From positions 9,418-73,417 of the forward strand of contig CALUMG010000009.1 of assembly GCA_944321705.1 (NCBI GenBank): a stretch of DNA of 64,000 bases, in the 5' to 3' direction. Below are positions 1 through 64,000 of this stretch, piece after piece. Made by a program: the position numbers and the translations under genes. This stretch comes from an uncultured Muribaculaceae bacterium. Lineage in GTDB: Bacteria; Bacteroidota; Bacteroidia; Bacteroidales; Muribaculaceae. Each line of letters starts with the position of its first letter. The first letter of the stretch is position 1. Below the pieces are notes generated by a model. The model was not told the origin of the DNA. It ran no database searches and saw only the letters and a list, made by a program, of their open reading frames with translations.

Positions 1-756
1 AATTTTTTGCATGTTGCACTTATGTGTGAAGTTGACTTTGAATAGAAGTTCTTTACATTCGTTTTTTACTCCAATTATCCATATATCAGTTATTCCCTCA
101 ATTTCTTTTAATGCTTGGGTGATGTCAATCATTGGAGAGGCCTTTATATACAAACAGGGGGTTGCAATTGATATTTTGTCAAGCAAATCAAGAATGTTTG
201 GTTCGCAACATTCAAATCCAAATACGCGCTTGTCGAGTTTGTCGCGACGGGCAGGGTCGATATAAATTGCATCGAATTTTTGATTTGAATTAATGATGTG
301 ATTCATGTAGTTGATACAGTCGTCATTTATTGTAATTACATTATCCCTGTTGTTTGCCGCCATATTGTATTTATGGGCAAATGCTGTGTTTGGGTTCTTT
401 TCGATTGCAATTAGCTTCTTTACATTTTTAGCAATGTAGAAATCGTCTATTCCTACTCCGGATGTCATGTCCAACACGGTGTTCATCCCCTTGAACAGAG
501 TCGAATGAAATTCAGCTACTGTTTGACATGTGCATTGTTCGGCTGATAGCGAAGAAGAAAATATGAAACGTTCAAGATTGGAAATTTCGGGAAGCTTTTT
601 TAGTATTTTTTTCCTGCATTCGATTTGCAATACGGCAAATTTTAAGTCGAAGTCCAAGCCGGAATGTTTCTTTAGTAACAATTTTGTCGGGTCGGCATCG
701 ATGTTTTTTCGTATGAAAGAGAAAAAAGAATCGGATATTGCAAATTGATTTTCCAT
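1..756 (-). CDS. class I SAM-dependent methyltransferase (3' end runs off the window)
   Basis: Absent from the ORF track because it has no stop inside the window. Manual translation from the ATG at 756-754 stays open down to base 1 (252 codons): MENQFAISDSFFSFIRKNIDADPTKLLLKKHSGLDFDLKFAVLQIECRKK... It has a SAM motif I-like VLDMTSGVGIDD and FDAIYIDPARR. Confidence 0.6.
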   Translation of the reverse strand, partial: MENQFAISDSFFSFIRKNIDADPTKLLLKKHSGLDFDLKFAVLQIECRKKILKKLPEISNLERFIFSSSLSAEQCTCQTVAEFHSTLFKGMNTVLDMTSGVGIDDFYIAKNVKKLIAIEKNPNTAFAHKYNMAANNRDNVITINDDCINYMNHIINSNQKFDAIYIDPARRDKLDKRVFGFECCEPNILDLLDKISIATPCLYIKASPMIDITQALKEIEGITDIWIIGVKNECKELLFKVNFTHKCNMQKI

Positions 757-772
757 CTTTTTAGTCGGGCGA

Positions 773-2686
773 TTAATTTTTATTTATCAAACTGTACAAC
801 CTGTTTTCCTGAGAAAAAGATACGAAACCCTCATTTACAAGCATTGATATTAAATCTACTATTTCTTGCTTAGGATAGGAGAGGGTGTCCATTATTTCAT
901 TTAAATTGCGAGGTTTTAATGAAAGCATGTACATAATTCCATTTAAGACGTCTTCCTGGGAATGATTCATCATGTTTTTACGCTGCAAACAATAATCACA
1001 GTGTCCGCACATTGTTGTAGCTTCTTCGCCAAAGTAGGAACGTATTATTGTCTCCCTGCATTCATTTTCAGAGTATGCATATCGTATCATTGCCATTATT
1101 CTTGTTTTCATTTTTTCTTTCCGCATCTCATATACTTTTTTGGGAATTTCTAAATATTTAGGTTCCTCGCGAGATGTCGTGTAAATGACATATGGCGTGC
1201 GTTTGCGTGGCACATAATGCAATATATGTAGCTTGGTGAGCTGTAACAATGATTCATATATGATTTCTTGTGGAATGTTGAACCTTTTTGCAATTAAGGC
1301 TTCATTTATGAATACATAATCGGAAAACAGCCCGGAGTAGGAGCGTAGTAATGCCTGTAGTACTTTGTCGAGATTGGGATTACCGGATGGCAGATTGTAT
1401 AATTCATCTTTCTTGGCAATAATTGTCACTCTTGATTGGGTTTCGATTTCTTCCATGAATTCGATATATCCGGCTTGAGTGAGAATTTTCAGTGCGTTAT
1501 GAGTAGGAATTACAGGGTATTTGAAAGTCTTGCAGAAAAGGTTGAAATTAAAATCATAAACTTTATTGTATCCCCCGCCCAAAGGAATCTCGAGATAATT
1601 ACCAACGCGTTCATATACGCTTTTTATGAAATCTTTATCGGGGAAAGAGTCACTTATGCGTTTTTTCAGTGTAGATTTGTCTTTATTGGATACGATAAGG
1701 ACCACATAAGATTGTCTGCCGTCTCGTCCGGCTCTTCCTGCTTCTTGGTAATATTCTTCAAGAGAGTTTGGAATATCGGTATGTATGACAATTCTTACAT
1801 CGGGCTTGTCAATACCCATGCCAAAGGCATTGGTTGCGACGATGACACGAGTTTCTCCCGATTTCCATTTGTTTTGTTTGTCTGATTTGTCTTCGTTATC
1901 GAGGCCGGCATGATAGTAGTCTGCCGATATTCCTCGGAAAAGCAATTCTTCTGCTATTTGTTTCGTTTTTGCCCTGCTTCTGACGTATACGATGCCTGAC
2001 CCCGGCACTTTTTGCAGGATTTGCACCAGTTGAGTCATTTTATCTTCCGAATGCCGGACTACATAAGTCAGATTATCGCGAGCGAAACTTTTCGCAAATA
2101 CTCGACCGTTTTTGAAAGATAGTTTTTCCATGATGTCTTTTACGACATCGGGAGTTGCCGTGGCAGTCAGAGCCAGGACTGGAACTTCGGGAAATAATTT
2201 TCGGATTGAAACAATGTTTAAGAATGAAGGTCTGAAATCATACCCCCATTGCGATATGCAATGAGCTTCATCGACAACAATCATCGATAAAGGCATTAAG
2301 CGTAGCTTGTCTAAGAATAATGGAGATGAAAGTCGTTCGGGAGAAACATATAAGAATTTGCATTTTCCGTAAATGCATTTGTCAAGGGATTTTCTTATTT
2401 CGGCTGGTGTCAGACCCGAGTGGATGTATGTGGCCTTGATGCCTTTTTGAATAAGATTATCTACTTGGTCTTTCATTAAAGAAATCAAAGGCGTGACGAC
2501 AAGTGACATGCCTTCACATAAAATGGTAGGTACTTGGAATGTTACAGATTTTCCTCCACCGGTAGGCATTAGTCCTAATGTATCATGACCTTCAAGCACA
2601 GAATTGATGATTTCGGCTTGAAGGTCACGAAATGTCTTATATCCCCAATATTTATTTAAGATATTAAGAATCGACGAGTTTGTCAT
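773..2686 (-). CDS. recQ: ATP-dependent DNA helicase RecQ
   Basis: N-terminus [35 protein letters not shown] (Walker A), DEAH box [17 protein letters not shown], and a zinc-binding CGHCDYC. Start trimmed to MTNSS (ATG 2686) because the longer ORF overlaps the end of recJ; that ATG lies 4 nt after the recJ stop. Confidence 0.9.
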
Positions 2687-2690
2687 GTCT

Positions 2691-4418
2691 TTATGAACTT
2701 GTCCTAATGTCTTTGACGAATAGTTGAACCGAAGTATTTCCTTTGTGCCTGTTTTCTTCAATAGTATAGCATATTTCAAACGGCTTGTTGGATTTTATGT
2801 ATTCAAAGTAGCTGGCTTGATTGAATGCTATTCCGTTGAAAACCCTATTGGAAGAACTGTCTATCAATTCTAACTTGATGTGTTCAAGATTTTTGCCCAC
2901 CAATTTGCTTGTCCCATAGTCAAATACATTTTTTGAGACAAATATTGGCTTTTGGTTCCCTGGTCCGAATGGATTGAGCAAGCGTAGGTAATACAGTAAG
3001 TCGGCATTAATTTTGTCAAAACTTATTTCACAATCTACCGATATCATTTGAGTGAGTTGCTCGGGTGTGATATTTTCCATGACATATTGCTCAAACCTTC
3101 GGGTGAACTCGGGTATGTTTTCCTCTTTTAGAGACAAGCCTACTGCATAGGTGTGCCCTCCAAAATTTTCCAGCAAATCTCGGGTGGATTCTATAGCTTT
3201 GTAAATATCGAATCCCCTTACAGAACGGGAAGAGCCTGTGGCCAAGCCGTTGGACAAAGTGAGTACTATGGCCGGTTTGTAGTAAAGTTCGGTCAATCTT
3301 GACGCGACGATACCAATTATGCCTTTGTGCCAATCTTTGTTGTATATGACAATTGGTTTCTTGCTTGTGGCAATATCTTTGTCGTTTGCAAGAATGGCAT
3401 TCGCTTCTTCCGTAATGCGCTTGTCGAGTTCTTTACGGTCTTTATTGTATTGGTCGATGTTCTTTGCTTTACGATAGGCATCGGCTGAATCTTTTGATAC
3501 CAACAATTCGACTGCCTCAATTCCAGATTGCATACGTCCGGAAGCGTTTATTCGTGGCCCGATTTTGAAAATAACGTCACTTATCGTTATTTCCTTGTTA
3601 GACAATCCGCATATCTTTATTATGTTGCGAAGGCCTGTATTAGGATTTGAATTCAGCCGTTTTAATCCAAAATGTGTCAATATCCTATTTTCTCCTATTA
3701 GCGGGACAATATCGGCCGCAATGCTTATTGCCACAAGATCGAGCAGGCTGTCAAGTTCAAACATATTTGACAGTCCGTTGCTGATGGCAAATGCATGCAT
3801 GAATTTGTAACCTACGCCACACCCCGACAAATGTTTGAAAGGATAGGGGTTGTTTTCAAGTTTCGGATTAAGTATAGCTACGGCATCGGGCAATACGTCA
3901 TCCGGTACATGGTGATCACAGATGATAAAGTCTATGCCACGAGATTTGGCATAGGCAATTTCATCGACTGCCTTTATGCCGCAGTCGAGAACTATGACAA
4001 GAGACACACCAATGCTTTCGGCATAGTCGATGCTTTTCTTGGAAATACCATATCCTTCTTCATAACGAGTTGGAATATAGTATTCAATGTTTGAATAATA
4101 ATTTTGCAGGTACCTATAAACCAATGCGACCGATGTCGTTCCGTCAACGTCATAGTCGCCATAAATCATAATTTTTTCTTTTGCCCCTATGGCTTTATTA
4201 AGCCTGTCTACAGCCTTGTCCATGTCTTGCATGAGAAACGGGTCGTGCAAGTCGGACATTGAGGGATTAAGAAACTTGTCAGCTTCTTCTATCGATTTGA
4301 TCCCTCGCAGTACGAGTAACCGACTTATTGCTTGGCAGTTTTTCAAGTGCTTTGCCAAGTCGGCTGCTATGGATGATTGTTCGGATGTAAAGGGTAAGTA
4401 ATTCCATTTACTTATCAT
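2691..4418 (-). CDS. recJ: single-stranded-DNA-specific exonuclease RecJ
   Basis: DHH-family motifs [15 protein letters not shown] and ICDHHVP, a DHHA1-like GGHTYAVG, and a typical length of 575 aa. Confidence 0.92.
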
Positions 4419-4850
4419 TTATGTTGTCATTTATTTTTCAAATAAGAGAATTGCCTTAGCCCCCGAGGAAATCTAATAATTGCTTGCCGTCTTTAGTCGT
4501 TAGTGGTAGATGCAATAAAAGAAGACGCTCTGGATGAATAGGGAACATTATTTGGCAATCCCGGACCTGCAATTATGAAAAATTTCCTTCTATGATAGAA
4601 ATTATTCATATTTATTAGAATTAATCGCCTTGTCATGCATGGATACAGTTTTGGTTGTATTGACATACAAATGGCGGATGTGTGCAGGCGTGTCTTTTTT
4701 ATTATCTAAAAACAAGATAGTAAAAAATAGGAAACTGTTATTCGCGTATTCTTACGCAAATATACGGATTGTTTCCCTAAAATACTATTTTTGTCTCGAA
4801 TATTTTTTTGAAGGAAACAGGCGAATGAAATTTGGTTGTGTGTTGGTAGG

Positions 4851-4896
4851 TTTAAAAAGAACGGCCTCTTTAGTAATGTATTGTTGAAGAGGCCGT
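4851..4896 (-). terminator. intrinsic terminator after the mscS-family gene
   Basis: Stem CGGCCTCTT (4862-4870) pairs with AAGAGGCCG (4888-4896). On the minus strand it is followed by TCTTTTT, 12 nt after the stop at 4908. Confidence 0.6.
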
Positions 4897-4907
4897 ATAG
4901 GGTAGTT

Positions 4908-6059
4908 TTAATTGTGTGTCACATGTATATCCATTTGTGGGAATGGGAAATTCAGGCCATTTTTTGGGAATTCCTTGTATATTTTTTCATTTATCGAGTA
5001 GTAGACGGGCCAATAAAATTCAGAGCGAGTCCATGCCCTTATGGTAATAACTATACTGCTGTCGGCAAGTGAACTCAGGGCAACGGTAGGAGAGCAATCG
5101 ACTTTAGGACGCAAATATTCAATTTCTTTTTCTTGTGCTTGTTTCTTTTTCTCTTCAATATCTTTTTTAATCTTAGATTTGCTTTTTGATATCTTTTTAA
5201 AGAATGATTTGTGGCTTTTGCTATTACTGTTATCTACAGTATCTTCATCATTCTTATCATCTGTGTCGTTGTCGATCTTGTCGTTGTTGGAGGTTTCCCA
5301 TTTTAACTTGTCGTCTTCGCGATATTTTTCAACAATCCTTGGTTCGGATTTTATTATATCCAATGCTGTTTTTCGGGCGACATCCATGTCGTCGCCATAG
5401 GATATTGAAATGTTCCATTCGAGTCGTCGATATTCTTCTTTTGAGTAGTTGTTGATAGTTCCTGTCGATAATCCTCCATTGGGTATTATGATTGATTTGT
5501 TGTCTACCGTGTTCAAGACAGTGTTGAATATCTGTATTTCCTTTACAGTGCCTTGATATCCTCCAAATTCAATAAAATCACCGATTTTATAAGGCTTTAT
5601 AAATAAAATCAACACACCTCCGGCAAAGTTCTGCAATGTTCCGCTCAGAGCCATGCCAATGGCCACGCCAGCCGATGCAAATATGGCTATGAAAGAGCTT
5701 GTTTCGATACCGAGAATGCCAATTACCGACACAATTAGGATGAACAGCAATGTTATTTTCACAAGGCTCAGCACAAATGTCGACAACGACTTGTCGAGCT
5801 TGTGTTTGAGCATTATGGATTTTACAATGGAGTATATTTTGTTGATTACAAGTTTGCCTATGTAAAAGACTATTACTGCAATGAGAATGCGGATGCCTAA
5901 ATCTATCGCACCGCTTACAATTTTTGCAATTATTTCGTCAAATGTCATGGATGACAATGCTGATTCTTTTGCTTTCAAGGCTGTTGAAATGGAGTCGGTA
6001 TATTCTTTCCCTCCTTCAACGGCGGTAGCCATGATTGCCAGAATGCTATTTAAACTCAT
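4908..6059 (-). CDS. mechanosensitive ion channel (MscS family) with a charged insertion
   Basis: TM helices followed by the MscS pore/beta-domain signature AGVAIGMALSGTLQNFAGGVLILFIKPYKIGDFIEFGGYQGTVKEIQIFNTVL and a C-terminal SSLADSSIVITIRAW. Confidence 0.85.
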   Translation of the reverse strand: MSLNSILAIMATAVEGGKEYTDSISTALKAKESALSSMTFDEIIAKIVSGAIDLGIRILIAVIVFYIGKLVINKIYSIVKSIMLKHKLDKSLSTFVLSLVKITLLFILIVSVIGILGIETSSFIAIFASAGVAIGMALSGTLQNFAGGVLILFIKPYKIGDFIEFGGYQGTVKEIQIFNTVLNTVDNKSIIIPNGGLSTGTINNYSKEEYRRLEWNISISYGDDMDVARKTALDIIKSEPRIVEKYREDDKLKWETSNNDKIDNDTDDKNDEDTVDNSNSKSHKSFFKKISKSKSKIKKDIEEKKKQAQEKEIEYLRPKVDCSPTVALSSLADSSIVITIRAWTRSEFYWPVYYSINEKIYKEFPKNGLNFPFPQMDIHVTHN

Positions 6060-6074
6060 ATGGATATAAGTATT

Positions 6075-7229
6075 TTAATGGTTGTATACGTCTTTATGCC
6101 AATCAAGTGTTGAATAGAATGTTTCGTTTTCAGGTGTCGATGTACCTAATATGTAGGTGGATAATCCTGAAAAATGTTCTTCGTTTATTTCAAGCTCTGC
6201 AAATGAAGGCGTGCAGGCTTTATATATGATTGCATCATTCAGTATGTTCTGTAATGTTGTCGCTTGTGATTTTGTAGCCAGCAATGAGGTATATTGTAAA
6301 AAATCCACATATATGGGATTTGCTCCACGATTGTATTTTTGCAGTTCGTATGGGCTGATTTCAGTGTTTGCAGGATTTGCATGTATGTCATGGCATAATT
6401 CTGCGATGCTTTGTAATTTGGAACAATCAGTCAGAGCAATCGTGATAGATCGGTATATGCCTGTTTGTGAGTCATATTCATTGAATGTGTTTTCACACGC
6501 TTTAATGAGGTTAGGTGTTTCTTCAAAAAAACAAGGGATATTCTCGTCATATGGCATTCCAGTCCCTAATGTTTCTGTGGGACTTGCTATGTAGTATGAA
6601 GTTTTATTCCGCAGTTGGTATGCAATTTCTATTGAACCCATGTAGCATGCGTCGGCATAAATGAAACTGAACATTCCGGCAGGGATGGCTTCTGACAGTT
6701 CTGTGATGGACATTTGATGTTTACGGTCTTCTCCAAAGTCTAAGACATCGATTCCGGAATTAGTTGCTATGGATTTTGATGAGAGTTCTCTGACCCAACC
6801 TGTGGCATGAGACCAAAGAATCAATCCGTAATCGGTTGCGGGAGCAAAAGTCTCAATGTCGGAAAATACTTCGCTCATGCGTTCGATGGATGTCGAATAT
6901 ACGTTGGAAGAATAAGTTTTCAGAGTCTCGGTTACTGCTTTGCCGTTTATGTTTTTGATTTCGATGAGAGAAGGTTCGGAATTATATGCAGTATAATATA
7001 TGAGCAGTCGGCAATTGGTATTCCCGATTGATTCTATTGCCAATTTCATTTCATTTATGTCTTTGGTGTCATAATCCAATGTCCCGAGGGAATTGGTCGC
7101 GACCATATATACTACTACGGTGCGGCGCGTAGGCCCTTTGACATCGGGTTCGTCATTTCCAAAGCACGATGTGAAAATGAATGCCAATATCGTAATTATG
7201 ATGGTTAATATGTGCTTAGGCATGTTCAT
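6075..7229 (-). CDS. clostripain-family (C11) cysteine peptidase lipoprotein
   Basis: Lipoprotein signal ILAFIFTSC. The His/Cys dyad contexts LILWSHATGW and FIYADACYMGS are typical of peptidase C11. Confidence 0.72.
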   Translation of the reverse strand: MNMPKHILTIIITILAFIFTSCFGNDEPDVKGPTRRTVVVYMVATNSLGTLDYDTKDINEMKLAIESIGNTNCRLLIYYTAYNSEPSLIEIKNINGKAVTETLKTYSSNVYSTSIERMSEVFSDIETFAPATDYGLILWSHATGWVRELSSKSIATNSGIDVLDFGEDRKHQMSITELSEAIPAGMFSFIYADACYMGSIEIAYQLRNKTSYYIASPTETLGTGMPYDENIPCFFEETPNLIKACENTFNEYDSQTGIYRSITIALTDCSKLQSIAELCHDIHANPANTEISPYELQKYNRGANPIYVDFLQYTSLLATKSQATTLQNILNDAIIYKACTPSFAELEINEEHFSGLSTYILGTSTPENETFYSTLDWHKDVYNH

Positions 7230-7330
7230 ATTTGATTAAAATAATTACAAAATTAATAAAATATCGGTAATGGTATTATACTACAAATTTAATTAGGTGT
7301 ACTTTTGTATAAGTATTTATTTATTAAGCA

Positions 7331-8143
7331 ATGAAAAAGTGCATCATAACGGTTGTTTTTTCTTTGATGGCAAGTTTTTGCATGTTCGCGCGAGATTATT
7401 ACGAACTTGTGGATTCGGCCGAGTTGTGTATTCAAGAAAAAGAATGGGAGCGAGCTGAAGTCTTCATAAAAGAAGCGCTCAGAGTCCAACCTGATAATTT
7501 CAACAATTCATTGTTGTTATCCAATCTTGCTACTGTGCAACGGTATCAAGGGCGAAATGAAGATGCATTGAAGAATTATTCCATAGCTTTGTTTATGACT
7601 CCCAATGCCGTGACTTTGTTGAAAAATCGAGCTTCGCTTTATCTTGACATGGACAGCATTGAAAAAGCATATTCAGATTATGGCCGTGTGCTTGAACTGG
7701 ATGACATGGATATAGAGGCGTTATATAACCATGGAGTGCTCGCTTTGGAGAAAAAAGAAATGGAAGCGAGCAAAGATGATTTTGAAAAAATAAAAAGGAT
7801 AAGCCCTAATTCCTATTTTGCATATAATGGTTTGGCTATGTGGAATAAGGCTAACGGTAATTATCCAACTGCCATAAACTTATATGGGACAATCATCAAA
7901 GAGCGGCCATCGGTTAACGCCCTTGCCAACAGGGCTGAATGCCTATTGGAGCTGAAGCAGTTGAATAATGCTGATAAGGACATAAAAGACGCGCTTGCAA
8001 TGGAACCAACAAACGGATTTCTATATTTGTTGCGAGCAAAGTTGAATAAGTTGAGGTTTGAAAGCGATGCCGTTCAGCGGGATATAAATCTTGCAAAGCA
8101 ATATGGCGTGGATGAAAGTGTCATCATGGAAGTGCTTAAATAA
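7331..8143 (+). CDS. tetratricopeptide-repeat protein (secreted)
   Basis: Signal peptide MKKCIITVVFSLMASFCMFA followed by repeated 34-aa A/L/Y/N-patterned TPR units. Confidence 0.7.
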   Translation: MKKCIITVVFSLMASFCMFARDYYELVDSAELCIQEKEWERAEVFIKEALRVQPDNFNNSLLLSNLATVQRYQGRNEDALKNYSIALFMTPNAVTLLKNRASLYLDMDSIEKAYSDYGRVLELDDMDIEALYNHGVLALEKKEMEASKDDFEKIKRISPNSYFAYNGLAMWNKANGNYPTAINLYGTIIKERPSVNALANRAECLLELKQLNNADKDIKDALAMEPTNGFLYLLRAKLNKLRFESDAVQRDINLAKQYGVDESVIMEVLK

Positions 8144-8198
8144 TAGCATTTGTTTAAATAAATTTGCATTATAAAATACAAGTTGTTATATTTGTATT

Positions 8199-9113
8199 AT
8201 GATATCCATTGTAGAACACATAGAATATTTGATAGCGCGTCATGATTGTGTCGTCGTTCCGGGATGGGGGGCATTCATAGCTCAGTATGAGGCTTCTTCT
8301 GTTTCTGCGTTAGGACGATGGCAGAACCCGGGTCGCCAAATTTCCTTTAACAGTGCACTTTCATACAATGATGGGTTGCTCGCAAGTTCAATTATGCAGA
8401 GAGAGCAATGCGCTTATGAAATTGCGATGGATATAATACAAGAAAATGTAAACTATTTTAGACAACAGGTAGGTATAGGCGGAGAATTTGCCTTGGGAAG
8501 GCTTGGATTGTTTAAAACAAAAGAAAACGATAATGTCGTTTTTATGTCGTATCCCACAGATGCTTGCGATTATTATGGATTGCGTCCGTTTTCCTTACGC
8601 CCATTGTTATACATTAATGGCAAGGAGTCGGGATATCCCGATTCTAAAAAAAACTGGCATATATCGGTCAATAAAAGTTATTTGAAAATAGCAGCTTCGA
8701 TCATTATATTGCTGATGATGTCGTTTGCATTGTCGACACCTATTATAAGCGATGGGATGGAACAGGAGTATGCCGGCATAGGTTCGTTCTCTATAGATGA
8801 AGGTTCGACATTGCCTTTGTTGAATAATGACATGGAGCTTGCCATAATGCTGCCGCCGGAAGAGCCGATTGAGGATAATGTATCATGGATAAATAAAGAT
8901 GACAAATATTGTCTTGTAGTGTGCTCAAGTACGACGGAGGAGGAAGCCGATAGATTTATTTCCCAGCAAACGGGTGATTATGATTTTAAAATTCTGTATA
9001 AAAAGGGTCATTATAGAGTTTACATAGCAACGGGCAATAACGTAAATGATTTAATGAAAATCAAATATGAAGTTGCTGATGATTTCCCGGATGCATGGGT
9101 TCATAGGAAATAA
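8199..9113 (+). CDS. HU-CCDC81-like N-terminal domain / SPOR-domain protein
   Basis: N-terminus IEYLIARHDCVVVPGWGAFIAQYE, a central TM segment, and a C-terminal SPOR-like KYCLVVCSSTTEEEADRFI...YRVYIATGNN. Confidence 0.6.
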   Translation: MISIVEHIEYLIARHDCVVVPGWGAFIAQYEASSVSALGRWQNPGRQISFNSALSYNDGLLASSIMQREQCAYEIAMDIIQENVNYFRQQVGIGGEFALGRLGLFKTKENDNVVFMSYPTDACDYYGLRPFSLRPLLYINGKESGYPDSKKNWHISVNKSYLKIAASIIILLMMSFALSTPIISDGMEQEYAGIGSFSIDEGSTLPLLNNDMELAIMLPPEEPIEDNVSWINKDDKYCLVVCSSTTEEEADRFISQQTGDYDFKILYKKGHYRVYIATGNNVNDLMKIKYEVADDFPDAWVHRK

Positions 9114-9129
9114 GAATTAAGATTTAAGA

Positions 9130-9155
9130 GGGATGTCAAGTGACATCCTTTTTTA
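9130..9155 (+). terminator. intrinsic terminator
   Basis: GGATGTC (9131-9137) pairs with GACATCC (9142-9148), followed by T6. Confidence 0.6.
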
Positions 9156-9263
9156 TGTTTAATATGTTTGGCGCAATACTGTTGCATTTTGTCGACTAGG
9201 CCGCATTTTGTTTTTCAATGTCGACTCCATAGGCATGTATTTTGTTGCCACCACGTTCTGGCA

Positions 9264-9299
9264 ATAAAAAAGGAGGCGAACAAAACTGTTCATCCTCCT
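9264..9299 (-). terminator. intrinsic terminator after rplI
   Basis: AGGAGG-C-GAACA / TGTTC-AT-CCTCCT stem (9271-9299), followed on the minus strand by T6 (9270-9265). Confidence 0.65.
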
Positions 9300-9324
9300 T
9301 TAAGGGATTTTTATGTCTAACTTT

Positions 9325-9768
9325 TTATTCTGCTACAACTTCAAAAGGTATTTCAACAGATACTTCTTTGTGCAATTTGATAGTAGCTGAATAATTACCA
9401 ACTTCTTTGATGGAATCTTTGATGTAAATCAACTTGCGATCGATTTTGTGCCCGAGCTTCTCAAGAGCTTCAGCAATTTGAATGCTGTTTACAGAACCAA
9501 AGATTGTTCCTGTTGCGCTTGTCTTTGCTCCGATTGTCAAAGAAACTCCTTGCAAAGCAGCAGCCATAGCTTCAGCGTCGGCCTTGATTTTAGCGAGCTT
9601 GTGTGCACGTTGTTTTTGGTTTTCGGCCAACACCTTCAATGCAGATGGTGAAGCGATAACGGCTTTCTTTTGCGGAATGAGATAGTTTCGGCCATAGCCG
9701 TTCTTTACTTCTACTACATCATCCTTGTATCCAAGGTTTGATATATCTTCTTTTAATATAACTTTCAT
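9325..9768 (-). CDS. rplI: 50S ribosomal protein L9
   Basis: [37 protein letters not shown] is the canonical L9 N-terminus. Confidence 0.95.
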
Positions 9769-9792
9769 AAATATTGCCTCTTCTAAAAATTA

Positions 9793-10062
9793 TTATTTCA
9801 TCAAGTCAGTTACATAAGGAAGAAGAGCCAAGTGACGTGCACGTTTAACCGCGCGTGCAACTCTTCTCTGAAATTTCAATGAAGTTCCAGTGATGCGACG
9901 AGGTAAAATTTTACCTTGTTCATTCAAGAACTTTTTCAAGAATTCAGGATCTTTATAGTCGATGTACTTGATTCCGCTTCTTTTGAAACGGCAATATTTT
10001 TTCTTTTTAACGTCAACAGATAGTGGAGTTAAATATCTGATTTCTGATTGTGCTTGTGCCAT
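9793..10062 (-). CDS. rpsR: 30S ribosomal protein S18
   Basis: [18 protein letters not shown]...[33 protein letters not shown]. Confidence 0.95.
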
Positions 10063-10064
10063 GA

Positions 10065-10436
10065 TTAGTTCTCCTTTGCTTCTTCGTTGTTAGTAGCGTT
10101 AACTTTTGCACCTTTAAGGCTTCTTCTCTTAGCCGCATATTCAGCAGCATACTTGTCAAGACGGAATGTCAAGAACCTGAGAACTTTTTCGTCACGACGG
10201 AAAGCAATCTCAAGCTTCTTAACTACGCTCGGTTCAGCATCGAATTCGATGAGAGTGTAGAATCCAGTGGTTTTGTGTTGGATAGGGTATGCAAGTTTGC
10301 GCAATCCCCAGTTTTCTTCATTCACGATAGTAGCGTTATTCTCAGCAAGCACTGCTTTGAATTTGTCTACCGCTTCCTTCATCTGAGCATCAGATAAAAC
10401 GGGAGTTAAAATGAAAACGGTTTCGTAGTGATTCAT
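10065..10436 (-). CDS. rpsF: 30S ribosomal protein S6
   Basis: [16 protein letters not shown]...[10 protein letters not shown]. Start trimmed to the ATG at 10436; the upstream 17 codons are AT-rich leader sequence. Confidence 0.92.
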
Positions 10437-10484
10437 AAAATAGAAAAATTTAATAAATAGAATTTTTGTTTGCAAAAAGCGCTG

Positions 10485-10492
10485 CAAAGATA
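10485..10492 (-). promoter_or_regulatory. Bacteroides-type -7 box TATCTTTG for rpsF-rpsR-rplI
   Basis: Exact match to TAnnTTTG on the minus strand, 48 nt upstream of the rpsF ATG. Confidence 0.45.
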
Positions 10493-10577
10493 GTGTTTTA
10501 TTCGATTATATGCAACAGGCTGATTATGTTTGTTGTGGAAAATCATTAAATTTGCAAGAACCTTTATTTAAATATTT

Positions 10578-11573
10578 ATGTATTTTAGATTCTTGCTCTG
10601 CGCGTTTCTGTTGATGTTCTCCTCGCTGTCGGCATTTTCTGTCAATTGGGATCGTGATATTCTGAATGATGGGTATGAAAGTACTTATATAAATTTGAAT
10701 CCTGATTATTCGGGAGATGTGAGAGTCTCGTTGGTTAGAAAATTATGTATACATGAAAGTCACAAGGCGGTATTGTATGTCCATGGCTATAATGATTATT
10801 TCTTTCAAAAAGAATTAGGCAATCGATTTATAGGTAACGGGTATGATTTTTATGCCTTGGATTTGAGAAAATATGGCAGGTCTTACATGCAAGGCCAGGA
10901 ATTGTTTGAAGTAAGGGATTTGTCGGAATACTTTGAAGAAATAAAAGCAGCTCTTGGCTTAATTACAGGAAGCGGCTGTGATGAAATTATTTTGATGGGG
11001 CATTCGACTGGCGGATTGATATTGTCTTATTTTATGGCTAAAGGTATGGATGCAGGGTATCCTGTGAAAGCATTATTGCTTAACAGCCCGTTCCTTGACA
11101 TGAATCTTGACACCATTACCGAAGATTATTTATTGCCTTTAGTTGCATGGCTTTCTATTTTGAATAACGATATAAAAATCAATCAAGGAGCTGATGATTT
11201 ATATGCAAGGAGTTTATTGAAAGAATATGAAGGGGAGTGGGAGTATGATACGTCTTGGAAATTGGTCGTATCTCCTGATGTGACAGTCGGATGGCTGCAC
11301 GCAATTACCGGCGCTCAAAAATTTTTACACAAAGGCGTTGATATAAGACAACCTATACTACTTATGCGCTCGGAAAGAAGTTCAGCTGATTATCTACTGT
11401 CCGATATGGTCCTCGATGTTGATGAAATATCAAAATATGGGAAGCGACTTGGGCAAGATGTTACGGAATTTGTTGTAAAAAATGGCTTGCATGACTTATT
11501 TCTGTCAAGCAAGCCAGTACGTTATCCTTTATATGCGGCAATGTTCAATTGGCTGCAAACAAAAGGATTATAG
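10578..11573 (+). CDS. alpha/beta hydrolase (lysophospholipase / S33-like), secreted
   Basis: Signal peptide, HGYNDY oxyanion region, and nucleophile elbow GHSTGG. Confidence 0.72.
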   Translation: MYFRFLLCAFLLMFSSLSAFSVNWDRDILNDGYESTYINLNPDYSGDVRVSLVRKLCIHESHKAVLYVHGYNDYFFQKELGNRFIGNGYDFYALDLRKYGRSYMQGQELFEVRDLSEYFEEIKAALGLITGSGCDEIILMGHSTGGLILSYFMAKGMDAGYPVKALLLNSPFLDMNLDTITEDYLLPLVAWLSILNNDIKINQGADDLYARSLLKEYEGEWEYDTSWKLVVSPDVTVGWLHAITGAQKFLHKGVDIRQPILLMRSERSSADYLLSDMVLDVDEISKYGKRLGQDVTEFVVKNGLHDLFLSSKPVRYPLYAAMFNWLQTKGL

Positions 11574-12416
11574 TTTCTGTTTAGTTTGTTCTATTTGTTT
11601 CCTTGCAATCTCCAAGCGCTTGTTTAAGTATAGTTTTGTCCTTTCGGCCTTTAATCCTTCTTGTATCGCATTTGAATAATTATAGGATTTGGCGATTGCT
11701 TCTTTCAGAGTCTTGTTTAATGTGATTGCATAGGTAGATGAACCTACGAATTCGAGTTTTAATTGCTTTGATGCATTATCGACAATGAACTGGCAAAAAT
11801 CAGAACATTGGTCGGCATGGAATGTAACCATTTCGTTGCTTATTCCTTCAACAGTAAATCTATAGTTTTGAGATTTGTCGTATGGAACAGAGGCCGTTTC
11901 GGCCGAAGCGCCATCGGAAGATGTTACCCTCAGTTTGGTATGTTTTACTGCTCGGCCATTAAGCAAAGACACTATGTAGAGTAGTCCGTTGTCATCAACG
12001 CGAGGCTCTATCCCGGTTCTGTTTATTAGCGCATTTTTTGCAATAGTTTTGTATACTCTATAATTTTCGACTAAATCGGGATTCTTTATTACAGTAAAGT
12101 CTTTGCCAATTTCTTCGACTATTGGCATATTGGCTTTTATCACACTGTCGGCTTGAGCCAACCGAATCATTGTCGATTGCTCTTGAGCTAAAGCCATCAG
12201 GTACATCCCTTGTCGTACAATATTGGTTTCGGCAGGGTATTTCTTGTATAAGGAATCAAGAACAGACATTGTGCTGTCGTATTGTCGATTATTATATAGC
12301 GATTGAGCCGTGTTCAATACAGCTTGCGCTTTCTCGCTGTTATCATTGCTGCACGAGATTGCCGCCAATAGCAGTATTGCAGCAAGCAATGATTTAATTG
12401 TTACTCCTTTGGACAT
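11568..12416 (-). CDS. hypothetical lipoprotein
   Basis: Lipobox LLLAAISCSND. No recognisable domain. It overlaps the RSH gene stop by 23 nt, suggesting co-transcription. Confidence 0.5.
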   Translation of the reverse strand: MSKGVTIKSLLAAILLLAAISCSNDNSEKAQAVLNTAQSLYNNRQYDSTMSVLDSLYKKYPAETNIVRQGMYLMALAQEQSTMIRLAQADSVIKANMPIVEEIGKDFTVIKNPDLVENYRVYKTIAKNALINRTGIEPRVDDNGLLYIVSLLNGRAVKHTKLRVTSSDGASAETASVPYDKSQNYRFTVEGISNEMVTFHADQCSDFCQFIVDNASKQLKLEFVGSSTYAITLNKTLKEAIAKSYNYSNAIQEGLKAERTKLYLNKRLEIARKQIEQTKQKL

Positions 12417-14595
12417 CTTTTACTCCTTTTATTGTTTTGATTTTTTTTATTAACTCGTTTAAAGAATCGGTATTATTGACACCTATCACAAGAAACCCCC
12501 TGAAGATTCCATCATTTGAGTCAATGGAAATACTCCTGAGAGAAGTGTCTTTTTCCTTGTTGATAAGTGAGGTTATGTTGGTGACAATTCCAATATCGTC
12601 ATTGCCGATTATTTTTAATGTTACGGCAAATTGTCCTCCAAGGCGACCCGACCATGCTGCATCGATGCGGCGATAAGGATATTTTTGAATTAAATGTCGT
12701 AAATTACCGCAATCGGCACGGTGGATTTTAATAGCCCCGTCATTGGATATGAAACCAACCACATCATCGCCTATAATAGGATTGCAACATCTTGATAATT
12801 TGTAATTCATGCCGTCCACGTTGTTGCCTATTATGAGCATGTCGCGTGATTGCGTAGCATTGTCTTCGTGTTGTTGCAGGATGAAATTTTCGGCCGATTC
12901 GGGGATGTTGGCCGAGTTGTCATGTTCTCCGACATTGAGATACGTTTCTATCACATCGTTAATGTCGAGCTTTTCTTTTAAGTCGACATAAAAGTCGGTT
13001 GCGGTTTTGTATCCGAGTTTTTTTATTGTTTTGGTGAGTGTGGCATCATCGATGTCTATTTTTCTGTTTTTGAACCGGCGTTGCAGCAATTCCTTGCCTA
13101 ATCCGGCATTTTTGGAGGTTATTTCATTGATAGCTTGGCGAATTTTGTTCCTAGCCTTTGAAGTAACAACAAAATTTATCCAATCGGGTTTTGGTGTTTG
13201 AGCCGATGATGTCAATATTTCAATTGTATCACCACTGTTCAATTTATAGGTGATTTTTTTGTTTTTGCCATTGACTTTGCCGCCAATACATGTTGAACCG
13301 ATGTTGGAATGTATCGCAAAGGCAAAATCAAGAAGAGTCGCACCTGCCGGTAGCCTGAACAAGTCTCCTTTTGGAGTGAAAACAAATACTTCCTTGTCGT
13401 AGACGTCCATTTTCATGTCGCGCATAAGTTCGGTAGGAGTATTGCTTGCTTCGAGCATGTCCCTGATGTTATTCATCCAGACATCCAGGTCTCCTTCGCT
13501 TTTCAATCCTTTGTATTTCCAATGAGCAGCAAGTCCCCGTTCGGCTATTTCGTCCATTCGTTTGGTTCTGATTTGAACTTCTACCCATTTTTGTGATGGG
13601 CCAGACACGGTAATATGTAGTGATTCATATCCATTTGACTTTGGATTGGAAATCCAATCTTTAAGTCTTGAGGTATTAGCCGTGTACATGTCGGTGACTA
13701 TTGAATAAGCAAGCCAACAGTCGGATTTTTCCTTATTCAAAGGCGTGTCGATTATTATGCGAATTGCGAACAGGTCAAATATGTCATCTACATCGGCATG
13801 TTGCTTTTTCATTTTGTTCCATATGGAACTTATTGATTTAGTGCGTCCTTTTATCTCAAAGTTTAAATTCGTTTTTTCGAGAGCCGCTTTCAATGGCCTA
13901 ATGAAGTCATCTATATATTTGTCGCGTTCGACTTTTGTTTCATTCAATTTGTGCGCGATTTGCGTATATGTCGCACGGTCGGTGTATTTTAGCGACATAT
14001 CTTCGAGTTCCGACTTGATTTTATACAAACCGAGCTTGTGCGCTAAAGGGGCATATAAGTATTTGGCTTCAGATGAAATGTCGTGCACGAATTTCTCGTT
14101 TGGATGATGGTTTATCATTTTCATCACGCCAAGCCTGTCGACAATCATGATTAATATGACTCTGATATCTTCGGCAAACGTGAGTAGCAATTTGTGAAAA
14201 TTTTCACTTTCCACTGCAGCTTGCTTCTTATATAGAGAGGATATTTTTATCAATCCCGAAATTAATTTGCAAGTATCGTCGCCAAACAAATTTTTCAATT
14301 CGGTTTCAGTTATGAATTCCGACTTGCATAAATTATACAATAACACGGCAATAATCATGTTGCGGTCGGCTTTAATGTTTTCGGCCAAAAGTATTGCAGT
14401 GTTCAAGTTTCGGATAGTAGGATTTATCCCATACTTGTCACGATGATAGCGGTTTTGCGCTATGCCATTTTTTATTATTCTGTGTATGTTTGTGATGTCA
14501 GCTTGACTTAAAATCCCTGTTGTCAACTTTATCAATGTTTTGCATTGTCCCAGCACAAGGATTTTTTCATTGTCGGTAAAGTAATTTTCGAACAT
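12394..14595 (-). CDS. relA: long RelA/SpoT-homolog (p)ppGpp synthetase with degenerate hydrolase motifs
   Basis: Synthetase core RTKSISSIWNKM...LFAIRIIID...YESLHITV...VEVQIRTKRMDEIAERGLAAHWKYK, a TGS domain (VFTPKGDLFRLPAGATLLDFAFAIHSNIG), and a C-terminal ACT domain. Start trimmed to MFENYF. Confidence 0.88.
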   Translation of the reverse strand: MFENYFTDNEKILVLGQCKTLIKLTTGILSQADITNIHRIIKNGIAQNRYHRDKYGINPTIRNLNTAILLAENIKADRNMIIAVLLYNLCKSEFITETELKNLFGDDTCKLISGLIKISSLYKKQAAVESENFHKLLLTFAEDIRVILIMIVDRLGVMKMINHHPNEKFVHDISSEAKYLYAPLAHKLGLYKIKSELEDMSLKYTDRATYTQIAHKLNETKVERDKYIDDFIRPLKAALEKTNLNFEIKGRTKSISSIWNKMKKQHADVDDIFDLFAIRIIIDTPLNKEKSDCWLAYSIVTDMYTANTSRLKDWISNPKSNGYESLHITVSGPSQKWVEVQIRTKRMDEIAERGLAAHWKYKGLKSEGDLDVWMNNIRDMLEASNTPTELMRDMKMDVYDKEVFVFTPKGDLFRLPAGATLLDFAFAIHSNIGSTCIGGKVNGKNKKITYKLNSGDTIEILTSSAQTPKPDWINFVVTSKARNKIRQAINEITSKNAGLGKELLQRRFKNRKIDIDDATLTKTIKKLGYKTATDFYVDLKEKLDINDVIETYLNVGEHDNSANIPESAENFILQQHEDNATQSRDMLIIGNNVDGMNYKLSRCCNPIIGDDVVGFISNDGAIKIHRADCGNLRHLIQKYPYRRIDAAWSGRLGGQFAVTLKIIGNDDIGIVTNITSLINKEKDTSLRSISIDSNDGIFRGFLVIGVNNTDSLNELIKKIKTIKGVKDVQRSNN

Positions 14596-14672
14596 TTCCA
14601 AAACGATGAAAAATTTGCACGAATATATTAAAAAAATATGCAATTTATAATAAGGTATTGCATAAAAAATAT

Positions 14673-14680
14673 TATTTTTG
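14673..14680 (+). promoter_or_regulatory. -7 box TATTTTTG
   Basis: Matches TAnnTTTG, 24 nt upstream of the ATG at 14704. Confidence 0.4.
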
Positions 14681-14703
14681 ATTACATATTAATATTTTAA
14701 AAC

Positions 14704-16224
14704 ATGTTGACTGCCGAAGATTTAAAACAATTGGAAGAAAAAGGGATTACACTTGAAATGTTTAAATCTCAAATCGAGCGTTTTAAGACAGGTTTCCCGT
14801 ATTTGAAAATTAAATCGGTTGCCACAGTGGGCAATGGAATTACAAAACTTACTGAAAGTGAGGAATTGCTGTGCATTAAATTGTGGGATGATTATTTGAA
14901 TGAAGGAAACAAGGTGATGAAATTTGTCCCGGCGTCGGGTGCTGCGAGCAGGATGTTCAAGAATTTGTTTGAGTTCGTATCATCCGGGCGCAACAAACCA
15001 GAAACCGATTTCGAGAAGAAATTTTTTGAAGGAATCAAAAAATTTGCATTTTACGAAGCCCTTGATTCTGCATGCAAAGCGAAATATGGCGATGGGATTG
15101 ATACCCTTATTAATAAAGGTGAATTTGTGAATGTTGTCAAGTGCTTGATAACTGATGACGGCTTGAATTATGGCAATATGCCAAAAGGATTGTTGCAGTT
15201 CCATAAAACAGGTTTGTCAATACATACTCCTGTAGAAGAGCATCTCGAAGAAGGGGCACAATATGCAAAAGACAAGAATAATGTAGTCAATCTTCATTTC
15301 ACAGTTTCTCCCGAACACAGGAAAGAATTTGTAAACCTGATAGAGAAAAAAGTGCCCGAAATGGAGAAAGAGTGGGGCGTGAAATATAATATCTCGATGT
15401 CGGAGCAAAAATCATCTACCGATACTATTGCCGTAACCATGGATAATGAGCCTTACAGGGAAAATGGCAGGTTGCTGTTCCGTCCTGCCGGTCATGGCGC
15501 ATTGCTTGAAAACTTGAACGAGATTGATGCAGATGTCGTGTTTATAAAAAATATCGATAATGTAGTTCCAAGGAAACTGCGCGACATTACCGTAAAATAT
15601 AAAAAGGTAATAGGCGGTTATCTGATTTATGTGCAGCGCAAAATTTCGGAATACATAAAATTGCTTGAGTCGGGAAAATATGACATGGCTGATGTCAGAG
15701 ATATTATTTCATTCATGCACGACGTTTTATGCACGAGATATAGTGAAACAAAACAGTTGGAAGATTCAGAATTGGCAATATATTTATTAAGGAAGCTAAA
15801 ACGTCCTGTTAGGGTGTGCGGTGTTGTAAAGAACGATGGAGAACCGGGCGGTGGTCCGTATATTGCATATAATGCCGATGGAACAAGCTCTCCGCAAATT
15901 TTGGAAAGTGCCCAATTTGATAAAAACAATCCGGCTTCGGTCGAATTAATAAAGCAAGGCAGTCATTTCAATCCCGTGGACTTGGTATGTTATATCAAAG
16001 ATGAGACGGGAAAAAATTATAATCTCAAGGATTTTGTAGACATAAACACCGGTCTTATTTCTGAAAAGTCAAAATCGGGAGTGACAATCAAGGCATTGGA
16101 ATTGCCCGGATTGTGGAATGGCTCCATGAGTGACTGGAATACGGTTTTCATTGAAGTGCCGATTGAAACGTTCAATCCTGTAAAGACTGTAAATGACTTG
16201 TTGCGGGCTCAACACCAAGGTTAA
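14704..16224 (+). CDS. DUF4301-like protein (function unknown)
   Basis: 506-aa ORF with coding-like composition. The N-terminus LTAEDLKQLEEKGIT...FKTGFPYLKI recalls the DUF4301 family from memory; this needs an HMM search to confirm. Confidence 0.55.
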   Translation: MLTAEDLKQLEEKGITLEMFKSQIERFKTGFPYLKIKSVATVGNGITKLTESEELLCIKLWDDYLNEGNKVMKFVPASGAASRMFKNLFEFVSSGRNKPETDFEKKFFEGIKKFAFYEALDSACKAKYGDGIDTLINKGEFVNVVKCLITDDGLNYGNMPKGLLQFHKTGLSIHTPVEEHLEEGAQYAKDKNNVVNLHFTVSPEHRKEFVNLIEKKVPEMEKEWGVKYNISMSEQKSSTDTIAVTMDNEPYRENGRLLFRPAGHGALLENLNEIDADVVFIKNIDNVVPRKLRDITVKYKKVIGGYLIYVQRKISEYIKLLESGKYDMADVRDIISFMHDVLCTRYSETKQLEDSELAIYLLRKLKRPVRVCGVVKNDGEPGGGPYIAYNADGTSSPQILESAQFDKNNPASVELIKQGSHFNPVDLVCYIKDETGKNYNLKDFVDINTGLISEKSKSGVTIKALELPGLWNGSMSDWNTVFIEVPIETFNPVKTVNDLLRAQHQG

Positions 16225-16244
16225 CATTATAAATTTGTTTTAAT

Positions 16245-16699
16245 ATGAGATTTTTAATGTCAATAGCAGTTTCTATGTTTTTCATGATTGTGCCGTTTGT
16301 TTCTGTAATGGCTCAAAATGATGGCAAAGTAGTGGAATTGACGCAGGCAAGTTTAAAGTTCTTGTCAATGATTACACCGATGCTACGACATGGAAATTCA
16401 ATGGAGCCCGTCATGCTGTAATTGATTTTTCGGCTACATGGTGCGGCCCTTGCAAGAGATTGTCTCCCATATTGGATGAATTGGCTGCAGAATACGCAGG
16501 TGAGATTGATTTTTATAAAGTTGATGTCGATAAAAATAAAGATTTGGCTCAAGCCTATGGGGTAACATCCGTGCCTATGGTGTTGTTTTGTCCTGCAGAT
16601 GGGAGCAAGCCCACGGTTATAACCGGAGCATATCCCAAAGAGGAGTTGCAGAAAGTCATTGAATATGTATTTAAGAAAAAGAGTAACAAAAGTCATTGA
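16245..16699 (+). pseudogene. secreted thioredoxin interrupted by a 1-nt frame change
   Basis: The frame from ATG 16245 gives a signal peptide plus AQNDGKVVELTQAS and stops at 16419. The -1 frame (open from 16322) gives FKVLVNDYTDATTWKFNGARHAVIDFSATWCGPCKRLSPILDELAAEY... to 16699. The junction is at AGT TTA AAG, 16350-16358. Confidence 0.7.
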
Positions 16700-16731
16700 C
16701 TATTTGTTTAATTAATAAAGTATTTTTCGTT

Positions 16732-16782
16732 AATTTGCCGAGGTACTGATTGTTGAAGATTTGACCCCGGCAAATTATTTTG
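16732..16782 (+). terminator. possible terminator after the thioredoxin gene
   Basis: AATTTGCCG (16732-16740) pairs with CGGCAAATT (16768-16776), followed by ATTTTG. The large loop makes this weak. Confidence 0.35.
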
Positions 16783-16881
16783 TCACAAGTATTTGAAAGG
16801 GAAAAATCATTGTTTCCCGTGATGTTGGTTTCATGTTAAATGGTTTACTTTGTGATATGTAATTTACTAAATCATGTTAAT

Positions 16882-19704
16882 ATGAAATCATCAAGGTCAG
16901 TTTTATTATTACTTTTTATCGCTTGCATTATAAATACGGCTTCGGCCGGCAATGCAAAGGATGCTATTACCGTAGCCGAGAAGTTTTTCATAGAGAAATT
17001 GGGAATTAAGCCTTCTGATGGTTTACTTGTCGCAGCTAACGCAAGTGAAGAAGATTCTACCATTAAGTTGAATTCGTCGGAAAAGAGTTCAGACTATTAT
17101 GCTTATAATGCAAATGGATGTTTTGTTGTCATGGTAGCTGGCGGCAATGACATGCATGTGGCTGGATATGGTACAAACGGGCATTTTTCATTTGAAGGAA
17201 TGCCCGAAGCTCTTGCAATTTGGCTTGCCGATTATAAAAAAACAATGGATGCCGGATTATATGATGCTCAGGAAGGCAAGCAGATTTTTGAGCCAGTGTC
17301 GCCTATGATAACGACAAAATGGGGACAAGGTGAGCCATATAATAACTTGTGTCCTAAATATCAGGGTAGAAACCTTTACACCGGTTGCATGGCGACGGCA
17401 ATGGCTCAAATCCTCAATTATTATCAATCGGAAGCTCCGGGATATGACAAAATTGAATATGTTGATAATTATACGAAAGCTGAAATCAGCGTAGATTTTA
17501 CAAAAATAAACTATGACTGGGACAACATGCTCGATGCATATGGCACAGGTGAATACACCGAGGAACAAGCCAATGCTGTGGCTCGATTGATGGCTGATGC
17601 CGGTGCTGCATTGAAATCGGAATACGGCTATAGTGAGACGAGCGCGTCAATGGCATACGTCGCATTTGATCGTTATTACAATTATAATTGTGAATTTTGG
17701 GTGCGAGAATGGGTGCCGACCGATATATGGATAGAAACTGTCAGAAATGAATTAAAAGCCGGTCGTCCAGTCCTTTATGGCGGTTCATCTGGATTTAAAG
17801 CCCATGCATTTGTAATTGATGGCATGGATGCCGACGGAAATGTGCACATTAATTGGGGATGGAATGGAACCGATGACGGTTATTATGATATAAATTTCTG
17901 CAACCCACCAACAGAGGAGGATGGTGGATATTATTCTAAGCATCAGATGCTTGTCGGTCTGCGTCCCCGCACGGCCGATGAACAGTATGAGGAAAAGTAT
18001 GTCATTGCCGGTTATGTTTACAAGACTGGAGACGTAAATTGGACATGGACAGAAGCTTCAGGTGTCACTACTAATTTTTATGACAGCAGAAAAATTTATT
18101 ACACATCTTGTCTTACTCAAAATGGAGAAATAAAATGGATTAAAGAAAGTGAAAACTATAATGAATTGCAAACGGCATTTCCCGTTTATTATGATATTCA
18201 TGTGTTTGGAAGTGGTCAGGTCGAGGCTGAAGATGGAATATATGACATGAACGTGTTGTATAAATTTGCCGACACCGAAGACGATGAATGGAGATTGATG
18301 GAAATAAATGATTTTGCAACTACCAAGTGCGTCGTTGAAAATGGTGAAGCAACTTCAATATATCCATTTGATGAATCTAAAAATTACAGCTTGGTTAACG
18401 TGGAACCAGCCTGTGAATTGTATGGCAAAGCTCCGATGTATTTAAATATCACTGCCAGAAATAACAGTGAAGGAGTTTCGCTGGGTGGCATGTCGTTTGA
18501 AGTGTCGTTTGTAAGCAAAGAGGATGGGACTGTGTACGGTCCGGAAAGACTGGGTTTCAAGACTCGATATGACAATGTGGATGATTGCGAATTATTTGAA
18601 TTGACTCCTACCAATGAATCCAACGGATTTCGCATGCCGGCAGGGGAATATACGGTCGTATGTGACGACCCGAATGTGACGATGGAAGATGAGTTCACTG
18701 TGACCCTTAGGGATGTAGATTATCCTGTTTTCGGTTATTGGCGTGCGGATTTGTTGTATATAAAGAACACATGGGAATGGAACGACTATTTGTCGGGAAT
18801 AGCATTAAATCGTGAATGGATTGAAGCGGACAACAAGGTGGAAGGGACGACTACTTTCGCATTATATTTGATTGATTCCGCTACCGGAGAGGAAACATTG
18901 CTACAGGCAATTCCTGATGTGGAGATCCCATGTGCAGGTCCATTGGTTGGTGTTTTGCCTGGAAATTTGTATCCTTTAGAAGGTGTTTATAAAGTAGAGA
19001 TGCGTTATCATATTCCGGGAGAAGGAGAAGTCGTGCCGTATTCGCCTGATTATGCCAATGCAGACTTGGATGAAATATACATATTAGGCAGTACTGAAAC
19101 ATCTTTTCCTCAAATTTCAACCACATCCGATCTTTTGGAAAATGTGGATTACTTGCCCACAGGAGAGGCTCAAAATATAATAGTGCCTTTACATAATGAT
19201 GATAATGTTGAGTTCTCGGGTTCTCTTACGGCTTATTTTTATAATGCAGAAGCCGGAGATGCATTCAGCGTGGAAGTAACTGATGTGACTATACCGGCCA
19301 ATGCCGATGCCTCGGTAACCATTCCTGTTACATTTTCCGAAAAAGGAGTATATGTTATGAGTATGCGAGTACTTCATTCATATTCTTCCAATAATGTGCA
19401 AAATATGACATTCGTTACTAATGGAGTAAACAAAAAAGCTTCGTATCGGGTAGGTGTCGGTGTGTCGGGTGTTAACTCGATAGAGAAAAAGTCTTCGATA
19501 AAGGTATATCCAAATCCGGCCGACGACATTATTATTGTAAAAGGAGCCAAGGAAAATTCTATTGTCACAGTTTATTCAACGCTTGGAATGATGATGACAC
19601 GGACAGAGATTGGAGAATCTTCGGTGATTGATGTGTCCGACTATCCGGCAGGAATATATATAATGAATGTAGATGGCGAGACAATCAAATTCGTGAAGAA
19701 ATAA
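16882..19704 (+). CDS. C10 (streptopain-family) cysteine peptidase with T9SS C-terminal sorting domain
   Basis: Signal peptide and a Spi-like prodomain. Catalytic Cys context TKWGQGEPYNNLCP...YTGCMATAMAQILNYY and His context AHAFVIDGMD...NWGWNG. C-terminal KVYPNPADDIIIVKG...GIYIMNVDGETIKFVKK is a Por/T9SS CTD. Start trimmed to MKSSRS. Confidence 0.8.
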   Translation: MKSSRSVLLLLFIACIINTASAGNAKDAITVAEKFFIEKLGIKPSDGLLVAANASEEDSTIKLNSSEKSSDYYAYNANGCFVVMVAGGNDMHVAGYGTNGHFSFEGMPEALAIWLADYKKTMDAGLYDAQEGKQIFEPVSPMITTKWGQGEPYNNLCPKYQGRNLYTGCMATAMAQILNYYQSEAPGYDKIEYVDNYTKAEISVDFTKINYDWDNMLDAYGTGEYTEEQANAVARLMADAGAALKSEYGYSETSASMAYVAFDRYYNYNCEFWVREWVPTDIWIETVRNELKAGRPVLYGGSSGFKAHAFVIDGMDADGNVHINWGWNGTDDGYYDINFCNPPTEEDGGYYSKHQMLVGLRPRTADEQYEEKYVIAGYVYKTGDVNWTWTEASGVTTNFYDSRKIYYTSCLTQNGEIKWIKESENYNELQTAFPVYYDIHVFGSGQVEAEDGIYDMNVLYKFADTEDDEWRLMEINDFATTKCVVENGEATSIYPFDESKNYSLVNVEPACELYGKAPMYLNITARNNSEGVSLGGMSFEVSFVSKEDGTVYGPERLGFKTRYDNVDDCELFELTPTNESNGFRMPAGEYTVVCDDPNVTMEDEFTVTLRDVDYPVFGYWRADLLYIKNTWEWNDYLSGIALNREWIEADNKVEGTTTFALYLIDSATGEETLLQAIPDVEIPCAGPLVGVLPGNLYPLEGVYKVEMRYHIPGEGEVVPYSPDYANADLDEIYILGSTETSFPQISTTSDLLENVDYLPTGEAQNIIVPLHNDDNVEFSGSLTAYFYNAEAGDAFSVEVTDVTIPANADASVTIPVTFSEKGVYVMSMRVLHSYSSNNVQNMTFVTNGVNKKASYRVGVGVSGVNSIEKKSSIKVYPNPADDIIIVKGAKENSIVTVYSTLGMMMTRTEIGESSVIDVSDYPAGIYIMNVDGETIKFVKK

Positions 19705-19737
19705 TTTTTGTCACAATTTTTGTTTGGAATTGGTTTA

Positions 19738-19775
19738 GGGCGAATGTGTCGTTTTCGACACGTTCGCCTTTGTTG
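19738..19775 (+). terminator. intrinsic terminator after the C10 peptidase gene
   Basis: GGCGAATGTGTCG (19739-19751) pairs with CGACACGTTCGCC (19756-19768), followed by TTTGTTG. Confidence 0.6.
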
Positions 19776-19958
19776 TCATGATATGCAATGGTTTAATGTG
19801 TAATGAAATGCATGTGTGAAAAATTACGTTAATCCGTTTCCCTTGGATAATACTGACTTTTGTTTAATTTTGTATCTTTGGATAAGATAGGAAGGTGTTT
19901 CGGCAGTGACAAAAACTTGAACCTATTCAAGTTTTTTGTCATTGCGCTCAACTTTCAT

Positions 19959-19966
19959 TATCTTTG
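19959..19966 (+). promoter_or_regulatory. -7 box TATCTTTG for the LysE-family gene
   Basis: Matches TAnnTTTG, 28 nt upstream of the ATG at 19994. A second identical octamer lies at 19873-19880. Confidence 0.45.
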
Positions 19967-19993
19967 TTTTTAAAACCAGTTGAGTTTAGATTT

Positions 19994-20644
19994 ATGGAGT
20001 CAATCCTATATACGATATTACGAGGTTTTACAATAGGAATATTGGTATCTGCTCCGATGGGCCCCGTCGGGGTACTATGCATACAACGGACTCTGAACAA
20101 GGGCAGATGGGCCGGTTTTTATACCGGGATAGGAGCTGCCGTGTCGGATTTGACCTATTCGTTGCTTGCCGGACTCGGATTGTCGTTTGTAATAGATTTT
20201 ATAGAAACAAATCAGAATTTGTTACAGGTAATAGGCAGCATAGTCCTTTTGATATTTGCCATTTACTTGTTGCGAAAGAATCCGGTTAGGTCGTTAAAGA
20301 CATTAAAGGATAAAAAGAATAATTATGTGCAGGACATGATTACAGGATTTCTGTTTACAGTTTCCAATCCATTGATTTTGTTTCTCATAATAGGATTATT
20401 CGCGCGATTCAATTTCATGCTGCCCGAGTATGAGTATTATCATTATCTCACAGGATATGCGTTTATTTTGATAGGGGCGTTGTCATGGTGGTTTGTTGTG
20501 ACATTTTTTGTCAATGCCGTGCGAGCCCATTTTAATTTGCGTAGTATGTGGCTTATCAACAGGGTCATAGGTTTTATAATATTAATAATGTCTTTGGTTG
20601 GCCTTGTTATGGGTATTCACAATTATCTTTTATTTGGCAATTAA
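19994..20644 (+). CDS. LysE/RhtB-family amino-acid exporter
   Basis: About six TM segments and N-terminus GFTIGILVSAPMGPVGVLCIQRTL, typical of LysE-type translocators. Start trimmed to MESILY. Confidence 0.78.
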   Translation: MESILYTILRGFTIGILVSAPMGPVGVLCIQRTLNKGRWAGFYTGIGAAVSDLTYSLLAGLGLSFVIDFIETNQNLLQVIGSIVLLIFAIYLLRKNPVRSLKTLKDKKNNYVQDMITGFLFTVSNPLILFLIIGLFARFNFMLPEYEYYHYLTGYAFILIGALSWWFVVTFFVNAVRAHFNLRSMWLINRVIGFIILIMSLVGLVMGIHNYLLFGN

Positions 20645-20661
20645 GAACATCGATTTGAGCT

Positions 20662-21330
20662 ATGGAAAATAACAATAAAGCTTGTGAATTGACTGTCGGT
20701 TATTATTCACAATTGGATAATATGAGTCTTGAAGACGTTGGAGATTTCCTTGAACAAGAAGCAGAAAAACACTCCATAACATGTCGCAATTGGCTTGCTG
20801 AGTATCCATATCATCCTGTTACGATATTTACTATAGGACGATCGAATGATGCATTATTTATAGACTTTTTTGTACGCGGTAATTATCTGCGCGCAGTAAA
20901 TTATAAAAACAACACTCCTGTATCGGAAGACAGTTGTGTGGAGTTTTTCATGCAAATTCCGGGATCAAAAGAGTATTGGAATTTTGAGTTCAATTGCATC
21001 GGTACTGCAAATGTTTCCCATCGGGAGAAACGTGAAAATCCCACAAGACTTACCGATCAAGAGATAGCCATGATAGAAAGGTACGCATCGTGTGGAAATC
21101 GTCCATTTGAGGAAATGGAAGGTGTGTTTGCATGGAACCTCACAGTCAAGATACCTTTTAAATTAGTAGGATTGGACAAAGACAATCTTCCAGAATATTT
21201 GTTGGCCAATTTCTATAAATGTGGATCAAAGACAGGGTTGCCACATTATTTGAGTTGGTCGCCGATTGATACTCCAAAGCCTGATTTTCATCGTCCGGAA
21301 TTTTTCGGAAAAATGTATATTAAAAAATAG
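20662..21330 (+). CDS. hypothetical protein, possibly CBM9-like/DOMON-like fold
   Basis: 222-aa ORF. SEDSCVEFFMQ...EYWNFEFNCIGT resembles carbohydrate-binding family 9-like proteins from memory; the function call is weak. Confidence 0.5.
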   Translation: MENNNKACELTVGYYSQLDNMSLEDVGDFLEQEAEKHSITCRNWLAEYPYHPVTIFTIGRSNDALFIDFFVRGNYLRAVNYKNNTPVSEDSCVEFFMQIPGSKEYWNFEFNCIGTANVSHREKRENPTRLTDQEIAMIERYASCGNRPFEEMEGVFAWNLTVKIPFKLVGLDKDNLPEYLLANFYKCGSKTGLPHYLSWSPIDTPKPDFHRPEFFGKMYIKK

Positions 21331-21676
21331 GTTAGAATTACCTGAAAATTATAGAAATTCGAGGTTGTTCCTGCATATGAAACTTGTCATTCTGGACTAA
21401 TATGATATTCATGCTTTAGGAAAGTTGTTTGTGCAACTTTTCTGTAGCATGTTTCTATTATTCATAACCAATTCTTCACTTGTTTTATTAAGGATAGAGT
21501 GTTCATAATCGAGATTTAATTTTATGCTTGTAATTGGTCATTTCCATGAAATTATTCCGAATAATTTCCTTAATTTTGTAAATAGATAGAATGATAAAAA
21601 TAAAGTGGATTATTTAATCTATTCAATGGTAGGTTGCAATATTGATTAATTCACGCATTAAAAAATTATATGTACA

Positions 21677-24223
21677 GTGGCAAAAAAAATTTATAATCCG
21701 GATATAATAATAGATGAACAGTCGGATATAGAAAAGGATACGGTAAAAATTCCAGAAGAGCAAAAGAAAAAAAAGGTGCAATTATCTGAGGATAAGGAGA
21801 AATCTCCAAGTCCTTTTCAAAGAATTAAAGATTTTTTCACCAATCGCAGGACATTGATATTCATAGGGGCTCTCATAGGACTGTTTGGAGTATATTTATT
21901 AATAATATTCATTTCTTATTTCAGAAACGGTGCGGCCGATCAAAGCATGATAGTCGCTCACACTGTTGCTGAGATAGCGAAAGATGCTGACAAGGTGGGA
22001 AATGCCGGAGCATTGTTAGGTGCAAATATTGCCGATGCTTTCATGGCAAGAAGCATAGGTTTGGCTTCGTTTATAGTGGTGATTTGGTGCGTTGTCGTCG
22101 GCATAAGGATGCTGACTGGTTCACGAAACACGAGTTTCTTCAAATTCACATTGATGACTATTGTCAATATCGTCGCATGCGTGATGGTGACGGGAGCGTT
22201 GTCATTATATTATAATCCGTTGTTTTTCCCGATAGGGGGAAATCTTGGCAAATATTACAACGAGTTGTTGGTTGATTACACTGGAGTCCCCGGAATGCTT
22301 ATAATAAACATATTAGTCATAATATTATGGATTCTTGTGTGCATAAAAACTTTAAAATCAATATATACCAAGATTAATAAAGTTATTCCGAAACGTACAT
22401 CTTTTGATGATAATGACAATGAAGATGAAGAACCTGAGCAATCGTCAATAAATGTTCCGGATAAGCAACAGGATTATAAAAAAGATGAGAAAATAGAAGA
22501 AACTACAAATCCTTTTGATGAGAATGAAAATGATACTGAGGATACTAATGAAGTTCTTGTTAAAAAAGAAAATGCAGTTTCTTACGATGACATAGACGGT
22601 TACGATGAAAAGGATGTATATGTTCCATTTGCAAATAATGGCAAGGATGATACTATAGAGGGGTCTATCATAGTACCAAAGCCTATAGAGCAAGGCAGTG
22701 ATTCTCGTTTTGAAGCGTATGACCCTACTAAGGAATTGTCAAAATACAAAATGCCTCCTCTTGATTTATTGAGGGAGGGAGACATGAAGCAACGTACAGC
22801 CGATTTGGACGAGCAGGAAGCTAATAAGAAACGTATTACAGAAACGCTTGCCAATTATGACATTCCAATAAAGAAGATTGACGTTTGTGTCGGTCCGACT
22901 ATATCTTTGTTTGAAATTGTTCCTGGTGACGGCGTGAGAATTTCGAAGATAAAAGGATTGGAAAATGACATACAAATGAGCTTGTCGGCATTGGGAATAC
23001 GCATCATAGCTCCAATCCCGGGGAAATGCACGATAGGCATAGAGGTGCCTAATAAGGATCCTCAAACAGTGTACATGCGCTCAATAATAGGGTCGGTAAA
23101 ATTCCAAAATTGCAAAATGGATTTGCCGATGGCTCTTGGTTGCACTATAAGTAACGAAGTCTTTGTAGCTGATCTTGCCAAAATGCCTCATTTGCTTGTC
23201 GCAGGAGCTACAGGACAAGGTAAGTCGGTGGGATTGAACGCTATAATCACATCTTTGTTATATAAGAAACATCCATCTGAATTGAAACTCGTCCTGATAG
23301 ACCCTAAAATGGTTGAATTCAGCTTGTATTCAAAGTTGGAATATCATTACCTTGCGAAGTTGACAGGAGAACAAGAATGTATTGTCACCGATCCTAAGAA
23401 AGCCATTGTTACTTTGAATTCGCTGGTTCAAGAGATGGAAAACAGGAATTTACTTCTTAGGGACGCAGGTGAACGAAATATAAAAGATTATAATGCAAAG
23501 TTCATAGCGCGTCGGTTGAATCCGGAAAAGGGCCATCGTTACATGCCATATATTGTTCTTGTAGTGGATGAGTATGCCGATTTGGTTATGACTGGAGGCA
23601 AAGATGTGGAGCGGCCGATAGCAAGAATTGCGCAAAAGGCTCGTGCCGTGGGCATTCACATGATAATTGCCACGCAACGTCCGTCAACCGATGTCATTAC
23701 TGGCATGATCAAGGCGAATTTCCCGGGACGAATAGCATTTAAAGTGATACAAATGGTAGACAGTCGAACAATTCTCGATTGTTCAGGAGCACAACAACTT
23801 GTCGGTCGGGGAGACATGTTGTTCTTGTCGGCAGGCGGAGTGATAGAACGTGTGCAATGCGCATTTGTAGACACCCCTGAAGTTGAAAAAATATGTGATT
23901 ACATAAGTGAACAAGTAGGATATGAATCGGCGTATGAATTGCCTGAATACATACCAGAACAAGAAGATTCGGGCAATGAAGGTTCATCTTCATCAATGAT
24001 AAGCGAGCGAGATCCGCTTTTTGATGAGATTGCCGCATTCATAGTTACAAGCAGCACCGCTTCCACATCATCGTTGCAACGTCACTATGGCATTGGTTAT
24101 AACAGGGCAGGCAGGATAATGGACCAAATGGAGGCTGCCGGCATTGTCGGGCCATCGCAAGGAGGGAAACCGAGAAAAGTCTTAATCGATTCGTCTCAAT
24201 TGCAAGGAATCCTTTCAAAATAA
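21677..24223 (+). CDS. ftsK: DNA translocase FtsK/SpoIIIE
   Basis: N-terminal TM domain, an acidic linker, Walker A LVAGATGQGKS, Walker B LVVDEYADL, and a gamma winged helix SSLQRHYGIGYNRAGRIMDQMEAAGIVGP. Apparent GTG start. Confidence 0.9.
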   Translation: MAKKIYNPDIIIDEQSDIEKDTVKIPEEQKKKKVQLSEDKEKSPSPFQRIKDFFTNRRTLIFIGALIGLFGVYLLIIFISYFRNGAADQSMIVAHTVAEIAKDADKVGNAGALLGANIADAFMARSIGLASFIVVIWCVVVGIRMLTGSRNTSFFKFTLMTIVNIVACVMVTGALSLYYNPLFFPIGGNLGKYYNELLVDYTGVPGMLIINILVIILWILVCIKTLKSIYTKINKVIPKRTSFDDNDNEDEEPEQSSINVPDKQQDYKKDEKIEETTNPFDENENDTEDTNEVLVKKENAVSYDDIDGYDEKDVYVPFANNGKDDTIEGSIIVPKPIEQGSDSRFEAYDPTKELSKYKMPPLDLLREGDMKQRTADLDEQEANKKRITETLANYDIPIKKIDVCVGPTISLFEIVPGDGVRISKIKGLENDIQMSLSALGIRIIAPIPGKCTIGIEVPNKDPQTVYMRSIIGSVKFQNCKMDLPMALGCTISNEVFVADLAKMPHLLVAGATGQGKSVGLNAIITSLLYKKHPSELKLVLIDPKMVEFSLYSKLEYHYLAKLTGEQECIVTDPKKAIVTLNSLVQEMENRNLLLRDAGERNIKDYNAKFIARRLNPEKGHRYMPYIVLVVDEYADLVMTGGKDVERPIARIAQKARAVGIHMIIATQRPSTDVITGMIKANFPGRIAFKVIQMVDSRTILDCSGAQQLVGRGDMLFLSAGGVIERVQCAFVDTPEVEKICDYISEQVGYESAYELPEYIPEQEDSGNEGSSSSMISERDPLFDEIAAFIVTSSTASTSSLQRHYGIGYNRAGRIMDQMEAAGIVGPSQGGKPRKVLIDSSQLQGILSK

Positions 24224-24250
24224 AATATAAATTTAATAAGGTGTAATTTT

Positions 24251-24868
24251 ATGAAAATACGTTTGGCAGGCATGTTGGCTTCAATGGTATTGTCTTGCGG
24301 ATTGATGAATGCCAGTGCGCAAGATGCCAATGGCATACTTAATCGCGTGATTGAAGCCTATGATAATAGCAAGGGCATAGAAGCAAGCTATTCTATGACA
24401 TACGATAAAACGACCGATTATGGTTCTATTGACATGGAAGGAGAAAAATTCAGAATTTTGTCGGAAGATCTCAAATGCTGGTTTGACGGTAAGACTCAAT
24501 GGGCTTATTCTACAATGACCGATGAAGTGAATGTTACTGAGCCGACAGTGGATGAACTTCAAATGTCCAATCCATATATTGCACTTAAGGCATTCAAGGA
24601 CAACTCGCAAAATTCAGTGGTAATTACTCAGGATGGTAGTTATCTGCTGTCGTTAATACCTGTTGAAGAAGGGGATATTAAATTAATACAGCTTTTCATA
24701 GATAAGAATAAGTATCAAATAACAAAAGCAGTGTTTTCGATGGTCGATAATTCCATGTATACGATTACAGTCAATAATTATGTGACAGGGAAGAAATTTT
24801 CATCGAAAATATTTAAATATGATTCAAAGTATGTACCTAAAGGTACGCAAATAGTAGATTTACGATAA
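24251..24868 (+). CDS. LolA-like outer-membrane lipoprotein carrier protein
   Basis: Signal peptide and LolA-like beta-barrel sequence in the position conserved immediately after ftsK in Bacteroidales. Confidence 0.65.
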   Translation: MKIRLAGMLASMVLSCGLMNASAQDANGILNRVIEAYDNSKGIEASYSMTYDKTTDYGSIDMEGEKFRILSEDLKCWFDGKTQWAYSTMTDEVNVTEPTVDELQMSNPYIALKAFKDNSQNSVVITQDGSYLLSLIPVEEGDIKLIQLFIDKNKYQITKAVFSMVDNSMYTITVNNYVTGKKFSSKIFKYDSKYVPKGTQIVDLR

Positions 24869-24885
24869 ATAAAAAACATGAAATT

Positions 24886-25833
24886 ATGAATACAGAAAAA
24901 ACGAGATGTCTTATAATAGGTTCCGGTCCTGCCGGTTTTACGGCAGCCATATATGCCGGGCGGGCAAATATATTGCCTATTCTTTATGAAGGGAATCAAC
25001 CCGGAGGGCAATTGACGATAACTACCGAGATTGAGAATTTTCCCGGATATCCGGAAGGAATAGATGGTAATGAAATGATGGAGCAACTGCGTACCCAAGC
25101 TAAGCGATTTGGTGCAGATATTAGGGACGGCATTATTACATCGGTAGATTTGTCGAAACGACCGTTTACTGCATTGGTCAATGGAGGAGACACACAAATA
25201 ATGGCCGATACGATTATAATAGCAACAGGAGCTTCTGCCAAATATTTAGGTCTTGATGACGAGAAAAAGTATGCCGGGATGGGTGTTTCGGCTTGTGCGA
25301 CATGCGATGGCTTTTTTTATAGGAAAAAAATAGTGGCCGTAGTGGGAGGAGGTGACACTGCTTGTGAAGAAGCATCATATCTGAGCAATATAGCCAAGAA
25401 AGTGTACATGATAGTGCGCAAAGATTATTTGAGGGCTTCCAAAGCAATGCAGAAACGTGTGTTTGATACTGAAAACATCGAGATTCTGTTCAATACGAAC
25501 ACCGTCGGCTTATTCGGAGAAAATGGTGTTGAAGGTGTGCATCTCGTGAAACATAAAGGAACTTCCCAAGAAGAGTATTACGATCTGGCTATTGATGGAT
25601 TTTTCCTTGCCATCGGCCATCAGCCCAATACAGCTTTCTTAAATGGCCAAATAGAACTTGATGATGCGGGTTATATCATAACTAAAGGTGTAACATCTGA
25701 AACAAATATACCCGGCGTATTTGCTGCAGGGGATGTTGCCGACCCGAGGTATAGGCAAGCAATCACAGCGGCTGGAATGGGTTGCAAAGCCGCTCTTGAT
25801 GTTGAAAAATTCTTAATGACTCATGGGAATTAG
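24886..25833 (+). CDS. trxB: thioredoxin-disulfide reductase
   Basis: GSGPAGFTAAIYA FAD motif, redox-active CATCDG, GGGDTACEEA NADPH motif, and GVFAAGDV. Confidence 0.93.
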   Translation: MNTEKTRCLIIGSGPAGFTAAIYAGRANILPILYEGNQPGGQLTITTEIENFPGYPEGIDGNEMMEQLRTQAKRFGADIRDGIITSVDLSKRPFTALVNGGDTQIMADTIIIATGASAKYLGLDDEKKYAGMGVSACATCDGFFYRKKIVAVVGGGDTACEEASYLSNIAKKVYMIVRKDYLRASKAMQKRVFDTENIEILFNTNTVGLFGENGVEGVHLVKHKGTSQEEYYDLAIDGFFLAIGHQPNTAFLNGQIELDDAGYIITKGVTSETNIPGVFAAGDVADPRYRQAITAAGMGCKAALDVEKFLMTHGN

Positions 25834-25891
25834 TTTTACAGGCCGATCGTGTGATACTGAATTCCGCAAAGATTGCAGCGAATTCTTCACG

Positions 25892-26728
25892 ATGAGCGGT
25901 TTGGCCGATGCCGGTCCTATCGGAGTATTTGATTCGGGATATGGTGGATTGACAATATTGCGGCAGATAAAAAGTCGGTTGCCACAGTATGATTATTTGT
26001 ATTTAGGCGATAACGCCAGAGCTCCTTATGGTACACGGTCGTTTGATATTGTGTATAAATTCACATTGCAGGCTGTCGAGTATTTGTTTTCACAAGGATG
26101 CAAACTTGTAATATTGGCATGTAATACAGCATCGGCAAAAGCGTTACGAACCATACAACAACATGATCTACAGCGAATAGACCCGACTCGTCGTGTACTT
26201 GGTGTCATACGTCCTACAGTTGAAAAAATAGGCAGTGTGACGCATACATGTAATATTGGTATTTTAGGAACCCCCGGAACCATACAAAGCAAGTCATATG
26301 ATTTGGAGATAGCCAAAATGTATGATGGGAAAATAAGAACTTACGGGCAGGAATGCCCTATGTGGGTTCCTCTTGTGGAATGTATGGAATCTGATGGGGA
26401 TGGAGCTGATTATTTTGTACAAAAGTACATAAATGAGCTTATGTGCCAATGTAATACAATAGACAGTGTTATTCTTGGATGTACACATTATCCGTTGTTA
26501 TTAAATAAAATAGAAAAATATATTCCGGCAGGGGTGACTGTCGTTGAGCAAGGTGCGATTGTGGCCGAGAGTCTTGCCGATTATTTGGCACGTCATCCTG
26601 AAATGGACATAAGATGCAGCAAGAGTGGTGTGGTATCATATATGACAACCGAGAATGTCGACAAGTTCAAAGGTATGGCATCGATGTTTTTGGGTGAAGA
26701 TATAAATGTTTCTCATGTAGAATTTTAA
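25892..26728 (+). CDS. murI: glutamate racemase
   Basis: IGVFDSGYGGLTILRQI, LACNTASA and GCTHYPLL catalytic Cys motifs. Start trimmed to MSGLAD. Confidence 0.9.
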   Translation: MSGLADAGPIGVFDSGYGGLTILRQIKSRLPQYDYLYLGDNARAPYGTRSFDIVYKFTLQAVEYLFSQGCKLVILACNTASAKALRTIQQHDLQRIDPTRRVLGVIRPTVEKIGSVTHTCNIGILGTPGTIQSKSYDLEIAKMYDGKIRTYGQECPMWVPLVECMESDGDGADYFVQKYINELMCQCNTIDSVILGCTHYPLLLNKIEKYIPAGVTVVEQGAIVAESLADYLARHPEMDIRCSKSGVVSYMTTENVDKFKGMASMFLGEDINVSHVEF

Positions 26729-26742
26729 TTGTCGTTATATTG

Positions 26743-26790
26743 AAAAACAAACGGGGAAATTAGGTTGCACCGATTTCTCCGTTTGTTTTT
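26743..26790. terminator. bidirectional terminator between murI and thiH
   Basis: 16-bp stem 26745-26760 / 26773-26788 (one G-U pair), flanked by an A-run and a T-run. Confidence 0.6.
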
Positions 26791-26806
26791 ATACTTGTCG
26801 TTATTT

Positions 26807-27915
26807 TTAATCAAATATTTTGTCCCAATCTTTCCAAACGACTTCGTATCCAAGCCGGTGTATGTCATCAGACACATCTTTGGGTGAACGATCATCGCTG
26901 ACGGCAAATTGTTCCAGAGCCTGATGAGCTTTCACATATCCACCCGGCTCGGTTTTACTGCCGGCGCTCATTGATGTAACACCAAGTTTCATCATGTTTT
27001 CGCGGAAAACAGGACTTTCACGAGTGGAATAAGATATATCGACATCATGGTCAAAGATACGGAATGCAAATGTAACTTGCGCCAGTTCTTTGTCGGACAT
27101 TACCACATTTGGAGAGAAATGACCTTCAGCGGGTCGCATTCTCGGAAAGTTTACCGAGTAACGAGTTTCCCAATATTTTTTTTGCAAGTACCGCAAGTGA
27201 TAGGCCATCATTGTAATATCTGTTCTCCAATCTTCAAGGCCGATAAGAACTCCCATTCCTATTTTATGCAGTTTAGCAGCACCCATGCGGTCATATCCGT
27301 TAAGTCTCCATTCAAAGTTTGATTTCATTCCATGGGGATGGTATACGTTATATCTATCCCTGTTATAGGTTTCTTGGAAACAAACAACACCGTTAAGTCC
27401 CGATTTTGTCAATCGCATGTATTCTTCTTGCTTGAGTGGCATGACTTCAATTGTAAGATTGTTGAAATAAGGCCTTGCAATTTGTAAAGCCTTCTCAATG
27501 TAGTCAACGCCAGCTACTGAAGGATATTCACCGGTCACGATCAGTAGATTCTCAAAAGGCCCTAATTTCCTGATAGCTTCGCATTCGGCTTTTATTTGTT
27601 CTTCAGTAAGCGTGGTGCGTTTGAACTTATTGTTGAATTGGAAACCACAATAAACGCAGAAATTCGTGCACGCGTTGCTAAGATACAAAGGGATGTACAT
27701 GCTTATCGTCTTCCCGAATCTTTCTTGGGTGTAAAATTGAGATTTACGAGCCATGGGCTCAAGATAGGGGATTGCGGCAGGTGAGACCAAAGCCATGAAA
27801 TCATCGACATTCAGCATCTCCTTGTTGAGAGCCTCTTCCACATCGACATGATTTTTACTTAAAATCTTGTCGGAAGTTTCTTTCCAGCTTATTTTTTTTA
27901 ATTCGTCAGAAAACA

Positions 27916-27916
<1 letters not shown>
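26807..27916 (-). CDS. thiH: 2-iminoacetate synthase ThiH (radical SAM)
   Basis: CTNFCVYCGF radical-SAM cluster motif and its position at the end of the thi operon. Confidence 0.87.
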
Positions 27917-29667
<1,751 letters not shown>

Positions 29668-30438
29668 TTAGTCTAAGAATGAAGTTAGAGGGCTGCTGGC
29701 ATTTGCAAAATCAGATTTTGCACCTAATCCGGCAAGATGGGCTTTGCGTCCGGCTTGGACTGCAAGTTTAAAAGCGCATGCCATTTCGACAGGGTCTTTA
29801 GACATGGCTATGGCGGTGTTCACAAGAACTGCATCGGCTCCCATTTCCATAGCTTCGGCTGCATGAGAAGGAGCTCCGAGGCCGGCATCGACAATAACCG
29901 GTACTTGACTTTCGGCAATTATTATTTCTATTAAGTCTTTTGTTTTCAATCCCTTGTTGGTGCCAATGGGTGCGCCTAAAGGCATTACAGCTGCCGTGCC
30001 TACATCTTCAAGACGTTTGCATAATACAGGGTCGGCTTGTATATAAGGAAGTACAACAAATCCAAGTTTTACAAGTTCTTCAGTAGCCTTGAGCGTTTCT
30101 ACCGGGTCAGGGAGAAGATATTTAGGATTTGGGTGTATTTCTAATTTAATGAAATTGGTCCCAAAACATTCTCTTGATAATTTGGCTGCAAATACAGCTT
30201 CTTCGGCATTTCTTACGCCTGAAGTATTTGGCAAAAATTGAACGGCATCGCGATTTATGTGTTTTAGCATCTCATCATCGGCTTCGTCACTCATGTTTAT
30301 TCTTTTCATTGCGACAGTAATCATTTGCGACTCAGATGCGATAATCGCCTGTTCCATTATTTCGTTTGATGAGAATTTACCTGTACCGACAAACAAGCGG
30401 GATGAAAATTCCCTACCTCCTATGATTAAATTATCCAT
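29668..30438 (-). CDS. thiG: thiazole synthase ThiG
   Basis: [33 protein letters not shown] and [12 protein letters not shown]. Confidence 0.93.
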
Positions 30439-30456
30439 ATTGATAAAAATAAGATA

Positions 30457-31110
30457 TTATTTTGAGTATAGTTGATTTATTCTTTCGTTTATTATGTCTT
30501 GCAATAGAGATATTATTTTGGTCGTTTCCTCGGTGGGATTCTGAGCCGAGATTATTGAACCAGACAGTGCAATTCCGCTTACTCCGGTATTCATGAGAGC
30601 TGTAATATCATCGTGCTTAATGCCACCAATAGCAACAATGGGGATTTTATAACCTGTTTCTCGACATTTATTCATTATTGAATTATAACCATCGAGACCT
30701 AAAATTGGACTAAGATTTTTCTTGGTCGATGTAAATCTGAAGGGACCGAGTCCGATGTAATCGATATCCATCAATACAAGTTTGCAAATGTCTTCAAATG
30801 TATTGGCTGTTGCTCCTATTATGGCTTGCATGCCGAGTTCGCGCCTTGCGTCTACAGGGTTCATGTCGGATTTGCCGAGATGAACGCCATCAAGTTGCAA
30901 TTCCTTGGCAATATCTACATAATCATCGATTATAAGAATGCACTCTTTCTCGGCACACAAAGGCTTTAACCTTTGCGCTGTCGATATAACAATGTCGCGA
31001 GCGGAATTTTTCATGCGCAGTTGTATCCATTTGCATCCTCCGTCAAGCACCGCTTTAGCTTGGGACAATACAACTTCCGGGTCGTCAGAATTAGTAATGA
31101 ATTGCAGCAT
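30457..31110 (-). CDS. thiE: thiamine-phosphate synthase ThiE
   Basis: WIQLRMKN, DGVHLGKSD, ATANT, DYIGLGPFRFTSTK and VAIGGI. Confidence 0.87.
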   Translation of the reverse strand: MLQFITNSDDPEVVLSQAKAVLDGGCKWIQLRMKNSARDIVISTAQRLKPLCAEKECILIIDDYVDIAKELQLDGVHLGKSDMNPVDARRELGMQAIIGATANTFEDICKLVLMDIDYIGLGPFRFTSTKKNLSPILGLDGYNSIMNKCRETGYKIPIVAIGGIKHDDITALMNTGVSGIALSGSIISAQNPTEETTKIISLLQDIINERINQLYSK

Positions 31111-31693
31111 TGGATGATTTTATAAGTTCTATTTTTTTATTCAACGATTCTATGTCTGAGCTATTAAATAAATATCCAAGGAATGCAGCTCCGGCAAATC
31201 CTATATTGTGTAATTGCTTTAGATGAAATGGCATGATTCCTCCTAAAGCTATTATTTTATCTTTCATGCCATCGTGCTTGAAAATTTCAAGTAGATTCCC
31301 GTATGAAAATTTACTCTTATATCCATTTTTTGAAATACTGTCAAAAATGGGACTAAGAAACACATATTCATATTGATTCAAGTCGGTTAATTCATTTTCC
31401 GAGTGGCAAGAACGACTTCTTGATAAATTCTCGCAATTGGGAGGAATGACGTTGCAGTGCATGTTCAAGTGGATGCCTGCTAAATTAAATTCATGTGCCA
31501 ACTCAAAGTGATTATGAATTTTCAATCGATCATAATATTTTGGAGGGATTGACTTTATGTATTCTCGCATTTGTTGCATGGAGAATCCCGGTTTGCGTAT
31601 GTGGACATAATCAAAACCAGCATCAAGCATTTTTATGATGAAATTAATTTCATCGGGATGACTGAGTTCGGGGGTAATTGCAATGATTTTCAT
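31091..31693 (-). CDS. ThiE/TenI-family paralog (second thiamine-phosphate synthase-like protein)
   Basis: 200 aa with YVHIRKPG, AGIHLN, FLSPIFDSISK and IALGGI. It overlaps thiE by 20 nt. Whether it acts like TenI or ThiE cannot be decided from the sequence. Confidence 0.62.
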   Translation of the reverse strand: MKIIAITPELSHPDEINFIIKMLDAGFDYVHIRKPGFSMQQMREYIKSIPPKYYDRLKIHNHFELAHEFNLAGIHLNMHCNVIPPNCENLSRSRSCHSENELTDLNQYEYVFLSPIFDSISKNGYKSKFSYGNLLEIFKHDGMKDKIIALGGIMPFHLKQLHNIGFAGAAFLGYLFNSSDIESLNKKIELIKSSNAAIHY

Positions 31694-31696
31694 TTT

Positions 31697-31900
31697 TCAA
31701 CCGCCATAGAATGCTTTAATGATTGTTATTCTGTCTCCGTTGTTTATTTTAAATGTATTCCATTCTGCGTTTGGAATCACGTCATTATTCACAGCAATGG
31801 CAATTCCTTTGTCAGGAATGTTGTTTGCAACTAAGATGGCTTGTTGGAGTGTGGAGTCGTCATCACAGTTGTACTCAGTGTTGTTGATGTATATTTTCAT
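31697..31900 (-). CDS. thiS: sulfur-carrier protein ThiS
   Basis: 67 aa ending in ...IIKAFYGG (C-terminal GG). It overlaps the thiD stop by 4 nt. Confidence 0.85.
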   Translation of the reverse strand: MKIYINNTEYNCDDDSTLQQAILVANNIPDKGIAIAVNNDVIPNAEWNTFKINNGDRITIIKAFYGG

Positions 31901-32724
31901 AATGGATGTTTTAAGAGTTTAATAGGATTGAATGAATGGTTTACAGGGCCATGTCCGTGTCCTATGGTCACACTGGAGCCTTCGGCAATGGCGTTTGTTA
32001 TATATTCTTTGGCTTTACTTATGGACAGTTGAAGATTGTATCCTATGGCAAGATAGGATGCGATAGCCGATGAATAGGAACATCCGGTTCCATGAGTATT
32101 TGTGGAGCTTATTCTTTTTGAACGGAATGTTAATGGTTCGCTTGATTTGCCGGTAAACAGGTAGTCGGTCATAGCTTCATCGTCAAAATGCCCTCCTTTA
32201 ATAAGAACGGCTTTTGCGCCAAGGCCAATTATTTCATGTCCAGCATTTACGATGTCGTTTAGGTTGTTAACCGAGTGTCCGGCCAGCAATTCGGTTTCAT
32301 GCCTGTTGGGCGTTATGAGGTCTACGATTGGAATTAATTTAGTCACAAGGGAATCTATCGCATCGTCTGAAATTAATTTGCATCCTGATGTGGAAACCAT
32401 TACGGGGTCAAGGATGATTTTATGGGCTTCGTGTGCAATTAGTTGACATGCCACGGTTTCTATGATGCCTTTGGTTGGAAGCATCCCTATTTTTATTGAA
32501 TCGGGGATAATGTCGGCATATATGGCATCAATTTGTTGGCCAACCATGCCAGGCGATATATTTTCTATTCCGTTAACCTGAAATGTGTTTTGTGCCGTGA
32601 TGGCCGTGATAGCCGTCATGCAATAAGTGCCAAGAGCCGAACATGTTTTTAAATCGGCTTGTATGCCTGCGCCACCGCTGCAATCCGAGCCTGCGATAGA
32701 CAAAACCTTATAATAACTCTCCAT
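31897..32724 (-). CDS. thiD: hydroxymethylpyrimidine/phosphomethylpyrimidine kinase ThiD
   Basis: SIAGSDCSGGAGIQADLKT, VLDPVMV and THGTGCSYSSAIA. Confidence 0.9.
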   Translation of the reverse strand: MESYYKVLSIAGSDCSGGAGIQADLKTCSALGTYCMTAITAITAQNTFQVNGIENISPGMVGQQIDAIYADIIPDSIKIGMLPTKGIIETVACQLIAHEAHKIILDPVMVSTSGCKLISDDAIDSLVTKLIPIVDLITPNRHETELLAGHSVNNLNDIVNAGHEIIGLGAKAVLIKGGHFDDEAMTDYLFTGKSSEPLTFRSKRISSTNTHGTGCSYSSAIASYLAIGYNLQLSISKAKEYITNAIAEGSSVTIGHGHGPVNHSFNPIKLLKHPL

Positions 32725-32834
32725 TGGCCAAAAACAAATTTGACATGCTATAACCTAGCACGGTAATGTTATCGATTTGTGAGAATGCAATGGGAGAAAT
32801 TATGAATGGAACACTATAAGAAGATTGCGTATTG

Positions 32835-32912
32835 TTTAACAATCCCTCCGCCGGAATTACCCGGTTCAGGTTCATAGGGTATAATCTCAGCCACATGGCA
32901 CCCCTTTGTCGT
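32835..32912 (-). promoter_or_regulatory. TPP (THI-box) riboswitch aptamer
   Basis: The minus strand reads GACAAAGGGGUGCCAUGUGGCUGAGAUUAUACCCUAUGAACCUGAACCGGGUAAUUCCGGCGGAGGGAUUGUU. It contains the conserved GGGGUGC, CUGAGA, ACCC, AACCUGA, UAAU and GGAGGGA elements about 110 nt upstream of thiD. Confidence 0.92.
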
Positions 32913-32915
32913 ATG

Positions 32916-32923
32916 CAAAAATA
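32916..32923 (-). promoter_or_regulatory. -7 box TATTTTTG for the thi operon
   Basis: Matches TAnnTTTG on the minus strand, just upstream of the riboswitch 5' end. Confidence 0.5.
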
Positions 32924-33040
32924 GCTAAAGAAATTGAAATATACCAATAAAACGGAGAGAATGTATTTTGTGTTTAATCGCCAAACATGGGGAAAGATGA
33001 AAAATGCAAGCTCTTTTTTTACATTGCGCCCAACTTTGCA

Positions 33041-33048
33041 TATATTTG
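33041..33048 (+). promoter_or_regulatory. -7 box TATATTTG
   Basis: Matches TAnnTTTG, 29 nt upstream of the ATG at 33077. Confidence 0.45.
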
Positions 33049-33076
33049 TATTAGTAATAAATGAAGATTTTGAATT

Positions 33077-34399
33077 ATGAACAAGGCCGACAATACTTTC
33101 AATGAAGTAAGTGAAAGTTTCTCTATAAAAGAAGCTATTGATGAAGCAAAAAGATGTTTGAATTGCAAAAATCCGTTATGTAAAACAGGATGTCCCATAG
33201 AAAACGACATTCCGGGATTTATTCATCAATTGTCCATGGGAAACATGGGAGATGCCATGCGAATAATTAATGAAAAAAGCAATTTGCCAGCTATTTGCGG
33301 TCGTGTATGTCCACATGAAAAACAATGCCAGGGTCATTGTGTATTGTATGCGAAAGGCAAAGGCATACAGATAGGGAAGTTGGAGAGGTTTGTAGCCGAT
33401 TTTGATACTCAAATGAATTTAATCAGGGAGCGGTTGCCTCAAAAAACACGAGGCAAAGTGGCCGTGATAGGTTCAGGACCGGCAGGATTGACTGTTGCAG
33501 GGGACTTAGCCCGTCAGGGATTTAAAGTGACCATATTTGAAAGCCAAGAGGAAGCCGGCGGAGTGCTTATGTATGGAATCCCTGAGTATAGACTCCCTAA
33601 GGTCGTGGTGAGGAAAGAAATTGAGAAAATAGAAGCATTGGGTGTCAATTTTATATTAAATTGCGTTGTCGGCTATCAGATGACAGTTGATCAAATGTTT
33701 GAAAGAGGGTATGATGCTATCTTCATAGGAACCGGGACTGCGCTGCCTAAGGATCTTAATGTTCCCGGGGCTAAATTAAGAGGCGTCATTCAGTCATCAT
33801 ACTTGCTTCACATGGCTAATATTTATAATGAAGGAACTATCGGACGCGATGCAGTACCTTTGAAGGAAGGGGAAAAGGTAGGTGTTATAGGTTGTGGCAA
33901 TGTCGCGATGGATGCTGCGCGGACTGCTATACGCATGGGGGCATCGAGCGTTACGATTATATATCATCGCACAGAGGCAGACATGCCCGCCATAAAAAGT
34001 GAGTACCAAGAAGCCATTAAAGAAGGTGTCAAATTCATGTGGAACACATCTACACAAGAATTCTTGGGAGATGAATATGGGAATTTGAAAGCCATAAGGG
34101 CAACAACTCCCGATGGGGAAAAAATATATGAGTTTGACAGGATATGCTTGGCCATTGGTTCTCGGCCTGCCAATCGAATAGTGTCAACTACCACGGGCAT
34201 TGAGGTTGATGAATCGGGATATGTAAAAACCAGAGATTTTCCTTATGGCATGACAACACGACGCGGAGTTTTTGCAGGAGGAGATGTTGTCCATCATCCG
34301 GCAACTGTTGTGTTGGCGATGAAAGCAGCCAAACAGGTAGCCGTCGGCATTGCTCAATATGTGGATGCCATTAAATTAATAGAAGCAACAGAAAGTTGA
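33077..34399 (+). CDS. NAD(P)H-dependent oxidoreductase of the glutamate synthase small-subunit family (GltD/NfnB-like)
   Basis: N-terminal Fe-S cysteine clusters CLNCKNPLCKTGCP and CGRVCPHEKQCQGHC, followed by two Rossmann motifs VAVIGSGPAGL and VGVIGCGNVAMD. Confidence 0.8.
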   Translation: MNKADNTFNEVSESFSIKEAIDEAKRCLNCKNPLCKTGCPIENDIPGFIHQLSMGNMGDAMRIINEKSNLPAICGRVCPHEKQCQGHCVLYAKGKGIQIGKLERFVADFDTQMNLIRERLPQKTRGKVAVIGSGPAGLTVAGDLARQGFKVTIFESQEEAGGVLMYGIPEYRLPKVVVRKEIEKIEALGVNFILNCVVGYQMTVDQMFERGYDAIFIGTGTALPKDLNVPGAKLRGVIQSSYLLHMANIYNEGTIGRDAVPLKEGEKVGVIGCGNVAMDAARTAIRMGASSVTIIYHRTEADMPAIKSEYQEAIKEGVKFMWNTSTQEFLGDEYGNLKAIRATTPDGEKIYEFDRICLAIGSRPANRIVSTTTGIEVDESGYVKTRDFPYGMTTRRGVFAGGDVVHHPATVVLAMKAAKQVAVGIAQYVDAIKLIEATES

Positions 34400-34468
34400 T
34401 AATGTGTGCATATTTTGATTCAATTGAAATGACTACGGTTTATGGTTGGATATATGTATTAAAATTAT

Positions 34469-34476
34469 TAACTTTG
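34469..34476 (+). promoter_or_regulatory. -7 box TAACTTTG for carAB
   Basis: Matches TAnnTTTG upstream of carA. Confidence 0.4.
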
Positions 34477-34532
34477 TACGGTTTTTAGGTATGAAAAAAC
34501 CAACAAATATCACAAATACACATCTATCGTAT

Positions 34533-35603
34533 ATGCAAGAAACAAAGAAAGCCGTTCTTACGCTGGAAGACGGTACAACTTTCGAAGGTAAGTCTTTCGG
34601 ATATGACAAGCCGTGTGCAGGTGAGGTTGTGTTTAGTACAGCCATGACCGGTTATCCGGAGAGTTTGACCGATCCATCTTATAGCGGTCAAATATTGGTG
34701 ACTACCTATCCGATATTGGGTAATTATGGCGTTCCGCCTAAAAGCAATGACAATATAACCGCTCCGTATTTTGAAAGTGACAAAATACATTGTGAGGCGA
34801 TAATATGTCAAGATTATTCTTGGGATTACAGCCATTGGCAGGCAAAACGCAGCTTAAGTGAATGGCTTAAGGATGAAAAAATCGTCGGTATTTACGGAAT
34901 AGACACTCGTGCCTTGACCAAGATATTACGAGAAAAGGGATCCATGCTTGGCAAGATTGTTGTGGATGGCTGTGGTGATATTGGTTTTCATGACCCAAAT
35001 CAAGAAAATTTGGTGGCAAAGACAAGTTGCAAAGAAGTTATTGAATATGGTAAAGGAGACAAGACTGTGGTCCTTGTGGATTGCGGCGTAAAATACAATA
35101 TCATCCGTTGCCTGCTGAAACGAGGGGTGAAAGTTGTGAGGGTGCCTTGGAATTATGATTTCACACAATTGACGTATGATGGATTGTTCATATCCAATGG
35201 ACCCGGAAATCCGGATTTTGCAGAAGAGACAGTTGCCAATTTGCGTAAAGCAATAATGCAGGAAAAGCCAATTTGCGGTATTTGCATGGGTAATCAATTG
35301 TTGTCTAAAGCAGCTGGAGCAAAAGTGTACAAGTTGAAATATGGGCATAGAAGTCAAAATCAGCCTGTAATGAAGATTGGCACTACCAATTGTTATATAA
35401 CATCGCAAAACCACGGTTTTGCCGTGGATACTGAAACTTTAGGAGAAGAATGGGAACCGTTGTTCATAAATATGAATGACAATACTAACGAAGGTATCAG
35501 ACATAAGAACAAACCGTTCTTTTCTGCCCAATTCCATCCTGAGGCTTGTGGCGGACCAACCGATACGGAATTTATCTTTGATGATTTTATAAAATTACTC
35601 TAA
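34533..35603 (+). CDS. carA: carbamoyl-phosphate synthase small (glutaminase) subunit
   Basis: AVLTLEDGTTFEGKSFG, the catalytic GICMGNQLL, and HGF...FSAQFHPE. Start set at MQETKK (34533); an in-frame ATG at 34491 is the alternative. Confidence 0.9.
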   Translation: MQETKKAVLTLEDGTTFEGKSFGYDKPCAGEVVFSTAMTGYPESLTDPSYSGQILVTTYPILGNYGVPPKSNDNITAPYFESDKIHCEAIICQDYSWDYSHWQAKRSLSEWLKDEKIVGIYGIDTRALTKILREKGSMLGKIVVDGCGDIGFHDPNQENLVAKTSCKEVIEYGKGDKTVVLVDCGVKYNIIRCLLKRGVKVVRVPWNYDFTQLTYDGLFISNGPGNPDFAEETVANLRKAIMQEKPICGICMGNQLLSKAAGAKVYKLKYGHRSQNQPVMKIGTTNCYITSQNHGFAVDTETLGEEWEPLFINMNDNTNEGIRHKNKPFFSAQFHPEACGGPTDTEFIFDDFIKLL

Positions 35604-35625
35604 TTTTAGTGCACAAGTAACGATT

Positions 35626-38600
35626 ATGGACAGAGAGAAAATTAAAAAAGTATTACTTCTTGGTTCCGGAGCTTTGAAAATAGGTGAAGCCGGCGAATTT
35701 GATTATTCCGGTTCGCAAGCTTTGAAAGCACTAAAAGAGGAATCGATAGAGACCGTATTGATAAATCCAAATATAGCAACGGTTCAAACATCAGATGATT
35801 TTGCTGATAGAATTTATTTCTTGCCGGTAACTCCATATTTTGTGGAAAAAGTTATCGCCAAGGAGAGACCACAAGGCATATTGTTGTCGTTTGGAGGTCA
35901 GACGGCACTCAACTGCGGAGTTCAACTGTATAAGAGCGGAATCCTTGAAAAATATGGCGTACAGGTACTTGGAACACCTGTTCAAGCCATTATGGATACA
36001 GAAGACAGGGAACTCTTTGTCAAAAAACTTGATGAGATAAATGTAAAGACGATAAAAAGTGAAGCCGTAGAAAGCGTAAACGATGCAATAAAAGCTGCGG
36101 ATGAGCTTGGCTATCCGGTGATAGTTAGAGCCGCTTATGCTCTTGGCGGTCTTGGCAGTGGATTCTGCGACAATGAAGGTGAACTAAGAACTCTTGTTGA
36201 AAAAGCGTTGTCTTTCTCTCCGCAAGTGTTAATAGAAAAATCTCTTAAAGGGTGGAAGGAAATCGAATATGAAGTGGTACGCGACCGATACGATAATTGT
36301 ATCACCGTATGTAACATGGAAAATTTCGATCCACTTGGAATTCATACGGGAGAGAGTATAGTCGTTGCTCCATCTCAAACATTATCTAATGCTGATTATC
36401 ACTTATTGCGCGAACTTGCAATTAAGATAATAAGACATGTTGGTATTGTTGGCGAATGTAACGTTCAATATGCATATGACCCTAAATCGATGGATTATCG
36501 TGTCATTGAAGTGAATGCACGTTTAAGTCGAAGTTCTGCATTGGCTTCTAAAGCTACGGGCTATCCATTGGCTTTTGTTGCTGCCAAGCTCGGATTGGGT
36601 TATGGATTATTTGAATTGAAGAATTCCGTAACAAAAGTCACGTCGGCATTTTTTGAACCAGCTTTGGATTACATAGTATGTAAAATCCCACGTTGGGATT
36701 TAGGTAAATTCCACGGAGTCAATCGTGAAATAGGTTCTTCAATGAAATCGGTCGGTGAAGTCATGGCCATAGGACGAACTTTCGAGGAAGTAATCCAAAA
36801 AGGCTTACGAATGATAGGCCAAGGCATGCACGGGTTCATTGAAAACAAACCTTTAAAGGTGGTTGACACTGAAAAGGCATTAAAAGAACCTACCGACAAG
36901 CGTATATTCGTTATAGAAAATGCAATAAGAGAAGGGTATACAGTCGATCAGATACATGAGTTGACAAAGATTGACAAATGGTTCTTATATAAATTGCAGA
37001 ATATTGTAAATACGGCCCTTGAGCTTGAAAAATTTTCGGATATACAGGATCTTCCTGTTGAATTGCTTAAACGAGCTAAATCGGAGGGCTTTTCCGATTT
37101 CCAAATAGCAAGAGCTGTATTGAAAACAAATATGGGTAATACCGAAGAAGCCAATCTTGCGGTACGTCATTTAAGGAAAGGGTATGGAATTGTTCCTTGC
37201 GTAAAGCAAATCGACACTCTTGCAGCAGAATATCCGGCACAGACGAATTATCTATATTTGACTTATAATGGCAATGAAAATGACGTGACATATCTTCATG
37301 ATCATCGTTCAATCATTGTTCTTGGTTCAGGAGCCTATCGCATAGGTAGCTCGGTAGAATTTGACTGGTGCAGCGTTAATGCGCTAATGACCGTCAAGAA
37401 GGAAGGATGGCGTTCTGTAATGATTAATTATAATCCGGAAACTGTGTCGACCGACTATGACATGTGTGACCGATTATACTTTGATGAATTGACATTTGAG
37501 CGTGTCATGGATATCATTGAACTTGAGCAACCTCATGGGGTAATCTTGTCGACAGGAGGCCAAATTCCAAACAATCTTGCCACACGCCTTGACGCGGAGA
37601 AGGTCAATATTCTTGGAACAAGTGCCACGAGCATTGACAATGCCGAGGACAGGCATAAATTCTCATCGATGCTTGATTCTCTTGGAATAGACCAGCCGAG
37701 ATGGAGAGAATTGACATCGCTGGAAGACATATATGAATTCGTAGGGGAGGTAGGGTATCCTGTTCTTGTGCGACCGTCTTATGTTTTGTCAGGTGCGGCA
37801 ATGAATGTATGTTCGAATGATGAAGATTTGGAGAAATTCCTTAAGCTCGCAGCAAATGTGTCAAAACAGCATCCTGTCGTTGTCAGCTCATTCATTCAGA
37901 ATGCGAAAGAGATAGAATGGGATGCCGTAGCACAAAACGGAGAAATAAAACTATACGCAATATCAGAACACATAGAATTTGCCGGAGTGCATTCAGGTGA
38001 CGCAACCATACAGTTCCCGCCACAAAAATTGTATGTGGAAACTATAAGAAGGATTAAGAAGATAAGCGGACAGATTGCGAAAGCTTTGAACATATCCGGA
38101 CCGTTCAATATACAATATCTTGCGAAGAACAATGATATAAAAGTAATTGAATGCAACTTGCGTGCTTCGCGTAGTTTCCCGTTCGTTTCCAAAGTACTTA
38201 AGTTGAATTTCATAGATTTGGCAACAAAAGTGATGCTTGGCATACCTGTAGAGAAACCGAATAAAAATGCTTTTGACTTGGATTATGTGGGAATTAAAGC
38301 TTCGCAATTTTCATTCTCGAGATTGCAAGGTGCAGATCCTGTCTTGGGTGTAGACATGTCTTCGACAGGAGAAGTGGGATGCTTGGGTGAAAATACTTCG
38401 GAAGCCTTGCTTAAGGCCATGTTATCGGTAGGACATAAGATCCCACAAAAAAGTGTGTTGTTAAGCACCGGAGGAGCAAAGCAAAAGGCCGATATGTTGG
38501 ATGCCGCGCACAAATTGCATGAAAAAGGATATACATTGTATGCTACTGGTGGTACACATAAATTCTTGAATGAAAATGGTATCCCTGCAATACATGTGTA

Positions 38601-38853
38601 CTGGCCAAGTGAAAGTGATAAACAACCACAAGCTTTAGATTTACTGCACGGCAAGCAGATTGACATGGTTGTGAACATACCGAAGAACTTGTCTTCAACA
38701 GAATTGTCCAACGGATATAAGATAAGACGCGCAGCGGTCGATTTAAATATTCCTTTGTTGACAAATGCTCGGTTAGCTTCGGCATTTATAGATGCTTTCT
38801 GTGATTTGAATCTTGATGAGATAGAAATAAAATCATGGGGCGAATATTGCTAA
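35626..38853 (+). CDS. carB: carbamoyl-phosphate synthase large subunit
   Basis: 1075 aa with duplicated ATP-grasp halves and an MGS-like C-terminus: KKVLLLGSGALKIGEAGEFDYSGSQA, IEVNARLSRSSALASKATGYPLA and IECNLRASRSFPFVSK. Confidence 0.97.
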   Translation: MDREKIKKVLLLGSGALKIGEAGEFDYSGSQALKALKEESIETVLINPNIATVQTSDDFADRIYFLPVTPYFVEKVIAKERPQGILLSFGGQTALNCGVQLYKSGILEKYGVQVLGTPVQAIMDTEDRELFVKKLDEINVKTIKSEAVESVNDAIKAADELGYPVIVRAAYALGGLGSGFCDNEGELRTLVEKALSFSPQVLIEKSLKGWKEIEYEVVRDRYDNCITVCNMENFDPLGIHTGESIVVAPSQTLSNADYHLLRELAIKIIRHVGIVGECNVQYAYDPKSMDYRVIEVNARLSRSSALASKATGYPLAFVAAKLGLGYGLFELKNSVTKVTSAFFEPALDYIVCKIPRWDLGKFHGVNREIGSSMKSVGEVMAIGRTFEEVIQKGLRMIGQGMHGFIENKPLKVVDTEKALKEPTDKRIFVIENAIREGYTVDQIHELTKIDKWFLYKLQNIVNTALELEKFSDIQDLPVELLKRAKSEGFSDFQIARAVLKTNMGNTEEANLAVRHLRKGYGIVPCVKQIDTLAAEYPAQTNYLYLTYNGNENDVTYLHDHRSIIVLGSGAYRIGSSVEFDWCSVNALMTVKKEGWRSVMINYNPETVSTDYDMCDRLYFDELTFERVMDIIELEQPHGVILSTGGQIPNNLATRLDAEKVNILGTSATSIDNAEDRHKFSSMLDSLGIDQPRWRELTSLEDIYEFVGEVGYPVLVRPSYVLSGAAMNVCSNDEDLEKFLKLAANVSKQHPVVVSSFIQNAKEIEWDAVAQNGEIKLYAISEHIEFAGVHSGDATIQFPPQKLYVETIRRIKKISGQIAKALNISGPFNIQYLAKNNDIKVIECNLRASRSFPFVSKVLKLNFIDLATKVMLGIPVEKPNKNAFDLDYVGIKASQFSFSRLQGADPVLGVDMSSTGEVGCLGENTSEALLKAMLSVGHKIPQKSVLLSTGGAKQKADMLDAAHKLHEKGYTLYATGGTHKFLNENGIPAIHVYWPSESDKQPQALDLLHGKQIDMVVNIPKNLSSTELSNGYKIRRAAVDLNIPLLTNARLASAFIDAFCDLNLDEIEIKSWGEYC

Positions 38854-38875
38854 TAAGATAGTAATTCAATAAATA

Positions 38876-38920
38876 AAGGCATGCAATCGGGTGATAGCCG
38901 GCTGCATGCCTTGTTTTTAT
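38876..38920 (+). terminator. intrinsic terminator after carB
   Basis: AAGGCATGCA (38876-38885) pairs with TGCATGCCTT (38903-38912), followed by GTTTTT. It lies inside the ORF-track N-terminal extension of the next gene, which supports the ATG at 38935. Confidence 0.6.
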
Positions 38921-38934
38921 TATTTGAAACCAAC

Positions 38935-39651
38935 ATGAGGGAGCATGTGTTCAGATTCAAACAGTTTAGCGTAAAAAATGAGATATCGGCCATGAAAGTT
39001 GGAACCGATGGTGTCTTGGTAGGTGCGTGGTGTGATGTGTCCAACGTTGAGAACGTGCTTGATGTCGGAACAGGAACGGGCTTGATAGCTTTGATGATAG
39101 CACAAAGGAACGAAAAAGCTGCGATAGATGCTTTGGATATCGATGCAACTGCATGTGTTGAAGCCACATATAATGTGAATAATTCTCCATGGAAGAATAG
39201 GATAAAAGTCATTAACGACGATTACGTCAATTATGCGAAGAAATGTGGGAAAAAATATGATTTGATAGTATCCAATCCTCCGTTTTTTAATAATGGCGTG
39301 TTACCTCCTAATCAAGAACGGTCAATGGCTCGTCACTGCATCAATTTGTCTTTTGAAGAATTAATTTCAAATGCAATGCAATTAATGTCGGAGAATGGAA
39401 GATTATGTTTCATATCCCCATCTGATATTGAAACTTCCATAAGTGGTATATTGAGTAATGTGAATCTGCACTTAAATAAGAAAACATTAGTATTTCCGAA
39501 GCCTGGCAGTATGGCAAAACGAATACTGTGGGAAATTGGTGCCCGATCGGTTGGCCTAAAAGAAAGTTCATTAACGATAGAAAAGGATAGCCATCATGAA
39601 TACAGTGCAGACTATGTGAATTTGACGAAGGATTTTTACCTTAAGATGTAA
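38935..39651 (+). CDS. trmN6: tRNA1(Val) (adenine37-N6)-methyltransferase (YfiC/TrmN6 family)
   Basis: Collinear with E. coli YfiC from memory: FRFKQFSVKNEISAMKVGTDGVLVGAW, DVGTGTGLIALMIAQR, the catalytic SNPPFF, and a C-terminal YSADYVNLTKDFYLKM. Confidence 0.8.
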   Translation: MREHVFRFKQFSVKNEISAMKVGTDGVLVGAWCDVSNVENVLDVGTGTGLIALMIAQRNEKAAIDALDIDATACVEATYNVNNSPWKNRIKVINDDYVNYAKKCGKKYDLIVSNPPFFNNGVLPPNQERSMARHCINLSFEELISNAMQLMSENGRLCFISPSDIETSISGILSNVNLHLNKKTLVFPKPGSMAKRILWEIGARSVGLKESSLTIEKDSHHEYSADYVNLTKDFYLKM

Positions 39652-39663
39652 ACGGATAAAAGC

Positions 39664-39700
39664 AGGCACGAAGTATTTTTTATGCTTCGTGCCTAGTTTT
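39664..39700. terminator. bidirectional terminator between trmN6 and tyrA
   Basis: AGGCACGAAG (39664-39673) pairs with CTTCGTGCCT (39685-39694), with T-rich flanks on both strands. Confidence 0.65.
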
Positions 39701-39709
39701 AGAGTAGTA

Positions 39710-40483
39710 TTATTTTATGTTCATTCTCACTTCGTCAAGGAAGTTTTTCATTGCATTGCAATCTTTGTTTTCAACTATTTGTTGCAGTTGGGCCAGTTTT
39801 GCCTGAATGTTCTTTAGCTGACCTGCTGTGTATGGATTGAACAATATTTCTTGCAACAGATAATCGTCTTCCGACATCAATCCTTGAGCAATGGCCATGT
39901 GACGTTTAAAAGTAGTGCCCGGAGCATCTTGGTGTTTCATTACAGCGGCAAAAGCCAATGTGCTGGCAAAAGGTATCGACAGGGAAAATGCAATTGTTTC
40001 ATCATGTTGCTTGAAAGTATATTCAAAGATGTTTAAATGCAACTCATTGTACAGGTCTTTGAAAAAGACTTTGCCTAAATGAGCCCCCTCTGATATTATG
40101 ATCGCGTTCTCGTTTGACAGATTGCTAAGTGACGCGAATGTCGGACCAAACATGGGGTGTGTGCTGACAAATTGATGGTTGCATTTTTCGTAAAATTCAG
40201 GCAATCCCGTTTTTACCGAAGCAATGTCTGACAATATGCAATTCTCAGGCAAGAATGGCAGAACCTCGTTGAATGCACTTATAGTGTATTTTACGGTTAC
40301 GGCATTAATCAGAAGTTCAGGTTTGAATTCTTTTATTTCGTCATAAGTCGTAAATCGTTGTGCGTTAAACGTGAATCTCAGACGTTGAATATCTTTATCG
40401 AATACTGCGACATCATGCTTGAAACTGAGTACATCACAAAAGAATGTACCCATTTTGCCTGCACCTAATATCAGGATTTTCAT
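39710..40483 (-). CDS. tyrA: prephenate dehydrogenase
   Basis: MKILILGAGKMGTFF Rossmann motif, STHPMFGP, and its operon context. Confidence 0.8.
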   Translation of the reverse strand: MKILILGAGKMGTFFCDVLSFKHDVAVFDKDIQRLRFTFNAQRFTTYDEIKEFKPELLINAVTVKYTISAFNEVLPFLPENCILSDIASVKTGLPEFYEKCNHQFVSTHPMFGPTFASLSNLSNENAIIISEGAHLGKVFFKDLYNELHLNIFEYTFKQHDETIAFSLSIPFASTLAFAAVMKHQDAPGTTFKRHMAIAQGLMSEDDYLLQEILFNPYTAGQLKNIQAKLAQLQQIVENKDCNAMKNFLDEVRMNIK

Positions 40484-41547
40484 TTTGCTCTATTGTTTAA
40501 TACTTCTATTTGTTGACGTACCGATTCTTCGTGAATGGCTTCAATGACAGTCCTCATAAAGTTGCCACTCATGCCAAGTTCTTCGGCAAGTTTCACACGA
40601 GTAGTCAATATGTCGTCATATCGATTGGTATGTACGATTTGCATGCTGTGTTCTTTCTTGTATTGACCAATCTCACGAGAAATTCTCATGCGCTTAGCCA
40701 GAATTTCGATAAGTTCATTGTCGATTTGGTCTATCTGCTGCCTTAGCATAGTAAGACTTTCGGTAGTCTGAGTCGTTTCTCTTATTACGAGAGTATTAAG
40801 AATGAAATTAAGTACTTCAGGAGTTATTTGCTGGCTTTTGTCGCTCCAAGCGTTATCAGGGTCGCAATGGGCTTCAATCATTAATCCGTCAAATCCCATG
40901 TCAAGGGCTTGTTGCGACAAAGGTGCTATAAGTTCTCTTTTGCCTCCCATGTGGGAAGGGTCGCAAATTATTTGCAGGTTAGGCATGCGGCGGCGCAGTT
41001 CTATTGGGATGTGCCATTGCGGCATGTTCCTGTACAGGTGTTTCCCATATACTGTAAATCCGCGATGAATGGCTGCGATTCTCCTTATACCCGCATTATA
41101 TATTCTTTGTACGGCACCTATCCATAATTCAAGATCCGGATTGACGGGGTTCTTTATCAATACAGGTATATCTATGCCTGAGAGGCTATCAGCGATTTCT
41201 TGCACGGCAAAAGGGTTGGCCGAAGTTCTTGCACCTATCCAAAGCATGTCGATTCCGGCTTTTAATGCAGCTTCGACATGTGATTTATTGGCGACTTCGG
41301 TGCTGACTAACATGCCTGTTTCTTGTTTTATTTGTTTTAACCATTCAAGGCCGGTTTCTCCAATGCCTTCAAATCCGCCAGGTTTAGTGCGAGGTTTCCA
41401 TATGCCGGCCCTGAATATCGTTATGCCATATTCGGCAAGGGCACGAGCTGTGTTCATTACTTGATTCTCACTTTCGGCACTGCATGGTCCGGCGATTACA
41501 ATCGGTTTGTTTTTCTCGACTTGTGTTATTGGTTGTAAATCTAACAT
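40480..41547 (-). CDS. bifunctional 3-deoxy-7-phosphoheptulonate synthase / chorismate mutase
   Basis: N-terminal type I-beta DAHPS (IAGPCSAES, RAGIWKPRT, ICDPSH) fused to a C-terminal AroQ chorismate mutase (LRQQIDQIDNELIEILAKRMRISREIGQYK). Confidence 0.87.
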   Translation of the reverse strand: MLDLQPITQVEKNKPIVIAGPCSAESENQVMNTARALAEYGITIFRAGIWKPRTKPGGFEGIGETGLEWLKQIKQETGMLVSTEVANKSHVEAALKAGIDMLWIGARTSANPFAVQEIADSLSGIDIPVLIKNPVNPDLELWIGAVQRIYNAGIRRIAAIHRGFTVYGKHLYRNMPQWHIPIELRRRMPNLQIICDPSHMGGKRELIAPLSQQALDMGFDGLMIEAHCDPDNAWSDKSQQITPEVLNFILNTLVIRETTQTTESLTMLRQQIDQIDNELIEILAKRMRISREIGQYKKEHSMQIVHTNRYDDILTTRVKLAEELGMSGNFMRTVIEAIHEESVRQQIEVLNNRAK

Positions 41548-41561
41548 AATGTGTATATTTT

Positions 41562-42746
41562 TTATTTATTTGACATTTCTTTTATACGATTTAATGCTTC
41601 TTGCATTTTTTCTTCAGGGGCACATAGTGAAATCCTAATATATCTGTTTCCATTATTGCCGAAAATGAATCCGGGAGTGACGAACACTCTGGCGCGGTCA
41701 AGAATTTTGTCGGCCAATGTTTCGGAATCTTTCTCTTCGTCGGGAATTCGGCCCCACAGGAATAAGCCTGATTGCCGTTGGTCGAAGTGACAACCTAATG
41801 CTGTCATGATTTGTTCGGCAATGACTCTGCGCTTGCGATATGTATCATTGATTTTATCATACCACGACTTGTCGCATTTCAATGCTTCGGTCGCTGCAAG
41901 CATCATCGGTTTGAATTGCCCGGAATCGATATTGGATTTTACTTTCAATATCCATTGTATGAATTCCGGGTTAGACGCAATCATGGCGATTCGCCAGCCG
42001 GCCATGTTGTGCGATTTGCTGAGAGAGTTCATTTCGATGGCAATATCTTTGGCTCCGTCAATGCTTAGGATGCTAAGAGGATTGTCGTTCAAAATAAAAC
42101 TGTAAGGATTGTCATTTACAATTACTATGTCATGCTTGATCCCGAAATCAATTAATTTTTTGAACAACTCGACTGAAGCACGCTTCCCGGTTGGCATATG
42201 AGGGTAGTTGACCCACATTAATTTTACTTCATCCAAAGGTAATTGCTCAAGAGCTTCAAAATCTGGTTCCCAATTGGAATCTTCAGTTAAATCGTATTTA
42301 TAGATTTTTGCACCGGCAAGTTTGCTTACGGATGTATAAGTAGGGTAGCCCGGATCGGGAATAAGTACCGCATCGCCTGGGTTGATAAAAGCCAGCGTGG
42401 TGTGGAGTATGCCTTCCTTTGATCCTATTAAAGGCTGAATCTCGGTAACCGGGTCAAGAACCACGTTGTAATATCTTTCATACCAGTTGGCGAAAGCTTC
42501 TCTTAATTGAGGTAGCCCGACGTAAGGTTGGTATCCATGTACATCAGCTTTTTGAGCTTCTTGGCACAAAGTGGATATGACATCGGGATGAGGCGGACGG
42601 TCGGGCCCCCCGATTCCTAAAGAAATTATATCAGCTCCATTAGCATTTAATGCAGCTATTTCTCGTAATTTTTTAGAGAAATAATATTCTTTTATTTGCG
42701 TGACACGCTGAGCAGGTTGTATGTTGTTATTGTTCATATTCGGCAT
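41562..42746 (-). CDS. class I/II PLP-dependent aminotransferase (probable aromatic/prephenate aminotransferase)
   Basis: ISLGIGGPD, the NYPHMPTG-type motif, and the PLP-lysine context SLSKSHNMAGWRIA. It overlaps the pheA stop by 20 nt. Confidence 0.8.
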   Translation of the reverse strand: MPNMNNNNIQPAQRVTQIKEYYFSKKLREIAALNANGADIISLGIGGPDRPPHPDVISTLCQEAQKADVHGYQPYVGLPQLREAFANWYERYYNVVLDPVTEIQPLIGSKEGILHTTLAFINPGDAVLIPDPGYPTYTSVSKLAGAKIYKYDLTEDSNWEPDFEALEQLPLDEVKLMWVNYPHMPTGKRASVELFKKLIDFGIKHDIVIVNDNPYSFILNDNPLSILSIDGAKDIAIEMNSLSKSHNMAGWRIAMIASNPEFIQWILKVKSNIDSGQFKPMMLAATEALKCDKSWYDKINDTYRKRRVIAEQIMTALGCHFDQRQSGLFLWGRIPDEEKDSETLADKILDRARVFVTPGFIFGNNGNRYIRISLCAPEEKMQEALNRIKEMSNK

Positions 42747-43563
42747 ATTCTCCTAATATTTTAAATTCGTTGATTAGTGGGCGTACAGCATCGATTGATT
42801 GACGATATCTCACATAATCGGTAAATGTGAGATTTATGTAGAATCTATATTCCCATTCTCTACCTATTATTGGAAGAGATTGTATTTTTGACAGATTAAT
42901 GTCATAGAATGAAAATATGGTCAATATCTTTGACAAGCTACCTTGTGTGTGAGGCAAAGTGAACACAATCGAAGACTTGTTTATTTTTTTGTTTTGCGTT
43001 AAATAAGGAGCTTCTATCGGGTCGGCTAAAATAAGGAACCGAGTTGAATTTCGCTTATTTGTTTGTATGTCATCAGCCAAAATATTTAAACCGTACAGTT
43101 GTGCGGCATATTTCCCACATACGGCTGCATGTCCCATAAGTTTCTTTTTTGAAATTTCAAGTGCGCTGCCTGCCGTATCATTTTTTTCAACGACTTTTAA
43201 GTTTGGGTAACGTTGAAGAAATTGGGCGCATTGCATCAATGCCATAGGATGAGAGTTTACTTCTTTCAAGTCTTCGATGGATTGACCCGGAAGAGCTGCC
43301 AACACATGGGATATATGCATTTTGTATTCTCCTACGATTGTCATGTTACTTTTTCTCAATAATTCATGATTTTGTAACAAACTGCCGGCGATGGTGTTTT
43401 CAATGGCTAGTACACCTATCAGAGACGCATCGGAATTCAGCGTATCGAACATGCTTGAAAATGTTTCGCAAGGAATTGTTTCAATGTCCTCTCCTTTGAA
43501 ATATTCACATGCGGCAGCTTCATGAAAGCATCCCGGTTCACCTTGTATTGTAACTCTTTTCAT
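42727..43563 (-). CDS. pheA: prephenate dehydratase (PDT + ACT)
   Basis: VTIQGEPGCFHEAA, the NSTRFLIL motif, and a C-terminal ACT domain SIVFTLPHTQGSLSKIL. Confidence 0.88.
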   Translation of the reverse strand: MKRVTIQGEPGCFHEAAACEYFKGEDIETIPCETFSSMFDTLNSDASLIGVLAIENTIAGSLLQNHELLRKSNMTIVGEYKMHISHVLAALPGQSIEDLKEVNSHPMALMQCAQFLQRYPNLKVVEKNDTAGSALEISKKKLMGHAAVCGKYAAQLYGLNILADDIQTNKRNSTRFLILADPIEAPYLTQNKKINKSSIVFTLPHTQGSLSKILTIFSFYDINLSKIQSLPIIGREWEYRFYINLTFTDYVRYRQSIDAVRPLINEFKILGEYAEYEQ

Positions 43564-43582
43564 TTGTTTGTTGTTGTATTAT

Positions 43583-43614
43583 AAAAAATCCCGCCATTTT
43601 AAATGGCGGGATTT
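43583..43614 (-). terminator. attenuator terminator immediately upstream of pheA
   Basis: On the minus strand, AAAUCCCGCCAUU (43614-43602) pairs with AAUGGCGGGAUUU (43598-43586). The U-run extends to 43583, 20 nt before the pheA ATG. Confidence 0.75.
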
Positions 43615-43668
43615 CATTCTTTTATATTATTAATCTATAATAATCAATTATACGCATAAAATCTCGCC
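43605..43668 (-). promoter_or_regulatory. candidate antiterminator pairing of the pheA leader
   Basis: GGCGAGAUUU (43668-43659, inside the leader ORF 3' end) is complementary in 9 of 10 positions to AAAUCCCGCC (43614-43605), the 5' arm of the terminator. Confidence 0.55.
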
Positions 43669-43725
43669 TTTATTTTTATTAAAATAAAAGTAAAAGAAAA
43701 AATAATATGCAAAAAATCGACTCAT
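43648..43725 (-). CDS. Phe/Tyr-rich leader peptide (25 aa) of the pheA operon
   Basis: Manual translation gives MSRFFAYYFFFYFYFNKNKGEILCV followed by a stop. Residues 4-15 include 7 Phe and 4 Tyr codons. The ORF is below the track's 60-aa cut-off. Confidence 0.7.
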   Translation of the reverse strand: MSRFFAYYFFFYFYFNKNKGEILCV

Positions 43726-43743
43726 AAATGTTATTTTGTGATG

Positions 43744-43773
43744 CAAAGTTAATTATAAGTTTTAAAAAACAAA
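43744..43773 (-). promoter_or_regulatory. Bacteroides-type promoter (-33 TTTG, -7 TAACTTTG) for the pheA leader
   Basis: TTTG at 43773-43770 and TAACTTTG at 43751-43744 with an 18-nt spacer. The -7 box ends 19 nt before the leader ATG. Confidence 0.5.
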
Positions 43774-43853
43774 TATTTTATCGAAAATTTTTATCAAAAA
43801 GTAGTTTCTTAAAGAATAAATTTTTGAGACAGTAATGCTATCAAGCATGAATT

Positions 43854-44222
43854 TTACATGTCGTGAATTTCGATTGTTGTTGAGTCTTGTTGTTCAATGA
43901 CGTTGACTTGGCATGAAGAGTTGACATTTCCACAACTGACTGTTATTTCAGCCAATCCCGGAACTTTTGAAATTACCACACCCGAGTCGCTCACAGATGC
44001 TACGGCTTCATTGGAAGATGTCCATTTGACTTGAATTAGGTTTGGATCTTCAAAATCGCCTCCTTCGTAAACGATAGAAAATGACATCTGCATTGTGTCA
44101 TTAACAGGCATCGACACTTCTGTAGGGTAAATTTCAATATAAGTAGCCTCGAATGCTTTGTTACAGCATGTGGCAATTGTCAGTGTTATTGATATTATAA
44201 TAATGTATAGGATATTCTTCAT
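43854..44222 (-). CDS. small lipoprotein with bacterial Ig-like (Big_2) domain
   Basis: Lipobox LTIATCC and a Big_2-like VKWTSSNEAVASVSDSGVVISKVPGLAEITVSCG. Start trimmed to MKNILY, which has a TATTTTTG -7 box at 44256-44249. Confidence 0.62.
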   Translation of the reverse strand: MKNILYIIIISITLTIATCCNKAFEATYIEIYPTEVSMPVNDTMQMSFSIVYEGGDFEDPNLIQVKWTSSNEAVASVSDSGVVISKVPGLAEITVSCGNVNSSCQVNVIEQQDSTTIEIHDM

Positions 44223-44503
44223 TGATTGCGGTAATTTTTGATTTTTTGCAAAAATACATAATTCGGTCAACAAAACAGACATAATGTGCGTTTAGATATG
44301 TTATTTTTTCGTTTCGATAATCATGTTTTGCGATTAAATTGAATTATTAAATATAAAATATGTAAAATAACACAATTTTCCGTTTTGGAAAACATTTTGC
44401 AATAGTAATTCGATTAATATATTGATAATTAGGTGTTTAATTTTTAAAATAGAAAACTTTGAAAAAATATGATATGGGATTGTGATTAGAAATATTATTA
44501 TAC

Positions 44504-44511
44504 TATCTTTG
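44504..44511 (+). promoter_or_regulatory. -7 box TATCTTTG for nrdJ
   Basis: Matches TAnnTTTG, 37 nt upstream of the ATG at 44548. Confidence 0.45.
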
Positions 44512-44547
44512 TAACGTAATTCAGAATCCCAAAAAAACTTATTATCT

Positions 44548-47085
44548 ATGGATAGGAAAACATACAGTTACGAAGAAGCTTTTAATGCCACGAAAGAATA
44601 TTTTAATGGCGATGAATTGGCCGCTCGTGTATGGGCAAGCAAATATGCTTTGAAAGATTCTTTTGGCAACCTTTATGAATTGACTCCCGATGACATGCAT
44701 CATAGATTGGCTTCGGAGCTGAGCCGCATTGAAAATAAATATCCAAATCCAATGCAGGAAGACGAAATTTTCAATTTATTGAAAAATTTTCGATATATAG
44801 TTCCGCAAGGCAGCCCGATGGCAGGCATAGGTAACAATTTTCAGGTAGGTTCTTTGTCCAACTGTTTTGTCATTGGTCTTGATGGCAGCCCAGATTCTTA
44901 TGGAGGAATCATAAAAATTGATGAAGAGCAAGTGCAGCTTATGAAACGAAGAGGTGGTGTCGGACACGATCTCTCTCACATACGTCCCAAAGGTTCGCCT
45001 GTTAAAAATTCTGCGCTTACATCAACAGGGTTAGTCCCTTTCATGGAGAGATATTCAAATTCGACTCGTGAAGTGGCTCAAGATGGCCGCCGTGGAGCAT
45101 TGATGCTTTCTGTAAGCATAAAGCATCCAGATGCCGAAGCATTTATAGATGCAAAGATGGTTGAAGGGAAAGTGACCGGAGCTAATGTATCGGTGCGAAT
45201 TGATGATGAATTCATGAACGCAGCTATCAATGGCAGTACTTATACGCAAAAATATCCAATAGATTCTGATGCTCCTAAATATTCGAAAGATATAGATGCT
45301 TCGCAATTGTGGAAAAAAATAGTTCACAATGCATGGAAAAGTGCAGAACCCGGAGTGCTTTTTTGGGATACCATTGTAAGGGAATCGGTGCCCGATTGTT
45401 ATGCTGATCTCGGATTTAAGACAATTTCTACAAATCCATGTGGGGAAATTCCATTATGCCCCTATGATAGCTGCCGACTGCTTGCAATAAATCTATATTC
45501 TTATGTGAAAAATCCGTTCACGAATAAGGCTGCTTTTGACTTTGAATTATTTAAGACACATGTAGGGAAGGCTCAAAGGTTGATGGATGATATCATCGAT
45601 CTTGAAATGGAAAAGATTGACAAGATTATTGAGAAGATAAACAATGACCCGGAGACTCTTGAAGTAAAAGCCACCGAACTGCATTTATGGGAGAAAATAC
45701 GAGCCAAGACATTAAAAGGTCGTCGCACAGGAGTGGGAACAACAGCCGAAGGTGACATGTTGGCTGCCATGGGATATACTTACGGCACTAACGAAGCGAC
45801 AGATTTTTCGGAGGAAGTTCATAAAACTTTGGCGATAGCGGCTTATGGCTCTTCTGTAATATTGGCTAAAGAACGTGGTGCATTTGAAGTATACGATGCT
45901 AAAAGAGAGGAGAACAATCCGTTTATTCAAAGATTGAAATCGGTTGATCCCGGATTGTATGACAATATGATAAAATACGGAAGACGCAATATAGCATGTC
46001 TTACTATTGCCCCTACCGGAACAACAAGTTTGATGACTCAAACAACTTCGGGCATAGAGCCGGTATTCTTGCCTGTTTATAAACGCAGAAGGAAAGTAAA
46101 TCCGAATGATCCGGACTGTCATATAGATTATGTAGACGAAACAGGAGATTGCTTTGAAGAATATATCGTTTATCATCACAAATTCATAGAGTGGATGAAT
46201 ACTAACGGAATAGCCGTTAATCCAGATTATACACAAGCCGAACTTGATGAAATTGTCAAAAAATCACCGTATTATAAAGCGACATCGAACGATATAGATT
46301 GGCTGGCCAAGGTGCGGATGCAAGGCCGTATACAGAAATGGGTGGATCATTCAATAAGTGTCACAATCAATCTTCCCAACGATGTGAGCGAAGAGCTTGT
46401 AAATGACCTTTATGTAGAAGCATGGCGTTCGGGTTGCAAAGGTTGCACGGTATATAGAGATGGCTCTCGTTCGGGCGTTTTAGTGTCGACGCAAAGCAAA
46501 GAAACCAAGGTGGGGCACTACATGGCCGATGAAGAACATATATTAAAGCGTCCTATTGAACTTGAAGCCGACGTTGTGAGATTCCAAAATAATAAGGAGA
46601 AGTGGATTGCATTCATAGGTTTGATCAATGAACGTCCGTATGAAATCTTCACAGGACTTGCTGACGATGATGAAGGTATATTCTGTCCTAAATCGGTTAA
46701 TCGCGGAAAAATCATCAAGGCAGTGGATGAACATGGCAACAAGCGATATGACTTCCAATTCATAAACAAGCGTGGTTATAAAACGACGATAGAAGGTTTG
46801 TCGGAGAAATTCAATCCTGAATTTTGGAATTACGCTAAACTCATATCAGGCGTTTTACGTTATGGCATGCCAATAGACCAGGTCCTAAAATTGATAGGCA
46901 GCTTGGAACTTGACAATAAATCGATAAACACATGGAAAATGGGTGTTGAACGTGCATTGAAGAAGTATCTTCCTAATGGAGCAAAGGCCAGTGGTCAAAA
47001 ATGTCCAAAATGCGGACAGGAAACTTTGATATATCAGGAAGGTTGTTTGATTTGCACTTCTTGTGGAACATCCAAGTGTGGTTGA
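44548..47085 (+). CDS. nrdJ: adenosylcobalamin-dependent (class II) ribonucleotide reductase
   Basis: A single-chain 845-aa RNR with no adjacent beta subunit. Active-site STNPCGEIPL, and a C-terminal CPKCGQETLIYQEGCLICTSCGTSKC zinc/redox tail. Confidence 0.87.
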   Translation: MDRKTYSYEEAFNATKEYFNGDELAARVWASKYALKDSFGNLYELTPDDMHHRLASELSRIENKYPNPMQEDEIFNLLKNFRYIVPQGSPMAGIGNNFQVGSLSNCFVIGLDGSPDSYGGIIKIDEEQVQLMKRRGGVGHDLSHIRPKGSPVKNSALTSTGLVPFMERYSNSTREVAQDGRRGALMLSVSIKHPDAEAFIDAKMVEGKVTGANVSVRIDDEFMNAAINGSTYTQKYPIDSDAPKYSKDIDASQLWKKIVHNAWKSAEPGVLFWDTIVRESVPDCYADLGFKTISTNPCGEIPLCPYDSCRLLAINLYSYVKNPFTNKAAFDFELFKTHVGKAQRLMDDIIDLEMEKIDKIIEKINNDPETLEVKATELHLWEKIRAKTLKGRRTGVGTTAEGDMLAAMGYTYGTNEATDFSEEVHKTLAIAAYGSSVILAKERGAFEVYDAKREENNPFIQRLKSVDPGLYDNMIKYGRRNIACLTIAPTGTTSLMTQTTSGIEPVFLPVYKRRRKVNPNDPDCHIDYVDETGDCFEEYIVYHHKFIEWMNTNGIAVNPDYTQAELDEIVKKSPYYKATSNDIDWLAKVRMQGRIQKWVDHSISVTINLPNDVSEELVNDLYVEAWRSGCKGCTVYRDGSRSGVLVSTQSKETKVGHYMADEEHILKRPIELEADVVRFQNNKEKWIAFIGLINERPYEIFTGLADDDEGIFCPKSVNRGKIIKAVDEHGNKRYDFQFINKRGYKTTIEGLSEKFNPEFWNYAKLISGVLRYGMPIDQVLKLIGSLELDNKSINTWKMGVERALKKYLPNGAKASGQKCPKCGQETLIYQEGCLICTSCGTSKCG

Positions 47086-47241
47086 CATTGTATAGCAGAA
47101 ACATCCTAAGTGAAAAAATAATTCAGGCTCGGCATATTTTGTGTCCGGGCCTTAATTATTAAAAATAAAATGTGTATATTTATCAAAATTTTTAACCACG
47201 CTCATAATTAACTAATATCAAGATAAAATTAAAACCAATCT

Positions 47242-49920
47242 ATGAAGTTGACATTTTACATCGATTATCGAACTAATTGGGGAGAGTCGGTTTATTTAAT
47301 AGACTGTAATTCAGCGGACAAGGATGGTTCTCACGCCATAAAGATGGATTTTGACGGCATGAGTACTTGGTTTTATACGTTGACATTGCCCGATTCGGTA
47401 AAAGAGTTCACTTATTGTTATGTTGTGAAATCGGATATTGGACAGCAGCCATGCCGACGTGAATGGGGGAAACCTCACCATGTGTTGTTGGGCAAAGGAT
47501 TGGACTGTGATGTATTTGACAAATGGCAAGATGAGCCGGTTGACAGCTCATTTTATTCATCGGCTTTTACCGAGAGCATATTTGCAGGTACAAGGTCTCA
47601 AGCTCCTATTCTTGGTGACAAAGGTTGCGTGCTATTTAAAATGAATGCACCTGTGGTAGGTCCTAATGAGGTTTTGGCGGTAGTCGGAAGCAATGAAATG
47701 CTTGGGAATTGGAATCCAGAACAAGCCATAATATTAAACAATTACAATTTCCCGGAATGGAGTTTCTGCTTGGATTTGTCGTTGGTAAAATATCCGTTTG
47801 AATATAAATTCTTGATTTTAAAAAAAGATACTCATGAGGTAGTCGCATGGGAAAACAGGGATAACAGGACATTTGATAAACTGTCCAACAAGATAGGACC
47901 GGGACTTACGGTTATAAGAATACCTGATTTTGTGAATCCGCGTCCAAATTGGAAAGGAGCTGGAACGGCCATTCCTGTCTTTTCACTGAGATCTAATGAA
48001 GATTTTGGTGTTGGAGATTTTTATGATTTGTTCAAAATGGTGGATTGGGCTGAAATCACAGGACAGAAATTCATTCAAATCTTGCCGATTAACGACACGA
48101 CAATGACTCATACCTGGACCGATTCATATCCATATAGCTCTAATTCCATATTCGCGTTGCATCCCATGTATTTGCGTCCTTCTGCAATAGGAACATTGGA
48201 TGACAAGGAAAAACTTGCCAAGTATAATGAACTGGCAGCAGAATTGAATAGCCTGCCGCAAGTTGACTATGAGCGAGTGAATGATATAAAACTTGCGTAT
48301 GTAAAGGACTTGTATGAGCAACTGGGCGAAGAAACGTTAGCTTCGGAAGAATATTTGGCTTTTTGGGAAGCTAATGAATACTGGTTGAAACCATATGCTG
48401 CTTTTTGCGTATTACGCGACAAAAAAGGAACTGCCGACTTTTCAAAATGGGGTTTGTATTCGTCTTATGATGAAAAAATTGTCGATAAGTTCTGTCTTGA
48501 AAATGAACGTGAAATAAAATTATGTTATTTCATACAATATCATTTGGACAAACAATTAAAAGAAGTAAGAAATTATGCACACTCCAAAGGTGTTGTCTTG
48601 AAAGGTGATATTCCAATTGGAATTAGCAGGGAAAGTGCTGATGCGTGGGTGGAACCTCGGTTGTTCAATTTAGGATGTCAAGCTGGTGCGCCACCTGATG
48701 ATTTTTCAGTACTTGGACAGAATTGGGGCCTACCAACCTACAACTGGGAAGAAATGAGCAAAGACGGTTTCCAGTGGTGGAAGAACCGTTTCAGGAAAAT
48801 GTCGGAATATTTTGATGCATATAGGATTGATCACATATTGGGATTCTTCAGGATTTGGCAAATCCCTATGGATGCCGTGCATGGGTTACTTGGCATATTC
48901 AATCCGGCTCTGCCGTTTAGTGAAGATGAACTTCGCAATCAATATGATTTCTGGCTCGATAAAGACTTGCAGACAACTCCTTACATAATGGAGTATTTCT
49001 TGAATGATTTCTTTGGAGAATATACGGAAGAAGCAAAGAATAGGTTCTTATATGACAAAGGGTTCGGACGATATGGATTGACTGAAAATTTCAATACTCA
49101 GGCAAAGGTTGTAGAATATTTCAAAAATCAAGAAGATAACGAGAAAAACAATAAATTGAAGAATGCTCTTCTCGGATTGATTGAAGAAGTATTGTTTATT
49201 GAAGATCCAGAAGAAAAAGGGAAATATCATCCTCGCATTTCTGCACAATACACCTACATATATAGGTCATTGAATGACTATGAGCGTTGGTGTTTCAATA
49301 GATTATATAATGACTTTTTCTATCATAGGCACAATGACTTCTGGTATGGGAAAGCTATGTGGAAATTGCAGCCATTGATTAAGTCTACCAATATGCTCGT
49401 TTGTGGAGAAGATCTTGGCATGATTCCCGATTGCGTGCCATCGGTAATGCATCAATTGAAGGTGTTGTCGCTTGAGATTCAAAGAATGTCAAAAGACCCG
49501 TCCATGGAATTTGGTAACCCATATGCTTATCCATATTTGTCGGTATGCACGACATCAACTCATGACATGCCCGGTATAAGAGCTTGGTGGGAAGAAGACC
49601 GAGAAAAAACACAAAGGTTTTATAATAACATGTTGCATGAGTCGGGAACTGCTCCTTATTATGCAGAACCGTGGATATGCGACCGCATTATTTCGATGCA
49701 CCTTGATTCTCCTGCAATGTTGACAATTCTGCCATTGCAAGACTGGTTGTCGATTGACGGAAAGTTACGCCGGAAAAATCCTCAAGAGGAACAAATAAAC
49801 ATACCAGCCATACCTAAACATTATTGGAGGTATAGAATGCATTTGACACTGGAAGATTTATTGACTGATAAAGAATTCAATGACAAATTAAGGAACAAAA
49901 TAGCATATAGTGGACGTTAA
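47242..49920 (+). CDS. malQ: 4-alpha-glucanotransferase (GH77) with N-terminal CBM20-like domains
   Basis: Two N-terminal starch-binding-like repeats (...WGESVYL..., ...LGNWNPEQA...). GH77 motifs SPYSSNSIFALHPMYL, YRIDHILGFFRIW, VCGEDLG and TTSTHDMP. Confidence 0.88.
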   Translation: MKLTFYIDYRTNWGESVYLIDCNSADKDGSHAIKMDFDGMSTWFYTLTLPDSVKEFTYCYVVKSDIGQQPCRREWGKPHHVLLGKGLDCDVFDKWQDEPVDSSFYSSAFTESIFAGTRSQAPILGDKGCVLFKMNAPVVGPNEVLAVVGSNEMLGNWNPEQAIILNNYNFPEWSFCLDLSLVKYPFEYKFLILKKDTHEVVAWENRDNRTFDKLSNKIGPGLTVIRIPDFVNPRPNWKGAGTAIPVFSLRSNEDFGVGDFYDLFKMVDWAEITGQKFIQILPINDTTMTHTWTDSYPYSSNSIFALHPMYLRPSAIGTLDDKEKLAKYNELAAELNSLPQVDYERVNDIKLAYVKDLYEQLGEETLASEEYLAFWEANEYWLKPYAAFCVLRDKKGTADFSKWGLYSSYDEKIVDKFCLENEREIKLCYFIQYHLDKQLKEVRNYAHSKGVVLKGDIPIGISRESADAWVEPRLFNLGCQAGAPPDDFSVLGQNWGLPTYNWEEMSKDGFQWWKNRFRKMSEYFDAYRIDHILGFFRIWQIPMDAVHGLLGIFNPALPFSEDELRNQYDFWLDKDLQTTPYIMEYFLNDFFGEYTEEAKNRFLYDKGFGRYGLTENFNTQAKVVEYFKNQEDNEKNNKLKNALLGLIEEVLFIEDPEEKGKYHPRISAQYTYIYRSLNDYERWCFNRLYNDFFYHRHNDFWYGKAMWKLQPLIKSTNMLVCGEDLGMIPDCVPSVMHQLKVLSLEIQRMSKDPSMEFGNPYAYPYLSVCTTSTHDMPGIRAWWEEDREKTQRFYNNMLHESGTAPYYAEPWICDRIISMHLDSPAMLTILPLQDWLSIDGKLRRKNPQEEQINIPAIPKHYWRYRMHLTLEDLLTDKEFNDKLRNKIAYSGR

Positions 49921-49928
49921 ACCATAAG

Positions 49929-49970
49929 ATCATTCCAGCATAGCATTTAAGCTTGCTGGAATGATTTATA
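49929..49970 (+). terminator. intrinsic terminator after malQ
   Basis: Perfect 12-bp stem ATCATTCCAGCA (49929-49940) / TGCTGGAATGAT (49954-49965), followed by TTTATAT. Confidence 0.62.
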
Positions 49971-50097
49971 TGTCAGAATAAGCAACAATATATGAATAAA
50001 AGCACTAACTTTGTTAATGCTAAATTTTCATCCATGAGTAGTGGGTAAAAAAGAATGTTATTTGTACATATATTGATATAGACTTTAATTTCAAGTA

Positions 50098-51009
50098 ATG
50101 AAACCGACATTATTAGTTTTGGCAGCCGGTATGGGTAGCCGGTATGGAGGACTTAAACAACTTGACGGCATAGGTCCTAATGGCGAGACCATCATGGATT
50201 ATTCAATTTATGATGCTATTCGCAGTGGATTTGGAAAGGTTGTTTTTGTAATCCGTCATGATTTTGAAAAAGATTTCAAGGACAAAGTATTGAGTAAATA
50301 TGAAAATCACATTCCCACCGAAGTAGTATTCCAGTCCATAGACAAATTGCCTGAAGGATATGTCCCTAATCAAGAACGGGTAAAACCGTGGGGAACAAAT
50401 CATGCCGTGCTCATGGGCAAAAACGTGATAAACGAACCATTTGCCGTTATCAATGCCGATGATTTTTATGGTTATGACAGTTTTAAGACTTTGGCAGAAG
50501 CCTTAAAATCAATGTGCGACAAAAAAAATGAATATTGCATGATTGGATTTCATGTTGGAAACACTTTGAGCGAAAGTGGAGAGGTATCGCGTGGAATATG
50601 CAATATTACGTCAGATGGATTGTTGGCTACGGTAACAGAGCGTCATCACATCAAGCGCAGGGACGGGCACGTTTCTTATGTGGACGATAATGACGGCAAG
50701 GAGTACAATCTCGATGATGATGCTCTCGTGTCAATGAACATGTGGGGATTCACTCCCGATTATTTCGAGTATTCCGAAAAAGCGTTTATTGAATTTCTCG
50801 ACAAAAATAAAAATGAATTAAAAGCAGAATTTTATATACCATCGATGGTGAATGAGCTCATCACGACTGGAGTCGCATCGGTTAAAGTCTACGGGACAAA
50901 ATCCTCGTGGTTTGGCGTGACTTATGCGGCAGACAAGCCTGCCGTCATGGCCAATATAGCCAATCTTATTAAAAATGGAGTATATCCAAACGAATTGTTT
51001 GATTTTTAA
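50098..51009 (+). CDS. sugar-phosphate nucleotidyltransferase-family protein
   Basis: N-terminal LVLAAGMGSRYGGLKQLD nucleotide-binding loop. Substrate unknown. Confidence 0.68.
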   Translation: MKPTLLVLAAGMGSRYGGLKQLDGIGPNGETIMDYSIYDAIRSGFGKVVFVIRHDFEKDFKDKVLSKYENHIPTEVVFQSIDKLPEGYVPNQERVKPWGTNHAVLMGKNVINEPFAVINADDFYGYDSFKTLAEALKSMCDKKNEYCMIGFHVGNTLSESGEVSRGICNITSDGLLATVTERHHIKRRDGHVSYVDDNDGKEYNLDDDALVSMNMWGFTPDYFEYSEKAFIEFLDKNKNELKAEFYIPSMVNELITTGVASVKVYGTKSSWFGVTYAADKPAVMANIANLIKNGVYPNELFDF

Positions 51010-51027
51010 ATAACATAAACTATCATC

Positions 51028-52062
51028 ATGAAAGGAAAAATTTTGGTTACCGGCGGAACCGGTTATATAGGTTCCCACACAGTTGTAGAATTACAAAATG
51101 CAGGTTACGAGGTTGTTATTATTGACAATTTGTCTAACAGCAACATTGAAGTACTTGATGGAATAGAAAAAATCACAGGCGTTCGCCCAATATTCGTCAA
51201 GGCTGATTGTACGGATATCAATGCGCTGACAAAATTGTTTGAAGAAAATCCCGGAATCAACGGTATTATCAATTTTGCAGCAAGCAAGGCAGTTGGCGAG
51301 TCGGTACAAAAACCATTGTTGTACTATCGCAATAATCTCGTTACATTAATTAATTTGTTGGAATTGATGCCAAAATACGGAACAAAAGGCATCGTGTTCT
51401 CTTCTTCATGTACCGTATATGGAGAACCAGACAAGAATCCGGTAGATGAAAATGCTCCTATAAAGAAAGCAACATCTCCTTATGGAAACACAAAGCAAAT
51501 TTCGGAAGAGATAATCACCGATTATATTCATTCGGGAGCTCCTATCAAGAGCGTGATATTGAGATATTTCAATCCGGTTGGAGCTCATCCAAGCGCAGAA
51601 ATTGGCGAATTGCCAAATGGTGTTCCTCAAAATCTTATACCTTATTTGACACAAACTGCCATAGGCATAAGAAAAGAACTCAGTGTATTTGGTAATGATT
51701 ATAACACTCCTGACGGTTCATGCATACGCGATTTCATCAACGTGGTTGATCTTGCAAAGGCTCACGTTACAGCCCTTGAAAGAATGCTTGAAGACAAGAG
51801 CGAGGAAACTCTTGAAATATTCAATCTTGGAACAGGTGTGGGATTGTCTGTACTCGAATTGATTAACTCATTTGAAAGAGCTACAGGAGTGAAAGTTCCT
51901 CATAAGATTGTAGGTCGTCGTAGCGGTGATATCGAAAAGGTTTGGGCGGATCCTGCAAAAGCAAACAATGTGCTTGGTTGGAAAGCTACTACATCGATTG
52001 ATGATACAATGAGATCGGCTTGGAACTGGCAGCTTAAATTGCGTGAAAGAGGCATAATGTAA
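51028..52062 (+). CDS. galE: UDP-glucose 4-epimerase
   Basis: ILVTGGTGYIGSH, the YGNTK catalytic motif, and RYFNPVGAHPS. Confidence 0.93.
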   Translation: MKGKILVTGGTGYIGSHTVVELQNAGYEVVIIDNLSNSNIEVLDGIEKITGVRPIFVKADCTDINALTKLFEENPGINGIINFAASKAVGESVQKPLLYYRNNLVTLINLLELMPKYGTKGIVFSSSCTVYGEPDKNPVDENAPIKKATSPYGNTKQISEEIITDYIHSGAPIKSVILRYFNPVGAHPSAEIGELPNGVPQNLIPYLTQTAIGIRKELSVFGNDYNTPDGSCIRDFINVVDLAKAHVTALERMLEDKSEETLEIFNLGTGVGLSVLELINSFERATGVKVPHKIVGRRSGDIEKVWADPAKANNVLGWKATTSIDDTMRSAWNWQLKLRERGIM

Positions 52063-52093
52063 AGAATGATATAACTTTTTGCTTATAATGAGG

Positions 52094-52133
52094 CATGTGG
52101 GATGGTAAGTTTTTCCGTCCCACATGTTTTTTA
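52094..52133 (+). terminator. intrinsic terminator after galE
   Basis: CATGTGGGA (52094-52102) pairs with TCCCACATG (52118-52126), followed by T6. Confidence 0.68.
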
Positions 52134-52156
52134 TTATAAGTCAATGTATCGTTTAG

Positions 52157-53416
52157 TTATTCAAATTTTATTGACTCAGATGGCTTGATAGATGATACAA
52201 CCATTGACGGGATGATGAGAGTAAGATAAGAGAGGATTATTATGCCAATATTCAATAAGATTATAAGTCCCCAATCGATTTCTATCGGGATATATGGCAT
52301 ATAATAGGATTCTGCATCAAGTTTTATTAGATGAAATTCCTTTTGTAAGAAGGCGAGGACTAAACTGATGGCATTTCCTATTATGATAGACTTAAATATT
52401 AGTTTCTGCGTTAAATATATAAATATGTTTCTTATTGAAGATGAGCTGGCACCCAATGATTTAAGAGTTCCAATTAAATTTATGCGCTCAAGAACAATCA
52501 TGAGCAATGCGGAAACAAGGGTGAATGCCGATACGATTGACATTAAAATAATTATTATGACAACATTCATGTCGAGCAATCCCAGCCATGAAAAATAAGC
52601 TACATTATTTGAATTAGTTTCAGATACATTATATAACAATCTTCCATTTGAATCGGATGTGTTTTTTGCAAGTGTAATAAAAATAGAGTACGCTTGTTCT
52701 TCAATGTCGTCAAGATATTTAGAATCGATTCCCACATAAGTTCCGGTATGTTCGTCCCATCTGTTTATATTTTGTAAAGCTTTTATGTTGCCTAAGACAT
52801 ATGCTTGGTCATATTCTTCAAAATCTGAAGAATATATTCCAACTATGGTCATCCGTCTCACTTTAACTTTTTCGTCGATAAAATAGGTATATATTCTATC
52901 ATTAACATCTAAGTTCAATTGAGATGCCATTATCTTGGATATCGTTATTTCATAAATGTCGGCGTTGCCGCTCATGTCGGGGATACGTCCTTTGATAAGA
53001 TGCTTTTTGATGTAATCCCAATTATAATTGGCATCCACACCTTTGTAAACGATTCCTTTGAAATCATTAGCGGTTTTGAAAATTGCCGGTTGTTCGGCAA
53101 TGAGGCTCATTGTCGCAATTGAATCATGGAATGAACAATTCTGCAAGCATGGAATTATATCGTTGGCATTTACCGTATTTAGATTTTCAGACATATTGGT
53201 GTTCATATTAACATTGAACACTTTGATATGGGAATCGAGATTGTAGATTTTATTTGAAATTTCATTTTTGAAGCCTAATACAATAGTGATTGATAGAATC
53301 ATTATTATTATAGCGAGCACAATCCCGATAACGGCAATGTTCAGACTTGGTGATGCCGTTTTTCGAGATTCGTCTTCAAATTTCAATCGCTTTGATATGA
53401 ATAATTCAAATTTCAT
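52157..53416 (-). CDS. FtsX/LolE-like ABC transporter permease
   Basis: N-terminal FELFISKRL plus a TM segment, a large periplasmic loop, and a C-terminal FtsX domain with LKSLGASSSSIRNIF. Start trimmed to MKFELF. Confidence 0.78.
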   Translation of the reverse strand: MKFELFISKRLKFEDESRKTASPSLNIAVIGIVLAIIIMILSITIVLGFKNEISNKIYNLDSHIKVFNVNMNTNMSENLNTVNANDIIPCLQNCSFHDSIATMSLIAEQPAIFKTANDFKGIVYKGVDANYNWDYIKKHLIKGRIPDMSGNADIYEITISKIMASQLNLDVNDRIYTYFIDEKVKVRRMTIVGIYSSDFEEYDQAYVLGNIKALQNINRWDEHTGTYVGIDSKYLDDIEEQAYSIFITLAKNTSDSNGRLLYNVSETNSNNVAYFSWLGLLDMNVVIIIILMSIVSAFTLVSALLMIVLERINLIGTLKSLGASSSSIRNIFIYLTQKLIFKSIIIGNAISLVLAFLQKEFHLIKLDAESYYMPYIPIEIDWGLIILLNIGIIILSYLTLIIPSMVVSSIKPSESIKFE

Positions 53417-53613
53417 GTTCCAATATATTCTTGTCATGAAAACGGTTACAAATTTAACACAATTCTCCAATAATAATCGGATGTGAAAATTTAGTTTTAT
53501 TATTTATGAGTACAGTTCATAGTGAAGTATTAGCTTATAGGATGTTTTTGAATCTTCATATTTAAATTATGCGGCATTATTAGTATTTTTGCATACTAAT
53601 CATGTATATAAAA

Positions 53614-54159
53614 ATGAGCTTTACAAAAAATATAGTATTATTGCTATTGTCTCCGAAAAACGGATGGAAAGAAATAAAACATTATAACACTCCGGCAAAA
53701 TTGATGTTGTCGAAAGTCGTATATCCGTTAATAGCTTTGTTGTCATTGTCGGCATTTGCTGGATTGATATATAATCCAGAATTATCGATAAGCGACGGAA
53801 TACAACAGGCGATAATAGAATTCTCAAAATATTTTTTTGCGTATTTGTTGGTTAATTATTTGATGACTGGATTCTTCCCAAAAGTAGTTAGCAACAAGAC
53901 ATCGGCAAATAAGGTTAGTATATTCTTGCAGTATAATCTGGTCGTCTTGATTATAATAAATATAATAAATAACTTGTTGCCGATACCGTTTACTTATCTG
54001 AACATATTGTATTTATATATTTTCTTTGTGGCATGGAAAGCTGATGATTTTCTTGGAATTATTGAAAGTAAGGATAAGAAATTTCTTGTAATATCAGCAG
54101 CATTGTTGTTATTCATTCCCGTGTCCATCAAATTTATATTAGAACTGTTTTTAGTCTGA
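53614..54159 (+). CDS. Yip1-like multi-pass membrane protein
   Basis: Five predicted TM segments with an N-terminal LLSPKNGWKEIK motif. A -7 box TATTTTTG lies at 53584-53591. The ATG at 53602 is an alternative start. Confidence 0.5.
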   Translation: MSFTKNIVLLLLSPKNGWKEIKHYNTPAKLMLSKVVYPLIALLSLSAFAGLIYNPELSISDGIQQAIIEFSKYFFAYLLVNYLMTGFFPKVVSNKTSANKVSIFLQYNLVVLIIINIINNLLPIPFTYLNILYLYIFFVAWKADDFLGIIESKDKKFLVISAALLLFIPVSIKFILELFLV

Positions 54160-54170
54160 AACTTTGAATT

Positions 54171-54623
54171 ATGAAAGCGTCCAATATCAATATAAAAAAT
54201 AAACGTGCAACATTTGACTATGAAATCATAGAAACTTTCGTTGCAGGGATTGTATTGTCTGGAACTGAAATAAAATCCATAAGGCTTGGAAAAGCCGGAT
54301 TGAGTGACACGTTTTGCTATATTAACAATGGTGAAGTGTGGATAAAAAACATGTATGTAGCAGAATACGCTTTTGGATCATACAATAACCATCAAATAAG
54401 GCGAGACAGAAAGTTGCTCCTGACCAAAAAAGAGATTGCAAAAATGCAGAAATATAATCAATTGAGTGGCTTTACAATTGTTCCTTTGAAATTGTTTATA
54501 AACGACAAAGGTCTTGCAAAACTATCAGTTGCAATAGCTCGCGGTAAAAAAGAATATGACAAGCGTCAGTCGATAAAAGAACGCGAGGATAAGCGAATGA
54601 TGGACAGGGCTATGAAAAAATAG
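54171..54623 (+). CDS. smpB: SsrA-binding protein
   Basis: [29 protein letters not shown]...REDKRMMDR. Confidence 0.95.
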
Positions 54624-54663
54624 CAGTCAGACTGTGATACATTATTAACAAATCGCCTTTACG

Positions 54664-56007
54664 ATGAAGATAAATTGGCTTATAATAACATGTTTTGGCT
54701 TGTTTGTCCCTTCTATGTCTGCTCAACAAATACATTTTGAAGGAAATGATATGCCTGTGTATGAAGAGAAACCGAATTCTTCTACCGGATTGAATGAAAT
54801 TTATGTATTGTATTCATCCGATGGCGTTTCGATGAATTATACACAGCGTGATGCCGGAGCTAATGTCACATGGTATTCTTATGATGAGCGAGGTGGCGGA
54901 TATGCCGAACCTATTTCTGGAATAGAGCGCGTAGATTCGAGAGTAACTGCCATGCGTCAAGTCGTGCCCGACAAAGGGTATATCATAGAGGAAGGTACTG
55001 ACAGGATATATGTGTGGGTTGTGGATTATTCTGATTATGAATTGGATTTAAAGAATATAAGTGTAGATTCGCAACGAGATTGCGGAACTGCACGATTGAA
55101 CATAGAGGGTGTTGGCGACGATATCATTTATTATACGATAAACGGTGTGCCTGAACGGCTCAATAGGGAATTGACGGTTACATACAGGACTTTGGAATGG
55201 AGAGATGAAAGTTCCATGTGGGCCGAAGTTGTCGTTGAAGAGAATGAAGAAAGTTTCAGAAATTCAATTGCAATTCCAGCACCATATTGTGACACTGAAT
55301 TTACATTAAGCGGAGATAAATTTCTTCGATTTTGGGATATGGAAATCGAAGTGACGAGTGACACTTATGTAACAAGTGCCGTGGCCGTGGAAACAACAGC
55401 TGCTCAAGAAGAAAGAGAAGCAACAAACGAAATAGGAGAGAATGAAGGTTCAAGTTCTACTTTAGGTGGCTCGGCTCCGGTATCTATAACGTTTAGTGCA
55501 TATTGTACTGATGCAATGGTGCATAAGGAATGGCAAATGTCGACCGATGCTGATTTTAATGACATACAATTAAGGTTTACTGAGGAGGAATTAGTACAAA
55601 ACCTCACGGAGGCTGGTACTTTTTATTATAGATTCTATGGAACTGATAATTCGGGAGAATGTGAAACTTTTGGAGAAGTTTACACAGTCTCTATTGGAGA
55701 ATCAAGTCTTGAATGTCCGAATGTGTTTTCACCTCAATCAAGCGAGGGCGTGAATGATGAATGGAAAGTTTCGTATAAGTCAATTGTACAATTCCAATGC
55801 TGGATATTCAATAGATGGGGGATACAAATATGTAAATTGACCGATCCTTCGCAAGGATGGGATGGTAAATATAAAGGTAAATATGTGAAATCAGGAACAT
55901 ATTATTATGTAATCGAAGCAGTGGGCTCGGATGGTATTGAGTATAATTTAAAAGGAGATATTAATATAATAAATTATGACCAAAACAAGAATTCCACTGT
56001 AAATTGA
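54664..56007 (+). CDS. secreted protein with T9SS type B (gliding-motility-associated) C-terminal domain
   Basis: Signal peptide. C-terminal ...CPNVFSPQSSEGVNDEWKV...IFNRWGIQI...GWDGKYKGKYVKSGTYYYVIEA is the CHU_C/type B sorting-domain pattern. The N-terminal ~330 aa is unassigned. Confidence 0.68.
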   Translation: MKINWLIITCFGLFVPSMSAQQIHFEGNDMPVYEEKPNSSTGLNEIYVLYSSDGVSMNYTQRDAGANVTWYSYDERGGGYAEPISGIERVDSRVTAMRQVVPDKGYIIEEGTDRIYVWVVDYSDYELDLKNISVDSQRDCGTARLNIEGVGDDIIYYTINGVPERLNRELTVTYRTLEWRDESSMWAEVVVEENEESFRNSIAIPAPYCDTEFTLSGDKFLRFWDMEIEVTSDTYVTSAVAVETTAAQEEREATNEIGENEGSSSTLGGSAPVSITFSAYCTDAMVHKEWQMSTDADFNDIQLRFTEEELVQNLTEAGTFYYRFYGTDNSGECETFGEVYTVSIGESSLECPNVFSPQSSEGVNDEWKVSYKSIVQFQCWIFNRWGIQICKLTDPSQGWDGKYKGKYVKSGTYYYVIEAVGSDGIEYNLKGDINIINYDQNKNSTVN

Positions 56008-56040
56008 GAATAAGATAAGTATTACACATATCATGAAATT

Positions 56041-57003
56041 TTGAATATGAAAATAAAATTTGGAATTTTAGCATTGTTGACGTTGATGGCATTGTCGAGC
56101 AACATCAACATTACAAAAGCAGAAAGCTCATTTTTGACCATAGACCAGTCGGCAGTATATCCAAATCCCGAGGTGCCAATGTCTGTAGTCATAGCTGGGG
56201 AGCAAGTGCTATTTGACAGGGTAGACATGTATGAGCGTCTTGACAGGGAGATGACTCAAATAATTTATGGACACAGCAATCTGCTCTTGACCATAAAAAG
56301 AGCTAACAGATATTTCCCGATTATTATACCGATATTGAAAAAAAACGGAATACCTGAGGATTTTGCTTATTTGGCTGCAGTTGAAAGTTATCTCAATGTT
56401 AATGCTCGTTCTCCGGCCGGAGCAGCGGGGATGTGGCAGTTGATGAAGGGAACGGCTCGCGACTACGGTCTTGAAGTGAATGACGAGGTTGATGAGCGTT
56501 ACGACCCGGTCAAATCCACTGAAGCTGCTTGCAAGTACCTCAAAGCTGCATATAAGAAATATAAACATTGGCCTACGGTTGCAGCATCTTATAATGCAGG
56601 CATGGGACGCATTTCAAAAGAACTCAACCGGCAATTTGCCGAAGATTCTTTTGATTTGTTCTTGAACGAGGAGACATCAAGATATGTATTCCGGTTCATA
56701 GCAATGAAACTTATAATTGAACAACCTCAGTTGTATGGTTTTCACATATCCAAACGACAATTGTATCAACCAGTTAAATATACGGAAAAAACAGTTGGCG
56801 GAATTGTGGCCGATTGGAGGGAGTGGGCTAAAAATCAAGGCATAACTTATGCTCAATTAAGGGATATGAATCCATGGATAAGGAGTTCGGGCATGAAGAA
56901 GAGCAAACGGAAACACATAGTACGCATACCTCTTGAAGAAAGCTTGTATAGAAGCAAGATGACATCAATCAGTGTATATAATAAAAATTGGGTAGTGGAT
57001 TAG
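56041..57003 (+). CDS. lytic transglycosylase (SLT domain)
   Basis: YLAAVESYLNVNARSPAGAAGMWQLM carries the catalytic Glu/ES motif, followed by AAYNAG. Confidence 0.8.
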   Translation: MNMKIKFGILALLTLMALSSNINITKAESSFLTIDQSAVYPNPEVPMSVVIAGEQVLFDRVDMYERLDREMTQIIYGHSNLLLTIKRANRYFPIIIPILKKNGIPEDFAYLAAVESYLNVNARSPAGAAGMWQLMKGTARDYGLEVNDEVDERYDPVKSTEAACKYLKAAYKKYKHWPTVAASYNAGMGRISKELNRQFAEDSFDLFLNEETSRYVFRFIAMKLIIEQPQLYGFHISKRQLYQPVKYTEKTVGGIVADWREWAKNQGITYAQLRDMNPWIRSSGMKKSKRKHIVRIPLEESLYRSKMTSISVYNKNWVVD

Positions 57004-57006
57004 ACA

Positions 57007-59841
57007 ATGCAATTGAACGGAAAAGATATAGATTGTATATCGGTATTTGGAGCTCGAGTTCATAATTTGAAAAATATTGATGTCGAGATTCCACATAACA
57101 AGTTGACTGTAATAACAGGATTGAGCGGAAGTGGAAAGTCTTCGTTGGCATTTGATACCATATTTGCAGAAGGACAACGAAGATACATAGAAACATTTTC
57201 GGCTTATGCAAGGAATGTGCTTGGAATGCTCGAACGTCCTGATGTTGACAAAATAACCGGTCTAAGTCCAGTCATATCCATTGAACAGAAAACCGTAAAT
57301 AAAAATCCTCGAAGTACGATTGGAACGACAACCGAGATATATGATTTTTTAAGATTGTTGTATGCTCGTGCAGCCGACGCTTATTCTTATGTATCGGGAG
57401 AAAAGATGGTGAAATTCACTGTGGACAAAATCATAAACATGATTTTGAAAAAATACATAGGACATCGGATTTTCATTTTGGCTCCATTGGTAAACAACAG
57501 AAAAGGTCATTATAAAGAATTGTTTGAACAATTACGTAAAAAAGGTTATTTGTCGGTTCGTATTGATGGCACACTCAATGAGATAAAATATGGAATGAAG
57601 GTGGATCGATATAAGAATCACAGCATTGAACTTGTCGTCGACAAGATGAAAGTAGATGATAAATATCGAGACCGTCTAAAAGATTCGATTGAGACAGCTT
57701 TCAAACAAGGCAATGGCCAACTTATGGTGTATGATGCCGATGACAATGGTCGTATAGGCTATTATAGCCGTAATCTCATGGATCCTGTCACGGGTTTGTC
57801 TTATGCTGAACCTGCTCCACATAATTTTTCATTCAATTCTCCACAAGGTGCATGTAAACGTTGCAAAGGGTTGGGGTATATCAATATCATAGATAAGGAA
57901 AAGATTATGCCCAATACTGCGATTTCGATATATGACGGAGGAATAATTCCTTTGGGCAAGTATAAGAATTCGTTGATTTTTTGGCAAATATCTGCAATAT
58001 GTCAAAAGTATGGGGTAACAATCAAAACACCTATAAGCGAATTACCAGAAGAAGCCATCGATGATATCATGAATGGAACTGATGAGCATCTTGATATTAA
58101 GAATGACACGATGAGCATGTCTAATTATTTTATGAGATATGATGGTCTTATAAAATATATTGAAATGCAACAAGCAGAAGATGCATCAGTTCAAGCTCAG
58201 AAGTGGGCAGGTCAATTTTTTTCTCGGGTTGTGTGTCCCGAATGCAATGGTGCAAGATTGAAAAAGGAAGCCTTGCATTATTACATAGGAGGAAAAAACA
58301 TAGCTGACTTGTCGGCTATGGACATATCGGAATTGCAACAGTGGATGAAGAATGTCCATAATGTAATGACAGAACAGCAATGGAATATTGCCAAAGAGAT
58401 TGTGAAGGAAATAAATGGCCGATTGGATTTTCTCGTTAATGTCGGTCTTGATTATTTGTCGTTAAATAGGAATTCGGCTTCGTTGTCGGGAGGAGAAAGC
58501 CAACGTATAAGACTTGCCACGCAAATAGGTTCGCAACTTGTCAATGTTCTTTATATACTTGATGAACCGAGCATTGGTTTGCATCAACGTGATAACATAC
58601 GTTTGATAGAATCTTTAAAAAAATTACGAGATTCTGACAACTCTGTCATAGTTGTCGAGCATGACAAGGATATGATGCTTCAAGCCGACTATATCGTAGA
58701 TATTGGCCCCAAAGCAGGGAGAAAAGGTGGTGAAGTGGTTTTTGCCGGCACGCCTCAAGAAATGTTGCAAAGTGGAACTATTACAGCAGAATACCTTAAC
58801 GGTAAACGAAAGATAGATGTACCAACTTCTCGCCGTCAAGGGAATGGTAAGACAATCGAGCTGAGAGGATGCAAAGGGAATAACTTGAAAGACATAGATG
58901 TCACAATTCCTCTTGGAATGTTTGTTTGCATAACAGGAGTATCGGGTAGCGGAAAGTCTTCGTTGATCAATGGGACACTGCAACCGATATTGAGTCAACG
59001 ATTCTATAAGTCTAATCAACAACCGTTACCTTATGATGAAATTATAGGCATTGACAACATAGACAAGGTGGTGACGGTTGATCAATCTCCATTAGGACGT
59101 TCTCCGCGGTCTAATCCGGCAACATACACAGGTGTGTTTTCTGATATAAGAAATGTTTTTGTCGATTTGCCTGAAGCTAAAATTCGGGGATATAAACCAG
59201 GGCGATTCTCGTTCAATGTTAATGGGGGGCGTTGTGAGGAGTGTAAGGGTAACGGATATAAGACAATTGAAATGAATTTCCTCCCGGATGTATTAGTCCC
59301 GTGTGAGGCCTGTGGCGGAAAGCGTTATAACAGGGAAACCCTTGAAGTTCGTTTCAAAGGCAAGTCGATTGCCGATGTCCTTGACATGACGATAAATCAA
59401 GCTGTAGAATTTTTTGATTCAATTCCTGCAATTCTCAACAAGATAAAAGTTCTGCAAGACGTAGGGATGGGATATATAAAACTTGGGCAGCCGTCAAGTA
59501 CCTTATCGGGGGGCGAAAGCCAACGAGTCAAACTTGCAACTGAATTAGCAAAGAAAGAGACTGGTAAAACATTGTATATTTTGGATGAACCTACTACAGG
59601 TTTGCATTTTGAAGACATAAAGGTTTTATTGAATGTATTGAACAAATTGGTGGATAAAGGGAATTCTGTCATTGTCATTGAACATAATATGGATGTAATC
59701 AAGAATGCTGACTATATTATTGATTTGGGGCCTGAAGGGGGATGCGCAGGAGGAAAGGTAATTGCAACAGGAACTCCTGAAACAATTATTAAATGCAAAG
59801 ATTCATTGACTGCTCAATTTCTGAAATTAGAATTAAAATAA
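57007..59841 (+). CDS. uvrA: excinuclease ABC subunit A
   Basis: Two ABC modules (GLSGSGKSS, GVSGSGKSS; LSGGESQR twice) and zinc fingers CKRCKGLG and CEECKGNG...CEACGG. Confidence 0.97.
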   Translation: MQLNGKDIDCISVFGARVHNLKNIDVEIPHNKLTVITGLSGSGKSSLAFDTIFAEGQRRYIETFSAYARNVLGMLERPDVDKITGLSPVISIEQKTVNKNPRSTIGTTTEIYDFLRLLYARAADAYSYVSGEKMVKFTVDKIINMILKKYIGHRIFILAPLVNNRKGHYKELFEQLRKKGYLSVRIDGTLNEIKYGMKVDRYKNHSIELVVDKMKVDDKYRDRLKDSIETAFKQGNGQLMVYDADDNGRIGYYSRNLMDPVTGLSYAEPAPHNFSFNSPQGACKRCKGLGYINIIDKEKIMPNTAISIYDGGIIPLGKYKNSLIFWQISAICQKYGVTIKTPISELPEEAIDDIMNGTDEHLDIKNDTMSMSNYFMRYDGLIKYIEMQQAEDASVQAQKWAGQFFSRVVCPECNGARLKKEALHYYIGGKNIADLSAMDISELQQWMKNVHNVMTEQQWNIAKEIVKEINGRLDFLVNVGLDYLSLNRNSASLSGGESQRIRLATQIGSQLVNVLYILDEPSIGLHQRDNIRLIESLKKLRDSDNSVIVVEHDKDMMLQADYIVDIGPKAGRKGGEVVFAGTPQEMLQSGTITAEYLNGKRKIDVPTSRRQGNGKTIELRGCKGNNLKDIDVTIPLGMFVCITGVSGSGKSSLINGTLQPILSQRFYKSNQQPLPYDEIIGIDNIDKVVTVDQSPLGRSPRSNPATYTGVFSDIRNVFVDLPEAKIRGYKPGRFSFNVNGGRCEECKGNGYKTIEMNFLPDVLVPCEACGGKRYNRETLEVRFKGKSIADVLDMTINQAVEFFDSIPAILNKIKVLQDVGMGYIKLGQPSSTLSGGESQRVKLATELAKKETGKTLYILDEPTTGLHFEDIKVLLNVLNKLVDKGNSVIVIEHNMDVIKNADYIIDLGPEGGCAGGKVIATGTPETIIKCKDSLTAQFLKLELK

Positions 59842-59862
59842 TTTGATATAAAAAAATAATAG

Positions 59863-59899
59863 ATGCGATTTGCCAAAGAGGTGAATCGCATTTTTTTTA
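59863..59899 (+). terminator. intrinsic terminator after uvrA
   Basis: ATGCGATT (59863-59870) pairs with AATCGCAT (59884-59891), followed by T8. Confidence 0.68.
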
Positions 59900-60355
59900 C
59901 GTCAAGCGTGCGGTAAGATTACCATATGCATTTGTTTATTGTGATTTGCAATTATAAATATGCAAATTGTAGCAATAGATATTATTTGCAATAGTAAATC
60001 ACAACATCCAAGACAAAGGTGCTGTTTAAAATTTTCAATTAATAGGGCAGGGCAGGCTAATGCGGTATTAAAATTGTCGTTAACATATTTTATTGCTGTA
60101 TATAATTAATGGAATGTCAAATAATTACAAAGGATACATAAAGTATAACTGTAAATTTTATTTTACGTTCTGCATTTTTTAAACCTATGCTTTAGATTTT
60201 GTATGCATATTGCTGGTTAATAAGATAAAATACTAAGTATTAATTAATGATAATGGAAATACTCATCTTTTATCTTATTTTATGCCGCAGTGACGGATTT
60301 ACAATGCAAAATGGCGATTTGCTTATGTTAATTTGCATAATTCAACCATGTTATG

Positions 60356-60363
60356 TACATTTG
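60356..60363 (+). promoter_or_regulatory. -7 box TACATTTG for the XRE-family gene
   Basis: Matches TAnnTTTG, 30 nt upstream of the ATG at 60393. Confidence 0.45.
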
Positions 60364-60392
60364 TATATGATTAATTGCAAATGTAAATTAAT

Positions 60393-60932
60393 ATGGATAT
60401 AGCGACTCGGTTGAAAATCTTCATGAACGATCGAAATATAACAAACTCTCAGTTTGCTGATGCGTGCAATATATCGCGTCCAACTTTATCTCAACTCCTC
60501 ACGGGAAGAAATAAAAAAGTAAACAATGAGATTATATCTAAAATCCATCGTGCATACCCATCGTTGTCCATAATGTGGTTGATGTTTGGAGAACCGCCTA
60601 TGATGTTGAATGGTGAAAATTCTAATGTTTCTTATGGACATTATGAATCAAGCATAGCCTCTCATGAAGGAGATGAATCTGATTATGTGCAAAGAGAGGA
60701 AAAATCCATCAAAAGCGATAATAAGATAGTATTCGGGTCGGATTTAATGTCAGAAAGTGAAGACAAAACCGACGATGATTTGGAATATGCTCTTAGGAAT
60801 ATCATGAAGAACAATTACGAAAGCATGTCGATTCGACGCAATGACACAGAATCTAAAAACGGAAAACATATTGTCAGTGTTATGGTGTTATATTCTGATA
60901 ATAGCTTTGAGTCATTTATTCCGAATAAATAA
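60393..60932 (+). CDS. XRE-family helix-turn-helix protein
   Basis: N-terminal HTH_3-like LKIFMNDRNITNSQFADACNISRPTLSQLLTGRNK...IHRAYPSLSIMWLMFGE, then an acidic, low-complexity C-terminal half. Confidence 0.7.
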   Translation: MDIATRLKIFMNDRNITNSQFADACNISRPTLSQLLTGRNKKVNNEIISKIHRAYPSLSIMWLMFGEPPMMLNGENSNVSYGHYESSIASHEGDESDYVQREEKSIKSDNKIVFGSDLMSESEDKTDDDLEYALRNIMKNNYESMSIRRNDTESKNGKHIVSVMVLYSDNSFESFIPNK

Positions 60933-60993
60933 ATTATTTATTACATGAGGAAGCTATTGTTGTGATTAATTGGATTAATAACATAAATTGGTT

Positions 60994-61001
60994 AGCTTTG
61001 T
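60994..61001 (+). promoter_or_regulatory. -7 box TAGCTTTG for pyrK-pyrD
   Basis: Matches TAnnTTTG, 31 nt upstream of the ATG at 61032. This supports the trimmed pyrK start. Confidence 0.45.
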
Positions 61002-61031
61002 AGAGTGCAATCGCTTATTATATTGAAAACA

Positions 61032-61796
61032 ATGAATAAAAAGTTTGTCAAAGATTTTATAGTAGTTGAAAACGAAAGGTTGAATTCTTTCAATAGCTTG
61101 TTAAAATTAAGGCCTGCGGATGGAGTTATGCCGAGTGTGTCTCCGGGGCAATTTGTGCAAGTTTATGTTGAAGGTAGTAAAAATACATTTTTGCGCCGTC
61201 CTATTTCGATAAATAATGTTGAAAATGGCCAATTATGGCTGCTTGTGAAAGAAGTCGGAGATGGAACGCATGCAATTGTCAATACGCCCGTAAAAGGCAT
61301 CTTGAATATAATATTACCGTTGGGGAAAGGATTCAGTCTGAATCCAGGCAAAATATTATTAATTGGTGGCGGTGTTGGAATTGCTCCTCTTCTGATGCTG
61401 GGAAAATGCTTGAAAGAATATAATTCTGAAGTTACATTTTTACTTGGAGCTAGGACTAAAGAAGAGTTGATAGAACTTGAGGAATTTGCAAAATACGGTC
61501 ATGTGTGTTTGTCGACTGAGGATGGTTCATTGGGTGAAGAAGGGTTTGTTACGCAACATAGCGTTCTGAAAGATGATTTTGACATGATACAATGTTGCGG
61601 TCCATTGCCAATGATGAAAGCTGTTGCAAAGATTGCAATGGCACGAGGTCTCAACTGTGAAGTGTCGCTTGAAAATATGATGGCTTGCGGACTTGGCGCA
61701 TGTCTATGTTGCGTAGAAGATACAAAGGCTGGAAATGTATGTGTATGTCAAGACGGACCGGTGTTTAATATAAATGATTTAAAATGGCAAATTTAA
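61032..61796 (+). CDS. pyrK: dihydroorotate dehydrogenase electron-transfer subunit
   Basis: FAD/NAD-binding fold ([17 protein letters not shown]) and a C-terminal 2Fe-2S motif [10 protein letters not shown]...CVCQDGPVF. It overlaps pyrD by 13 nt. Confidence 0.87.
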
Positions 61797-62695
61797 GTGT
61801 AAAAATAGGCAGTCTGGAATTGAAAAACCCGGTAATGACTGCGTCCGGGACTTTTGGATATGGTGAAGAATTTGCTGATTTTATAGATTTGGCAAAGTTA
61901 GGTGGTATTATTGTTAAAGGTACTACATTGCATCACAGGGAAGGTAATCCATATCCTCGTATGGTCGAAACTCCATCAGGTATGTTGAACGCCGTAGGCT
62001 TGCAAAATAAAGGTGTTGATTATTTTATCGATAATATATACCCCCGTATAAAAAATATTGATACTCAGATTGTCGTGAACGTTTCTGGCAGTACTGAACT
62101 TGATTATGTGAAAGTTTGCGAGAAGTTGCAACCTCTTGATAAGATAAATGCCATAGAAATAAACATTTCATGTCCAAATGTAAAACAAGGAGGCATGGCA
62201 TTTGGCACAACGTGTGCCGGTGCTTACAATGTTGTAAGTAAAGTGAGAGAAGCTTACGGGAAGACTATGATTGTTAAACTATCGCCTAACGTGACCGATA
62301 TAACTGAGATTGCAAAAGCGGTAGAAGATGCCGGAGCCGATGCTGTTTCTTTGACAAATACGTTTTTAGGCATGGCTATAAATGTTAATACTCGTCGACC
62401 ATATCTTTCTACTATAACAGGTGGATTATCAGGAGCATGTATAAGGCCAATTGCCGTAAGAATGGTGTGGCAAGTTGCTAATACTGTTAATATTCCTGTA
62501 GTCGGATTGGGTGGAATAATGAATGGGCGTGATGCGATAGAATTTATTTTGGCCGGAGCTACAGCCGTTCAAGTTGGAACTGCTAATTTTATCGATCCAA
62601 CCGTAACTGTAAAAATTGTAGACTATGTAAAAGAATATCTTGACAAGAATAACATCAAAGATGTAAATGAGATTATTGGTGGAATGATTGTGTAA
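61784..62695 (+). CDS. pyrD: dihydroorotate dehydrogenase, class 1B catalytic subunit
   Basis: [15 protein letters not shown], the NISCPNVK catalytic Cys loop, GLSG, and GGI...VQVGTA. Confidence 0.93.
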
Positions 62696-62720
62696 GATGT
62701 TTTAAAATATAATATTTTTA

Positions 62721-62756
62721 GAAGGACGTTCATTGTTTTGTTCGTCCTTTTTTAGT
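62721..62756 (+). terminator. intrinsic terminator after pyrD
   Basis: AAGGACG (62722-62728) pairs with CGTCCTT (62743-62749), followed by TTTTT. Confidence 0.62.
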
Positions 62757-62889
62757 TTTGATATTGTATAGATTCAACAGGATATATTTCCTTAAAAATA
62801 CAATGATTTTAATTTGCTCCATAATTCATATTATGTTAAATAAAGTTTTATAACCATATGATTTTGAGATTATATTTGTTTATATATAA

Positions 62890-63030
62890 TTAAAATTTAA
62901 ATTCGTTCCGAAGCCATCGAATAATGCGAGGTAAATATTTATAACCAAGATATAACAACAGTAATAGAACAAATAATTTAAAAAACAGGATAAAAGCAAT
63001 TAAAAGAAATACAATAATACCTTCATTCAT
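62890..63030 (-). CDS. candidate 46-aa hydrophobic mini-protein
   Basis: Manual translation gives MNEGIIVFLLIAFILFFKLFVLLLLLYLGYKYLPRIIRWLRNEFKF followed by a stop. A TATTTTTG -7 box at 63059-63052 lies 22 nt upstream. The region is AT-rich, so the ORF may be fortuitous. Confidence 0.3.
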   Translation of the reverse strand: MNEGIIVFLLIAFILFFKLFVLLLLLYLGYKYLPRIIRWLRNEFKF

Positions 63031-63115
63031 AATTATATAAAAAATTTAGAACAAAAATAATATTAATTGTTTAATCAACAAGTGCAAAGTTATAGCAGAT
63101 GTTATATTGGTAGAA

Positions 63116-63146
63116 AAAATCTCAGCCCTAATTGAACTGAGATTTT
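63116..63146. terminator. bidirectional terminator after lepA
   Basis: AAAATCTCAG (63116-63125) pairs with CTGAGATTTT (63137-63146), flanked by an A-run and a T-run, 19 nt after the lepA stop. Confidence 0.65.
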
Positions 63147-63164
63147 TTATGATAATCAATGGGA

Positions 63165-64000
63165 TTAATCTAATTTTAGGACTGCAAGGAATGCTTTTTG
63201 AGGGACTTCCACCGAACCTATTTGTTTCATTCTCTTTTTTCCGGCTTTCTGCTTTTCAAGCAATTTGCGTTTTCGGCTCACGTCACCACCATAACATTTT
63301 GCTGTTACATCTTTTCTAACGGCTTTGATAGTTTCACGAGCAATTATTTTTGCCCCAATTGCAGCTTGTATTGCAATTTCAAATTGTTGCCGAGGAATCA
63401 GTTCTTTCAACTTTTCACACATGCGTCGGCCGAAAGTTGCAGCATTGTCAAAGTGGGTCAATGTACTTAAAGCATCCACGGGTTCGCCATTTAACAGGAT
63501 GTCCAATTTTACGAGTTTTGAATTCCTGAAATCGTGGATATGATAATCAAAAGATGCATATCCTTTAGAAATGCTCTTTAATTTATCATAGAAGTCAATG
63601 ACTATTTCGCCAAGAGGCAAGTCAAATGTCAGCTCTATCCTATTACCTGATATGTAATCTTGTTTAACAAGCTCACCCCGCTTGCCTAAGCATAGAGTCA
63701 TAATCGGGCCTATATAGTCGGTTACGGTAATTATGGAAGCTCTAATGTAAGGTTCCTCTATGTGGTCAATTACTGTAGGATCTGGCATTCCGGCCGGATT
63801 ATGTACTTCAGTCATTGTACCTTTTTTATCATATACTTTATATGATACGTTTGGCACAGTGGTGATAACCTCCATGTTGTATTCGCGACTTAAGCGTTCT
63901 TGCACAATCTCCATGTGTAACAATCCCAAAAATCCACAACGAAATCCAAATCCTAATGCTATTGAAGATTCTGGCTGGAATGTCAGTGACGCATCATTAA
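63165..64000 (-). CDS. lepA: elongation factor 4 (LepA), C-terminal part; 5' end lies beyond the window
   Basis: ...[37 protein letters not shown]...[36 protein letters not shown]. The frame stays open to base 64000, so the track's start at 63929 is internal. Confidence 0.95.

Follow-up and report, generated by a model that had tools for sequence, protein, structure and literature searches.

The four-gene pheA operon in the 64-kb stretch of DNA analysed here (the window) is very probably governed by a ribosome-mediated leader-peptide transcription attenuator of the trp/phe type, responsive to charged tRNA-Phe and tRNA-Tyr. This reading was proposed in a first-pass annotation made from the letters alone, and is now supported by conservation in 62 leaders, compensatory changes in the pairing of segments 2 and 3, covariation of the terminator, codon phase and a promoter box. 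The elements themselves, their conservation and constant geometry, the covariation of the 2:3 and 3:4 pairings, the selection on codon phase and the fold energetics were observed directly.

Architecture of the leader and its operon

The features are listed below in the order of transcription.

43770-43773, minus strand: candidate -33 element TTTG of a Bacteroidetes sigma-A promoter (TTTG at matching spacing in 26 of 60 leaders)
43744-43751, minus strand: candidate -7 box TAACTTTG, consensus TAnnTTTG (box in 59 of 60 leaders)
43648-43725, minus strand: leader ORF MSRFFAYYFFFYFYFNKNKGEILCV, 25 codons plus UAA (confirmed in the sequence; orthologous mini-ORFs upstream of pheA)
43681-43716, minus strand: putative regulatory codon run, 7 Phe and 4 Tyr in 12 codons (nt 10-45 of the leader ORF)
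43684-43711, minus strand: segment 1, 5' strand of the protector (anti-antiterminator) helix, GCAUAU plus U-rich F/Y codons (window minimum free energy fold)
43653-43679 (core 43668-43659), minus strand: segment 2, A-rich tract plus GGCGAGAUUU plus UAUGCG, pairing with segment 1 or 3
43624-43653, minus strand: spacer with a small AU-rich hairpin, inside the antiterminator (constrained folds)
43602-43614, minus strand: segment 3, terminator 5' arm AAAUCCCGCCAUU, with segment 2 as alternative partner
43583-43598, minus strand: segment 4, terminator 3' arm AAUGGCGGGAUUU plus U6 tract 43588-43583 (conserved pairing)
42727-43563, minus strand: pheA, prephenate dehydratase, first regulated gene (Pfam PF00800, E = 7e-53)
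41562-42746, minus strand: class I/II aminotransferase, overlapping the 3' end of pheA by 20 nt (Pfam PF00155, E = 6e-59)
40480-41547, minus strand: DAHP synthase-chorismate mutase fusion (Pfam PF00793 and PF01817)
39710-40483, minus strand: prephenate dehydrogenase (tyrA-like), last operon gene, with a 4-nt overlap with the preceding gene (Pfam PF02153, E = 2.5e-9)

The mini-ORF was confirmed on the minus strand at 43725-43648 with the translation MSRFFAYYFFFYFYFNKNKGEILCV, as was the claim that 11 of 12 consecutive codons encode Phe or Tyr: residues 4-15 (43716-43681) comprise seven Phe, four Tyr and one Ala. A six-frame scan of the whole window found more than eight F/Y per 12 codons nowhere else, and when the 290-nt intergenic region was shuffled 5000 times with dinucleotides preserved, an 11/12 run appeared once. 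An amino-acid-biased mini-ORF combined with a terminator before a gene was likewise encountered in the window only here. The features described in the first-pass annotation lie far beyond chance. pheA starts 84 nt past the end of the leader ORF, and Pfam domains bear out the pheA-aminotransferase-DAHPS/CM-tyrA operon that had been named downstream; the ORF following the tyrA-like gene (38881-39651) is convergent.

Both promoter motifs that had been picked out, TTTG at 43773-43770 and TAACTTTG at 43751-43744, are present, and they differ in how widely they recur. Of 60 leaders, 59 have a TAnnTTTG box in the 80 nt before the leader ATG, vs 3.4% of random 80-nt windows; the distance from its end to the ATG is mostly 16-30 nt across leaders and 18 nt in the window. 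For TTTG at the matching spacing, the count is 26 of 60 orthologous leaders, the window counted in, and the promoter call is less secure for this candidate -33 element than for the box. From the position of the box, a transcription start site is predicted at about 43737-43735, giving a 5' untranslated region of 10-12 nt. To our knowledge, Bacteroidota do not use Shine-Dalgarno-led initiation, a point that bears on the speed at which ribosomes would load on a leader of 10-20 nt and that weighs against the attenuator.

The terminator hairpin and U6 tail reported before pheA were found where they had been placed. The hairpin (43614-43602 / 43598-43586) has 13 pairs (a 13-14 bp stem), six of them G-C, closed by a 3-nt loop, with a dG of -20.5 kcal/mol, and the U6 run (43588-43583) ends 19 nt before the pheA ATG (43563). 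The complementarity in 9 of 10 positions between the 3' end of the mini-ORF and the 5' arm of the terminator was also verified: GGCGAGAUUU (43668-43659) pairs with AAAUCCCGCC (43614-43605) apart from one A.C mismatch. This mismatch (GGCGAG instead of GGCGGG), shared by the window and its closest relatives, weighs against the attenuator. A third conserved pairing joins the F/Y-codon region (with GCAUAU) to segment 2 (with UAUGYG). The mutual exclusivity of antiterminator and terminator in the originally proposed switch thus stands, but that model was incomplete, having missed the pairing of the F/Y run with segment 2. Together, the pairings give the full trp-type 1:2 / 2:3 / 3:4 scheme.

Conservation and covariation across Bacteroidales

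When the regions upstream of pheA were aligned, a check suggested in the first-pass annotation, the mini-ORF and hairpin proved to be conserved in constant register across 62 leaders. Of about 77 orthologous pheA loci that could be tested, 62 have the same element, its carriers being Muribaculaceae, Barnesiella, Parabacteroides, Tannerella, Alistipes, Paludibacter and Bacteroidaceae/Prevotellaceae MAGs. The layout opens with the TAnnTTTG box and an ATG mini-ORF 140-190 nt upstream of pheA (for example MTRFYAYYFFFYFYFAKNKNGILYA, and MNRFSFTYYFYYFYFSRVKAGVCM in Parabacteroides), with its F/Y run at nt 10-45 and a 'GGCGGGAUU' segment at nt ~55-69; a spacer follows, and then a 'AAUCCCGCC...GGCGGGAUUUUUU' terminator ending 15-60 nt before pheA. 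The core of segment 2 (nt ~55-69) is conserved as (A/G)(A/G)CGGGAUU in all leaders, and the spacer stretch of alignment A2 is gap-rich and variable. The leader stop codon falls at nt 46-61 or 70-85, always within the ribosome footprint (about +/-15 nt) of segment 2. The same geometry holds a point against the attenuator, in that a ribosome stalled at the last F codons (nt 40-45) would cover part of segment 2.

A hidden Markov model (HMM) built from the leader alignment gave one match per leader-bearing locus. The match in the window scored 104 bits, and that in L050, a locus outside the training set, 55 bits. The HMM gave no match in 14 related leaderless loci, which weighs against the attenuator. 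An F-rich run at position 3497 of locus L058, considered as a displaced leader, was rejected as a T-rich promoter region before hisS.

Genes upstream of the element vary, 17 of 51 being divergent; it is pheA, rather than the gene before it, that the element accompanies. These observations bear on one alternative, namely that a T-rich ORF arose by chance in an AT-rich spacer beside an ordinary, possibly bidirectional, terminator of the upstream Big_2 gene. The region does have a G+C content of only 18-28%, the hairpin is symmetric and is also called on the plus strand in a simple scan, and no obvious separate terminator follows the Big_2 gene. However, an 11/12 F/Y run is as rare in shuffles as noted above and unique in the window, the arrangement is kept at 62 loci despite upstream genes differing in identity and orientation, and in the window the mini-ORF is separated from the Big_2 gene by a promoter box, which also precedes the mini-ORF in 59 of 60 leaders. 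The comparative data effectively refute a chance ORF, and we give this explanation practically no weight.

The codons of the run speak to how the RNA is read. Across 61 leaders, 595 of 709 run codons are F/Y (Phe 297, Tyr 298), and all 595 TTN/TAN codons carry a pyrimidine in the third position; TTA, TTG, TAA and TAG are absent. Such uniform third positions imply selection on Phe and Tyr codons. This codon-phase signature shows a leader ORF that is, on codon statistics, read as Phe and Tyr codons, and we infer that it is translated. The near-identical counts further suggest that one leader would sense Phe and Tyr equally. An RNA switch independent of translation, operated by a TRAP-like protein, by uncharged tRNA in the manner of a T-box or by Phe or Tyr as ligand, with the ORF being incidental, would account for a conserved choice between terminator and antiterminator, also seen in riboswitches and T-boxes. 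It is at odds, however, with the 595 of 595 pyrimidines and the lack of in-frame stops in a very AT-rich tract, and with the conserved ATG and the stop codon kept within the footprint of segment 2. Besides simple helices there is no conserved structured aptamer, and no Rfam riboswitch or T-box matches, even at E <= 10. A switch of this kind has a small probability.

Pair counts were made on a MAFFT alignment. The pairing of segments 2 and 3 is possible in 80.3% of cells vs 35-50% in slid controls, with 57 double changes, a value reached by 0 of 500 shuffles. At least seven complementary hexamer variants were found between the two segments: AACGGG/CCCGTT, GGCGGG/CCCGCC, AGCGGG/CCCGCT, GGCAGG/CCTGCC, GACGGG/CCCGTC, ATCGGG/CCCGAT and AGCAGG/CCTGCT. 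The terminator pairs are intact in 86-88% of cells, with many compensatory changes. For the 1:2 pairing, counts over 62 sequences show the sub-helix at alignment columns 36-41/119-124 paired in 77% of cells and that at columns 52-62/103-112 in 84%; their covariation carries little information because the pairs are mostly U:A and U:G, and the evidence for 1:2 is weaker than that for 2:3 and 3:4.

The same data address the possibility that the mini-ORF encodes a functional aromatic/hydrophobic peptide, such as a membrane micro-protein, and that the hairpin is its own terminator with no sensing involved. Conservation of the encoded amino acids, among which an FYFYF core recurs, and the codon-phase selection that marks the ORF as translated would suit such a peptide. 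Nevertheless, F and Y interchange freely, the run varies in length, and the C-terminal part divides the ORFs into two length classes of 16-20 and 23-27 aa. Moreover, the nucleotides of segment 2 are conserved both inside and outside the ORF, their covariation with the terminator arm is unneeded for peptide function, and the element is always directly upstream of pheA. A role as a peptide alone is therefore very improbable, even more so than a translation-independent switch.

Folding energetics and proposed mechanism

Folding with and without constraints, also suggested in the first-pass annotation, reproduced the three-structure logic of the trp type. The 186-nt leader folds at -44.2 kcal/mol vs -23.4 +/- 3.8 kcal/mol for shuffles (z = -5.4). 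In the fold without a ribosome, the 1:2 helix forms (-21.0 kcal/mol) and segment 3 is left free. In constrained folds, masking of nt 1-30 up to 1-58 allows the 2:3 antiterminator to form, at -16.3 kcal/mol with masks 1-43 and 1-50 and at -13.8 kcal/mol with mask 1-58. At equilibrium with segment 1 masked, the terminator (-20.5 kcal/mol) still beats the antiterminator (-16.3 kcal/mol), which weighs against the attenuator; since the terminator is the more stable structure, read-through must depend on kinetics, as it does for E. coli trp. In the window minimum free energy fold, the outer helices (ATG region with spacer, columns 15-29/137-172) were set aside as window-specific, being only 43-53% paired across the alignment.

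On the attenuator model, from which we infer termination, read-through and a Phe/Tyr response at the pheA leader, transcription would start a few nucleotides downstream of TAACTTTG, and the 25-codon leader would be translated at once. For translation of the leader, and for a rise in read-through when charged tRNA for its codons runs short, the codon-phase signature and the transcriptome of the F. psychrophilum homologue (below) give indirect support. The RNA would comprise segment 1 (GCAUAU and the F/Y codons), segment 2 (the A-rich tract, GGCGAGAUUU and UAUGCG), segment 3 (AAAUCCCGCC) and segment 4 (GGCGGGAUUU and then Us). With Phe and Tyr plentiful, the ribosome would reach the stop codon and cover segment 2, or would leave and allow 1:2 to re-form. 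Segment 3 would then be free to build the 3:4 terminator, and transcription would stop ~20 nt before pheA, yielding a leader RNA of ~150 nt. With Phe or Tyr scarce, the ribosome would stall in the F/Y run (nt 10-45), holding segment 1. Segment 2 (nt 58-67) would be free to pair with segment 3 as it emerges, pre-empting the terminator, and polymerase would enter the operon.

Relation to known systems

The pheA leader is a textbook-class switch that introduces no new principle, and it is uncurated in Rfam. The Rfam covariance-model scan, another check proposed at the outset, returned no curated match at the leader, and no Rfam 15 family reached gathering there in the window scan; the sole curated RNA in the window at gathering is a TPP riboswitch (32826-32915). 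Sub-threshold candidates (ncr1175, RsaJ and the Thr, Phe and Trp leaders) scored 17-33 bits vs gathering thresholds of 41-100 and were rejected, the generic terminator driving all of them. Among these, Phe_leader (RF01859) scored 20.9 bits (E = 1.3) vs a gathering threshold of 55, over the terminator region only. Bacteroid-trp (RF01692) gave no match at E <= 10 in 43000-44400, nor any in the gathering scan. The expectation that no curated family exists for this leader is borne out for Rfam; it does not extend to novelty, a homologue having already been annotated in Flavobacterium psychrophilum.

An abstract from 2004 by Vitreschak and colleagues (FEMS Microbiol Lett) reportedly mentions attenuators in Bacteroidetes/Chlorobi. 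Bacteroidetes and pheA are unmentioned in Naville & Gautheret (2010), and for B. thetaiotaomicron there is a generic remark that some long 5' untranslated regions contain small ORFs resembling leader peptides (Ryan et al., 2020). The literature under BT_3933-3936, locus tags that are possibly not those of the pheA operon, contained nothing relevant. What emerges is a family, of RNA and small ORF together, that has good support, has no entry in Rfam 15 and is overlooked by gene callers. It offers a testable mechanism for the tuning of Phe and Tyr synthesis in gut Bacteroidales (Muribaculaceae, Parabacteroides, Alistipes and others), and thousands of gut genomes would be better annotated if it were added. 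It could also provide a handle on transcription-translation coupling in a phylum that initiates without Shine-Dalgarno sequences.

The closest described system is the pheA-aspC3 leader of F. psychrophilum (THC0290_N_0195), for which an element of leader-peptide attenuation was annotated (Guerin et al., 2021, ISME Commun, PMC9723704, SI D9 and Table S7). The transcription start site of pheA was mapped 172 nt upstream, a separate 171-nt 5' transcript segment was reported, read-through was observed under specific conditions, and transcription of the operon was maximal in minimal nutrient media (PMC9723704). In nhmmer, the leader HMM matched the 5' region of this gene over HMM positions 20-161 with 37.8 bits, vs at most -0.1 for 200 shuffles. 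F. psychrophilum is likewise a member of the phylum, and its operon begins with the same genes (pheA, aminotransferase, DAHP synthase). Its leader contains an FYFY core in the mini-ORF MNTNNTFYSNNSFYFYWNIGRDCYMVI, as in the Bacteroidales leaders, and shares the segment 2/3/4 motifs (GGAAGGGAUUGUUAUAUGG ... AAUCCCGUC ... GGCGGGAUUUUUUU). This leader differs in class (Flavobacteriia, not Bacteroidia) and in its F/Y run, which is sparser and interrupted and includes one Trp codon, and it was described for a single species in the supplement only, without an antiterminator model or covariation analysis (PMC9723704). A more speculative extension, which we regard as rather unlikely, is that a single ancient attenuator family spans the phylum (Bacteroidia and Flavobacteriia) and that its abundant, terminated ~150-nt leader RNA or F/Y-rich peptide also acts in trans. 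There is a precedent in Sinorhizobium, where both products of the trp attenuator, the rnTrpL RNA and the peTrpL peptide, act in trans (PMC6614838, PMC7298713). If the extension were true, the trans targets of the leader RNA or peptide would be other aromatic-amino-acid genes, and the family, given the lack of Shine-Dalgarno-led initiation in Bacteroidota, would also report naturally on transcription-translation coupling there. Within Bacteroidota, the Bacteroid-trp leader (RF01692) is a predicted peptide-leader element upstream of the Trp operon (Weinberg et al., 2010, PMC2864571); it shares the phylum and the setting of an aromatic amino-acid operon with the pheA leader and differs in its regulatory codons (Trp) and operon.

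Among the proteobacterial systems, E. coli pheL-pheA (RF01859) follows the same logic, with a short leader peptide, mutually exclusive terminator and antiterminator, and ribosome position as the readout. The pheL peptide, 15 residues long and rich in Phe codons, precedes pheA. No sequence or structure homology to the leader in the window is detectable. The regulatory codons of pheL are Phe only, whereas Phe equals Tyr in the Bacteroidales leader, and pheL controls a single gene, whereas the leader in the window precedes a four-gene operon covering pathway entry and both the Phe and Tyr branches. Unlike pheL, the Bacteroidales leader has a Bacteroidetes-type promoter and no Shine-Dalgarno sequence.

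The three-structure attenuation of trpL (the Yanofsky model) and the multivalent thr and ilv leaders are textbook cases. E. coli trpL has the same four-segment 1:2 / 2:3 / 3:4 design, the same kinetic outcome with a terminator more stable than the antiterminator, and the same placement of the stop codon, such that the terminating ribosome masks segment 2. It belongs to another phylum and its sequence is unrelated. Unlike in trpL, the regulatory codons of the pheA leader themselves make up segment 1, since F/Y codons are U-rich and pair with the A-rich tract. The sensing of two amino acids by one leader has its parallel in the E. coli thr (Thr and Ile) and ilv (Leu, Val and Ile) leaders.

The leader and its operon in the window

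On the minus strand upstream of the pheA ATG (43563), each element of the first-pass annotation was recovered in place, as follows:

43773-43770, minus strand: promoter motif TTTG
43751-43744, minus strand: promoter motif TAACTTTG
43725-43648, minus strand: leader mini-ORF, translated as MSRFFAYYFFFYFYFNKNKGEILCV-stop
43668-43659, minus strand: GGCGAGAUUU, complementary to AAAUCCCGCC at 9 of 10 positions
43614-43602 / 43598-43586, minus strand: hairpin by folding, 13 pairs including six G-C
43588-43583, minus strand: U6 run

Of residues 4-15 of the mini-ORF, 7 are Phe and 4 are Tyr; the remaining one is Ala. The proposed four-gene Phe/Tyr operon downstream was likewise confirmed, encoding prephenate dehydratase, a class I/II aminotransferase, a DAHP synthase-chorismate mutase fusion and prephenate dehydrogenase in close packing (overlaps of 20 nt and 4 nt, and one 14-nt gap).

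Because the spacer has a G+C content of only 18-28%, a T-rich ORF could in principle occur by chance. The F/Y mini-ORF of the window did not: more than 8 F/Y in 12 codons was found nowhere else in any frame of the 64-kb window, a single one of the 5000 shuffles made from the 290-nt spacer with dinucleotides preserved reached the run of 11, and the leader fold is 5.4 SD better than those of shuffled sequences. A terminator directly before a gene combined with a biased mini-ORF is also the sole such case within the window.

Conservation among pheA loci

The nearest PheA proteins show 74-95% identity, those with names belonging to Muribaculaceae or unclassified Bacteroidales MAGs, and the top genome match is Candidatus Avimuribaculum pullicola (87%). 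A PheA alignment searched against one genome per GTDB species gave 80 loci (61-87% identity), Muribaculaceae in majority, with Barnesiella, Sodaliphilus, Parabacteroides, Tannerella, Alistipes, Paludibacter and Bacteroidaceae/Prevotellaceae MAGs among the others. After three loci incomplete upstream of pheA were set aside, 62 of the 77 left were found to have a mini-ORF rich in F/Y, beginning 140-190 nt ahead of pheA (for example, MTRFYAYYFFFYFYFAKNKNGILYA, MKSFYGTYFYFYFYFSKE, MNRFSFTYYFYYFYFSRVKAGVCM and MTRFFTYFYFYFYFKR). An HMM built from the leader alignment gave a single strong match at each mini-ORF-bearing locus, and scored 104 bits in the window (43729-43554). One doubtful locus (L062; 6/10 F/Y, no HMM match) was excluded from the leader alignment (A2) and counted in neither group. 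At L050, outside the training set, the HMM scored 55 bits (L050:4843-4997); the F/Y run is intact there (..INSYFYFFYFYFGKRNGNDI*) and an in-frame ATG is absent, reflecting either a non-canonical start or decay. Leader, F/Y run and HMM match are all absent at 14 pheA loci (L021, L026, L034, L037, L040, L042, L045, L048, L049, L051, L055, L058, L061 and L066), mostly from Muribaculaceae-type MAGs of 45-58% G+C; at L048 and L058, pheA directly adjoins hisS. Genes upstream of the leader vary in size and orientation, being divergent in 17 of 51 cases, indicating that the element belongs to pheA and not to the preceding gene.

Of 60 leaders, 59 have a TAnnTTTG box in the 80 nt that precede the leader ATG, compared with 3.4% of random 80-nt windows; the box usually ends 16-30 nt before that ATG. 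The F/Y runs (ORF nt 10-45 in A2) total 709 codons, 595 of them F/Y (297 Phe, 298 Tyr). Every TTN or TAN codon in these runs ends in U or C, and TTA, TTG, TAA and TAG do not occur in them despite the very AT-rich tract, indicative of a reading frame selected for Phe/Tyr codons specifically.

Segment 2, the 5' strand of the antiterminator, reads (A/G)(A/G)CGGGAUU at about nt 55-69 in the ORF numbering, followed by UAUGYG. Short ORFs (16-20 aa) stop at nt 46-61, immediately ahead of segment 2 or where it begins, and long ORFs (23-27 aa) at nt 70-85, immediately after it; in both classes the stop codon is no more than one ribosome footprint away from segment 2, so the conservation of C-terminal '..NKNGIL..' / '..VKAGVCM' is attributed to the RNA, not the peptide. 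The window ORF belongs to the long class and that of L001, the window's nearest relative (87% PheA identity), to the short class, so the stop shifts across segment 2 over short evolutionary distances (compare L001:4835-4885 with L002:4834-4911).

Alternative pairings and predicted mechanism

Folding with and without constraints recovered three alternatives: a protector helix (1:2), the antiterminator (2:3) and the terminator (3:4). Across the leader family, 15-60 nt separate the end of the terminator 'AAUCCCGCC-loop-GGCGGGAUUUUUU' from the pheA ATG; 86-88% of its cells are paired, with many compensatory changes. The antiterminator, as claimed earlier, holds: 80.3% of cells are paired, compared with 35-50% when the partner is slid, 57 cells carry double changes, and 0 of 500 shuffles matched the observed value. 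Segments 2, 3 and 4 covary through at least seven complementary hexamer variants (segment 2/3: AACGGG/CCCGTT, GGCGGG/CCCGCC, AGCGGG/CCCGCT, GGCAGG/CCTGCC, GACGGG/CCCGTC, ATCGGG/CCCGAT and AGCAGG/CCTGCT); there would be no reason for segment 2 to track segment 3 unless the two pair. The segment 2 hexamer is GGCGAG in the window (43664) and in its nearest relatives L001, L002 and L003, and GGCGGG in most leaders; the former places an A.C mismatch within the antiterminator, which may lower the read-through level in the window lineage.

In the protector, GCAUAU and the U-rich F/Y codons pair with the A-rich tract, segment 2 and UAUGYG. This helix is the minimum-free-energy structure of the window leader. 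Family-wide, 77% and 84% of cells are paired in its sub-helices, although the pairs are mostly U:A or U:G and thus poorly informative. Conservation does not extend to the outermost helices of the window fold (43-53% paired). Many leaders share a loosely conserved block, 'AUGAU..UAACAA..AUAU', between segments 2 and 3 (A2 columns 169-200; window ~43640-43616), which might serve as a pause signal or belong to the antiterminator-enclosed loop.

Under constraints, the window leader folds, as a model, according to the classical attenuation scheme. With the transcript extended to segment 3 and no ribosome, 1:2 forms (-21.0 kcal/mol), leaving segment 3 free for the terminator (-20.5). Masks of nt 1-30 up to 1-58, mimicking ribosome stalling on the F/Y codons, give 2:3 (-16.3, or -13.8 at 1-58) and would thus permit read-through, whereas a mask of nt 61-91, mimicking a ribosome at the stop codon, gives the terminator and would lead to termination. 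At equilibrium the terminator always wins, so read-through must need the antiterminator to form first, as in E. coli trp. The attenuator mechanism proposed in the first-pass annotation was right as far as it went; the protector helix had been left out and must be added. The leader is very probably a ribosome-mediated attenuator sensing the charging of both tRNA-Phe and tRNA-Tyr, with translation, TSS, termination and amino-acid response all predicted. Such dual sensing fits an operon with common entry steps and the enzymes of both branches.

The terminator region (43583-43615) is almost symmetric: an A tract precedes it and a U tract follows, and a simple scan calls it on the plus strand, where no gene converges on it. 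The upstream Big_2 gene is without an obvious terminator of its own, and this hairpin may also stop read-through from it.

Comparison with known systems

Attenuators in Bacteroidetes/Chlorobi were reportedly described by Vitreschak et al. in 2004. No Rfam 15 family matches the leader locus at gathering thresholds, in agreement with the earlier suspicion that no curated family exists. Sub-threshold matches to Phe_leader (20.9 bits, gathering 55), Thr_leader (25.2, 55) and Trp_leader (17.5, 41) fall over the terminator region (43580-43658). The window contains just one curated Rfam family, a TPP riboswitch (RF00059; 32826-32915, minus strand; 71.9 bits, gathering 54.3). The leader offers no new principle; it is of use for annotation, it provides a model of Phe/Tyr control in gut Bacteroidales that can be tested, and it may serve to probe transcription-translation coupling in a phylum that lacks Shine-Dalgarno initiation.

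Bacteroid-trp (RF01692; Weinberg 2010, PMC2864571) does not match the window leader. In B. thetaiotaomicron, some long 5' UTRs with sORFs resembling leader peptides were mentioned in generic terms only (Ryan et al. 2020). A pheA leader has already been described, as a leader-peptide attenuation element, in Flavobacterium psychrophilum (Guerin et al., PMC9723704). Its TSS lies 172 nt ahead of pheA, and it makes up a 171-nt 5' transcript segment of its own that is read through in specific conditions, operon transcription peaking in minimal nutrient media; the authors noted no Rfam match and conservation in Flavobacteriaceae. That leader scored 37.8 bits over nearly the full length of the Bacteroidales HMM (200 shuffles, at most -0.1) and has the same segment 2/3/4 motifs, indicating that the two are homologous. 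The leader is thus a new, uncurated Bacteroidales member of the textbook attenuator class, with a Flavobacterium homologue annotated in the literature.
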